Shown here piece after piece: positions 1 through 64,000 of a stretch of 64,000 nt of DNA. Both the position numbers and the translations under genes were made by a program. Each line of letters begins with the position of its first letter. Position 1 is the first letter of the stretch. The DNA lies in contig FLMG01003874.1 of NCBI GenBank assembly GCA_900088475.1, forward strand, positions 1 through 64,000, in the 5' to 3' direction. Source of the DNA: Hyphochytrium catenoides. Its lineage: Eukaryota; Protista; Hyphochytriomycota. The notes under the pieces are model-generated. The model did no database searches. It was not told the origin of the DNA and saw nothing but the letters and a program-made list of their open reading frames with translations.

Positions 1-19
1 GAGAGAGAGAGAGAGAGAG
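1..19. repeat. (GA)n microsatellite, cut by the window edge
   Basis: gagagagagagagagagag at the window start; the following 1.2 kb is rich in short GAT/ATC/CTA trinucleotide runs. Confidence 0.9.
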
Positions 20-1442
20 TCAGGAGCTTGTTGGAAAGGCCGCGATCTTTCCTCCTGCAGCTCCAACATAGCTGGCTGTTCCAATGGGGCAGCCTACCCA
101 CCCAGGCAACCACACTTGACATGCAAACACGACCTAATTCAAACCCACAGCCTGGTACAAACTAGATTCATACAGTCAAGTTGCTACACCCAGCTATCTG
201 CTGTCTGCGTGAGCTGACGGGCGGGTGTTGTTTGAAGCCCCTGAAACGTCTTTGCCCATCCATCCCTGACCGTTTCTACAAACCACCTTGCCATCTGCTG
301 GGAGGAGGAGACAGAAGAAGTAAGAAGAAGGAGGCGCTGTGTGGGACAATTATAAAGACGACGACAAGAAGGATGATGATGATGTTTCCAGCCAGCAGCA
401 GCAGTAGGTAGAGCTGCGAGACTCTTTCTTACCATTGAGCGTCCTCATATGCTAGCACTGCGGGCCATCATAATATGACGCACTACTACCTTCCTCTCCT
501 CCTTCTAGCACCAATTGCATTTGTTTGGAACAATGGTAGTCGGTTGTAGTAGGCACAGGGAGCTGCCCGATGATCGATGACCGTAGTATGTAGATTGCCT
601 CACGTGAGATTGGGTGCTAGAAGATGATGATGAAGGAGGAGCTGCTCTCCGCCAGATATTGTTATTCTTCGAAACAAAACGACGGGGGTTTTATATCACG
701 ATGTGAGGAGATGATCCCTATGTCAGCAGCAAGTCATCCTCCTCCACCACTATAGTAGTGAGCGAGGATAATATTTGATGAATCGCCACCTCATTCTTCA
801 GCACCACGTGTAGTATATACTACTAGATGGTATCATCCTGTCGTCATCATCGTTCATCAATCATCCACAACTCTATTAGTCTCCCGACGCACATAGCTTC
901 CGTCTGCCAAATGTTGGTGATAATAAATGATAAGCCTCCCGACTCATTAAGGCAATAATATCTTAGTTTAGTAGCAGTCTTCTCTTACTACTACTACTAC
1001 CACTACTAGGTCATGAGCTGCTACATGCTGATGATAAGCAACCGAACCCACCCAACTACTGTCCACCAGGACGAGGCGAGAAGAAGGGATAATAGAAGCG
1101 CTAGCTGATGATGATGATGGTACGGACGCCAGCATCATCATCATAATATCTTCTGCTCTGGAGTATTATATCTTCTTCTCCATTCTCCAACAACAACAAC
1201 TTCCATGTTTTTTCATCTCCACCCAAGAGCCACAGTCCTTGTGAAGGCTAATTACAAGTACCGGCAAGCTAGATAGAACTCGACAACTACTTGGTACACT
1301 TTGCGTGTAAGTAAACAGTGATGAGCAAGTACTTGGTGATGGCAAGTCTCTAATATACAGGACGTTAGCGGCTAGGATCATGTGTCTGGAACATCACTGC
1401 TACGACTACAACGCTCCAGCAGCCCCTTCACGTCCCAGTGTC

Positions 1443-1445
<3 letters not shown>

Positions 1446-1493
<48 letters not shown>
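1446..1493. repeat. (TC)n microsatellite, about 24 units
   Basis: Perfect TC run, upstream of the EDR2-like gene. Confidence 0.95.
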
Positions 1494-1497
<4 letters not shown>

Positions 1498-2008
1498 CCT
1501 CTCTTTCCAACGTGATGTTTATCATCTATCTACTCCGAAGGTTCAGGGCTAGAGTTCTCGAGCAAGGTAAACACTCCCCAAGTTTTTGGGACTCTGTCTC
1601 TCTCATCGGCAGCCCTGCATCGGTTATCTCACTTCTCTGCTTGTCTCTTTCTTCCGCAGCTCTCGGCTCTTGGTGTGGAGCTGATCAAATCTTCTCGAAC
1701 TACTTACTTCTATCTCGTTCCCTATCCAATCTACGGAATAGCACTGCCCAGCGTCGCCCATCTCCAGTGTTGCGGCCCGGGGTCGTGGGTACGTTGTTTG
1801 ACGAAGAACCTCTGCCGATGCTGGGAGAGGGTGGTAGGCGCTGGTTTTGGGTCCATACGTTGATACAGCTGCCGGTCAGCAAGGACATTCACTACTTACA
1901 TTAGATCAGTCTCCAAGTTCCGACTGAAGCAACTACAAAGGTCTGTTAGAGAATGTCTCCTAGTAGTAAGACTGACGATAAGATCAGTTTCTCACCTCTT
2001 GCCTGCAG

Positions 2009-4567
2009 ATGGATGGTTGGGTTACTCGTCGACGGGACAACCTTATGTGGGTGTGGTCTGACCGCTACCTGATCCTTGACGGCAACAAGTTGCTCATGTT
2101 TAAGAGAAAGACAGATCCGACACCTCGAAGAACGATATTGCTTACACCTTCCTGCAGTGTCCCCGACATAGTCGGATCCAGCGAGAGACATTCCCACAAG
2201 CACAACGAGTTTTGGATCCTCCGCCTCCAGTTTTCAGGTAAGGTCACTTTTTCAAGAATCAAAGTGAAGTCGTGACCCCGTTCGGACGATCTTCTTTTAA
2301 AGTCTTCATCCTAGTTGTCTCTACTCACTCTCTTCAAACTTTAGGCGGAGCACTGGATGAGCGTTCCGAGAAGGAGAAGTTCATTGAGTTCGGGATTAAA
2401 ACGAAGGAAGAAGCGATAAAGTGGAAAGCTGCTATAGAGAATGCGATTCAACTCTCGATAGCCCAACGAGAGGAACGGAAGCGCAGAGCTACATCAGGCA
2501 AAGATATCGGAAATACTCCAGCCACAGTCCAGGCGCTCCTCGAAGGTGATGGCTCTGTCGATAACGAGCCATTCCTTCCTTCTTCTGACCAATCTGTGGA
2601 GAGTGAGACACGGTGGGGAATCCTGCAAGTGGAGTCGGGTTTAAGGATTCTGAAAGAATACCCTCGCGACGATGAACTCTCTGCATCGAAGATCTTTGAC
2701 AATGCCAAGATGCACAATACAGTGACTAGTACGTCAATTGCGATTGGCATCGGCATTGCTGTTGTTCTTGGAGGATTAGGCCAGAGCGTTGTTATGGTTA
2801 TTGCAGCGTTCTGCCTCATTAGCCTTTTGGCCTTGGTCTTCCAAGTTGGCGCCATCCGCTTGGACACGGTACCATCATTGAAAGTGTCAGAGGTTGTACG
2901 GGGAGATCCAGAGACCGTGTTCAAGGTTATCTTGGATAATGAGCTTTGGCGGAGGTGGGATGGGGCGGCCGCCTCACAGCGTATTTTAGAGGAGGTTGAT
3001 GATCATACAGACGTTATTCATGTAGTCCTACGACCAGTATGGATTTGGCCACTTTTCTACATGCCCAGGGGTAAGATTCTCGACTTTGTTGGCCACGTTA
3101 GTGGAAAACTTACATTTTTTCATGCAGACCTAGTCCTTACTCGTTATTGGAGAAAGGAGGAAGATGGTACCTATCTAGTTATCTACCAGAGCACTTCGCA
3201 TGCCAAGGCAGAGCCGAGTGCCCGCTATGTGCGTGCCAACTTGGCCGCAGCTGCGTTTGTCATCGCACCGCGAAAGAGAGAGAAGGCCCAGTCAAGTGAT
3301 CAGGAGTCCATGCTCACCTATGTCATCCGATACGATCCGTGCGGGTGGGGTACCTGGTGGTCCAGATTTGGAAAGGGCCTTGACTTTGTTTTGCCACATC
3401 TCAGAAATGTGTTGGGTATCAAGGATGAGTTAGCCAACACTTACTTCATTGAGCCCGTCATCTCCACCTCCGGCACCGATCAAAAGAATATGCGGACCAG
3501 CGTCGATAATAGAGGTCTGGTGCTGGGAGTCAAGAAGCTGGAGTGTTCTGCAGCGAAGAAGTTCTGGGCAGAGCCTGACGCATCCAAGTTCCACGTTCGA
3601 GGTAGGCGCGTATATCCCATTAGGAGTCTGGTCGTGCTACCGAGTTCAAGATTCTTAGGCCTTTTTCGTCTGAATCCTTTCTGTTCCGAATCCTCTGCCG
3701 CAAGACTGCCTCTACAAAGAGTGGAGTCTCTGACGCCTACCTTTTTACTTTAGGGGAATCATACCTTAAAGACAGAAAGAAGGTACCAGCTGGCCATGCA
3801 GGCTTCAACTTGGTTGCCATTGATGTTCAGTCCTTTGAAGATACGAAGGACAGGATTAATATCGCTAGCCAGCCGCACAATCTGGTCTACCAGCTGAACA
3901 GTCAAAGCAAACCTGGAGACAATGAACCTCCTTTTACATTGGTCGTCAACTTTATAGTCCCCGGCAGTGATACCCTTGCCATCTCCTGCTACTTTCAGCC
4001 GACCGACCCTGATTGGAAGGAAAATCGCCCAGCTTTCGCTGACCTCTTTTCGGATTTTATGGATGCGGATGATGAATTTAGGAACCAAAGGTATGAGCTC
4101 TCATTTAGCGTGAGAGTTCTTTCACTACCTGCCCATCTAACACGATGTCAACTAGGTTCAAGCTCATACCAAGCATTGTTGAAGGAAGCTTTATTATCAA
4201 GCAGGCTGTCGGGACCAAGCCTGCGATTATAGGAAATAAGGGCCTTACGATGCGCTACTTTAAGGGGGACAACTGGTTTGAGATTGATATTGATATAGAC
4301 TCTGACCCTGTTGCACGGAACATTACAGGTGAGCGCTTGCCTTTGCCGTGTCTCTATGTACACCTCAGTATTTGTGACGGAGTCAATCTTTCAGGGATGT
4401 GTCTGGGGGTCACGAAGTCGTTAGTTGTCGATATGGCCTTCTTGATCGAAAGTCAGACGGAGGAAGAGCTGCCTGAGACTATTATTGGCGCGGCACGTTT
4501 CAACAGAATCGACCTCAAACAGTTTCGCAGAATTCCCAAGTCTATGAACTACACTGCTAGCTCGTAG
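2009..4567 (+). CDS. EDR2-like lipid-transfer protein (PH + START + DUF1336/EDR2_C), about 6 coding exons
   Basis: PH start 'MDGWVTRR..WSDRYLILDG'; START motifs 'RWD..ILEEVDDHTDVIH..PRDLVLTRYWRKEEDGTY'; DUF1336 motifs 'WAEPDASKFHVRG', 'FRNQRFKLIPSIVEG', 'DMAFLIESQTEEELPE'. Introns about 2238-2344, 3071-3127, 3602-3752, 4091-4156, 4329-4394. Upstream exons (e.g. 1905-1940) may extend the 5' end. Confidence 0.9.
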
Positions 4568-4770
4568 TGACTGCAAAGGGCATCCTTCGCTTAAGCTGCT
4601 TACCCCTAAATAAACTGCCTCCCACCTCTATGAACTACGCTGCTAGCTCGTAGTGACTGCAGAGCATCCTTCGCTGAAGCTGCGTACCCCTAACCCTAAA
4701 TAAACTTCCTCCCACCTCTATGGACTACACTGCTAGCTGGTACTGACTGCAAAAGGGAACCCTTCGCTGA
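4541..4770 (+). repeat. Tandem repeat of an 86-90 bp unit, about 2.6 copies, spanning the EDR2-like stop codon and 3' UTR
   Basis: Units start at 4541, 4627 and 4717 with tctatg(a/g)actac(a/g)ctgctagct(c/g)gta(g/c)tgactgca. Confidence 0.92.
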
Positions 4771-5191
4771 TGAAGCTTCATTATCCGTCAATGGTCTTCA
4801 GGGAGCAAACTTGCTCTGCTTTGGTGTGTTCTACAAGTAGCAGATCAGCCAGGAGATCTGAGACTTCCTGGGGATAACGGTTCTTTCCGATAATCACATT
4901 ATGAGCCTTGGTGATAACTGGTCAGCGTCATTGAGTAAATGTGGATTGAGCTCCTCCTTTACCGTACTTGGGCTCTCATCACACATGTCTTCTTTCTGAT
5001 GATAAATAATGAAGAAAAGCAGAACGACTTCATCTTCTGCCACTCTCGACTCTCGACTTGCCTTTGATCTACTCTTTGCCAGCAGCAGATGTCCATCATA
5101 GTACAGAAGAGCTAGAAAATTGTGACTGCAGGCCATGTTAGGGTCCGTCCGAAGACCGAGTAGTAGTTAGTTCATCCCAGAGCTGATCACC

Positions 5192-6675
5192 ATGATGTCC
5201 CTGGTAGCAGATTACTCAAGTGACAGCCATGGGGAGGAGGAGCTTGCATCTGGAGGCGCGACCACACAGCAGGGTGTAGTGCGTCTACACGAAGCTTCAG
5301 AAAAGTAGGGATCGCTTAATCGCTTTGATCTCACACTGCCACTGACAAGTGTATGGTTGTAGATTCGAGGCATCACTACCCAAGAATCCAGCGCCTGAAT
5401 TTCCTTCTGAAGTGCCTGAGGAGAAGAAAAGGTTCTCTTCTTCACCTGTAAAGGTTACAAGCCTCAGTGCCTTGCCACCCCCCAAGTCAAAGGGTCTTGA
5501 CGGCACAAGGAAGAAGAGGAAGAAGACCAAAATAAAATTTTTGCCGGATGAAGTCAGGGAGCTACTGCAGAAAAGGAATCTTGACAGTGAAGATGAAGAC
5601 GATCTACCAACCGAGAAGAGAGGTCCTGAGGTAAACGTGATTGCACCTCATGATCGTGATGATGATGCATCCGCTGGGCTTCTGGGGGCGTTGCCGGCTC
5701 CAAAGGTAAGCTACACATACCGAAGTAATGTGAACGAAGGGATGGTTAAGATATTGCTCGTAGCGAGAGCCGAAGAGTTCAGGAAGAATCAACCTTGGTA
5801 CGGAAGCGCTATCATCCATACACAACCAACCTGCAAGCTCATCTGAGGCACTCGTGGAAAGCACAGCTTACACAGAGACAACGAGAGCGTCGGCATCCAT
5901 GCCAGCGTAAGTTTTCAACCATTGGAATAGGAAAAAATACATTGCGCGTGACCCCACCTGTCAGGAATGAAGCCGTGGAAAGTGAGTACGGATCAAACAT
6001 TGCCTATTATGGGGATCAGCAGTACCTCTACGAAGCGACGGAGAGCGCAAGCTTCGATGCTTATGAAGATCACCACACAGTAAGCAAGCTCAATTCTGTG
6101 TAGCGCTCGACAGTGCTAATTGTATTGGCACAGAATAAGACTACAAGAAAGCGACAACGGGATCTTGAAATGTTGTTGCAACAAGGGAACGTTGAAGGCT
6201 TACAGGTGTAGCTCTTCGTCAAAGGTTGACGAAAAGGCACGTTGTGCTAACCCTTTACCAGGTTCATGAGGTGCAAGGGTTCGCGGGGGCTACGGATTGG
6301 AAGCCGACTGATGCGGGCAGCACAGTCAATACAGGGCAGGTAGAAATCGTACCAATTGGTTAAACACGCCAGACATGCAGAAGCTAACCTCTCCTGAACA
6401 GCTAAAAGTCGCAGCAAAAGTCTGGAACCCTAGAGCTGGGACTGAGACCGTCACTCTCAAACCAACAAGGCAAGATAGGCATAGCACCTCGTTCTGAACT
6501 TCCGCTTACACCACGCTACCGATCTCCCTGTGCCTATCTCCGCAGGGTGCAACGGCGCAAACATCAAATTAATCAACTCGCTTACGATGCGAAGGCTAGG
6601 GAGCTCGAACTCCTTGAAAGGTCTGCAAGTGGAATGAGAACCAAGGCCCAGACGCGCGCAAAGTACGGATGGTGA
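5192..6675 (+). CDS. PRCC: PRCC-like proline-rich (spliceosome-associated) protein, multi-exon
   Basis: N-terminus 'MMSLVADYSSDS'; last exon 'RRKHQINQLAYDAKARELELLERSASGMRTKAQTRAKYGW*' matches the conserved PRCC C-terminal domain. Confidence 0.85.
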
Positions 6676-6864
6676 CGAAGAGATGACACTACATCTCCAA
6701 GAGCTATTTATGACAGTAGGCTCCAGGCGGCTGACACTACTAATGATACTGAGATGAGTGAATGCCACAGAATAGGTGTGCTCTCTCACTAAAAGCAGAG
6801 GGTGACAGTCAGAAGTTTATTACGCTGCGCCGGCCTTCCTGTACAATATTTTAGGCGTAACCAC

Positions 6865-7371
6865 CTAGTAATCGTCACCACCACCGCCGAACATATCCAT
6901 GCCTCCTCCAAGATCAGCCTCCTCTTCTTCCTCCTCCTTCTCCGCTGGCTTAGCAGCAGCAGCAGCGCCGCCAGCACCCCCAGCAGGAGCGGCAGCAGCA
7001 GGGCCAGAGCCTAGCAAAACCATTGTCAGTTGAGGATAGAGCATAGAGCCAAATGGGCTCAAAGTTTAGTCTTTGGCACTTCCAGATGGCATACCAGCAG
7101 ATGGTCCAGCTAGCAGAGAATCGATGTCGGGGATCTTGGACGCCAGAGAGGCGAAAAGAGGAGCCCAGTAAGGAGCAACCTCAACCCCGGCCGCCTAACC
7201 GAGCGTTCTCTTAGTACGGCAAAAAGATCAGGTCACATTAGTAGCACCAACCTTGATAGCAGCTTCAATGTTCTCTGCCGAGATCTCTACGCCAGAGTCA
7301 TGAAGAAGGAGAGTGGCAAGAGATACTGCCAGCTCGTCCTTCTGGTTGCCGCTAAGCTCCGTGATTGACAT
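6865..7371 (-). CDS. RPLP1: 60S acidic ribosomal protein P1, 3 exons
   Basis: 'ELAVSLATLLLHDSGVEISAENIEAAIK/AAGVEVAPYWAPLFA', Ala-rich hinge, acidic tail 'EEEEEEADLGGGMDMFGGGGDDY'. Confidence 0.95.
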
Positions 7372-8785
7372 GGTGTTACTGCAACAACAAAACACGTTCA
7401 CCACCTTATCATTGACAAGAAGACGCAAGCAGAAAGCCTACCTGTTGAATGGCTCTGTCTACTGAACTCAGTTTAAGCTCGAGGCGGAGTGCAGTCGTGA
7501 GAGTGCCAGAGAAATCGTCAGAAGGCCCCAAAGCTCCATCAAAGAAGTTCCGGTCGCATCTGAGAGCTCAGTCACTTTCCGCTAGCTGCGCGCCACTCAC
7601 CAACACCGCTGATGGCAATAGTAGTACCCCGTCCAGATAGCCGCCTAATAGCTACATTAGATGGCAGTAGTAATACAGCTAAGTCCGGCGGCTCCAATTA
7701 CACCAATCAATCAACATGATTGCATCTCAAAGATAGATCACGCCACTGATAACTAGAGTTGCAGCAATCTGACAGCAAACGGCAAGTAAGCGGAAGGAGA
7801 GGAACAACGTGATGATGTGATGATGATGATGAATAATGATGATGAAGAGACAGAACTACGAGAACTACTCTGAACTCTGAAGCAGATCTTCCAGGGATTG
7901 AAAGACCAGTTGATTCCTAGGACTGTTCTAGCAAGCACGAGTCTCTCTCTGTCTGGAGTTCATCAATCTCCGCTTCTGACAGTTCTGTGTCACGATGTAA
8001 CCATAGGCTTCTAAGCGCTTCCTAATTAAAAATTAGGGCTCACGCTGACCACGGGTCAGGCAAGGTCTCCTCTCTCAGTCCCGAAAGTCCGACGGTGCAA
8101 GGGGCCTATCCATCTCTCTGTAACAGAGATGAACGGACTTCAGGAGACGACTGGGTCCTTTCCCTGTACACGTTTTGCTGTTGGCAGAGTTGACAAGTAG
8201 ATAATGGACAGGCCCGGACGACCTAATGAAGGAAGTATTTTTAAAAAGCGTTTGCGAGCATTGATGAGACCTGCAGTCCACGACCTTGAGAAGTTTGGCC
8301 CTGGCCACATGATCTTTCAGTTACCCAAGGAGATTTAGTATATCAACTGATCCTGCGCCATCTCCATCCACCAAAGACTCGCACCTCGTACATGTGTATC
8401 TTCCTGGGCTTGACGCTTCATACCATTACAAACGATATCGAAGGGTTATTGTACGCCCAACTAAGGGCTAATAGCCCAACTTTCGACCTGCCTGCCAGTT
8501 ATTGGGAACGCCACCAGCACTGGCGGAGGGAATCGGCGTGAAATGGCCTCATTTGCTGTCTGACCACCAGCCCTTTCATGAGAGGAATATTCTTCATCGC
8601 CCCAGACTAACCACGATTAGTAAAGGGCACCTATCGCCAGCGGAACTAAATAAACTCAGCAGCCCGCAGTATAACCAGTCCGAAGCTGCTTCCTTAGGCC
8701 ACCGGTTGGTCCGATGGCGTAGCCTTCAAGACTCCTTGTGTTCGGTTGAGAGATTTGGGGTGTCTCCCTATACAGTTCATTTGTG

Positions 8786-9617
8786 CTACGACACTAATAT
8801 GGCCTCGCGTTTCATCGTCTCCACCGAAAACTTGACTAGAAATACAGTTGTGTCTGGCAGTCCTGCGCCGCCATCCACTGTGATTGCTGAGACTTTGGCA
8901 GTCTGTCCACGTCGAAGGATTCATCAATGAGCGAATGAGTAGCACGGCAGCCATCATTGGTTTGCACTTACAAATCCTGCACCACCTAGGACGCCTTTGA
9001 TTATGCCAGCAATGTAGGCTGCGCAGTTTAGCTGGCCGAGATCAGGAGGCACTGAGATGAACTTATTTGTTAGGGGCTCCCTCTCCCTGATCATGTCTGT
9101 TGTGCAAATCGATATCTTAGTCCAGCATGTTATTCCGCGACCCATGGAGCTGGGATGGCTTACATTCATCTTCATTCTCAGTACTCCTCTCAAGCGCATC
9201 AGCAGCCTTTCCAAAAAGACCTTTCCACACCGAAGTGACCACAAACTACAGACAGGCACATTATCACAATCCGCTTTGCTCCAGAAAGGCTCTTTTCGCC
9301 TTACCTGCATCATCGAGAGGAGTCTTGTCTCTCTCCTTGCACCCTTCTCCCGATAAACAATAAGCTCTAAGGTTTTGAGGCCCACCGAGTAGCCAGCATC
9401 CTCCAGCCTAGGTGTTTGTCAGCGGCTGTTCCTCCACCAACAGAAAAGACGTGCCTAGAACCTACCGCTTTTCTAAATCCGAGATGTTCTGGACTCTGTT
9501 CTGGCAATATTGCACCAGCTCCGAGAAGAGGAAAGAAAAGGCACTAAGACTCACTTCCCCTTTCCCGCGGCTAAGTGGCCGGTCAACAATATTGATCTTA
9601 GCCCTCCGAGCATCCAT
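8786..9617 (-). CDS. TRAPPC5: TRAPP complex subunit 5 (Trs31), multi-exon
   Basis: 'IVDRPLSRGKGEVSLSAFSFLFSELVQYCQ', 'RRETRLL', 'EPLTNKFISVPPDLGQLNCAAYIAGIIKGVL', last exon 'AKVSA..TVFLVKF'. Confidence 0.95.
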
Positions 9618-10272
9618 GCTAACCGCCAACAAAGTGTGATCTACGATGCACAGCGCCAACAACGAGATCTATGTTCTGTTGTCATCCACCAACCTCCTTT
9701 GCAGCTGTCTCATCAAGTTCGTCAGTTGCTCCTCCTAGACTCTTTGAACTATATCTTGTGACTCCATTCTGCAGACATTGCCATCGACAAGTGCAGTCTT
9801 CATCAGCTCCAGACACCAAGCCCGTCTGGTGGAGTTTCTCTCATGATGGATCGGCCCAGCTGCTGCTTGACAACAAACAAAGGGACAAAGTGAACAGCAT
9901 TCCACAGATGCACCCCTGTACACCTTGCCACCACTTACATCCAGCATCCAGCCTGCGATATTCGCGTTAGCACTTATCCAGATTGAGAATAGTTTCTAAT
10001 TGAAGTTTCTTCAGAGATCCTTCGTTGCTTGCGCTTCCATCTTCCATCTTCCATCCATCTCTCCATCATCCTTCGGCACCGTCCCTGCCTGATGGGTCCG
10101 AGGACACAAAGAGGCGTCAATCAACGCTAGCGGCGATGCCGCTGCTCCTCGGCTGAGTCTCTCTTCGTCTTCTTTTGAAGTAAGATACCGAGGCTGGGAT
10201 CAGTTTTTCCATCTGCATCCACTGCACGTCGTGTAGCCCGTTGCTGGTGTTTAATAAGGCGCTATAAATGAC

Positions 10273-13200
10273 ATGGCGGACAAAGGCCTAAGGAAGCGGA
10301 GCGCTAGGCGCAGCTCTGGAAGCCTGGATGAAGACAAGACAATAATCGACAACACTGGAAGCGAGAAGAGGTCTGCTTGAGATCTCCTCTAAGATGCGAA
10401 AAACCGGTACTAACAATCTATTCCTCATAATAGCCAATCACTCCGCGGGTTGCAAACGAACCTTGAGGTTACTGCCCTATGTGGGCTCATACTCAGCGTC
10501 TACATAAGGACCCTGTACCCTTCTATACCCGGAGGAGACAGGTATCTCTCAAGTCGAGTTAATATTGGCCAGTGATACGGCTCTGACAGGGCCCTCTCTT
10601 CTCTTCTTCGCCATTCTCTTACCTCCTTTGGTCTCTCTCTATATCCTGCCCCTGCTTTACTAGCGGCGAACTCGTAGCTGAAGGGTGTAAGCTGGGCATC
10701 GCACACCCTCCTGGCTATCCGTTGTTGACTCTCCTTAACTATCTGGTTACAATGCCATCAATTCCTTATCGCACACCTGCCTGGGCCGCAAACCTGCTCT
10801 CTGCATGTAAGTGAGATTCGGCCGCCACGTCGCCTTGTGCAGACTTGTTTCAACGGGTCCTAACTCCTTTGTCCGGTTACAATCATCACTTATCAAGGTC
10901 TGGATACGGCTTGTGCCATCCTGATCTTTCTATCTGTCAAGATGATGGCAGGTGACAACAGCACGATAGCGTCCATGGCTGCTGCTACTGCTGCGGTATG
11001 AAGCTACAGCAACGATTTGATTCCTGAGGCTAGCAATTGACCTCATCGTCTCCCAAACACGTGCAGGTCACATTCGCCTTCTCCCCTCTTATCTGGATGT
11101 ACGCAGTTGGAGCCGAAGTCTTTGCGCTCAACAACTTCTTTGCGGCCTTACTGACCTATCAGGCACTACGCTTTGCTAAATCAAGGAGTGCCAAAGATGC
11201 GATGCTTGGCGCATTCTTTTCAGGCTTGGCGCTAACAAACCAACATACCATCATACTCTTCGAGATACCATTGGTGGTTTGGGTTCTATGGATTAGGAGG
11301 AAGGTAACCAATATTAAATAGTACAGCTACCACTGGAGAGCCGCTTTCATAACTGACAACTACTCACCCTAACTGATAGTCAATGACATGGACTGAGCTA
11401 GGAAAGCTCACTCTTTGCTATCTCCTAGGGCTCATGCCGTAAGTGTACAAGTCTCTTGGCGTTCATCTTTTCCATATTCTCTATGTGTTTGCTGGCGAAC
11501 GGCAGTGATAGCTTACGTTGCACTCGTGCCATTTGGTCCACGGCAATCCTTTCGCCAGGAAGACCGCCTGTATGAGGTTCCATTACATATAATCACGGCC
11601 GTCCCTTGGTACTAGGGGAAGCTTGACCCTCCTCCACTAGCTATCACTCTCTTTGTCTCTACTTATCACTCTCCTCTTTCTGCTATTTAGTCTAACGTGA
11701 GGTGTTGGTCGGCCACAGCTATCTCTACCTTCCAATATCGGCGCATCTCAATCCGCAGGCCGGCGCCTGGGGAAACTTGAAAACAGTTACTGGTTTTATA
11801 CATCACTTCAGAAGAGGAGGTAAGAATACAAGGTGTAGGATTCCTGCCCTAACAAGAGAAGGATCAAGGGAAGGGAGGGTCAAAAAGCCTAGACTTCCAC
11901 AAAGCGGACTGACTCGGGCCTACTTCAGATTATGGGACGTTTAGACTATTCTCAAGGGATCAAAAGACTGAAGGTCTAGCTGAGAGGCTCTACGCCTATG
12001 CCATAGATCTGACTACCAAAGAGGTAGGTGAAGGGGCCGATATTTTCGCTCCCAGCTTCGTCCCCTAAAGGTCCTATTTAGGCGCTTTACATAATTATCC
12101 CTTTTATTATTTGGGGTGTCTGGGCATCCTGTCGGCTACCTAGAACGGAGTCGATCTCGAAGAAAGAGGATGAACGTCGCTCTAGTCGCAGCAAAGCTAC
12201 CCAGACTCTGAGACCATCCAGCTTTTCAGTGGGAAGGCTACTGCTAATGATGTATCTTTTCTATATGGTCAGTCTCGCTTCAATGTCTTTGACTTCTGCT
12301 TGTCGTCCCCAGTCCACCGCTTTAGTGTCTACCTCTTCTCCACCTCCAGCCAGTATCGTGTTGCCGGACAGTCAATCTTCAAGACACGTAGCTTCATACA
12401 TCTGACGCATGCCTTCACTGTAGATCGTTTTCCATTCTCTATCAAATATGCCGATGCGTGATCCACTGCTCTATGGAGTACAGATGCGCTTCTGGCAGCA
12501 GCCTAACATCCTTTGTTTCCTCTGGGCTGGAGTTGGATTCTTCCACTTCTTTACCATGCTAAATCAGAAGACAGGTCAGGAGAGCATAAATTTTATTATA
12601 GCGTTCCAACTCTTGCCGACAGGACAGAAAACGTGCTGGTAAATGATTTCTTGGACGAGAGAACTAAGCGCTAATCCGTTCCGGTATAGGAAACATATTT
12701 GGAAGTATAACCTCGGCCCTGCTAGCCTGTGGACTCGGTCTGGCACAGCTATTGCGATGGTATCACGTCTCAGACCAGAGCAGCAATTGGTACGAAATCA
12801 GCTCACCCTAGAAATAGTCTCTCTCGGTCGCTAACATGCTTCATTATAGCTCGGTGGCTTCCTTGTGGTTGACATCAATCTTCCGATCAGTCCTACTAGA
12901 ACTACTATTCTGTCTTCTGAAGGTCCAGGCTTCCTTCACCATTGTTGTCTTGGCGCCTTACCGTCAATATGCTCTGATGGTGTCTCACCCAAACGATATA
13001 TTAAGGTACTTGCAAAGCTATGCCAAAAGCATTCTTGAGCCTCTCCCACCAGGAGCCTTGCTGCTCTCAAACTACGATATGCAGTGGACTTCTTTGAGAT
13101 ACGTGCAGAGATGCGAAGGCTTCCGGTAAGCAGACTAAATTAGTCAAATTATATTAGAGTTCGTTATCTGCCCTCTGCCAAAGAGCTGCTCCCTCAGGGT

Positions 13201-15101
13201 AGACAAGGCTGGGGACATAGGCTTTCCTAAACTAGCTTCACCACCCAACCAGCGGTTGTCTTGTCCAATACTCTATGTCCTTCTCCCCTCGTCCTGGCTG
13301 CTTCGGATATTAACTGTGTCTTCCCTAGGTCTGATGTGACCATCATCAACCTCTCAATGATGTCGTACCCATGGTTCAGGGAGTACCATGAGCTATATCA
13401 AAATATAACCTTCCCTGGCTCTCACCTTGTCTCCAGCCATCTACGGCAGGTATTAACCTTGCATGAAGCCAACATTTTGCCACCCTGACAATATCGGTCT
13501 TGTATGTCATACCGATGAAAGTGCAGTCTTGCATAGCTCCGAATTGCGGTCCGTTTGATGTTGGCCTTTCTTGGGCAACTTATAACCTCTTTTTTCGTCT
13601 ACTTTGTAGGCACGAGAATTCTCGGGCTTCACATTCCGAGAACTGATCGAGGCAAACACGCACGTGGTAGAGTCGCCTGGCGTTTTCCTAGGTGGCAAGT
13701 TAGCACATGATGACGGCGGTGTCACTGAGAAGTTCGACTATGTGCCACTAGGGCTAGCGAAAAGAGTAGGATCCCTTATCATCACCCTCACTTCCTATAT
13801 TTGAATTGTTGACAGGGATTTACTTTTTGTTTCCGCTCTAAGTTCCATCTTCGTTTCCTCGACTGAGCGTCCCTTCCTTAACGCCGTCGATCCTCTATGC
13901 TTGGGTAGTCCCTCTGTTCTCCAGCGGCTGACCCCGTCGCTGTCACTGACCATTGGCGCAGGTAATGCATCAGGAAGCCGTACCGTCCTTGAAGAACTAT
14001 CAAAAGCAGGCAGGGGTCGCCTGGAAGACAGTCCATAAGCACCTCAGAGAACTTCCTCCGCCGGACCTTTATAGCGAAGAAACCTGGGAGTACACAGTGG
14101 TAAGATTCCCTAACAAAACTTGTGAAAGAGCCATTGCATTTTCATTTCAACCCGAAGACCGAGAGGAGAGTGACTAACGCGTGTAAGAGAAAGATGGAGT
14201 CGATGTGGTAGTGAGAAGCATTCCAGGCTAAGCCATCTTGCAGGCAAGGGACTACCACATGTTACTTGGCGACCAGGGTGCATTCCAGCTACAGCAGGCT
14301 TTGGCTCTCCCTTCTCCTCCCCTCTCGATTGTTTTAGATAGTGCTCTTACCTTTGAGCGCATTATCAAGGGAGAGCCGTCCCATTTCGTTCCTGACTTTA
14401 TGTACAAAAACTTGGTATGTTATTCGAGGGCGTATCTAGGTCTTGCTAGATAAGCGCAGCAGCGTAAAGGAACTTGACTGTGGTCACAATTTGTGCTGTC
14501 TTTTTCAGTGGCCGGTGGTTGACCCCCGACTTGCAAGGCACTGTCGGTTCCCTTGTTTCCCTACATGCCTTTTACACTCTTTTACTTGCCGTCGTTGAGT
14601 TGTTCTCTCTATTGCCCTATCTCGATCCACCACCTGTTAACCTGTTTCCATCTTACTCAATTCTATCGCTATTCATAGGGCTTGGCCTATGGTCATCTAG
14701 CTCGGAGCTCAGAACCGCTGAGCCCCAAAGACCAAGATAGAATTTTGGCAGAGATCAAGAATACTAAGATCCCTCCAACAGCTGAGTGAGTGGCTGTGGC
14801 AGCAATGGCAGACTCTGAGTTACACTCTTCTAGACATTTTGTCCAAATGCTCCTCTTTCGTCGCTGTTGACTATTCTCACTGCTCCTGGCTACTTCTGTC
14901 CAAGTGCTGACCATTCGTTCCTTGTATTATTGCTGCTCGTCATATCCAAGTTGGAGGATACAGCTGACCGGTCGCTTGGTGGAGGTCTGGAGTCATTGGC
15001 TGCGACAAGACAGTGCGAAGGCAGACCCGTCATATGAGTCGGTGAAGGAGATGACTAAGGGTGTCAAAAAGGCTTTAAAGAGTGCTCTGAAGCGGAGATG
15101 A
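10273..15101 (+). CDS. TMEM260: TMEM260/DUF2723-family multipass protein (putative protein O-mannosyltransferase, GT-C fold), about 18 exons
   Basis: Spliced motifs 'YPSIPGGDSGELVAEG..LGIAHPPGYPL', 'AEVFALNNFF', 'GLALTNQHT', 'YLYLP..WGN', 'DYGTFRL', 'RFWQQPN', 'RYVQRCEGFRSDV'; about 17 GT-AG introns. Confidence 0.9.
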
Positions 15102-15216
15102 GCGCCATTTAAGGTTCCTGCTATTAAGACTGCATGAGACTCAAAGTCCATGAATCTTCGAGCAATAAATTAAAGAGCAGTTAGAACTATGTGGCATAAC
15201 GACAATTTCTGTGGTG

Positions 15217-16748
15217 CTAGTGGGCGTTGGAGATGAGTAGGACAAAGATGGTAATGATCAGGCAAACTGAGAAGAGGCACCACAACTGGCACTTCAAGCT
15301 GGTTCCTGTCCGCTGCTGTGCCTTTTGAAGCTCTTGCAAGCCCAGATTTGCTGTCTCTTTTCCTTCATGAACCTGCGCCTCAATCGTATCTGCCGGACAA
15401 GGATGAGCAAGGGTGAGCCAAGAAAAACAAGAGTCCAAACCTATTCCCTCTCTGTTTCTGCGTTCAGCTCTTCTCCTTCTCTCTCTCTTCTGCCAGATCC
15501 TGTCCTTTGCTACTAGGTGTCAGGGAAGTCGCTTGAATTTTCGCCATTGTCTTCTTCATCAAGAAGAATTCCCTGTTACTAGCTAATCTGTCTTTCCCTT
15601 ACCTATGTCGGCCTGCTGCTCTTTTACGATGCCCGCGAGCTGTGTAAAAATTCTATTGACCTCTCTGATGTTTTGCTGAACTTGAGCCATTCCTTCTCTT
15701 CGATCTCTAATAACATCCTGGAGGTACATTGTCTCCTGGTATTGGATACGTGATTCACTGCAAAGGTATATATTCACAATGTTGATAAGGGAAGCAGGGA
15801 AGGGCCACGAGGTCAGAAAGGATAGCTGCATCAGCATCTTAACCAGGAAAAGAAACATCACAATTGTAGCTTTTTGTTGGAAGGAAAGAAATAGGACACT
15901 TAAGCTACGTGCCAATATAACAACAAGTGACTAGACACGGTTAGAGAAGGGAAGGTGGACCGTACGCCATGAGCTTCTGCTCCTCTTCTAGCTGCTTCTG
16001 ACGTTCAAGCTCTAGTCTGTGTCGCTCCGCCGCTGTAGGTGTATGCGCAGCACAAGAGCTCTCTTTCCGTAAAGCGGAGTTGCTGACCTCCTGGAAGGCC
16101 CGCAGCTGCTTCTCGAAGTCCTTGACATATCTGTGCTGCTGGAGTTTGAACGCGGCCTGTCATTGACCGAGTACGGTGGATTTAGCAGACCTTGATAGTC
16201 ACAGAAGAAGGGTACATGTGGATCAGTTTAGTAGAGATGAGATCAAGAGGAATGAGCTAGCAGCGTAGATTACTTAGCCAGGTTGTGGTACCAGGTCGGT
16301 CTCAGAAAGGACGTTAGTTGGGGTCATCGCTATTATTCGCTTGGTAATGCTGTCGGCAAGGTTCTTTGCATATGCTATTGTCTTATGCCTGAGGAGCAAT
16401 GTCACGCGTCAGGCAGAAGTGAGTGATAAGGTACAGAGCTGCAGGAAGGTACGACGAAGAGCCTTTAAATTTGCCATTACATTCTTGCCCGCAGATCGAT
16501 GGTATCCTCCCAACCCCCAAGCTTTTTTTCATAGCCTGCAAGGGTAGTAGTGAAGCGCTGAAAGTCCTGAACCAGCTCTGGAATAGTGCGACTCTCATCA
16601 TCAATAGCCTCTTCTATTGAGTGCCGTCAGTAACGACAGTTTTCCCTTTCTCCTATAACTAAAGGCCCCTACCTAGAATGACCTCTCTTGGGGAGGTTCC
16701 TCGGCGGCCATAGTAGGTTTTACCTCCTTTTACATCAGCGAAACTCAT
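15217..16748 (-). CDS. Syntaxin 7/12 (Pep12/SYP2)-like Qa-SNARE, multi-exon
   Basis: Start 'MSFAD'; Habc region 'KLGGWEDTIDLRAR'; SNARE motif 'IRDRREGMAQVQQNIREVNRIFTQLAGIVKEQQADI/DTIE'; C-terminal TM 'LWCLFSVCLIITIFVLLI'. Confidence 0.88.
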
Positions 16749-17346
16749 CCTGGTACACTTCCCCACTCCGAAGCGCAATGTGTGACAGGATGTGATAATA
16801 GGACAAACCGCGGTACACCCACAGAAGCTTGATGATAAGCTCTAGTAGCCGATTGTGCCCTTAGGGTCTGGACAAACGTGACGCTTTCCCCCTAACATAA
16901 CCAGCGTGTTCAGATACTTCCCCCTGGTAATGAGCCAACCGTGGCCACAGCTTGACGGATTGACTCCTCCGCGCGTCCTCGAGAACTGACTGTCTGGTTT
17001 AGCTGTGGGTCCACGCCCACGACCACCGACGAGCGTCTCTTTCAAGGCCCGCGGGGTTAAGGCTTGCTTCTGAAGTTCCCTGCAGACAAATCTTCCCATA
17101 AAGAACTCGAGAGATGAGAATCTGGTTGTGGAAAAGCTGTTGGGATCATAAGCACGTCCCAGTCCTTCCCCAGGATTCCTTTTGGTCGTACAAAACCAAA
17201 CCCAAAACTTCAATCACTCCTCACCCATAAACTCGAACGTTTCTTTCGAGGTTGTTGAAGGATTCATAGCAGCTTTTCACACACTGTAAACCTCAAGCCG
17301 TATCTTTTCAATGTTTCCTTGAAACGTTTCATCACGTCAAGCTGTC

Positions 17347-17925
17347 TCAGTCACACTGAGGTGAGCTCACGTACACCTCTGTTCCTGGTACTACGTGTAC
17401 GCACTCCAGTCTGTTTCTATAGAGACACGACGTTCTGCGGTTTGATCCTAGAAGGGCGAACAGACAGAGAGGCAGAGAGCGAGAAGGAAAAGTATGGAAA
17501 TGGCTGGATAATGCATAGAGACAGAGCGCGGAAAGAGAAGAGGGAAGAAAGTTGATGATAGAGAGCTTCCCTCCTTGGCCATCATGGCTTGCAGCTTCTT
17601 CCCTCTTCCCCCACACTCCCAGACTTTTTGATGGATTGAGATTGTCGGCGGTGAAGTCATGGTCGTAGGAGATCTCTGCTGTCATTGAGGGCAGAAACCT
17701 AGAGGTCGTGGGCGCAGGGGAAGACTTTTCAGAAGGAGTTCGGCAAACAGGATCGTTGATACCAAGCTGCTTACGACTCTTGTCTTTGCTGGACTTGAGT
17801 AGAGCTAGGAGCAAGCTTTCGCCGTGAATGACTAAGCTTGGATGTTTTTGAGCATACTCGAACAACGTTGAGTTGTCTTCTGTGTAGGCGCTCAAGCGAG
17901 CTACAATTGGTTTCGGCATTGGCAA
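17347..17925 (-). CDS. Hypothetical protein, structure unresolved
   Basis: 192-aa ATG ORF divergent from PEX3; the first ~115 aa look protein-like, then it runs into a pyrimidine-rich intron-like tract; no family recognised. Confidence 0.3.
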   Translation of the reverse strand: MPMPKPIVARLSAYTEDNSTLFEYAQKHPSLVIHGESLLLALLKSSKDKSRKQLGINDPVCRTPSEKSSPAPTTSRFLPSMTAEISYDHDFTADNLNPSKSLGVWGKREEAASHDGQGGKLSIINFLPSSLSALCLYALSSHFHTFPSRSLPLCLFALLGSNRRTSCLYRNRLECVHVVPGTEVYVSSPQCD

Positions 17926-18017
17926 TTAGAAGTCTCCGTGAATCTCTGTCAGGCCTGCCGCAGGCCCTTCCTTGGAAAGTTAAGCGGACAGTGAAGTCAT
18001 TGGTATCCGCGTAAACC

Positions 18018-20241
18018 ATGTGGAACACAATCTGTAGCATCCGGCGCTCCTGTTGTGGCTGGATTGGGCGTCACAAGGCCCTGGTTGCAGTCAGTGCGGT
18101 CGCCGGAGTAGGACTTGCCGCCTACTGGGGAGTCAAAAAGGTAGTCAACGAAGCAGAGAGGATGACGATGGAGCTTCAACAGCAGTTTCTGGACCAGCAG
18201 AGGTTGAAAATGCCTTCTATCCTATCTATCGATGATTCCATCTAACTCTCAAACTGTACTCTGCGAAGACGATGATCCCCGTTTCTTCTATCCTGTGCAC
18301 TCTCGCTGAACCCGTTCTTCTCGCTATCTAACAGTTTGGGCTACCGCGATAACTCTGTCCTATCCATGCCTTCCTCTCTGCGTGCCCCGTTGCCGCTTGC
18401 TTCGATCCCTAAGGAAGATTGTTCAACTTGCTTGACAGCTATCCTCATTGTGCAGCTTCACAAATACTTAGACGCCCACTCTCTGTTTCCTCTCTGTCCG
18501 GGATGATGCTAATCCAATCATCCTTGTCTCAATCATAGCCCGTTCCCACTCTGATCTTTCTCACTCATAGGCTCAACCTCCACGTCACAAGGACTCGAGA
18601 AGAGTGCCTAAAGACGGTTATCAGATTTCTTCCTCTCCTCAGGAGCCGAATATTCCATCTTGTGGACGTGGACACACCCGTAAAGGAACTGCGAGGACTT
18701 AAGCGTCCAGACAGCAAAGAGCGGCAGTTTAAACTCTGGGAGGACATCAAAGTTCTGAGTATGCATATCTATTTTTTTAGCTTGGGGCTGCTTTCAGTAT
18801 TGTCTTGGTCACGTAGGACGCATTTTCTTCCTCCATGTCGGACCCTCTCGGTAGCGCCTTGGCTGTTTGTCTAGGTTCAATTTCACTTCGAGTCTTTAAG
18901 CGCCTGATCTGCCATGAACCATAGAAGTAACATAGCTCCGCTGCCAACAACGACTCTCTCGTTGGGCTTGCATTTGTCTAACTAGGCTTCACGCGGCTCT
19001 TTGTCAGTGTCTACGCGCTGACTCTTCTAAACCTGCTCTTATACGTGGAGATCCACATTTTGGGCAGATATTCCTACCAGGAAGCACGCATTAAGGCTAT
19101 GGACAAGGTAGACGCCTCAGCGAACCTTGTATTATGCTCCTGCTTCATCTTGTACTTTGACCCTTGTCAATCTCTCCCACTAATTTGACGAATGTTCTCA
19201 ATCTTCTAACCCAACTTCTCCCTCTTCTAGACTTCCCCGCAGAACCGGTTTGCGTCCTTGGCCCCAGAGTGTGAGCCACTTTCTACAGAAGCGCGACATA
19301 AGTTCCTCTCAAGCAGTGTAGAATACTTCTTAGGAGAAGGACTAGAGAATTTAGTAAAGCACATTAAGAAGCATGTTGAGGAGGCAAGCAAAGAGTAAGT
19401 GTGCCTCTAATAGGTGCTTGCGTTTACTGGTGGAACCTTCTTGGTGCTGCTTATGGCTGACTGACCCCTTTTGGATGTTAGCAATCTCATCAATTGTCCT
19501 TGGCTCCAGGTGGCGAGTGGAAACGAAGAGAGAAGTAGCACCTAAAGATTTGAAGCAGCTCTTGGATGCGATACGGAAAACAATAGAGTTCAGCGAGGAA
19601 AACACGGACATTCATCCTCTCCAGAGATTTATAATCTATATCCTTTCCACTCTAATTTTGCTCTTCCATCTCCCATTCATCACCTCAACCAAAGTAGGCG
19701 TCGTCACCGTATCCTTAACTCCCGTTGGCAGTACGTCCGAAGTCCGAAGGCGATGACAAGAGTTTGGAGAACCTTATGGAGCAAGCTTGGGGCGTTATCA
19801 AAAGGTACAGACGTACACTTTCTTCCGCGTTCTTGTAAGCCTAACCCAATATTTTGTCTCCTCGCATTCAGCCCCATGTTCCATCAAATACTCAGAGACA
19901 GTGATGACGCGGCCTTTGATGCCGCTTGGGCAGACCTGGTACATGTTGTCTACCCCAGCGATGTGACAGCATTCTCAAAAGATGAAGAGGAGAGAAAAGA
20001 AGGGTCCTCGTCGTCACCACCTTCGTCTGTCAGTCCGCGCAAGTACCTGGAGTCTCCAGTACACACCAACGATTACCCTGTCTTCGCCAAGGTTATCCCA
20101 CAGGTTAAACAGCTTGTCCCCCGAGTCCTGGGCGGACAAGATGATGAGCCCGCCAACAAATTCGTTAGACTCTACCACCATCTCAGCAGTGTTAACCTCT
20201 TCTGTGGTGGCATATTCACAGGAATGACGGCAGAGCAATAA
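18018..20241 (+). CDS. PEX3: Peroxisomal biogenesis factor 3 (peroxin-3), 7 exons, one intron apparently U12 AT-AC
   Basis: N-terminal basic segment plus TM 'GRHKALVAVSAVAGVGLAAYWG'; 'KLWEDIKVLS/FTRLFVSVYALTLLNLLLYVEIHILGRY'; 'LMEQAWGVIKSPMF'; 'PVFAKVIPQV'. Confidence 0.92.
19638..19734 (+). other. U12-type (minor spliceosome) AT-AC intron, 97 nt, in PEX3
   Basis: Donor ATATCCTTT at 19638, branch point TCCTTAAC at 19712-19719, AC at 19733-19734; removal restores the PEX3 frame. Confidence 0.85.
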
Positions 20242-20450
20242 TAATAAAGCCCTCATGGACTCTCCGGCATTGATGCATCATAACGAAGTCACTGCAACAC
20301 GTAGCTTGTCAATGTCCGTTGCCCTGGCGTTGAAGTTTCCTTATCCCCTGCGGCTTTCTTCTGCACGTGCCCTCACGCAAGTGATGATGGAGGTCCTTCC
20401 CTTCTCTAGTGTCAAAAGCCCGTTGCACTAAGGTGTCCAGAGAGTAGAGC

Positions 20451-23107
20451 CTAAAGCCATATTCTTGCTGCTTTATCTGTCTGATTAAAGAGAACCTGGT
20501 CGCACCGAAGAAGCAGCTCCAGCGTATCAATAGCTCGACTGATCCCGTGTCGCCTGACAGAGATCCGTTTAGTTTAACTGATCTGCCACAAGCTATATGA
20601 GCGACCTAGAAGGCTCACTTACCAGGAGAGCTCAGTATCCAGTGTATTCGGACAGAATAGCCGGGAAGACTTATCCTCGTCATCTGCTGCATCACCAAAC
20701 AGGTAATCCAAAGGAGAAATGGCTTCTTTCGTTGCCTCCTGAATAGAAGACCAAACTTCATCTGTCAGGAGCTCTAGAGCGAATTCCTCGCTTTGAGCTT
20801 TGCTGACAGGGTATATTGCTCGTGGTTCCATACCAGAAGACGCAAGAAGTCTGTCAAGTTCTTGTCTCTCCACACCTACGTTCACGGCTAGAGTACACAT
20901 TAGTTCTCGGAACGCCCCAGCCACTTCCTGCAGGACTCTGCCAGCCCTGAACTGGAGAAAGTGGGTTGTCGCTACCCTGTCCAATACTTTAGCGCAGGTC
21001 GCCTCCACCTTCCCGGCACCAGGAAGAACTCTCAGATCCTTGAAAGCTCTTTCTAGCCGGAGTAGGTAACGTCGGAGACGTCGTTCTTGGCGGCAAAAGA
21101 GCACTGGTGTCGGGGCAAAAAGAAGGATTGTGATGGGTAGTGGCTTTTTTGTCTCTTCTTCGTCAACACCAAAAGAAGATGATATCGCTCTGTCCTCCTC
21201 AGCATCGAAGACAAGGTAGAAGTCTGAGGCTACATGACTCCGTACATGAGCTCCGGTAGTCCATCGTTCCTCTTCCAGACTTCCCGCATGGATGACACTT
21301 AGCTGGGCGCCACGACCCAACAGCTTGTCGGTGACGTATTCCAGGTCTTCCACTATACACGTTCCTGTTACGTTGGCCACCTGCACCAAGACAACAGTGA
21401 GACAAGGTGAGGTGTGAGGTCTCAAGAATTCCCAAGACTCGTACTCACAGAGGAATTTAAAACAGCGCCAAAGGTGAAGGAAAATATGGCATTGATGAAG
21501 AGCTATTAACCTCCATAGAGGAAAATGACTTCCAGGGAGTGAGAGACTGCATACCGTCCTCATACTTGAAAGGTTAATAGAGCCTAGGCTAACTATCCCA
21601 AGCTCCATAAGATGGCCCTGCAGGGGTGAAGGGATAGTCCCGGTGCAAAGGATCAAATCTATCTTCAGCTTTGAGACCATTTGAGCTAAGACTCTGATGG
21701 CATGGAGGTCGGGATTAGGAGCGCTAGTAACCACAGGGCCATCAATTATAGCAACTCGGCGACAATAGCAAGAAAGGCCAGGCCGTGGAGGGGTCGACAT
21801 CGTGCTCTGCGCAGGTTCTTCACTTTTCCTGGGACCGCTTGTGCACAACTCCTGAGTCTTAAGTGCGGACTTCATGGCGTCTCTTACCGCGGCGAACTCT
21901 GTCCGGTCTAGCGGCAGGACAATACCACGCAATAGGCGATGGGAACGGCACTTCATATCTTCTACTTCCCAGTCCGCATGCTGAGGACCCTGTAAGCCCA
22001 TGATAGAGATAAGAGAAGAGTGGAAGTGCTGCACTTGGGTCAGTCCTCTCGTCGATATAAAGAAGCCCTCCATCGCAACCCTGAAGAGGAAACCCATGGA
22101 CGGGCGGCTCTGGTGTTCCTGTTGGATACTAAGTGAACTCTAGTTAGAACAAAGCTGGCCAATCACAAATTGGTAAAGAGTAGTTAGGGTGCTAAACTCA
22201 CATTGCCTTGCCTACATGCTGCAAGCCGAACCCCAGCCACGCGAACTGTTCCAAGAGACGCTCGTAGGCGTCGGTAGCTTGGAGCCGGTCAGCATCTCGT
22301 TTATTCGGCTGGTGGTCTCTAGTGTCATCCTGGTGGTGTAAGGGCGTTTCCTCCACGGCGTTCCCCTGGGAAGTGGCCGTTGCAGTGTGCTCATCAAAGA
22401 ACCAAGCGCACTCCTCATCGTCCTCAAACTGATCGGCCTGCAGACTCTCTGTGGTGCTATCAGGCGTCACTGCGGCATGCTTTATCTCTCCCTTATCCTG
22501 AGCTTTTGGCGAGAGGGCTGGTACAGGTATTGTCAACTCAAGGCACACTCTATGACAAATTGCCTCAGAGAGACGTAGTCCTTGAATAATAACATGTCTG
22601 GAGGCCGAAGGGCAGTCAGCGTCGTGGAGAGAGCTCCAAGTTTAAGCACTGATTAGTGACCTGGGATAGCCCTCCTCAAGAAGAGCGAACGCCGCTCGGC
22701 TCAGTAGTCCAATCAGAACTGCCAGAGTAGTCGTGCCCTATACAAAGCTAGATTCTAAAAAGGTGCAATGCGCAACGAGGATAGGAAAGAGTTATACCGT
22801 GCCAATACTGTCTTCGTAGGCCTGGAGAGTCTCTAGTACGATGTCCTTAGCGAGAGAAGGGGTCCGCAGGTGGCTGATAATCTCAAGAGCGTCAGAAGAC
22901 CAGATCCAGTCGTTTTCGTCACCTAGGTAACAAGTGAGCACAGAGGCTCTGGCGGGACAGGTGAAGTGAATGTCTAAACCAGCAGGTCGTACCATTTATA
23001 AACTTAGCAGAGTCCGCTGGTCCTCTGAGACTTTGCACAGACCGCCCGAGAATTTCTGCTGCTCTTAGTACCTGCCGAGTCGAGACGCCGTCGACAGCTA
23101 CGTTCAT
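20451..23107 (-). CDS. BBS12: Chaperonin-like Bardet-Biedl syndrome protein, BBS12-like, multi-exon
   Basis: 'LGRSVQSLRGPADSAKFI', 'LETLQAYEDSIGT/GTTTLAVLIG', 'DLILCTG', 'RVLPGAGKVEATC', last exon 'RHGISRAIDTLELLLRCDQVL'; this is a divergent TCP-1/cpn60 fold with a BBS12-like N-terminus. Confidence 0.72.
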
Positions 23108-24036
23108 TGGACCTTTCTAATAGCTGCTGCTGGTGCCACTATCAACCGACTCACGCCGCCAGCAAGACAAACCGTCCAAACAGCTGCCGCTGAGCAGAGC
23201 TCCATCAGCCTCATCAGCTCCTCACTCTGGGCCTCCCCTTTGAGCATGATGACACCTACCTTCCTCTCTCACAAAGATTCGCTGTTTCTTGATTGACCAT
23301 CAGCAGACCAGCAGAAACGATCCACCACAGAAAAAATCCTTTGTAGTGATAACTTCCGCGTTCTGATCAGTAATAGACCCATAATGGGAAGTAGTATTCC
23401 TAACTAATTGCTAGATTATCCGAATAGTCTCGATGGTTGATGGGCTTGATCGATCGTGATCACAAAATCCTCTCTAAGAACCCGTGGGTTTTGGACGAAC
23501 AGTGCCTGGGTTGCAAGCTGCCACTGAGTTCCTTCTGCTGTTCGCTCCTCTTCGTCCTGGAACGTATGCGACAGTTCTCCAGTGAGCGGCTCGAGCTCAG
23601 TCTAAGCTAAAGCTTTTACGTCTTCTGCCCGCCGCCCAGGTGTCAAGGTTTCCATGATGGTACTCGTAGCAGCATCACTCCGCTTGGCCTGGCATTATTC
23701 CATTTCCTCTTGTTTCCCACCATTGTGTGTCCATCAGGCCGCTCTTTCCAGTCCCTTGTCCCGTGGCTGTCTGGGTATAAGTAAAGTTTATAAAAGCTAC
23801 CTTATGAGTCAGAGTATACGAAGGTTTACATGTGACCGGTAGCTAAGATAGTCAAGCGAAGGCCTTGGTGGGACTGCTGCCCTTCCTCAGATTGGGCTTT
23901 CCTACATTCGAGCAGAAGCTGAACGTCAGACTAGCTTATTGAGAGGTAACCTAAGCTTGAGTGGCACTATCAGCAGAGAATTAGGTTCCTGAAGATTACT
24001 ACTGTTTGGAAGGAAATACACTAGTCATCGCCATAC

Positions 24037-25098
24037 ATGGTACCAACGGCCTATTCACCTTCGGCGCCTTGCCTTGGAACTCCCCCCGTATCTCAGGCCA
24101 CCTCAGCCCTACAGAGCGGTGAACAACATCCGATTCCGCTGTCCGCTCAACCTGCTGTGAACAGCTACTATCATCGTTATGCTGATGATACATATGTTCC
24201 GTGGCGTGACCGCTCACCGTCGTCCTGTGGATGGTACTGGCGAATCATTCTGCCAACAGAAGCTTCTCAACCGTTAGCACTGCAAAAGATCAAGACTGTT
24301 GCCTCGTCGTTCGCTCCGGCATACTCTCTCTTAGGGATGAGGTGTCTCCTTTTCTGGAGATTAGCAGTGATGCTTTACTTTACTGTCATTGGGATCCTCT
24401 GGTCGTGGTCAATTTACTGGACGGATGGACCCATCTACCCGCCAGTCTACCTAACCAATTGGGGGGCCGTTGTCACGGCATTGTACTGGGGTCTGGCACT
24501 TGCAAACTCAGTGCATAGCAAATATTCCCTGTCAGTAGCTCAATGGCAGTATGATCCTCACGCTCCTGAAGGACCGAACACGTGGTGGTGGCTTTGCGTT
24601 CTTCAGATCTTTCTCTTTGAATTGAGCTTGGTGCTTGAGACCCTCATTACGGTCCTTTACTGGGCCTTCGAAAGCTCTGACTCATGTACTCTCGACTGCA
24701 TTACAGTCCACGGCCTTGGATTGGCGTTTCTCCTCATCGAGCTGTTCGTTTCTCGGACGCCATTCCGGCCCCGCCATGTAATTCTCACAGTGATCTACCC
24801 TATTCTCTGGGTGGCTTCTCAGGCTGTCTGGGTCCATACAGATCATGTTGCAGCGTACAAGAGTCTTTCGATGCGGGACGGCATGAGTGCTCTAAAGGTT
24901 ATTGGTGGACTGGTGGCATTCGTGATCGTCCACTTCCTCTATGTGCCAGTTGTTAGGGTTCGAGACCATTTCTGCTGCGGGCGGTTCTATATAGCGGATG
25001 ACATCAAAGACTTACAGCAGAAGGGCGAGGAAGACTCAAGAGGACCAAGAGAAGACTCTGAACTGGCAACTCAGACGTTTGATGCTGGTGCTGTTTAG
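24037..25098 (+). CDS. FAR-17a/AIG1 / rolling-stone-like multipass membrane protein, single exon
   Basis: 353-aa ORF with about 6-7 TM segments; 'YLTNWG', 'ITVLYWAF', 'TVHGLG', 'IELFVSRTPFRPRHV'. Confidence 0.75.
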   Translation: MVPTAYSPSAPCLGTPPVSQATSALQSGEQHPIPLSAQPAVNSYYHRYADDTYVPWRDRSPSSCGWYWRIILPTEASQPLALQKIKTVASSFAPAYSLLGMRCLLFWRLAVMLYFTVIGILWSWSIYWTDGPIYPPVYLTNWGAVVTALYWGLALANSVHSKYSLSVAQWQYDPHAPEGPNTWWWLCVLQIFLFELSLVLETLITVLYWAFESSDSCTLDCITVHGLGLAFLLIELFVSRTPFRPRHVILTVIYPILWVASQAVWVHTDHVAAYKSLSMRDGMSALKVIGGLVAFVIVHFLYVPVVRVRDHFCCGRFYIADDIKDLQQKGEEDSRGPREDSELATQTFDAGAV

Positions 25099-25933
25099 TC
25101 GTCGAACTCTTGTAGAATGTGGCAGCTTAAGAGGTTTGAATATCTTGAGAAGATCTTTTACGTGAGTTATACATGTCTCCTGGCCAGTGACGGAGGGAGG
25201 ATGACGGGTCCGTGGAAGGGGAAGAGCGGAGGTCGAGGCAGGGGGAACCTCACAGCGAATTGAACTCGTTAAGCGAGAGCACGACCTCCGACCAGCGTGA
25301 CTAGATTGACAATCCACTTGATGCTAATCCCCACTTGCCTTATAACCCAGATTAAGCTAGTACTATATTGTATCCCAAAGCCCGACCCGTGTCAGGAGCT
25401 CCTGCCCGTCACTTTGTGAAGCTGCGAAGCGCTGCTAAGAAAAGCGCTGCTCCATCGCCCGCTTCACATGTCATAAGAAGGCCTCTGCTGCATGTAGAAT
25501 ATGGGCTGAAGGCTAGAGATGACAAATGATGAGCGGGCTCGCATCCTCCTCACCTGAACGTTCTTGCACAGTACGAGGACCTGGGCATACCATCTCAGTG
25601 GATGGAAAGGCGTTAGCGGCTATGAGGGGCTGATGTTGTTGTATGGCGAGGAGGAGCTTCTGATGATGATGGTTGATGATGGACGATCCACTTACTCAGG
25701 AGCTTCACATAGGAAGGATGGGCTGATGGACGAATGCGGCCTGGCCAGGGATCAATAACGGCCCAGGGCTTCGGCTACTTACGAGTACTTCAACAGCCGT
25801 GAAAGAGCCGCCGCATGAGCTCTGGCCTCGGACTCGAACACTAAGAGAGTCACAAGAAGGCTAGGCACCCTGGTTCCTATGTCCGCCTCCATACTCATAA
25901 CTCTGCTTTAGCAAGCTTGCCCAATTCTTCAGA

Positions 25934-28791
25934 ATGGCCTGCAGAATTATTGCTATGCCCAATCTGGGCTGGCAGCGAAAAAGTTGGGCTCTAAGCTACA
26001 GACAGACCTGGCGGACTCTAACCACAGTCTCTGACGGGGAAAGACTGATTCCTGCGTTCAATAACCAGCGTCATTTGGAGGTAAGGACCGCAAAGGTGGA
26101 CCAATGACAAGGTCAATCGTAATATGTACTGCCCTGGGCATCTAGGAAGTATTCCAAACTGCAATCAATAGCCTGGGAGCACCCGCGAAAGATATCAGGG
26201 CCAGCATCTCCACCGCCAGACCCCTTGCCAAAACAGCTTTAGCCGACTATCAGGTATAATATGCACCTCGAGAGAGAGGCAGCAAGCGCCGCTAACTTCT
26301 CTCCACCCCCAACCCCCCAAAGTGCACAAATGCGTTCCATCTTTCAAAGGCGCTTCGGCGAAAACCCATCGACATCGCTAAGGACTTAGTCGAGCGGATA
26401 CCTCTTGGCGTAGAGAGTGGTATCGCTAGCTTGGACCTCTCCGGCGCAGGTAAAGGGTAGCTCGATGCTATCTAAGCTGCTGCCGAATGACCTCGACGTC
26501 CTCTCGCGCTGGTCCGCGCCCTTCCCCCCTGTCGTCTCTAACCTTCCTCGCCAACGAACCCAACACGAACAGGCTTCATCAATATCACGCTAAGGAACGA
26601 TTGGATAGCTGGTAGAATAAAGGACATCGCCCAATATGACCTCACTCCAGGACAGCACCAAAAGCACAAGAAGCGCATTCTAATTGACTTCGCCTCTCCC
26701 AATATGGGCAAAGAACTGCACGTCGGGCATCTGCGCTCAAGGTAATGGACAAGTCCGTGTCTTGTTAAGGTGTTTCTGCACCTCGAGGCTCTCTTGGCCT
26801 TAACAGCACCACTTCAGCGTCATAGGAGACTGCCTAGCTAGATTGATGGAGTTCAAAGGCCATGAAGTGGCCCGAATAAGCCACGTGGGCGATATGGGGG
26901 CCGCAATATGCTCGACTATTCAGTATCTTTTGGAACTAAGCCCGCAACCGAGGTTCGTGACTGCCACCAAGGAGGAGGTAGAGGCGGATCAGACGTTGTT
27001 GCCCACAACGCAACAGTTAGGGACCTACTATGAGGTGAGTTCATCGGGGTGGAGGAGTCTGTCTCATATGACTGACACACTGTCGTAAAGGAAGCTAAAA
27101 GGCGAGCGAAAGGTGACCCACAGTTTGCGCGGAGAATATCTGACGCAGTACTGAGGCTACAGAAGGTACATTTGAAGCGACATACAAAAGTAAGCAAGGA
27201 CTATCCTCTCTGATATTTGATCTATTGCAGTGGGACAAGAATGATCACGAAATACGGAACTTGTGGTGGGTTATCTGTGAGGCCAGTCGGAGATCTTACG
27301 GGAAACTCTTCAAAAGACTGCATGTCTCAGTGAAGGAGAGAGGTGAAGCGACCTATAGAGACGTAATACCCAAGGTACGGGATCTTACCAGCAAACACTC
27401 GCTTTATCCTCTAGAGGCGGCTAACCTTCACGCAGGTTCTTCAAGAACTTGAGGCATCCTCTCTCCTAGTCCCCTCAGAGGGAGCCAAGGTAGTCTTCCT
27501 TGAAGACCGCGATGGTGCAGAAGTCAACGATGAGAAAAGCGAGCTTCCTCCAATTCTTCTTGAAAAGAAGGATGGCGGTTATCTATATGCTACCACTGAC
27601 GCGGCGGCACTGCGGCAGCGTCTTGTGGAAGATCAGTATGACTGGTTAGTCTACATCACCGACAACTCGCAAAGTGTCCATTTTACACAACTGTTTAAGG
27701 TATGCTTGCATGAAGAAGCTACTTGAGAGGGAATTGGGCGGTGTAACATTGACGCTACTCAATCTACCTCTTAGTTGGGACGGATGGCAGGTTGGGTCCA
27801 TCCTCACCAGCGGATAGACCATATTTCCTTTGGCCTTGTTACTGGTGAAGATGGGAAAAAGCTCAGCTCTAGGAAAGGTAAACATGACGAGGATACCTAG
27901 AGCGCGGTATTACGTCTGGTGGAATTGACAAATACACTGTGTAGGAGTTCCCGTGACGTTAGGGAATCTGTTGGACGAAGTAGTACAAGTAAGTTCACAG
28001 CTCTACTAGGCTTCATGGAAGTTGACAGATATATCACGACAGGCTGCTGGAGAGGTTGCTGCTAAAACTCAAGTCGGCATGGCCGCCCTGTCAGAGACTG
28101 AAAAGCAGGAAATTGCAGAGGCCGTGGGCATAGGCTCGGTGCGATACTTTGAACTATCTCATCACCGTGACCGGAACTATCAATTCTCGTTAGATAGAGT
28201 CTTCGCTGTGAAAGGTTAGTGCATCGCACATGACTTCTGTATTCTCAACTGGCTGACTCCAGCTCCTAGGTAACACCGCAGTGTATGCAATGTACGCGAG
28301 GACTCGGCTTCAATCCGTTCTTGCTAAGTGCCGCCAAACCTCACCAAGTATTACCTGGGAGGGGGCTCTGGACAAGCTGAAAGGTAGAAGATGCGTCCAA
28401 CTTATCCTTTCGTAGCCTCGCTAAGGTTCCGTCTTCTTCTGTTACAGTTGGGGCCGCCGCAGAGTGGGAGCCGGAAGAAAGGTTATTATGTTTGAGACTG
28501 ACGCAGCTACAGGAGGCTCTGGATGGAGTGGAGCAATCTTTGAATCCTCTCATGCTCTGTGAGTATATCTTCGGGCTTAGCACTGCTTTCCACTCGTTCT
28601 ATGAGCATTGTAAGGTTCTGGGGCATCCAAGGTAGGGCAAGACCCATTTTAGGGGCAATTTGTTGTGCTGCGGACTCACATTAGCATCATTACATAGGGA
28701 GGAGCAGCGTCTAGCCATTTGTGCTGCGACGCGTGCTGTTCTTGAGACCTGTTTATCGATTGTAGGCGTGCAGGTTATTGACCGGATGTGA
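25934..28791 (+). CDS. Arginyl-tRNA synthetase, probably organelle (mitochondrion)-targeted, about 13-14 exons
   Basis: HIGH-type motif 'DFASPNMGKELHVGHLRS', 'KKDGGYLYATTD', KMSKS-like 'DGKKLSSRKG', 'GNTAVYAMYA', C-terminal 'DRM*'; Arg-rich, acid-poor N-terminal extension. Confidence 0.92.
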
Positions 28792-28859
28792 GCAGCCCAG
28801 ACTAGGCGCCTCACAATATAAGGTAAAAAGCCCAATTTGCCCAGGCAACGGCTCCATAC

Positions 28860-29719
28860 TTATAAGTGAGCAAGCTCAGCGAACTTATTCTCCGTCTCTG
28901 CCTTTTCTTTTACTAGTTTTGCAATGTCCTTAAACTTAGGATGCGAGGCTGACCCCATCATCTGGTACAGCAGCGACTCTGACGTCGTGATAAAAGCGCC
29001 CAACTCCTTCATGCGCTGGGGAGAAATGTTTAGAGCGAAGCCTCCACAGCCCAGAAATGGCCTCTACTTACCTCCAGAGCAACCACTCGGTCATGTAAGC
29101 GCTGACTGGAGACTGCATCTGCAACGACGTGGACCTCGTGGCCACGCTCAAGAAGATCCAGACAGGTTTGAAGGACACAGACATGAGCCTACAGCAGTTG
29201 GAGGACACACAAAGCCACGTCGTTGATCATAAACTATAGCTTCTTAGTTCTGACGAGAGCTTACCTCAATGCCAATAAGTATAACAGACTTCTTCGGCGT
29301 GCTGTGCGCCTCCATAAATTTATTGACGTCGTCTGTCAGCATTGAGAAAAGTTTCTTCTCGTACACTGGGAAGGTTAGAGATCCCGCTTCATTTCGCAGT
29401 TCCGACACTGGTACATGACAGGTCAGGCCATGTATTTATCGTGAGACCGAAGCCTAACTTACCCGTATGCCCAAGGGCCTGAGGATATTGCTCGGTCCCA
29501 ACTGTCGGAATCCCGAGTACCTGGGCCGCCTTGACCTACGATAGTACTACTTATCAGCTCGTCCCCGTACTTTAAGCAAACGCCCAGGCTCTTGCTTACC
29601 AAGTGTACCGCTGTATTGATCAGTGAAGGGTAATGCGTAATCCTATTGCGGAAACGCTCTTGGATGTCGCAGACGAAGACGACCGAAAGTTCAGAACGGA
29701 TGCGTCCTAGGCGACTCAT
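28860..29719 (-). CDS. Isochorismatase domain-containing protein (ISOC1/2-like), 5 exons
   Basis: '[11 protein letters not shown]', 'TEQYPQALG', 'KKLFSML', '[18 protein letters not shown]', 'ADAVSSQR', 'HPKFKDI'. Confidence 0.92.
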
Positions 29720-30608
29720 AACTCACTTGGGGGGAAGCGATTAGCAGGATGCGACTGACAGAGGATGAAGGTATGACGTTGAGTTGATAGTGCTCTAATC
29801 TTCACCAGACCTTTGACGAATGAAGAGCTCTTCAACCCGTGCTCCAAATCTTCAATCGAGGATTGAAGACGACGCGATTGACCTCAGTTCAATGCTCAGC
29901 GAAGTGATAAGAAACTTCACCTGGTCAACTTTCGCTTTTTCATTACAACAGAGTAAACTTACACCTATTACTGCCAAGAAAGGACACTCTCAAATGTGAA
30001 AAACATGATAATTAACAATCTCAGCTTCTGTTCTTCTCTGGACAATCATTTTGTGTACAGTACGAGTAATGTGCCTTAATTTACAGTGTGAAAAAGAGCC
30101 TTGCTAGCCTCTGGGAGCCCCAACTTATTATTCCTAGACAGACGACTCATTCCATGCCTACACAAAACCTATGGGGAGAAAGCTCTAACTATTGGTCGCA
30201 CGTCTCTATCATCAGTCTCGAAAACTGATTGTCTGCTTCGTTCTTTCCATCCCAGCGGCTAACAAGGCTTTTATCGGGAGCTGGCTTGCCCTCCATCCTA
30301 TCCTCTTTGACGTCTCTGGTCAGTTAGCTGGAGAGTGTGGAGCAGCGTAAGCCATACTAACATCATCGGGTGGATCGCATGGCGGAGATCCCATCCGAGG
30401 ATAGGTCTTTGTCAGCGTCTGTGAAACTTTAAATCTTGGGACCTTCTAGCACATTAGTGGCCAGTCCTGCCAGGTACACAGTCAGAAGCATGAGCCGCGG
30501 CTATTAACTCTCTACAGAGGTAAAGGGGAAGGTAGTCTTCCCTAGCTTCACATAGCGTGAATCTTAGGTCTGCGTCTGGTTACCTCTATCGGGCCTGTTC
30601 TCCAAAGA

Positions 30609-33338
30609 ATGTCCGAAGCAAAGCCAGCAGCTAGGCCAACTATGGAGGAAGCTTTGGACAGTGAAGGGCAGGGTAGGCAGAGGAAGGAGTCCGGGGAGAT
30701 TGAAGCCGGCGAGGTAGTAGTCCCAGCCAGTCGTGAGGCAGAAGAGGAGGCCGCCATTGATAGCAAAGCGAGCCACCAAATCACAAACCCTCCTCCTCCT
30801 TCGGCTAATCATTCTCGAAACGGATCTCCTAGAGCTCCGCCGCCTCCTCCATCTACCAGGGCCGAGAGGCCTTCGAGGTCGCATCCTTCAGGCCATTCTG
30901 CTTCTGCGGCTCCCGGCATGGCATCAAATCGGGCAAACAGTGGGCTCCACAGAAGTGACAGGGACAGGGCGGGACGTGGCACCCCAAGTAGCGGTGGGCA
31001 CTCAACACCTGTTCAGCCTCCATCTGCTACCCGCGGAGGCGCAACGCCAGATGGACGAGGTCGACCACTGCCACCCCGATGGGGCTCTCGAGATATAAGC
31101 TTGTTTGAGATTATTGATCAAGTCGGAGAGGGAACCTATGGGTAAGTATACGTCTTCTTACATCGCCAGGTCGCAGAACAGCACATTTACGTCACACTTC
31201 CCCTCCTCTACCTTCTCAGAGAGGTGTATAAGGCTAGGAATAGGGAGAATGGTGAGATTGTTGCCCTAAAGAAGATCAGAATGGACAAGGAGCGAGAAGG
31301 GGTAAGCTCTTGGCCTGACTAATTGGCTTGGACACATCAAAGGAGTAATCCGCTTCTCCACTATGTTATCAGTTCCCTATCACGGCCATAAGAGAGATCA
31401 AGATCCTTAAGTCCATGAACCATCCGAACATTGTTCAACTCAAAGAGATCATCACCTCCAAGGGTAAGTGGAGAGAAAGCAGCGAGCGCCAAGCATTGTA
31501 GGAGGAGATATTCATTCGTTCAGCTCCAAGCGGTGGCATTTGTGTTTGCTGAGGTCTTTAATACAGAGTCCGCCTCAAGGTGCCTGTGGTGTGAGCTTCT
31601 ATTTTTCTTTTTAGGTTTGTGTGATCTGTTCTCTCAAATGTGTGTGATCTTAGGGAAAAACGGCGATCGCAGCAGCGTTTACTTGGTTTTTGAGTACCTT
31701 GACCACGATCTTACGGGGTTGTTGGACACCCCTGGTGTGAGGTTAACACAGCAGCATGTGAAGTGCTATATGAAGCAGCTGCTCGAGGCAGTGGCCTATA
31801 TGCACAAGAACAAAATCTTGCACCGAGATATCAAAGGTTGTGACCCGATGACCCCGTTGTTAGGCTCATCCTTGCTCAACAATCACTTGCCATCGCTGAA
31901 TAATGCCTTACAGGCTCCAACCTGCTACTAAACAACAGAGGTGAGATCAAGATGGCAGATTGGGGCTTGGCTCGTTCGTGGATTGGCCAAGAGGAGAAGG
32001 CGTACACGAACAAGGTGATAACCCTTTGGTACCGACCCCCTGAACTACTATTGGGCGAGATTCATTACGGACCTGAAGTGGACATGTGGTCTGTTGGGTA
32101 AGTAGAATATGAGTCCATCCGCCACCGGCCATCAAGAGAGTGAGAAGAGCCTCTTCACTGCTCTTACGCTCGTTAATTGGTCCGTGTCTAGACCATTTTA
32201 TCTTGAAGAAAGTTCACTGCTTGCCACTGACCATAGCCCCATTACCCACCTCCAGCTGCCTCTTTGCTGAGCTTTTAGACGGGAAGGCAATAATGCCGGG
32301 CCGAGATGAGATGCAACAGGTCCTCAAATGTTTGGCAGCGATGCCCCGATCCCACAAATTCTCAAATCTGTGGTTGCACCCATGCAGCTTGATCTCATAT
32401 TTAGGTTGTGCGGCACTCCGACTAAGGACAGTTGGCCCAATCACGAGAAGTTACCAAGTTGGCAGACTTGTCAACCGTCAGGAGTCCATCCACGGTCACT
32501 GAAGGACAGATTCAAAAACAATAGAAAGTCAGTCGACAGCCTTTTCTCCTGCTTCTATTCTAGCGCCCACTCTGTCTGCTGCTAAAATAAGGTTCTATGG
32601 CCTTGCTTGCATCTCTCCAAGGGTTGCGAAGAGAGGGGTTGGCTCATCTCACTACTCTGTAGCTACTCAAACATACGATCTGCTGCCCAAGATGTTACTC
32701 TGGGGTTCGTTTGACTAACTAGTAGCTTAGCTTTTCTGCCAATGCCTTAGATCTTCTAGACAACCTCCTTACTCTGGACCCAAAGGCCCGCATAACAGCT
32801 CACGATGCGCTAGACCATGAATACTTTTGGGATGAACCCCTTCCATGTGCGCCGTCGGAGTAAGTGTAGTATAACCTTTACGCTCGTTTTGTAAAGGTGC
32901 TCATGAGCGATACGCTCGCTGTCCAGGCTGCCCAAGTTCAACGTGGAATCAGCTCACGAGTATCAGGCCAAGAAGCGCAGACTAGAGCAGAAGGAGAAAG
33001 ATCAGACGGCCAAAAAGTCAAGGCCTCAGGGTCATGCAGGACCGCCATTCCCTCCCGGAGGAGGGGGAGCTGGTGGTGGTCATGGTACTCACTCACATCA
33101 CCGGTCTAGCCATGGAGAAGAGAGGAACGGGCATTCCCGTGGTCATCACAGCTCTCATCGAAGCCACTATGGTGGGCACCATCAGCGCCATCAAGAGTCA
33201 TATGATCAGCACGGTGGCCATGACCGGAGTCAGTCGTCTTCTTATCGTGGGCATGGGTCGTCAGACCATCGATCGTCTCATCACTATCAGGGACATCACG
33301 ATCACAACCGCCATCAGCAGCAAGGCCATAAGAAATAA
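30609..33338 (+). CDS. Cyclin-dependent kinase of the CDK9/CDK12/CDKC (PITAIRE) class, 9 exons
   Basis: 'QVGEGTYG', '[26 protein letters not shown]', '[14 protein letters not shown]', 'HRDIKGSNLL', 'ADWGLAR', '[18 protein letters not shown]', '[12 protein letters not shown]'. Confidence 0.96.
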
Positions 33339-35091
33339 CAAATGTTTGCTGCAGGCTCGATAGTGAGGATGACCTTGATGTCACCAAGCGAAGGCGTAAC
33401 TCATTATATGGATCCACATGATTATTTAAGTTGAAAGAAGCGTCGTCTCCAAGCTTCACCAATATCACTTTTTCCTAGAGATAGTAGGTACCCGGAGTAG
33501 GGGAACAACCGCCAACAGGCGATGGTCGATATCGCAGACGCCTTTTTGTGGTCAAGCAGTGCAATGTAACTTAGTCACATCTACAGACACAGAAAGGAGC
33601 GGAACGAGATCTTATCGAATGATAGACCTGCGCTTTCCTAAGCCTAGTTGCGTCTACGCTTGTTGCAGTACTGTTAGCAGTGAGCTCCTATTCAAGCAGT
33701 TAGAAGTTATCGCATCCCTCCAAATAAATCCAAATAAATAAATGAGAACGGTCTCCCTAACTAGGGGCATCTTCCTGACATTCCCCCTGCAAGAAGTCGT
33801 TTATGATGGAGTCGCGCAACAGTAAGACTATGGGTCATCAAGCTACTTCTTATCCCCTATGGCCAACAACAGAGATTGGCTTCCTTGAGGGCCTTCCGAG
33901 GACAGGAAGGAAAGAAACAGATGGCTTACTAATAGAAGAACAAGAAGAGAAAGAGACCTTGTACATCATCTTTCATGTAGACGTACAAAAAGATGTTACT
34001 ACTGATGACGTTCAGACTCTGTACTCGAAGTCTCTCTCGCACTGTCTCTGCACTACACCGTGCTGGTCTTCGGCGTTAGACTTTGCAGCAGATGGAAGTT
34101 CTCATGGCACTCTGAAATTCTTGGCTGGACACGAGGACCAAACCTCTAGAAATCCTCTGTTTTTTCCCATGGTTTCTTCTAAGGTCTCTTTCTCTTCTCT
34201 CCCTTCCTACTTCTATCTAGTTCAGTAGTGATGGCTGGTACTTTAACTAGAAGAACTGTCGTCAAGAGCTTGATGAGCACTCGGTCAGCAGGATCAGTTA
34301 TTTATTTTCATTCTTCAGTCTCCTACGAAGAGCACATGTCCAATAACCAATAACCCTGCTACGAGTACAACCTCTCATCAACGAGCATTTCAGCTAACCT
34401 TCAGACCTTGGCCGTTCCAGCCAGTTGTAGGAGAAAGAACCGGGCCTGAGAGGACGAATGCTAGCAGTGATGAGCTTCCTTGCTTGGGAGACTGAACGCA
34501 GGTGATGAATGATGAGGAGAGGGATTGCAAACGGAAAAACCTATTCAGCTGGAGGCTTTGAAACGGGTGGGAAGCTTTCGGGTCTGAAATAATAACGCCA
34601 ATTTTTCCCGAGACAAAACCTCCCTTCAGATACAGTACGGGTTGGAAGGTTTCATTCAAGGCGGAACCTTTCCATCAGCGACTTTCTCATTTTCCATCCG
34701 TTACTCATTCACAAGCAGGTCAAGCCCACTGTCACGCCACCCACGGCCGCTGCAGTCTTGGGATGATGATGGAAACAGAGGGACAAGGCTCGATCCGACT
34801 CTCCAATCCTCCCCTACCTAACAATGGCGGGGATTGAGAAGAAAATGGCATAATAGCCCCAAAGGAAGCTCCGACCGGGGGAAGAAGGAAGAAGAAGGTA
34901 CCAACATTGTCAATCCGGCGCGGCGCCACAAGTAACCGAGAGAAGGAGAGGAATCCAATGTCGAGAGGTACACACCTTAACAGTGCTTGCCACTGCTGCA
35001 GCTTTCCATTGATGATGGCCGTCCCACCATAGCTGCACGGGACGAGAGAGTCTACCGACTACATACTGGTAGAGCGTGAGAAGACTGAGAA

Positions 35092-36893
35092 ATGCGGATC
35101 TTCACGTCCTTCGATGTGGAGCAGACGCAGACGAATCCAGTCTTTCGGCAGTCTCTGCTCGATTTCGTGCTGCTGATAGAACCATCGTCCGCCTTCCAGC
35201 GAAGGCTTCGTAACAGGCTCTCGTCACCTCATTTGGAAGTTGCCTTTCAAGTCTTTCTGTTTTTGCTCTCCTTCTTTGTTCTTCATGACTCCGCGGTAAC
35301 TACAATCTACAATGACAGCAAGAGTGACGACGCGCTGCAGCTTCTCACAGTCTGCATTCAAATGGCTCTGTTGACTCTGGTGCTTGGTTACCTCTCCGCC
35401 CATATGAATGCAGGAATTCTCAAGCTAGTGCGGAATGGCTTCTATTTCTGGATGTCGATTGTGGAGATCGTTGGGATCTGCATTAGCTACGCCGCCATAA
35501 TGTGCTGGACGCCCAGGGCATTCGTTGCTGCATTCAACAAGTTTCTCATCTTAACATGGCAAGTTGGTTATGATGCACTCCCTGTTTCCAAGCGAAAAAA
35601 GTTTCGATGGCTCATTTTATGGCAAGTTCTCCTGGTGTTCGTGCTCTTGATAATGTTACAGCTCCGAATAGTAGTTCCGCCGTGTTCGGAGTTACGGATG
35701 GACTTTCAGGGCCAGTTTTTTGTCCCTGAGAGTTGTGTTGCAAACCGCATAAACGGATTGCCGAGTTTCTCACTGAGGCAGCTAACAGTTAATTGCTGCG
35801 GGACGTACATCTTCCTCTCACTAAGGCTCATCCGCTTCGCCTTCCAGGATCCTAGTTGCTGTGTGTTCATCTGGGCTTCAGTCAGTGCCTCTACAAGCAA
35901 GAACAGCGTAACTGTCGTTGGACGAGGTACACAGACCTTCACCCTCATCTGTCAACAGCAAGCTGGAACTACTATGGAAAAGAGAGACCAGCCTGAGAAA
36001 GTATACACAGCTGCCGAATCGAACAGCCCCGCCCGGTCTTCATCAATAACCGTGTCCCAAACACCATGCCTGCAATCATCCGGGCCGCCGTTGCTTCAGC
36101 CTATGACTCCTGTTGTCATCCTTACTGAGCTGGAAGCGAAGAGGAAGATCGTACATTTGCTAATTGGGACAGTATGGGCCACGAGTATTTGGCGTGGCGA
36201 GAAAGGAGGAAGAAAATCGTCTACTGGATGACGGCGGGAAATAGCTTATGTTTCTATCTGGCGGGAGTCCTCTTCCTTATGTTGGACGAGCAGTGGCGTC
36301 GACCTCTTTCATGCTTGATAGTGGTCCATTCTCTCGTCTTGGTGGAGGTAATGGTTTCGGAATCCAACCTGTTCCTAGCCAAGAAAGTCTTAACGTCCTT
36401 CGAATTCTGGCTGACATCTGTGAAAGTGCTGACGCTTATTGCCGCTGTTTGCTCCGCGTTTTGCTGGCGCCATCTAGTCCTTATGTTATTCGTTCTCACA
36501 ACAAATGCGAATCTCCTCATCGATGCCTACATATCGCCTGTTCAGGGTTTGTTGAGGAGATTGTTACCATTCGGCATAGGATTGGCGCTAATGGCAATGG
36601 GTCTTCTATACTTTCCCTATGCCAGTAATGTTGACTGTGCGAAGAACCGGCTCCTTCTCTCTGGTCAAACAATTCCAGAACTCGAGGCTTGCGAACTCTC
36701 CAAGTCAATCGCCAGTCCAAAAGAGAACTTCTGGCTGTTTCTAGGTAGCCGATCCCTGTCCTGGGCGGAGTTAGGTGTAACCAGTGGGTGGACCAAGATT
36801 GCTCTGTATGCCAAGCATATTCACAATGCCATTCGATTCCCTAAGCGACTACTCCTGATCAAGTCAAGATTACGCAGAACCGATGGCGACTGA
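35092..36893 (+). pseudogene. Two-repeat multipass membrane protein, split by a frameshift near 36130-36230 (pseudogene, assembly indel, or two adjacent ORFs)
   Basis: Hydrophobic ORFs 35092-36231 and 36174-36893 overlap in different frames; the halves resemble each other ('MNAGILKLVRNGFYFW' vs 'SNLFLAKKVLTSFEFW'). Confidence 0.55.
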
Positions 36894-37529
36894 AGCACTA
36901 CTAATGGTAGTCCAACTATATACTTTTCCATAGCAACATGAGGGACCCTACTCTGACCAGAGCTGCCAGCAGGTGCGATAACTCTTGATTTGGGAGGTAG
37001 TTGTTGTACTACCTTGGCAATGGTTAAACAATGCCGCTGCGGCGGGCACGAGGAGAGTCAAGGACGAAGAGCAATCCTATACGGTTACATTAATTGTTAG
37101 CTACTGGCTCTTTCTGCAATTAGGGCTTCGGGCTCCTCGGTACATGCATCGCGCAGAGCTCAATCTCTGTAAATAAAGGAGCAGATGGAGCCGATAATAG
37201 AGTACCTCCTCCTAGAAGTAATTGCCCCGTCAATTGTAAGCATTGGGCACTGCCTGCACCAGACTACAAGATAGATTTTTAGAGAACGCCATGACTCGTT
37301 GCTTGAACGTCTCTGCAGCCAGGACTAGGGGTTGTGATAGAACTATAGAGATAAAGGATATTATTGTGTGGAGTTACTGTGTAGACACTCCTAGGGGAGA
37401 CGGTCTTTAGGAAAATCGCTAGTGTTGGAGGAAACAGGAAAGAATCTGACCGTCTTCACCCAGATATCCTCCAGGTTGGAACGGTGTTCCTCGTACAAGG
37501 CCTCCTGTGTTTCCTATTAGGTCCACTGT

Positions 37530-37552
37530 GATTGGCCAGAGATTGGCCAATC
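37530..37552. promoter_or_regulatory. Tandem/palindromic CCAAT boxes upstream of the sulfite reductase gene
   Basis: GATTGGCCA-ga-GATTGGCCAATC; the second element is a perfect 12-bp palindrome, about 650 bp upstream of ATG 38197. Confidence 0.35.
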
Positions 37553-38196
37553 AGTGAGCGGACTGGTCATCACTCATCATCTTGTCTTTATGAGACCGTC
37601 AAATCCGAAACATGACGATTTGACTAAGAAGTGACATTGCGTGACATCTCCCTATGCACCCGAGGAGAGGATATGGATCTAGAGATCGTAATCTTACAGT
37701 TTAAGAAGTTTAGATGGTGGTGTCGGATGAGATTTGTGAGCTGAAGAAAGTTGAATGACGCCACCTTTCAAGACGCAGTGGGTTTGCAGGGCTATCTGTG
37801 TAAGTAGGGTTAACTCTATGCAAGGACGGCTATGAGTTTACCTATCAGAGGTGTGTGAAGTTGATGGCTGCTGTGTCCTGCGATGACAGGTCGAAGTTGG
37901 CCGAACAACGCTGACGGAAGCGGCAGAAGCAACAAGCTCCGCGCCAACATCAGACCCTCTCTTCCCCCTTCAGGTCACTCTCTTTCTTTCTATGACGGCT
38001 AGACCAGGCTGGCTGTTCCTCATCAGCACTCTCACTCATTCTCTCACTTCCATAAGGATCGTCCAGTCAGCCAAGGGGTCGTGCCCTACACCAGCAATCT
38101 TTTACTCTCTTATCCAACCGGCAAAGGTGGAAGAAGTACCAAAGACTTTCTTTGTCTGTACGGGCTTCCTAGCCGGCTGGTAGAAGCAGAGACAGA

Positions 38197-41100
38197 ATGC
38201 CGCCTCAGAATGAGACTCAGGATGAAGCCCGCGCGGCTGCGGCTGTGCAAATGGCAGCCAAGCGTCTTGTGCGGAGAGGAACCAACTCCTCGGAACTCTC
38301 GTTTGGTAACAGAGCTTCTCTGGTCAATCTGCTCTTCCCAACAACACCTGTTCGGGCAGCTAGCAACGCGCCTGAACCACTGTCTTTTGGACTTTCGCCA
38401 GGAAAGAGCATTTTTTTCAACCGAGTGGCTGATCCTGCTGGCATCTATGAGTCCCCAGAAGTGTTTGCCCAATCTCCTCCAAAGCCAAAATTCACCGAAG
38501 CAGTACCCGCTGAGCAGAAGCTTGCCAATGCGATCACAGCTAGCGCCCATGTAGCTTATAAACTGAGCGACATCCTCTTTTTATATCCAGCAGCGGCACC
38601 GGAATTTGGCGATGAAGCCTTAGGCTGGCAGGAGGAGGGTATTCCTAACGCCTTTGGCTATCCCGGAAAGGTTACTAAAATGCATAGCCGCAATGGCGCT
38701 GCGGGGACTGTGCATGGTGCCCTCCTGACGGGCGAGCACGCTTCTGTCCTGTGCTCTGGACAGTCACTGCCGCTCATGATTCCCTCCATGTACCGGATTG
38801 CCAGGTCCAGAATTCCGACGGTCTTTCACGTTGCAGCCGAGAGTACGGAGGACGATTTATCTCTCATTAACTCTCACGATGACGTGATGGCAGTTCGCCA
38901 CGCTGGCTTCGCCATGCTCTCCTCGTCGACGCCACAAGAGAGCCATGACCTTTCAGTCATCGCACACATTGCATCTCTCCAGCAAAGTTCTCCTTTCCTA
39001 CATTTCTTTGACGGGAAAACTGCTTCCAAGGAGCTCTCTGCTGTAAAGCTTCTCTCCACAGAGACACTGAAGAACATTGCCCAATCTGAAGGGGTACAAC
39101 GCCACCGCAACAGGCTAGAGACCGGAAACGCTTCTTCTTCAAGCGCAACTTCGTTCCGCGATGCGGCGCTTGTTCATGACTTGGTATCTTTGATGAACTC
39201 TCTAACAAATGTTCTTGGTAAAGAGTACCAGCCGTTTGAGTATCATGGGGCAGCAGATGCTGAGGCCGTGGTGGTGGTAATGGGAACTGCGGGCGCCGTA
39301 CTTCACGAGGTGATTGATCATCTCCGCCTTGGAAGGAGAAAATTCGGTTTACTCAAGGTCAGACTGTTTAGGCCCTGGTCTGCGGAGCACTTCCTGAAAG
39401 CCTTGCCTTCCACTGTGCGGCGCATTGCCGTACTCGATCGTTGTGGGGAGTATGCTGGGGAAGCTGACCCTCTGTATATGGACGTCCAGTCCTCCATCTC
39501 CTCGGCGGATTGGTTTGGCAAGGCACCTCAAGTGGTTGGTGGTCGCTATGGCACTACAAGCGCGGGGTTTACGGCTGAGATGGCCGCGGCTGTCTTCTCC
39601 TACCTCGAAGGCGAAGTTATTGCTCATTCCTTTGCAGTGGGCTTCGAAGATCCTCTGGGCGTTCACCTCTCCATTCCCGTTCCCAAGAAGCTAAAGCTAA
39701 ACGCTCTCTCTAGACACATTGTGCTCTGGGACGAGGTACCGGGCGCCTCTAAGAACAGTGTGCTTGAGCATCAGGACCTCGTCATGCACCTTCATGAGCA
39801 CGATGACCTCAGTGTGCAGGGTACTTTTAGCTTGGATAGTAGGAAGGCCTTGGTGGCCAGCAGGAGCAATCTATCCTTTTATGTGAAGGGAAAGCAGCCC
39901 AGCTTCGTTCCAGACGCGGTATACGGAGACCTGGTGGCCTGCGCGTCGGAGTCTTTGCTTGGACTATTCGATGTTACTGCTAACCTTAAAAATGGAGGTA
40001 TTTTTCTCCTAAACAGCTCTGGGGAAGGCGAACTGGAAGATCGGTTCTCCTCCTCTCTCAAGTTCCAGTTGGCCACTATGCAGGCGCGTGTACTGGTTCT
40101 GGATGCGCAAAAGGTGGCTGATGAGTTTGGCTTGAGCGTATCCCGAGTCATGCAGCTTGCAGCCATCTCTCTTTTGGATCTTGTAGAGGAGTCAGTGCTA
40201 AACGGGCTCATCAGCACTGCAACTCCGGAGTCAGTCCTGCAGCACATTGAAGGCGCACTCATGCCCGTTCTCTACTCTTCAAAATGGGTGTTACGTGAGG
40301 NNNNNNNNNNNNNNNNNNNNNNNNNNNNNNNNNNNNNNNNNNNNNNNNNNNNNNNNNNNNNNNNNNNNNNNNNNNNNNNNNNNNNNNNNNNNNTTCAAGT
40401 CCACCATCTCTTATCTTATTGGAGCTCCCGCCCACTCTGAGGCGAAGACTGCTCGGCGAGCGTTGCCCCACGAAGCTATCCTGCCAAAGCTGTTCCCAGC
40501 TGCTTATGGTGCAAAGGATGGATTTCGTCACAGTGCTACAGCCATTCTTACAGTCACGAAGTGGCAGCGCCTTACTCCTCTAGATTACGACCGCAACGTC
40601 TTCCATATCGAATTTGATACCACAGGCACTGGACTAACCTATAAAATTGGAGAGGCACTTGCTGTGTATGGCCACAATGACGAGAGAGAAGTTGATAGAT
40701 TCCTTGAGTTCTATGGCTTGGCCGCTGACGACGTGGTAACCATGCCAAGAGGAAACAAGCAAAAGAAGGAAGAGCCACTGCCCGGAGAGTCAGAGACGAT
40801 TCGACATGAAGTTGTAAGCGTTGGGCAGCTCTTTACCCAGGTCTTGGACATCTTTGGCCGCCCACCTAAGAAGTTCTATGAGGGTCTTGCAGACCATGCA
40901 ACGGATGAGAAAGAGAAGGAGAAGCTCAACCACATCGTGTCTCCTGAGGGCAAGGAGGAGTTGCAAAGGAGAATCGAGGAGACCATCACGTACGCTGACC
41001 TTTTGAGAGAGTTCCGTTCGGCAAGGCCCTCTTTGGAAGAACTCATCCGTTTAATCAGCCCCATCAAGCCGCGTCACTACTCTATCGCATCTTCAATGAA

Positions 41101-41722
41101 GATGAACCCAAATAGCGTGCACCTCTTGATTGTGGTGCATGACTGGAAGACGCCATCGGGGGCATACAAGATCGGCCAATGCACTCGATACCTAAGCAGT
41201 CTGCGGGAGGGAGCCAAGGTCTCTGTTGCTGTCTGTTCTTCCGTCATGAAGCTACCGAAGGACCACAAGGATCCTATCATCATGGCTGGTTTGGGTACAG
41301 GTATGGCACCGTTCCGCGCCTTCATCCAAGAGCGAGCATATTGGAAGGCGCAGGGAGAAGAGGTTGGTCCGATCTCTCTTTACTTCGGCTCTCGGTACAA
41401 GTCCAAGGAGTTCCTCTATGGAGACGAGATGGAGGCGTATCATCGTGAGGGGCTTCTTACCAACCTGCGCACTGCCTTCTCGCGTGACCAGAAGGAGAAG
41501 ATTTACATCCAACACCGGATGAATGAGGATGAAGAGCAGCTGGGCGAATATATGACCCAGAGGAATGGTCACTTCTATCTCTGTGGCCCCACCTGGCCAG
41601 CAAGTGATGTAAAGGACGCAATGGTCCGTGCTCTGGTGGCTGGGGGCATGGTGGAGAAGGAGGCAGGCGGACATATTGAGGATCTCAAGAACATTGGCCG
41701 TTATGTTCTGGAGGTTTATTAG
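38197..41722 (+). CDS. MET10: Sulfite reductase [NADPH] flavoprotein subunit, fungal Met10-type (PFOR-like N-terminal domains + FAD/NADPH-binding reductase); spans N-gap 40301-40393
   Basis: PFOR-like motifs 'GAAGTVHGAL', 'LMIPSMYRIA', 'PFLHFFDG', 'FEYHGAADAE', 'KVRLFRPWS'; reductase motifs 'RLTPLDYDRNVFHIEFD', 'PRHYSIASS', 'MAGLGTGMAPFRAF', 'AFSRDQ..KIYIQ', 'YLCGP', C-terminus 'GRYVLEVY*'. Confidence 0.85.
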
Positions 41723-41962
41723 AAAGGAGAGACTGTGGATCTCTACTCTTTATGTACGGCAGGGGTATCGATGACACATGAACTTAGAGGTGGTAGCTAC
41801 GCTCAGTCTTTAAATAAATATAACGTCAACATCTCCTATGCCCTTGCCTATCAATCTCCTTAGACTGCTGTAGCGGTGCGTATATAATTCTAGCCAAGGA
41901 CCGCTGTCGTGCTACTGACTCTTCCAGCTTGGTAGTTCTCTAGATCCCTTTATGGATCACAC

Positions 41963-44900
41963 TCAAGCTCGGCGTCGGGTAACAGGAATACCACACGTGA
42001 CGCAACATATTGGGCCATAGCACCTCTTTGAGATAACCCAAGAGAACTCCTCCCTATTTGCTGTCAAACGAATGTTACAACGGGTGTGAGAAGTTTTACG
42101 AGGTAAATACAGCGGAGAGGCATTATAGGTTGCGTTCAAGGACATACCTTCGCACAGGCCGGCAAGCGCCCGCCTACCGCAGAGATCGCATGCAAGATGC
42201 TCAAACTGCTGGATGGGCAAGAAGGTGAGAAAACAGCGTGTAAGCTTATGTCCGCTCCTGCATGCAGCCTCGGTAAGGTCCTTGAAAGATAAGGCTTCGT
42301 CACAAAGAAAGCAATGAAGAGCTTTTTGTTGGACGTCGAACTTTTCTTTGACCTGGATTATAAGCAGAAAACACAAAAGGATTGCTTAAGGTGAAAGCCC
42401 CACGAAAAGGGAAATGAGCTACAAAGGGTTTCCGACCTCGCCGCATAGAGCTCTGGTGCAGTCTCTTGATAGCCAGCTGCTGGATTTACCCCCTGATGTT
42501 TCGTGAGCAGTTGCCTCAGCTGCCTCGAGCATGAGAGCCATTGCGACTTTCTCTCTCTCGGTCAGCCTATCGCTTGCTATATTCTGAGCTACCGCTGTTC
42601 GTAGGCACTTAATAGCCCAAAAGCGCTGTAGCGTCTGGGATAAGAAGTACAGCCTACGAATGAAGAGGAAAACAGCGGAGAACCATTAGGCACTGCCAAG
42701 AGTGAGCAAGACTAACAACTGTCGGACTTCTGCGGACCTTTCTCTTAAGAGAGTGTTTTTAGGATTAAGCTTGTACGCCATCATTGCCACTTTATGCGCT
42801 ATAACCCATCTTAGGAGGTATCTGAACTCTTGTTGCCGTCCTAGTTCTGGTTGCTCATCCTGAGAGCTCCTATCCTCTGTAAGTTTATCGATTAGCACAG
42901 TGCCAAGCAATCCTGCCACTTCACTCTCCTTTAGGGCTTCAGATTCCTGGTTTAACACTTTATTAGTTTTCCGTGACAACTGGCAACCAAAAGACTCTTC
43001 GAAGGGTCAAAGATCGCAGGAGCTGTACGACCCCATGGACTACGCAGAGGAAATATAGAAGAATAGAAATGAAAAGGGAATGAAAGGGGCTAGACATTAG
43101 CCCTAAGGCACCTACGCTATTCTCCAGCTGGTTGACTATATCTTGGTGGACCAGTAACAGAATGTCCCAAGTCGCAGGCAACGAGTCCGCCTTAGCTAAT
43201 CCCCATATGTCCGTGACGTCCGCCTGATCTGCTACTAGAGGATCCTTGTCAGCATATCTGATGGTTATTGAAGAGAACGGAATTGTGCCAAGAACCAGCA
43301 AAGGAACACCGAACACCTAACAGTAAGCCTAGGTATATGGAGATGTACCTGCATTCACCAACTGGACTCTATCGATGACTGTTACAAGAGCCTCAAGGAC
43401 CACTTCGGCCAGTTCCTCACTACCACGAGACTCTAAAGCAGGTCTGATGCTAAGCCTCAATCGCCTTAGTACGTCACTGAGTTTTGCTTTTATGCTCAGC
43501 TGTAGCGGCTTGGGAACGAGGTAGCTAGCCACACTTAGTATTGCGTTGGCGGACAACCCCACTCCTGTTAGGGAAAAGTCATTGGAGCTGCAGAAGGAAG
43601 AATACATCCGGTGCCGCGCAGGCGTTAACAAACTTGATAGCAAAGTGTGGCAACGTGGACTGTAAGGTTTGCATGGGGAATTGGGCTGTATAGGTTACTG
43701 GTCCATGATCCCCTCAATAGAAGGAGACTTAAGAGTATGTGTGGAGGCTAGGCTACCTGGAAAAGGCCTTCTCCGGAACTCCCTGTGAGATGTCCCAGCT
43801 CTTCACTTCTGAATCCAATCCGCAGGTGACGACAGTGGTTTCTTGCACAGCCATGCCTAGCAGTGTGTACGAACGTTTGCTTCTAGTGAGTACAGCCCAA
43901 GAGACATATAGAAGGCCAATAAGCGGGGTGGGCGGCGTAGGCAGGAGTAAGAAGCCCAGGGGACGGCGCGGGCAAGAAAAAGGAGCAGCATGCTTTGATG
44001 AGATCTAGGTAGAAGGTGCATAGACTTACCTGTGATGTTACCGTGATGTGCCATCCAATGACCTTCGATGACCCCTTCCCCCTCCAAATTTATTATGCCG
44101 ACATGCCACCCGTAGCTAACAAGCAGTCGGCGAGGCCGACCTTCCGGTGCTTGTACCTGCGCCAAGGCGAGGGGTGAAGACGGAAGCGTACAGGATAGTC
44201 TTCTCAAGGAAACAAGTCCGTAGTGTTGCCTTCCTGTAGGCAGAATAGTGAACATTTTAGCGTCTGACCCTGGTCACAACAAGACAGACCGACCAGGATT
44301 GACGCGTCGCTCTCCCCAAAGACGGGAAGGACTACAGATCAGACTAGGTAGGACTAGAAGAGAAGGGGTTGTGGACCTTCAAGGGGAGTCGTCAGCCTCA
44401 AGAGCTCCAAATCGCCTGAGCTCCATGCGAGGCAGAGTTCATATGTAGAGGAAGAGTTGTATAAGCCGTGTACCCAAGTGATAGAGTTTATCCAAGCATC
44501 CGACGGAGCAGTGGCCCCCAAGGAGCAGCATGCCGCAATGGAAAGCTTCTCTACTTCTCCTTCCTTCACTCCCACTGGTCTTGCATGCTGCTCCCATACG
44601 GTCACCGTAAGACCTGTGGCCACCGCCAGGAAAGCCACGAGGTCCCCTGTTCGCGAGGGAGCGAGTTCTAGTCAACATGAGCTCAAGAGGAGAAGTCCAT
44701 ATCCCCTACTCTTACATAGTCTGTGGCCAGCACACTTGCAGAGAGAAGGGATAGGCCTTACCGGAAGTTGAGCTGACGAGGGAGGGATACCAGGCGTTGC
44801 ACTGGACTGCAATCAACCGTTTTCTCATAAGATAATCATCGGAATCCGCTGGATTTTGTTATGGCGACGTAGTGCAGCCATCGGGAGTCAAAGGGGCGGA

Positions 44901-45810
44901 GTTCGAGACAGGGGAGGTACAAACTAAGTTCGTCCGCAGCTGTGTCCCTTCTGATAGCTCATACCGTTACTCACCTTCCGCTGATCCAGGAAGAAGCGCG
45001 CCATCTGCTTCCAGCTGTAACAGAAGCCCCTCATTTAACGCCTGTGTAAGGGTGCACTCTACAGAGAGAGAGTTGGCGGGAAAATCGTACAGCAGCGCAT
45101 ATCCCCCAGAAGTAACGACACTGAGTCGTCTCTGCCCGTGGCGGCCACAAGCTGCCATAACGAAGCCCATGAGCGCCTTCACTATATGGCAAAGATAGAC
45201 ACAACTTGAATAGATATATGTAGAGGTCAGGTTGGATGAACAAAGCCAGAAAGGTAAAAGGAGATCGATGCTTCAGAAGTGTCCCGTTAGCCCATACCTG
45301 GAGGGGACCATGCCAATGACATAAATGACGATGCGTCGACGGTGATCTTTGGCAGGCTATGAAGGGTGGTCATCCGGTCCACTAGAACGTCTACTTTTGA
45401 TCTCTTCCATTGCCTGATCTTAAGCTATAGCCTAACTTCAGTATTGTGACACAGCTTATAGGACAAGCAAATGGGATGGTGACCACCTTGGGCTTGAAGA
45501 CGCCAACAGCCTGCTTGAACGCTTCTGCTATCGGCGTGGTCACAGCTGGATCGGGTAGTGGAATAGAGTAACGAGAACCTAAACCGCCAACCGCGATACT
45601 CTTCTCCAATCTAAGACGAGTCGATTATCAATATAACCATGACGCAGAGCCTAGAAGGGGGCAAACGTTTATAAGCTTACGACATAATGTGAATCTCCTC
45701 GATGCCATTGACAGCAAGCCAGCCATCCCGAGCAAGCGCCACGCTGTTTGGAAAGTACGACGTGCCCGTTAACTTCACAACCTCCTCGTTCCTGTCATTA
45801 GAAGTGCATT
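41963..45810 (-). CDS. TFIIIC 90-kDa/delta subunit-like (GTF3C4): beta-propeller plus C-terminal zinc finger, multi-exon; start uncertain
   Basis: N-terminal 'PNSVALARDGWLAV', 'SLAWSPPG', WD-like 'HHGNITG'; C-terminal 'HCFLCDEAL..ACRSGHKLTRCFLT..CDLCGR..CCVTCG', the zf-TFIIIC pattern. Confidence 0.75.
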
Positions 45811-48800
45811 CTAAGTAGTGCAAGACATAGCTTGCCTCTTTTACTCGGACTTACATCTTGACCACCGAAGCTATCAGGTCATAAAGGCATCATATGGCTA
45901 TCTCACCACAGAAGGGCCCCATGCAGGATTAGTTGCCTTACAAGGATGCCAGTACGAGGGGAGAAGTCGCACTCCATTAGACCAAGCAAGGTCCTTTCCT
46001 AAGGCAGATAACTTTCTTCGCCACTAGCGCACAGCGCTGCCGCCTGTGACTAGTCTCAGTCCTCTCTCTCTCCTCCGTCAGGCACTATCTGCTTCGCTCT
46101 GGATTTGAGCCCCTAACACGCCTCACAGGCAGCAGATGGCCATCATCTGCAGTGTCACCGTGGAACAGCAAGCGTAGGTGGATGACACGTCTTATAATAA
46201 TATAGGGGTGATGGTGGAGGTCAAGGTAACGAAGAAGGCCAGTGAGTTGTCAAGGAGGTGAGCCTCCTCCTCCAGAAAGCTTGCTGAGTTTGAAAAAAAT
46301 TTTGACGTTTGAGTTATCTCAATGACGACAACATTGATGGGTTTATAGAATAATCTCTATAAGTTATCTACCCTTCAAAAGCTTGTGAGTTTGTTGGGTA
46401 ATTGAGTTTGACTTTCAGCACCGATCAGAATCTCTGATCAGGATCTCTACTGTCATCGTTCTTCTCTTCTTCGGTTCATGACAGATGCTCTCTTGCTGCT
46501 CCGCCGTCAGTGGTCGATGCCGCACAACAGTGATCATCCTCCTCTTCTTTCGTCTTTCGGAGACCCATCATTCGGTCGACGCGACAGCTTGGCAGCAATC
46601 TCAGTCGCTGTTCGATGCCCGTTATAAGGGTGGTCCCGTCATTAGGACTATGTCTGCTCGGCCTAACTTTGCTTTGGGTACTTGGAACCAACAATGAGAC
46701 CTACGAGAAGACACACCTCGTCACAGAGTCCCTCATGGGACCAACCTCATAACGATGACTGAGCAAGAAAGAACGAGCGATGATTGGGGTTAACGACTTC
46801 AAATGTCGTTGCAGCTCATACCACAGAAGAGCTTTGGGATTGTTCTTGATGATATAACCAAGGGAATCTCCTAGAAAGCGACGACTAGTCCACTGTCGGA
46901 AAAATTGGCCACCCGCATAACTTGGTAAGACCGCTTCTCGTAGAGAGCTAGGACCTTAGAGAAGTTCGTCGGCGCGGGTTCTCCTCCCTTGTGACGAGAG
47001 ACATGAGTCCTTTACAATTAAAGTAACTTCTCCAGTTGCCATTCGCAGACCTCGAAGATCGATTGGCCAGTTAGTTTGACCGTAAGGGATAAAGAAGTAG
47101 TGGAGATGATTGATGCTACAAAACCACCAGCGCAGGAGGAGTAGAAGCCTGAGAAGATGAGGAAGAGTCCGACGAGGTCGAACGAAGAGAAAGTAGTCTT
47201 CTCAAAGGAGGCATCCGTCTCCCAAACACGTCAAAGATGGAAGGAACTAGCAATCGAAGATCTAAGTCAAAGGACGTGGGTCCATAACCTGTCAGCGAAG
47301 TGGNNNNNNNNNNNNNNNNNNNNNNNNNNNNNNNNNNNNNNNNNNNNNNNNNNNNNNNNNNNNNNNNCCTTCCAGAGCAGAGAACGAAGGAGTATAATAG
47401 TAGGGAAAATCAAGCACTAAAGAATGTATAAAGAAGAACTGTGCTATCAATAAGTGGCTGCTGATCAACAGTGGCTCTTGACGATAAGTGACTCTTGAAC
47501 TCATAAAGTTGATTGACATATAGGCAGCAGCGACGTAAGTGCAAAGCTAAACCTAAGGCCAACAGATGCAGCCGCCGCCACAACTGCTGTGCCGGGCGAA
47601 GGCGCGATGACCAGGGGATGGCTGTCTGGAGCCTGCTACTATTGAGGAGTGCATTGCACTACCTTCTCATCAGTACACTATGCCCACGTGGCTACTACTA
47701 CTAGGGATTGTCTACTTATTATCGCCAGGTCTTGACTTCCATCATAATTAGGTCAGCTGCTCTAATGTAGCGCAGGAGAACAAGTGCAATGCCATCCGTC
47801 GCTTTTTCTTTGCTTAGTCAGAGCGATCGTTTTGGCTTTGCAGAGTGTCAGAACAAAGGGCCTAGCGTTTAATCCAGCTCAAGATGGCCTCGTTTGCTTC
47901 GGAAGAGAGTAGCCATGTTGCATATTAGCAGGAGGGAGGCGGCTAATGGTGCTCTGGCTTTCGTCCTACATTATTCTAATCTCCTTGTGGCGTAAGCACA
48001 GGCATTTTAATGGAATGGGATGGTGATTTCATCTGCAGGGTAACTATGAATGGTGCTAGTGTTGTGAACGGTGCTAGTGTCTCTGCATTCCGCACCTCTT
48101 GGTGCGTTCGTTTCCAAGTCCCAACTGGACCCTTACGTCAGGGCCACGAATTAGACGGTAAAGTAGCTCAGAAGCCATCATAGCCAGCCGATAGCCAAAG
48201 GAGGGAGAGTTGAGAATGGGAACTAAGGAGCTCTTGACTGCTCCTCCCCAAGCTTCGCTCCCATCACCAAGGAGGAGGATGGCTTCAGGTAACAAGCTCG
48301 CAGGTCACACCACAACGGCGCCATCACACGAGGATCTCGTCCTCCTAATAGAAGGACCCTAGACAACAATCGCCTTGTGGAGCTTCATGAAGGCGGCAAC
48401 TACGTGGCCGCATCACATTGAGGCGCAGGCGGCGCTGGCAGCATCAGCATGCAGACAAAAAGAGAAGAAGGAGAAGGAGAGAGGAGGGAAGAGATGTTCA
48501 CTTGAAGAAACGAGTTTGTTCCCTATCAGCTCAGCCGGCATCTCTTGGCCCGGAATCTCCATATTACTACTCATCCTGTTGGAACCGAATATGACTAAGA
48601 TTAGAGTATGTGGAGTGAAAGTATTTTTTCTCTCTGTCTTTGGAAAGAAGCAAGCAGATACATGACCCATCACTGACAGGGCAAAGACAGAGGAGGTGCA
48701 GAGATATAGGTCAGGGAGTGTAGCATACACAGACAGAAGAGGTTTTGGCCTATTTAATCCCATAATAAGAATCGACCTAGAGAGAACTGGAGATGTATAT

Positions 48801-49090
48801 CTGGTAAAGAAAGAGCATGTTAGAGATACGGGACTAGACATACCGAACTTTCGAACAAGAAAGCTGCGATTGACCTGTTGTAAGCAGCTCCTGAGTTGTT
48901 GCCTTCCACTTACGATCCTTCGTGAGCTGCTAATCTGGGCCTGAGACGTGGTTGCTCACCATTGACCCAAGGGAATACAAGTGTGCAAGGAGAAAAAGGA
49001 GATCTTTCCTGCTCTATGACGTTATCTTCGCCGTCTAGCAGCTCCTAGAGGCGCGTCGCTTGATTGCGCCACATATAATAGCCGTCGAGG

Positions 49091-52000
49091 ATGACCAAAC
49101 TTTTTAGAAAAGCACTCCAGACGCTCCTCTTCGCGCTGCTCCTGATCCATGTGCTCGGCGAAGAGGAGCCGCGACACGATAAGGATGAAGTTAGCATGTC
49201 AGAGAAAGCCTCAGAGAATAATGTCGCTGAGCCATCAAGCCTGAAAGGTGCTACCGTCAAGCTTCAGCTTAAACTAGACGGGAGCGTAGATGTCGAGAAG
49301 TACCAGGAGAGCATCAATCAGCAGCTTCAGCAGCTATTGGAGCAGGCAGGCGGTGGTGCGACGCAGGTAAGGAGATATCATTATAGGTACTTCTTTATTA
49401 TTTCAAACTCACCTTCAGGTCCAGACGTTCGATAAGGAGGACGTAGTAAATAAAGTCCTTGAGCTCGTCAGAAGTATAGGAGCTGCGGACGAAGGGGCAG
49501 ATCGCGATAACCCAATAACCGTTGAGGGTTTGACGGCCGCTTTAGATGGAGCGGAAGAGATTAGTGTCGGTGGCCAGCTGAGCCTGACCGTTGATTACGC
49601 TGTCAATAGCAGAGAGAGCATCGCCGTCCAGGATATTATGGACGAGATATTCATGGCTGAGAATGCGACAGAGCTGCTTTTGGAACTAGAAAGATTGGCA
49701 CGGGAAGGAAATCTGTGAGTCGCTCTGTCGTGCGATTTGAATTATCCTAGAGCGTTAACGTACTTTCTATAGCTTCGCCAAGATGGAAATGGGAGTGCTG
49801 GGCCTGTTGGGTGCTAGAAGTCTGCCTCACATTAGTGATGCGGACTACCTAGATATGCTTCTCGACGCCGCTGAGAATGGCATGGTTGGAGCTTCGCGGA
49901 CGCTAGGCATAATGACAGTGGCGAACATGCTTGCACCCAATTACCTGACCTCTGATCTGGACACTACTGCACGAGAAGTAGGCACAAAGTCCTTTTGCTT
50001 TTCTATCTCTCTTCATACTTGAGACTGCGGTTACCTCTTCCCTTGCTTTGGCGGTCAACCCCCAAAAGCTCAGAGCCTGCTTTCCCTACTGCAGTATATA
50101 ACGACAGCAGCGGAGGCAGGGGATCTGCCTGCGACTTTGATGCTGGGATACTGGACGTTCTATGGCCTTCATGGTGTTAAAGGCGATTGTCAAGCTGCTT
50201 GGGGTCACTATGAGAAGATTGCGCTCGCAGTATTGGAGAGTCTATATGGCCAAGGCCCACAGAGTGACTCAAGTGAGGTTTACGTCGAGCATGAAGGCCA
50301 ATATGGTAGGTGTCGTGACGATTGTATGCTGCCTGTGATGTTCGACCAATAAAACAGACAATTGCACCAGGCTCGGCTTGGATCGAGAGTCCAATTACTG
50401 GGCATGAAGTTCAATACTACGAAGAGCTTGCGGAACGCGCAAATGACCCGGACGCTGCAGCTATTCTGGGTGAGATATACTACTTTGGCCTAGAAGATGC
50501 TGGCGTTCGACAGGACCTAGGACGAGCGGTTCGTTATTTTCGCCGGGCTGCGAATCAAGGTCACCCAGCTGCACAGGCCAACCTAGGGCTCCTCCACGCC
50601 AAGGTGACTCAAAGTCAAGGCAGGCTTGATGTGTATCCTGTTAACTGTCACTGAAATAGGGCCAGGGAGTAGAGGCTGATCCGCATGAAGCCGTGAGGCT
50701 TTTTAACGCCAGCGCCGATTCTGGAAATGCCCTGGCTAAGAATGGTCTGGCGTATATGTAAGACAATTCAGCATGTGTTGGAAGCTACTCGATGGTTACT
50801 AGCAAGGCCATAGGTATCTGGATGGCCTTGGCGTCCCCAAGAATCAGACAAAAGCTGTAGAGTTATTCAAGGAGGCAGCCGAGCTTGGGCAGCCAGACGC
50901 ACTGTATACCCTTGGAGTGTTGCATATGACGGTAAACGCTTACGTATTTGGTGAAGACGGTGCCTTTGGTGCTCATTGCATCGGTGCAGGGGCGTGGCTT
51001 ACCAATGGACCTGGATTTAGCGTATCATTACTTCGAGGCATCTGCTAGATCTGGCTCTACTCAAGGAGCCGTAAATGCAGCCACCCTAGAGATGCAGGGG
51101 TTGGGCACGTGTGAGAGTGCTGTGGAGAGGTAGGATAGTTGTGCACGCTACTATGGCTAGGAGAAGTGCTACCGATTAATCTCTGTATTCCTCTTCTCTC
51201 TGGCTGAACTCCCCAAATGCAGGCTGATTGAGGTCGTTCGACGATCGCCAGTGCTGACGGAACTTCCGTACCCTAAGTCCTTAGCCTTAGAGCTCTATCG
51301 CGTAGGAGATTACACGGCTGCGCTCAGAATTTACGCCGCTCAAGGGGCGCTGGGCGATGCCGTGTCGCAACAGAATGCTGCCTACATGCTCCGGTTGCGA
51401 AAAGGGATCATGAATTATAGGTACCTGGAAGTTAGTCTACTGCGCGAGATTGCAAGTTCTCATTTACTCCTTCAGAGTTGCCTGGGAAGAAACTTCGGCT
51501 CTCGTAGAAGACGGGCAGGAGGATGAGCAGGAATGTCTGTGGTGCGACAGTCAGGCATTTCTTTTTTACGAAAAAGCAGCCCGTCAAGGCCAAGCTCAGG
51601 CTAGCAGGCACCTTGCCGAGTGCTACAGCACTGGCTGGTCTGGAATCTGCGAGCAAAACTTCACCAAATCCGCCTTTTATTATGATGCTGCGGCGGAGTC
51701 TGGAGATGCACACGCCATAACAGACGCGCTATTCCTCCACCTAGGCCTCTCAAAGCTACCATCCAATTTGACTAGAGCCAAGGTGAGCCTCGGAGAGCAC
51801 AAGGCATTTCGACATCTTTAGTTGAGACTGTGTCACACGTTACCAATTGATGCTCCGTCCGCTCGTTTTACCCTGCACTCCATCGCCAGGAGCTGACAAG
51901 GATTTGCACTGAACTTAATTATCCGGAGAACGTCCCGTGCCTTTTTCTCTTCCCGCTGGTAGACGGTGCATTGGGATTAGCATGGCTTCTCAGAAAGCTA

Positions 52001-52207
52001 CAGGGCATCAAGGATATAAACCTCCTGCAGTCCTGTGGAAACCTGGAGTGGATAATGGACGCTGTTATAGCTCTCTCCACGCTGTTGAGTGCCATACTCA
52101 TTGCAAAGTACTTCTTGCGGGCAAGAGCGAGGTCAGGAAGATCTCAATCTGCGCCTATTCGCCCTACGGCGGTTAATGCAGCCTCTAGAAGCACATTGAC
52201 CACATAA
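49091..52207 (+). CDS. Sel1-repeat type I membrane protein (SEL1L/Hrd3-like), multi-exon
   Basis: Signal peptide 'MTKLFRKALQTLLFALLLIHVLG'; repeats 'AAAILGEIYYFG..RAVRYFRRAANQGHPAAQANLGLLH', 'AKNGLAYMYLDGLGV', 'GDAVSQQNAAYML'; C-terminal TM 'AVIALSTLLSAILIAKYFL'. Confidence 0.85.
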
Positions 52208-52347
52208 TGTGACCGTGTACAATACACGAATGGAGGCGTAGCACAGCTTCGAAGCCGTGCTGCAATTTATTTATAGTCCTAACCACTACATTAGGGCTTC
52301 TTATAGATAGGAATGACGCTTGGCATTTGCCTTTTTGGCTTGCCGGT

Positions 52348-53099
52348 CTACGTGGTGCTTCTAGGCACAATAAATAACGCCGTGGCCTCGGAGAAGAGGA
52401 GCCCCGCGCCGTCTTCTACCCGCGATCTCATGAACACTTTCCTGCCTTCAACTTTGTCCACTTCAGTGGTGATCAGCACAGTGCTGTTGGCTGGAAGCGG
52501 CTTGCGATAGTTGACGTTGAGGTTGGCCGTGAAGCCTGGGCCTAGCTTTAAGCTAAAAACGCAAAATTGATATGTCAAACGCTACGAAGCACTAGATCGG
52601 TAGCTGGACACGCACCAGTACAAAGTCCAGCCAAAAAGCTCATCTACCACCGAGGCAATGCATCCTCCATGGACTGCGAGAAAGACAGAGAGCGATTTTA
52701 AGAAAGTCAGAGAGGGTAGCGGATTGGATTAGACCATGCTACACGGCCAGCAGGCAAAGATGGGGAGAGAGCTTACTGATTCCCTTGTGACCGCAGAGTT
52801 TGCTTCCAAGTCTTAGCACTGCCATTGTACTGCTTGATTCTTCATCATGGAACACCTCAAACTGCTCGAACCTTCCTTCTTCGTTGATTGAATGAATGAA
52901 GTGATGGTCACCTTCTAGCAGGGAGGCATCGGCCGACTCACTGGTAAGCAACAGTTTTTAGACAGGAGGAAAAGTGTGATTTCTCAAACTTATCAGGCGC
53001 CTACCTAACGTTTATGAGTTTGGGATTGCAGCGAAGGTCAGCCAGCCAGGCAGGCTCGACAATTTCTACCTTCTTGCATTCCGATTCTTTGAGAGGCAT
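52348..53099 (-). CDS. Hotdog-fold acyl-CoA thioesterase (PaaI/THEM4-like), 4 exons
   Basis: 'RLGSKLCGHKG/.VHGGCIASVVDELFG', 'GFTANLNVNYRKPLP', 'KVEGRKVFM..EATALFI'. Confidence 0.9.
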
Positions 53100-54668
53100 T
53101 ATCGCCGGACGATGCGCACTTCTTTCCCGGACACTCAACCTTAGCCTCTTGCAGGAGGGGAGCGTTAGTGCGGTCCTGCTCCTCCGGTAAGCAGCCTTGC
53201 GAAGAAAGCGGAAAGCCAGTGTATCTGACTTGCACGAAGTAGTTGGCAGGCTCAAGATCTCACACTCACCGCCTTAAGTAGTTCGGCGAAGGATTGTCTT
53301 TATTAGAGAGATGGCAAAAGGTGAAATGACCCTCTGGTGAACCTGTAGAGGTGCTTAACTAATCAACCTTTAGGACTAACAGGTCCAAAGACGATAAGAT
53401 CGGGGAACCGGCCCTCTTCAACTCGGTTCTCAGAGCTTATAAAGGTTAAGAAAAGCGCTATCCCGCTTTGTTGATTGAGAAGAGAGAAAGATTGACTGCA
53501 GGAAGGGAGAAAGCCAGACACGAACGGTCAATCTTTACTCCAACAGAGAGCAGCGCAGAGAGACTCATGACGAGTACAAGGTACCTCACCTCGCTGATCC
53601 CAAGCTTCTCCTCCTTTCTGCTCTCCTTTCTCTCCCTCTATCCCTTGTCACGTCATGGGAGTCTGTCAGGTGATGAGGTTCGGTGCTTGACTTGATGGCG
53701 ACATCCGCTCCATGACCTCTCAGATTAGACCGATGGAGACGGACAATCGACAGCGCTATGCACAGGAGCTGACAGCGTAGAGGGAAGGAAGGTGGAACAT
53801 CAAAGAAGCAGCAGAAGACACAACAGTGTCAGAGATATTGGAGCCCCCATACAGAGCGGGACTATGGTAGCTATATCCTATGTCAAGGGTATCCGAGAGA
53901 TGCGAAATCCGGGAGACAGAGCGGGGAATAGACATGACAGAAGGAAGGACGAAGACATCAGAACGCCATCAGACTGAACATGTTTCGCACCTCAAAATGC
54001 TTGTACTTGCACAAACACGCGGGACGAAATGCATGGCTTTATAGGTAGGACGGCGTACAACACGTACGCTCAGTTGACAGGAATTATGACTCCTCACCTC
54101 CTTCTCCTCTCGTCAGACTCGCAATAAGTTAATGACGAGAAATATCGATAATCAGTGGTTGGTTACTACCGAGCTGTCGGTTACAAGCATCCTCAAGTTC
54201 GGCAAATGCACTCGGCTTGAGAGGCAGCAAAGGGCTGGCTCCTCCTCCTCCTCCCTGTCCTGTAGGCTCACCAGCGAAGAGGTACGCTTGGCTGGAGTTC
54301 CCTTGACTAAGGAAGGAAGCGGTACACATAGGATGAGTAGATTGATTAGGGAACTGCTCTTTCAAGCTCTCGGTAATCGGCGCAACAATGGAAGAGGATG
54401 TGTAGAACCTTGCGATGTTGTCATTAGTAAGGCAGTCTCTCAACCAGGAGTAAGCAGCACCAAGAGAGGAAGCATCTAGAGGAGTTTCAAGGCGAAGACT
54501 TTGTAGATGGGCCCAAGGCAGCGAGTGACGTGCTGATGATAGAAATATTTCACTTGTAAGCTCGACTATTTGCAGCGATCTCTGCTATTGCCTAGGCTGT
54601 GAATGACATNNNNNNNNNNNNNNNNNNNNNNNNNNNNNNNNNNNNNNGTATAGAAGAGTCCTGGCTTA

Positions 54669-57027
54669 TTGGATGCGGCACCAATAGGTGAAGATCCCCC
54701 GTTCTGCTTAAGGATGGGTTCTGGCGTGTCTCTCTTTCGACATGGCAAAGTCACGCCAAGCCCAACACAGAGGGAGCGAAGGGTAAGGAGACAATCTGTC
54801 CAATCTCTAGGTGGCCTGCATCCAGATGGAGGGCGACGGTCGATGTCTGTTAACAAGCGGGCAGCTCAAAGAAGATCTTCAACGACCTGGAAGGCCCCTC
54901 CTAACATCACGAAAATAAGGAGGGAGAGTAATGCCTTCCAGTCAGATCCTCTGTTGCTGGAGCTTCGGCTCTGTCTAGATGATCCCATGGGCCAGAAGCA
55001 TCTTGGAAACTTTGCGAAGAAGATAGGGAAGGGTTCGACGGAAGCCCTATTCTGCTGGGTGGACATTCAGGAGTACAGATCTATCCCAAAGAGTGACTAT
55101 CGCCGGCATTTTGCTGTCTATATCTTCGAAAAGTATGTGAAGGATAATGCCAAGATGAAGGTCCAGAGTGTTACACCGGAGCTGATCAAGGAAGTGAAGG
55201 TTAGTGAAGACAAAATTGGTAGTTTATGCAAGCTGCATCTAAGAACACGTATTTCTCTGTCGCGCAACTATATACAGGATAAAATAGAAGCGGCTAAAGA
55301 AGATCCCAAGAGCTTAGAGGACTCACTTTTCGAGAATGTACAACTCAACTGTCTCACTGAGATCAAAAGGACCACTTATATGGAGTTCAAGGCGTCGGAA
55401 GACTATGACAAGTATCAGAAAGAGATGAAAGATACTTATAACAAGGTGGTTGTTGATGACTTCGAGTACATGGATATCCTTGGCTTGGGCGGCTACGCCC
55501 GTGTCTTCCATGTCAGAAAGATCAGCACTGGTAGACACTACGGTAAGAGATTCCTCGATTGAGAGTTGCTCATTCTGCTCATGACTCTGATATCAAATGT
55601 TTTAGCCATGAAAGTTCAGCTCAAGAGCAAGATAGTTGAGGAGAACATCAACTATCCAGAGAACATGGTCTCAGAAAGAAAGCTGCTTGCCATGTGCCAC
55701 CACCCTTATCTCATAGATCTCTTTTACGCGTTCCAAACGGACAAATATATCATCATGGTCTTAGAACTCATGCAAGCTGGAGATTTGGCCGGTGAGGTCA
55801 GCCAAGAGGTAGAACGGACTCTCTATGGACTCAGCGAAGAGAGGACTCAGCTTTACATAGCGGAGATAGCAATGGTACTGAGCCACCTCCACAATATGGG
55901 CATTATTTACCGGGATTTGAAGCCCTGCAACGTTCTTCTAGGCGGGGATGGCCACATAAAGCTAGCTGATATGGGTTTTGCGAAGCGGACCACAGCCATT
56001 AGTGAAGAGATATATGACCCTTGGTCATACCCTAATATCCCCTCCTCTTCCAAAAAGCTTTTGGTGATGGAAACGAAACCTCGGAGCTCGATTGCCTCAT
56101 TAGTGCCACAAATGCCATCAGACGGCAGCGGACCAACTCTTGAAGGGCCATCGCAACCAAGGGATTCTATAACAGGAGAAAATGCTAACGAAGGCGCTAA
56201 CAACTTAGGTGCTACCGGTCAGGTCTCTCCTGGCACTTCTACCACTCCGACAACACCCAAACCCTTAGTACGTGCCAAAAGCACCGTAGGGACCCGCGGC
56301 TACCTGGCGCCGGAGATTATCAAAGGGCGTCTGCACTCTCGCTCAAAAAGAAAGCCCTATACTGAGGCCGTAGATTTCTGGGCACTCGGAGTTTCTTGCT
56401 ACGAGCTGCTCACTGGAACAATGCCCTTTCATAACCTGGAAATCAGTCAGGTCTTCGATGCTCAGGATGGCAAGGGCAAGAATAACCTGAAAGATGCAGT
56501 AAATCATGCTATAAAACAAATGAGCCAAGAGATCCAGTTTCCGGCGAATATCTCTCCCACTGCGCAGGATTTTATACGATGTCTCCTCCACGTTGATCCG
56601 GAGAAGAGGTTGGGCTTTGATGGTATCAGGAAGCACCCCTTTATGGCAAACTTAGACTGGGACAAGCTGGCGATGCGCCATGTGGTAGCCACGACAAAGC
56701 CTAGAGTGAAGAACCTTCCAGAGAAGCCAAAATACAGCTCCTTCCAGGCTGCAATGTCTGCCTTTGACTCCATTGATAAAAAAATTGGTAAGGCTTTCTG
56801 TGTGTAAGAGTATATAAGAACTGAGAACTATCACTTAGCTGACTTCTCATCCTATATTAGACTGGAACGCTGAATTCAACCCTGAACATCAGCACTACTT
56901 CCTGGAGTGGGACTTTGTTTCGCCGCAAACCCTAAAGATTGAGCTTGGCATAGCGGTACAGCTGGACGCTTCGAATGTGCCATACAAGATCTGTCAGTTA
57001 ACAGGGGAGACTCCTATCGATGACTAG
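54669..57027 (+). CDS. GRK-like kinase: RGS-homology domain + AGC Ser/Thr kinase; true start is at or upstream of the N-gap
   Basis: RGS 'LDDPMGQKHLGNFA..EALFCWVDIQEY..IFEKYV'; kinase 'LGLGGYARV', 'AMK', 'YRDLKPCNVLL', 'KLADMG', 'VGTRGYLAPE', 'DFWALG'; AGC tail 'FLEWDFVSP'. Confidence 0.88.
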
Positions 57028-57674
57028 AGCTTCCAGGAAATGAACTACTAGACGCAGGTCAGGGCAAGGTTGATTTGTAAAGTAGCCCCACCTATTCACT
57101 CCACCATCCCGGAGAGTGAGATCTTCAGACTAATGCCTAGCGGGCCCAAACCGTTGGCACCAATAGTAAACGTTCTTGCCAATATGCTTTCAAGGATCAT
57201 GTAGAGAGCAGTTACAGACTTAGCATAGCTTTAGCTCTAACGCGTTCTAGGTATTCTTGTACGGCAGGATCCGCCTTGCTATCACTTAAGTGCGCAAACA
57301 ATGTACATGCATTGGTAGATTAGGTAGTGGGATAGGTCTATACACAGGATCTGGGTGCATGCGACGGCTAGTTCGCGTGCAATAGATAACAAAGAAAAGC
57401 CGATCTCTCGGAGAGATAGGGATTGTGCAATTCACCTGAATCTAGGCGCGATTTTATGGTGCTCAGGATGCAAGCGTAAACAAAAGACTTGGACCATGCT
57501 GTACTTCACAACCGCGGTTGTGCCGTGCTTGAACCAAAATTGCCAAGGGACGGTGGCACAGGAGGCTGTTCGTATAGGAATCTTGCTTCCCGCTTCCTGG
57601 AGTTAAGATTGAGGCTTAGCTGATGGGACACTGGGTCCTCCGGCTGAGTCAGGCGAGAAGGCCATGACTGGAGT

Positions 57675-58004
57675 CTATGTAGTAGATGAGGTAGACTCCC
57701 GTTTCCTTTCTTGGTAAGCCTGAGCAATGACCTGGAGCCGCTTTCCCAGAGTGGAAATGTCAGCATATTCCTCTAAACTTCTCGAACATTTGTAGAGCAA
57801 AAGCTCTAACTTCTGTGCATTCCTGGGGATAGTGAGCAATGATCTGGCGTTGAGTTTGGGATGGCACTGCCTCATAATCCTGACAATGTGCCCAAGCACT
57901 CGTCGCCTTATCAACTGTACTGGCCCAAGTTGAGTTCGTCGAATTGCCGTATGAGGAGCCTGTCTGAGCGTAAAGGGCTTGTTGAACTTGGTGGGGCAAC
58001 ACAT
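57675..58004 (-). CDS. Small stand-alone KIX-like (Med15/CBP KIX_2-type) domain protein
   Basis: 'RRRVLGHIVRIMRQ..IPRNAQKLELLLYKCSRSLEEYADISTLGKRLQ' resembles the KIX-like three-helix bundle; first ATG at 58004. Confidence 0.6.
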   Translation of the reverse strand: MCCPTKFNKPFTLRQAPHTAIRRTQLGPVQLIRRRVLGHIVRIMRQCHPKLNARSLLTIPRNAQKLELLLYKCSRSLEEYADISTLGKRLQVIAQAYQERKRESTSSTT

Positions 58005-60950
58005 GTTACTTCTTGTTGTTCTTTTGCTTCTCTCGGCCGCTACCAAAGACTCCGTCGGCTGGTTCGGCGCCGCGTTGGTCACCGCTATTGCTATTATGGC
58101 AAATTAAAGAGTGGAGTCGATAAACGTGCGTTGGGAGGGGGAGGAGAGATGGCTCATGGGACCTCCACCTCTGTCTCTATATTGATCGTCCTCATAGCTG
58201 TCTCTTCCATCAACTTAGTGACAGTGTCGCCCGATGTAACTATCCTAGGAGGAGTCTGGTGTAACAGGCCACTGTTGTGATAAGCATGTTTGAGGATCTT
58301 TTGACCAGTTTGACAGAATAACATCTTTGCAACGCCAGCGGTCGGTTCTTCCGTCCCATCACCCTCCTCTCCCCTCTTTCTCCTTTCTCCTCTCTATGTC
58401 TCCTTTTCACTCTTTGCCCGCTTCCTCCCGGCCCCTTCCCGCTTAGATTTGCCAGCCTTATAGGTTGCTTCTGCACAGCTCACCAGCGGTTGTCATCGTG
58501 AGGTTAGAGGTTACTGTGAGAGAGACAGGATTGAGAGACTGGAAAGCAAGCTCTTCGCCTTCTTCCCGGAAGAAGGTCTGGAGCAGGGAGGTACAGGTAC
58601 CATTGGAGGCTAGAGCAAGAGTCCTCTCGTCAGGTCTCATCACAGTCCAGCCGATCCTTGATCTCTGTGCCTTCAGAACATCAATCAACGGTGAAACACC
58701 TCACAGAACTGAAACTGGAAGTTTAACGCCAACTGGTGCGTGGGGGCACCGCCGCCACCTGGGGGTGGGCTGATTGATCCATAACATACTAACAGTTTCT
58801 ACAGATCCGTATAGACATTGGAAGAGTTCGAACCGTACCCTTTCGCGCCAACCAAAACTCCGCTGATTGGCGTTTTCGAGAGGCGGCCAAAGCAGCTCTC
58901 TGGCATTCCATTTGATAGTAACTGAGGCGGAGTATCTAGGGGGAGCGCGGCCTTGTGTGACCGAGGCCACTCACTTTGACTGCTCGACGCTATTCAACTG
59001 CCCGTCCCTTCCGCTTCGCCTGTGAGGGCGACGTCCTTTGATACAATGCTTCCCCCTTGTTTGTCTGCTTCCCTTCTCTCCGATGTCATTTATTTAGAAC
59101 CAACCTAAACGATTTAGAACTAGCAAAGAGCCTCTAGGATGTGGGCTGTCGAACCTACAACCTTTCTGTTCTAAACTATGACGCGGACAATAGTAAACAA
59201 GGAGTTTTTGCCCCTCTTTCTTTATTTAGACCGGCGTCTCTAATCGCGTATTGAGGCCTTTTGTTCATAGAATGTTGGTGTTATCAGACATTCCTGTCGT
59301 TGGCCTTGCATTAAACCGCAAGAAAAAGAGGACAAGCGGCTCCTCAAGCTGTCCGTGAGTTGCGATGGTTGTTCCGCTCTAACAAGGCAGGTAATAAGGT
59401 GTAAACCCCAACGGAACCCTGTGGCCTCTCCACTCTCCACAGCCAGAGACCATCCGTGAAGCTAAGGTAGCTTGCTTTGGATGACTCACAACTTGGAAGT
59501 ACACCAAAGGATCAGTTGTGAGGTTCTGAGTGTGATCAGCATACTATCGGGGACACCAGCTCCGCTGCTGCTACAGTATCATGCATACGCAGGACTTTCA
59601 GATTCCGTTGAGCGGCATAGAGGCAGCACCTGGCCAGTTGCCTCTACAGACTGCTGGAACATCAGGGTTATGCTTGCCTTGACAAAAGGTCGGAAGCTGA
59701 GAGTGATATTGAGAAGAACAGCTTTGCCAACGTGACAGAAGAGCAACAACGTATAGCTTCTTCTTTCTGAGTGATGAGCTTGGTTATTCTCCTTGTCTCG
59801 AAATGTATCCTGTACCCCTTTGCGTTGTTGTTGAGAGTGGCCTAGTGTCGGTCTTCTAGAAAACAGGCCGAGACTACGCTATGGATAGGGCGCTTGTTGC
59901 CAAGTTCGCTCGCATTTCTGACTGTTGGGCTACCCTTTCCTACTTTTGGGTCCTCTAGGCCAGGGAGGTTTTCTGAGGCCGTTTGCATTTATAGTTGCGG
60001 TCCATAGTTAGGCGTTCACTCCTTCTAAGCGGGGGCTAGGAATAGTCGAGGGTGGCTAGTCTATCGTTTCGACGCTCTAACAGTACGAGGAGAGTGAGCT
60101 GAGTGAGGCAGGGCCCATAAGGTAATGGTTTCACAGCATCTTGACAAAGCAGTGTAGTCAATGGCGAAAGTCATCAAGTCTCCAGGCAGCATAACCCTCT
60201 TTGCATTGGGAAGAGGAAACCTTATCAATAATGTAGTAGGCATAACGGAAGTCTAGTCGGACAAGGGTGGTCATGGAGGCGACCCCAAGGAGACAATCAT
60301 GGGGGCATGTGTTGGGCAAATACTCACTTTGTATGGTAGTACACGACCTGCTCAATGCAACCCACAATCCTTTCTATGTGGTCTGAGCATTGGACAGACT
60401 ATCTCTATTATTGAAAGCTTCAGGGTCACATTCCCAGTCCACTATGTGAAGCCATGACCTGCGCCTAAGTGTCGCCGATACGTTTGGCCTCTCACGCCAT
60501 ACGCCTGCTGTCCGACGGCTTGGTTACTCTTAAGTTCTCCCACTTTCACAGATAGAGACTTCAAGGCAACAATCTATCATGGGGACCTGAATCGAGATGT
60601 GCACCGGAAGTCCTTCTGTTGGTAGATGTCGATAGGCAAAAATGAACGCCAATATTGTCCTTCTTGCCGTTGTACGCCCATTGTCATCTATCCAGCGTTC
60701 AAAACACAGCACTAAGCTAACCATAAGGCTTACGGTTCAGCTGGGCTCTCTCATAGAGGAATTATGTAAGTTGAGAGGAGTCTGAATGAATGAGCCAGGA
60801 GCTTAGACGTGTCACCCTTCATCCAGTCATAGTGATCAACCTCAGAAGGCGAAGCTGCGTGGCGAGAATGGGCACTGTCATATCCTTCAGTATCGAACGA
60901 CGTTACCATAATAAACATTTCATTGAGGCTCGATCCTAAGTTCTAACAGC

Positions 60951-61614
60951 TCATCCCTTTGATTGCTTCATCAGCCACTGGATGACCTGGGTTTGGACAA
61001 GGCCTGTTAGGGAGTGTTCTTAAGGTAAAGGAGCTGCAAATAACTCTTACCTGATCGATGTTCACCACTCGTAAAGCTGAGATGGGGATAACCAACCAGG
61101 GATTATCAACAACGTAGTCCAGATTGAGCTCCCGAATGAGCTCTGGTTCAGACACATGAGGCTCTAAGTCTATTTTGTTAGCCAACACCAGCAATGGTGT
61201 CGTGGCTAGCGCTCGATCTTCAAGCAGCCTGTGTAGCTCCTTTCTAGCCAACGGCAACTGATCATGAGCATTGGCATCCACGACGAACATAATGACGTCG
61301 CATCCTCTGGCATATCGGCCCCATTCTGTCCGGTATTGCGCTTGGCCTCCAATATCCCAACACTTCATCTGCACTTTCCCTGCGTAAAATTAAGCTCTGT
61401 AAGGAGTTCCTTGGCGCGGACTATGCTTTGACACATGGGTACCTTTCTTAACAAGTTTGACATTGAGTCCAATTGTGGGGCACGTTTCCACCGGATGACC
61501 CATGGCCATAACGTTCAGTAGGGTGGTTTTCCCGCTATTCTCCAGACCAACAATAACCACTTCGAGCTTCTTTGTATAAAAAGTAGTGAGGAGCTTCTGC
61601 AACACCGCACCCAT
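60951..61614 (-). CDS. ADP-ribosylation factor-like GTPase, ARL8-like, 3 exons
   Basis: 'MGAVLQKLL', G1 'GLENSGKTT', 'PTIGLNV', G3 'WDIGGQ..YRTEWGRYARG', G4 'NKID', 'ISAL..NIDQ/VIQWL'. Confidence 0.93.
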
Positions 61615-63023
61615 CTTCGTATTGAGGCTGCGCGGCAGATAACCAAGACTAAAACCTGTGGATGTTGCCGACCAAGATGGGGTTAGATATAGGTTTGTCC
61701 AGACTCTTCTCAAGCTAGCTACCTACGGGAAAGCGATCTTGGGCAGATGCTACAGCAAGCAACTGAGAAACAAGCAACCAATCCCCCTCCAAAGTGCAGA
61801 CAATGTCTTTGAGTACCTTCCAAGTCAGTCACGAAGGGAAGATATCGATAAAGTGGTAGACGTCAGTCCGTCCTCGTGCCGATAAGGTGCCGCTCGACAG
61901 TTATTGCGTGTTTCTCCGATAAACAACTTTCGAGGGAGCTCATTTCGGGAGTGCTCGGAAATTTTTGTTCATAGCATGAAAGAAGGGAAATGTCGCCAAC
62001 TGGTCTCCTCTGTTTCTGTACTCTGGCGCGGGACATCGCCTCTTTCTTTCCCTTGGTCCTCTGTCGAAAATCCGAGCAAAGTTCTTAGCCAAACCATTTC
62101 ACGCCGAAACCGGACTTGCTTGGTATATGAAAGACCTTGCGAGCCCACAAACCTTGATTAAAAACTCCGGAATGACTTGTAGCACAATATGAGACTGATG
62201 CTACTCAATCAAGGATCGGGCGGCGTCAATCGAGAATAATAGCTCAAACCCAACGAGATGACAAATGGCTCTGGAAGTCAAGGAGGGGAATAGGTACGGG
62301 GGACCAGCCAAGTTCATCCTGCTGAAAGTAGTGCAGGCACCAAACAAGACCGTTCCTTTCCCGGCAAATATTTAGGTTGGGTTTGGCAGACCCCGAAGGA
62401 TCCACCATTCCCGGCTCTCCTGTCAGGGAAGAGCGTTAGTTTCCTTACTCATTAGTTTGAGGCCAATCTGACAGTGAGGCATGGTACCCTCAATATAACT
62501 AAGGCACAGATCCCACAAGTTTGCCTTATTCTCCAAGAACGGTACAGTGTGCAGCAGTGTCTGCTTCAGGAACAACGGCCAAAATAGCTCTATATATTCA
62601 GTATAGCGATATACCGGTAACCCCTAACATACTACTGTAGTATGAATAGGACAATCTTTGAATGGCAACAACTACAAATGGTTTGCAGCTCATCGAACGA
62701 CAAGTGAAAGTTGAGATCTCCCAAGATCCACCTGATGACAGCAGTCTCACACAAGAACCAAGACCACAAACAACATCATAGCGTGAACTCGACAAAGAAG
62801 AAAGCTTGCTGATGTCCAGATGAGCTCTCCTGCGGCCCTAGCCCACACAAAGGAGACGACGCGCCAGGGCTTAGTAGAAGTAGTCATAGGAGCTGTCACA
62901 GGGACAACAAAATATATCGCGGCAATTGGGGCACAATCTAGGGACTGCTAATACCTTGTGCTAAGGATGGCTTCTTATACCTCTGGATTCTATCTGCTCT
63001 AGCAGCAATTAGAGTTCCTGGCA

Positions 63024-64000
63024 ATGGAGAGCGCAATAAGGGCCTTGCCCCTTATTTGCCTGGCTTCTGGCGTTACTTGGGCAATCAAGTACCGGAAAGA
63101 GAACCGCGGTAGACATTTTGAGCTTGTATCAGGTGAAAATTGGGTGCCATTGAATGCTTATCGCCAGATACCTCATTGGATTGTGCTTGTATTAGATGCC
63201 TCTGAGGGCCGAGTAGTCTATTTCAACAATCCGGACGCTGTGCTTGATATTGAAGTCAGCTATAAGGCCCCTTTTGAAGAGCTTGCAGTGCAACTCAAGT
63301 TGGTTGCAAAGAGGATCTGTAGTAATTGGTAGGTGCTACTGGTGTTTGGTCAATGCGCGCCTTCCAAGCGCACTGAAGCGTAGCCGCGTACAGGTCCAAC
63401 ATTCCAGATGGGACCATCAAGGTCAAGCAGATCAGTGGAGGAATCACAAATATGCTATACAAGCTGCACACAGAAGATGAGGTAAGTCCCCCTTTCCTGA
63501 GTCCTATAGCGCTTTACCTTACCCTTGCTTTCTCTGACCTTTAAGGCGGTTCTGGTGAGATTATATGGTGATAACACAGACGTGGTCATTGACAGAAATA
63601 AAGATAACCGTAAGCCTCTTATGCCCTGATGATAGTGAATAAGTATTGGACAGAGGGACTTATTCGGCGTGCACAGGGAATTTTGCCTTCCTTTCGCTTA
63701 AGGGTTATGCCCCCTGCTATTACGGTCAATTCCGCAATGGTCGGATTGAAGGATGGTTTGAAGCAAGACCGTTAGAGCCACATGAATTGGGCCAGGTACG
63801 TAATGTTGCCGCAACCCTCAGCTGTCCTCTCCGCTTGGCCAAACTAAAATTATGGCTTGTACTAGACGTCACCAATCAATTTCTCCCGTATGATAGCCCG
63901 GGAACTAGCTCGACTGCATCTCCTGGCGCCCGAGGGTAACCGCACTCCTGTACTATTTCCCGTAAGTGTTCTTCTCCTTGCAACCATTCAATTGACCACC
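63024..64000 (+). CDS. Ethanolamine/choline kinase, 5' part; continues past the window end
   Basis: 'SGGITNMLYKL', 'VLVRLYGDNTDVVIDR', 'GYAPCYYGQFRNGRIEGWFEARPLEPHEL', 'ELARLH'. Confidence 0.9.

What the first reader, a model, noticed from the sequence alone, without database searches (positions are those of the whole stretch)
19638..19734. U12-type AT-AC minor intron in PEX3, implying a minor spliceosome in this lineage
Seen in sequence: exon ..CAG AGA TTT ATA ATC T|ATATCCTTTCC.. is a perfect U12 donor. TCCTTAAC at 19712-19719 is a perfect U12 branch point, and ..CAGTAC|GT CCG AAG follows about 15 nt later. Splicing gives LQRFIICPKSEGDDKSLENLMEQAWGVIK/SPMF, which fits the Pex3 'L..E..D.L.SP.F' helix. 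The other introns I resolved in this window are GT-AG. The branch point sits within GTATCCTTAAC, so it overlaps a second perfect GT-type U12 donor. An in-frame AG (19730-19731) lies 3 nt before the AC. Established: minor splicing is patchily distributed; it is known from oomycetes and reported lost in diatoms. Inference: this organism retains U11/U12/U4atac/U6atac, which may be unreported for its lineage, and gene predictors would mis-model this exon.
Basis: partly seen in the sequence, partly recalled or inferred. Interest (0 to 1): 0.8.

Follow-up and report, generated by a model that had tools for sequence, protein, structure and literature searches.

The report
Minor-spliceosome AT-AC intron in PEX3
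The fifth intron of this protist's PEX3 (peroxisome-membrane biogenesis) gene is very probably a real "minor spliceosome" (U12-type) AT-AC intron, and a U12 snRNA gene lies in the same window; this is an expected find in a relative of oomycetes, where minor splicing is already known.

Summary
Window 19638-19734 starts with ATATCCTTT. It carries TCCTTAAC 15 nt before a terminal AC. Removing it joins two reading frames into a 408-codon PEX3 model whose other five introns are GT-AG.

Three new lines of support:
- A Logan contig from a related species (L001) holds the whole orthologous gene. All six intron positions and phases are the same. Its intron 5 is again ATATCCTTT...TTTAACTCC...TAC (95 nt), although the intron interiors are no more alike than shuffled sequence.
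- The 97 nt are pyrimidine-rich like the other introns.
- Rfam finds a full-length U12 snRNA gene at 62297-62465 (-), with the branch-site-pairing GUAAGGAA, an Sm-like site and the CUACUUU loop.

No RNA run was listed, so the junction is not shown by reads. Whether AC or the CAG 3 nt upstream is used stays open.

The scan has noted at least seven other AT-AC introns and an RNPC3 gene elsewhere in this genome. Other agents take the genome for Hyphochytrium catenoides; I did not verify that.

No paper in the library links Hyphochytrium with U12 splicing, but oomycetes and Blastocystis are known to have it. This is a new member of a known kind, of low to moderate interest.

The parts
18018..20241 (+). 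PEX3 (peroxin-3) gene model of 7 exons: 18018-18202, 18571-18758, 18986-19107, 19231-19394, 19510-19637, 19735-19804, 19872-20241 (stop included). This gives 408 codons.
   Evidence: Exons 2 and 3 hit Pfam Peroxin-3 PF04882 at collinear profile positions 53-97 and 172-204 (E 2.4e-4 and 4.1e-5). Exon 2 weakly matches human PEX3 chains 3ajb/3mk4 (E 0.12). Exon lengths sum to a multiple of 3. All seven exons have counterparts in L001 except the short exon 6, which was placed by hand.
19510..19637 (+). Exon 5 (128 nt), ending in phase 1 with ...ATA ATC T.
   Evidence: The orthologous exon in L001 (3106-3233) is also exactly 128 nt and ends in phase 1.
19638..19734 (+). Intron 5, a U12-type AT-AC intron of 97 nt in phase 1.
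19638..19646 (+). U12-type 5' splice site ATATCCTTT.
   Evidence: It is identical over 9 nt in L001 at 3234-3242.
19712..19719 (+). U12-type branch site TCCTTAAC, with the branch adenosine at 19717 or 19718, 16-17 nt from the 3' end of the intron.
   Evidence: The best duplex of the window's own U12 nt 15-30 within this intron falls on 19708-19722. L001 has CCTTTAAC 13 nt before its AC.
19733..19734 (+). Terminal AC of the intron. A CAG ends 3 nt upstream at 19731 and is an in-frame alternative.
19735..19804 (+). Exon 6 (70 nt). Its first two bases, GT, complete the Cys codon T|GT.
62297..62465 (-). U12 minor-spliceosomal snRNA gene. It has 5' GCCUCAAACUAAUGAGUAAGGAAA (branch-site pairing), the Sm-like AAAUAUUUG, and a 3' stem-loop with a CUACUUU loop. 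TATAT lies about 30 nt upstream.
   Evidence: Rfam RF00007 scores 55.9 bits (gathering 53), E 3.4e-8 for the window, model 1-151 of 151. Sequence, fold.

Best explanation
Window 19638-19734 is the fifth intron of a PEX3 gene and is removed by the minor (U11/U12-dependent) spliceosome as an AT-AC intron. Inferred mechanism, from the established U12 pathway: U11 pairs with the 5' site ATATCCTTT. The U12 snRNA encoded 42.6 kb away in this window pairs through GUAAGGAA with UCCUUAAC and bulges the branch adenosine. The U11/U12 di-snRNP defines the 97-nt intron, then U4atac/U6atac.U5 enters. The 3' site is chosen by its short distance (16-17 nt) from the branch. Exon 5 (...ATC T) is joined to exon 6 (GT CCG...), making a Cys codon and the sequence ...LQRFIICPKSEGDD.... 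Shown here: the signals, the frame, intron-like composition, conservation of the position and signals in a related species, and a U12 snRNA gene. Inferred, not shown: that the junction is made in RNA, and that the other minor snRNAs exist.
For: - Perfect 5' site, perfect branch site and a terminal AC 15 nt after the branch box.
- This combination is expected 0.02 times per 64 kb.
- Only with this intron removed do the exons sum to 408 codons with five ordinary GT-AG introns.
- The 97 nt are 67% pyrimidine, like the other introns (58-67%) and unlike the exons (37-54%).
- The orthologue L001 (amino-acid identity with the window: exon 1 62%, exon 2 66%, exon 3 81%, exon 4 68%, exon 7 41%) has the same six intron phases.
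- L001 also has an exon 5 of exactly 128 nt and an intron 5 of 95 nt. That intron begins ATATCCTTT and ends CCTTTAACTCC-N9-TAC.
- The L001 model is in frame (1188 nt) and stop-free.
- The interiors of the two introns are no more alike than shuffles: 253 of 300 shuffles align at least as well. So only the splicing signals are conserved.
- A U12 snRNA gene with intact functional motifs lies in the same window.
- Leads from the scan, not tested here: other AT-AC introns, one said to be RNA-confirmed, and an RNPC3 gene in the same genome.
Against: - No RNA evidence: no RNA run was listed for this stretch, so read laying could not be used.
- An in-frame CAG lies 3 nt before the AC, so the exact 3' site is uncertain.
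- Only one orthologue was found. In that orthologue an ordinary GT-AG pair (3227-3330) would also keep the frame.
- Exons 5 to 7 have no Pfam match, so the protein alignment with distant PEX3 could not arbitrate.
- U11, U4atac and U6atac were not seen; only this window can be searched.
- The duplex energy between U12 and the branch site does not discriminate: intron 1 reaches a similar value.
Confidence: 0.87

Rival explanations
1. It is a U12-type intron, but the 3' site used is the CAG ending at 19731 (an AT-AG intron, 19638-19731). This gives ...RFII-LR-PKSEG..., one residue longer.
For: The CAG is in frame and 13-14 nt from the branch adenosine, within the preferred distance. AT-AG U12 introns are known as a rare class (general knowledge of the family).
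Against: In U12 introns a 5' terminal A normally goes with a 3' terminal C (general knowledge). In L001 the AC is the 3' end that keeps the frame with the ATATCC donor, and the CAG there lies after the AC and would shift the frame. With AC, the two species' exon 5 and junction region have equal length.
Confidence: 0.08
2. The frame is restored by an ordinary U2-type GT-AG intron, 19694-19742 or a neighbouring pair. The U12-like motifs are then chance, and the protein carries about 19 extra hydrophobic residues (YILSTLILLFHLPFITSTK).
For: Such frame-preserving GT-AG pairs exist. The donor AAA|GTAGGC is no worse than other donors of this gene.
Against: Every such acceptor is purine-rich coding-like sequence (GTCCGAAG, GATGACAAG) with no pyrimidine tract, unlike the five real acceptors. 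The added residues are not conserved: the read-through in L001 is similar only where the U12 motifs lie. The stretch has intron-like composition. The chance expectation of the motif pair is 0.02.
Confidence: 0.03
3. There is no intron: a frameshifted pseudogene or an assembly error in a draft scaffold.
For: The window is a scaffolded draft with runs of N.
Against: An independent assembly of a related species has the same break at the same codon phase with the same signals. All exons are stop-free and the total is in frame.
Confidence: 0.02

Closest known systems
U12-type AT-AC introns of oomycetes (Phytophthora, Saprolegnia), and the many AT-AC introns of Blastocystis
   Same: The 5' site and branch-site consensus are the same, the branch-to-3'-site distance is short, and the termini are AT-AC. 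These are stramenopile hosts that keep minor snRNAs (PMC2396436; PMC10639083; PMC11347168).
   Different: The host is probably a hyphochytrid (per other agents' notes), for which the library holds no report of minor splicing. No paper in the library pairs PEX3 with U12-type or minor intron. Whether oomycete PEX3 has an intron at this position could not be checked.
U12 snRNA, Rfam RF00007
   Same: The match is full length and above the gathering score. The 5' region is GCCUNAAACUNAUGAGUAAGGAAA, there is an Sm-like site, and the 3' stem-loop has a CUACUUU loop.
   Different: The middle stem-loop carries a 28-nt insertion relative to the model. The score is only 2.9 bits above threshold. The Sm site reads AAAUAUUUG instead of AAUUUUUG. 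Expression was not shown.
Ochrophytes (diatoms, brown algae), where minor splicing was lost
   Same: They belong to the same supergroup, the stramenopiles.
   Different: No minor snRNAs or introns were found in them (PMC2396436; PMC10639083). This genome keeps at least U12 and this intron, so in this respect it sides with oomycetes.

Membership tests
U12-type (minor) spliceosomal intron | 5' splice site [A/G]TATCCTT at intron positions 1-8 | tested here: met
   ATATCCTTT at 19638-19646.
U12-type (minor) spliceosomal intron | Branch site close to TCCTTAAC, about 10-20 nt from the 3' splice site, with no long pyrimidine tract in between | tested here: met
   TCCTTAAC at 19712-19719. The intron ends 15 nt later, and the spacer is TCCCGTTGGCAGTAC.
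U12-type (minor) spliceosomal intron | Removal gives an intact, conserved coding sequence | tested here: met
   A 408-codon model. Same position, phase and exon-5 length in orthologue L001.
U12-type (minor) spliceosomal intron | Splicing signals conserved in orthologous introns while the intron body drifts | tested here: met
   The first 9 nt are identical and TTAACTCC is shared. The interiors are no better than shuffles. Only one orthologue was available.
U12-type (minor) spliceosomal intron | Junction observed in RNA and dependent on U11/U12/U4atac/U6atac | not testable with these tools
   No RNA run was listed, so read laying could not be run.
U12-type (minor) spliceosomal intron | The genome encodes the minor snRNAs | tested here: inconclusive
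   U12 was found in the window. The relaxed Rfam scan of the window shows no U11, U4atac or U6atac, but 64 kb says nothing about the rest of the genome.
U12 snRNA (RF00007) | Covariance-model score at or above Rfam's gathering score, full length | tested here: met
   55.9 bits against 53, model 1-151 of 151.
U12 snRNA (RF00007) | Branch-site-pairing sequence, Sm site, and a 3' stem-loop whose loop binds the 65K protein | tested here: met
   GUAAGGAAA, AAAUAUUUG, and CUACUUU in the loop of the terminal hairpin. That the loop binds 65K comes from general knowledge.
Peroxin-3 (Pfam PF04882) | Match to the family profile above the curated cut-off | tested here: inconclusive
Exon by exon: 20.8 and 23.3 bits on collinear parts of the profile, each below the 27.6-bit cut-off for a whole protein. 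There is a weak match to human PEX3 chains. Exons 1 and 4-7 have no hit.

The most novel reading that the evidence does not exclude
In the related species (L001) the same intron can be removed in frame in two ways. One is as AT-AC (3234-3328, U12-type). The other is as GT-AG (3227-3330), with a GTGAAC donor like that gene's intron 1 and a good pyrimidine tract plus CAG. The intron might therefore be a living intermediate of U12-to-U2 conversion, or a switch between the two spliceosomes that yields isoforms differing by three residues. The window's copy has no such GT donor and would be the unconverted state.
Probability: 0.15. Interest if true: 0.5.

Novelty: new member of a known kind. Interest (0 to 1): 0.25.

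Why it matters
It adds a gene (PEX3) and, if the genome is Hyphochytrium catenoides as other agents of the scan concluded, a lineage (hyphochytrids) to the map of minor splicing in stramenopiles. That map is patchy: minor splicing is kept in oomycetes and Blastocystis and lost in ochrophytes. The U12 snRNA gene gives a direct handle for expression tests. Gene predictors restricted to GT-AG will mis-model this exon pair, so annotations of this genome need a U12-aware step. None of this overturns current views, because retention in the sister group of oomycetes is the expected state.

Tried and rejected
- RNA evidence: the look-up of sequencing runs (kind rna) listed no run, so read laying could not be used.
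- More orthologues: phmmer of exon 7 against 1.84 billion representatives gave one protein only. A profile search added nothing. Two metagenome scans, with exon 7 and exon 2 profiles, found no relative.
- Organism identity: products of three window ORFs are not on record. A Met10-like ORF has its best hits in early-diverging fungi at about 55%. A membrane-protein ORF has seven hits, with a moss the only named one. An ESM Atlas look-up of exon 7 was uninformative. I could therefore not confirm the lineage myself.
- Other ATATCCTT sites. 55474 (+) lies in the coding exon for the glycine loop of a kinase, next to an ordinary GT-AG intron. 37361 (-) has a TCCTTGAC 297 nt downstream but no coding context. 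60880 (+) and 52017 (-) have no well-placed branch site. All four are rejected as chance.
- The second donor GTATCCTTAAC as a functional element: rejected, because it is not conserved in L001 and no branch site follows it within the gene.
- U12-to-branch-site duplex energy as a discriminator: rejected, since intron 1 scores as well.

Full report
**The observation.**
- Exon 5 ends ...CAG AGA TTT ATA ATC T at 19637.
- The next bases are ATATCCTTTCC.
- TCCTTAAC is at 19712-19719.
- The stretch ends ...GGCAGTAC at 19734 and is followed by GT CCG AAG.
- GTATCCTT at 19709 overlaps the branch box.
- An AG at 19730-19731 is in frame.

Each motif alone is not enriched in the window: RTATCCTT has 6 hits against 3.2 expected, and TCCTTAAC has 3 against 1.8. 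The ordered combination of donor, TCCTTAAC within 30-400 nt, and AC or AG 6-16 nt later occurs once. It is expected 0.02 times per simulated 64-kb window.

**The gene.** Three-frame translation and the splice signals give seven exons:

| Exon | Coordinates |
|---|---|
| 1 | 18018-18202 |
| 2 | 18571-18758 |
| 3 | 18986-19107 |
| 4 | 19231-19394 |
| 5 | 19510-19637 |
| 6 | 19735-19804 |
| 7 | 19872-20241 |

- The model has 408 codons. Introns 1-4 and 6 are GT-AG, 67 to 368 nt long.
- Exons 2 and 3 match Pfam Peroxin-3 at collinear profile positions (E 2.4e-4 and 4.1e-5). Each is below the whole-protein cut-off.
- Exon 2 also weakly matches human PEX3 chains 3ajb and 3mk4.
- The C-terminal exons have no family match.
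- The joined protein was neither searched nor folded.

**Composition.** The 97 nt are 67% pyrimidine. The five GT-AG introns are 58-67% pyrimidine and the exons 37-54%. So the stretch looks like an intron, not like coding sequence.

**Comparative evidence.**
- phmmer of exon 7 against 1.84 billion representatives found a single protein, P0121. It is encoded on a 3891-nt Logan contig of run SRR32051687, fetched as L001.
- tblastn of the window's exons places the whole orthologous gene on L001. Identities are 62, 66, 81, 68, 27 and 41% for exons 1-5 and 7.
- Reading the DNA and locating the junctions gives a 396-codon, stop-free model. It has the same six intron phases.
- Exons 1, 2 and 5 have exactly the same lengths as in the window: 185, 188 and 128 nt.
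- L001's intron 5 (3234-3328, 95 nt) begins ATATCCTTT and ends GTCCCTTTAACTCCTTATCTTTAC.
- The first nine bases are identical in the two species, and TTAACTCC and the terminal TAC are shared.
- The interiors align no better than shuffled sequence: 253 of 300 shuffles score at least as well.

That is the conservation pattern of splicing signals, not of a coding insert or of neutral DNA.

**A caveat on L001.** In L001 a GT-AG pair (3227-3330: GTGAAC...CTTATCTTTACAG) would also keep the frame, removing three more codons. So in that species either spliceosome, or both, could act. The window has no GT near its donor.

**Rival splicing models in the window.** Every frame-preserving GT/GC-AG pair has the same three weaknesses:
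- It uses a purine-rich acceptor inside what looks like exon 6.
The longer candidates (up to 103 nt) reach acceptors well inside exon 6 and delete part of it.
- It adds at least 19 residues that have no counterpart in L001.

The AT-AG variant (19638-19731) cannot be excluded. It is still U12-type and changes Cys to Leu-Arg.

**The machinery.** An Rfam gathering-threshold scan of the window finds one RNA: U12 snRNA at 62297-62465 (-). It scores 55.9 bits against 53, with E 3.4e-8, over the full-length model.

The alignment and fold show four features:
- the 5' GCCUCAAACUAAUGAGUAAGGAAA with the branch-site-pairing box;
- an Sm-like AAAUAUUUG;
- a long 3' hairpin whose loop reads CUACUUU;
- a TATAT about 30 nt upstream.

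Within intron 5, the best duplex of this RNA's nt 15-30 falls on 19708-19722 with one A unpaired. The energy itself does not discriminate between introns.

A relaxed Rfam scan shows no other minor snRNA in these 64 kb. That says nothing about the rest of the genome.

**What the scan noted before (leads, not tested by me).**
- Twenty-eight notes in this genome mention AT-AC or U12 introns.
- Follow-ups accepted introns in ICMT (said to be RNA-confirmed), RRP46, an Afi1/SPA-like gene and an LRR gene.
- An RNPC3 gene is noted.
- Several agents take the genome for Hyphochytrium catenoides, one from identity to HcKCR1/2.

My own attempts to place the organism failed. The gene's intron sizes are compatible with the published H. 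catenoides statistics (3.64 introns per gene, mean intron 208 bp; PMC5795050).

**Literature.**
- Minor snRNAs and introns are known in oomycetes and were not found in diatoms or brown algae (PMC2396436).
- A survey of over 3000 genomes confirms Phytophthora and Saprolegnia, reports hundreds of mostly AT-AC minor introns in Blastocystis, and finds none in Ochrophyta (PMC10639083).
- U11, U12 and U6atac were again found in Gyrista (PMC11347168).
- No paper in the library holds Hyphochytrium with U12 or minor spliceosome, nor PEX3 with U12-type or minor intron.
- The H. catenoides genome paper does not discuss minor splicing.

**Verdict.** This is a genuine U12-type AT-AC intron (confidence about 0.87 for the stated borders, about 0.95 for U12-type with either 3' site). 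It sits in a PEX3 gene, in a genome that encodes U12 snRNA. It is a new member of a known kind, expected from phylogeny and already seen repeatedly in this genome by the scan. Interest is low to moderate.

Noticed in passing
window 62297-62465 (-): A U12 minor-spliceosomal snRNA gene, above Rfam's gathering score, with TATAT about 30 nt upstream.
   Followed up: yes
L001 3227-3330 versus 3234-3328: In the orthologous PEX3 intron of the related species, an ordinary GT-AG pair and the AT-AC pair overlap and both keep the frame, differing by three codons. This could be a U12-to-U2 conversion intermediate or a dual-spliceosome site.
   Followed up: partly
window 55474-55481 (+); intron about 55545-55605: This ATATCCTT lies inside the coding exon for the glycine-rich loop of a kinase. 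The gene joins an RGS domain (ORF 54669-55562) to a protein kinase (ORF 55566-56807), a GRK-like architecture. Its intron here is an ordinary GT-AG that contains the in-frame stop.
   Followed up: partly
window 40301-40393, 47304-47367, 54610-54647: Runs of N (scaffold gaps). The first lies between the PFOR-like ORF (38197-40440) and the FAD/NADPH reductase ORF (40247-41722), so the 'apparently intronless' Met10-type fusion noted on this window spans an assembly gap.
   Followed up: no
window 40247-41719 (+): The sulfite-reductase flavoprotein (Met10-like) part has its best hits in early-diverging fungi (Acaulospora, Entomortierella, Coemansia, Obelidium) at 54-56% identity. It is a fungal-type gene in what is said to be a stramenopile.
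   Followed up: no
window 24037-25095 (+): A 353-aa multi-pass membrane protein ORF with no Pfam family and only seven database relatives (46-51% identity). The only named one is from the moss Ceratodon purpureus.
   Followed up: no
window 20619-22097 (-): A 492-aa ORF with a weak Cpn60/TCP-1 chaperonin match. It is convergent with PEX3, with stop codons about 380 nt apart. It may be a divergent CCT-like or BBS-type chaperonin.
   Followed up: no
window 37361 (-) to about 37040: ATATCCTTT followed 297 nt later by TCCTTGAC and a CAG, but with no reading frame on that strand. This is probably a chance match.
   Followed up: partly
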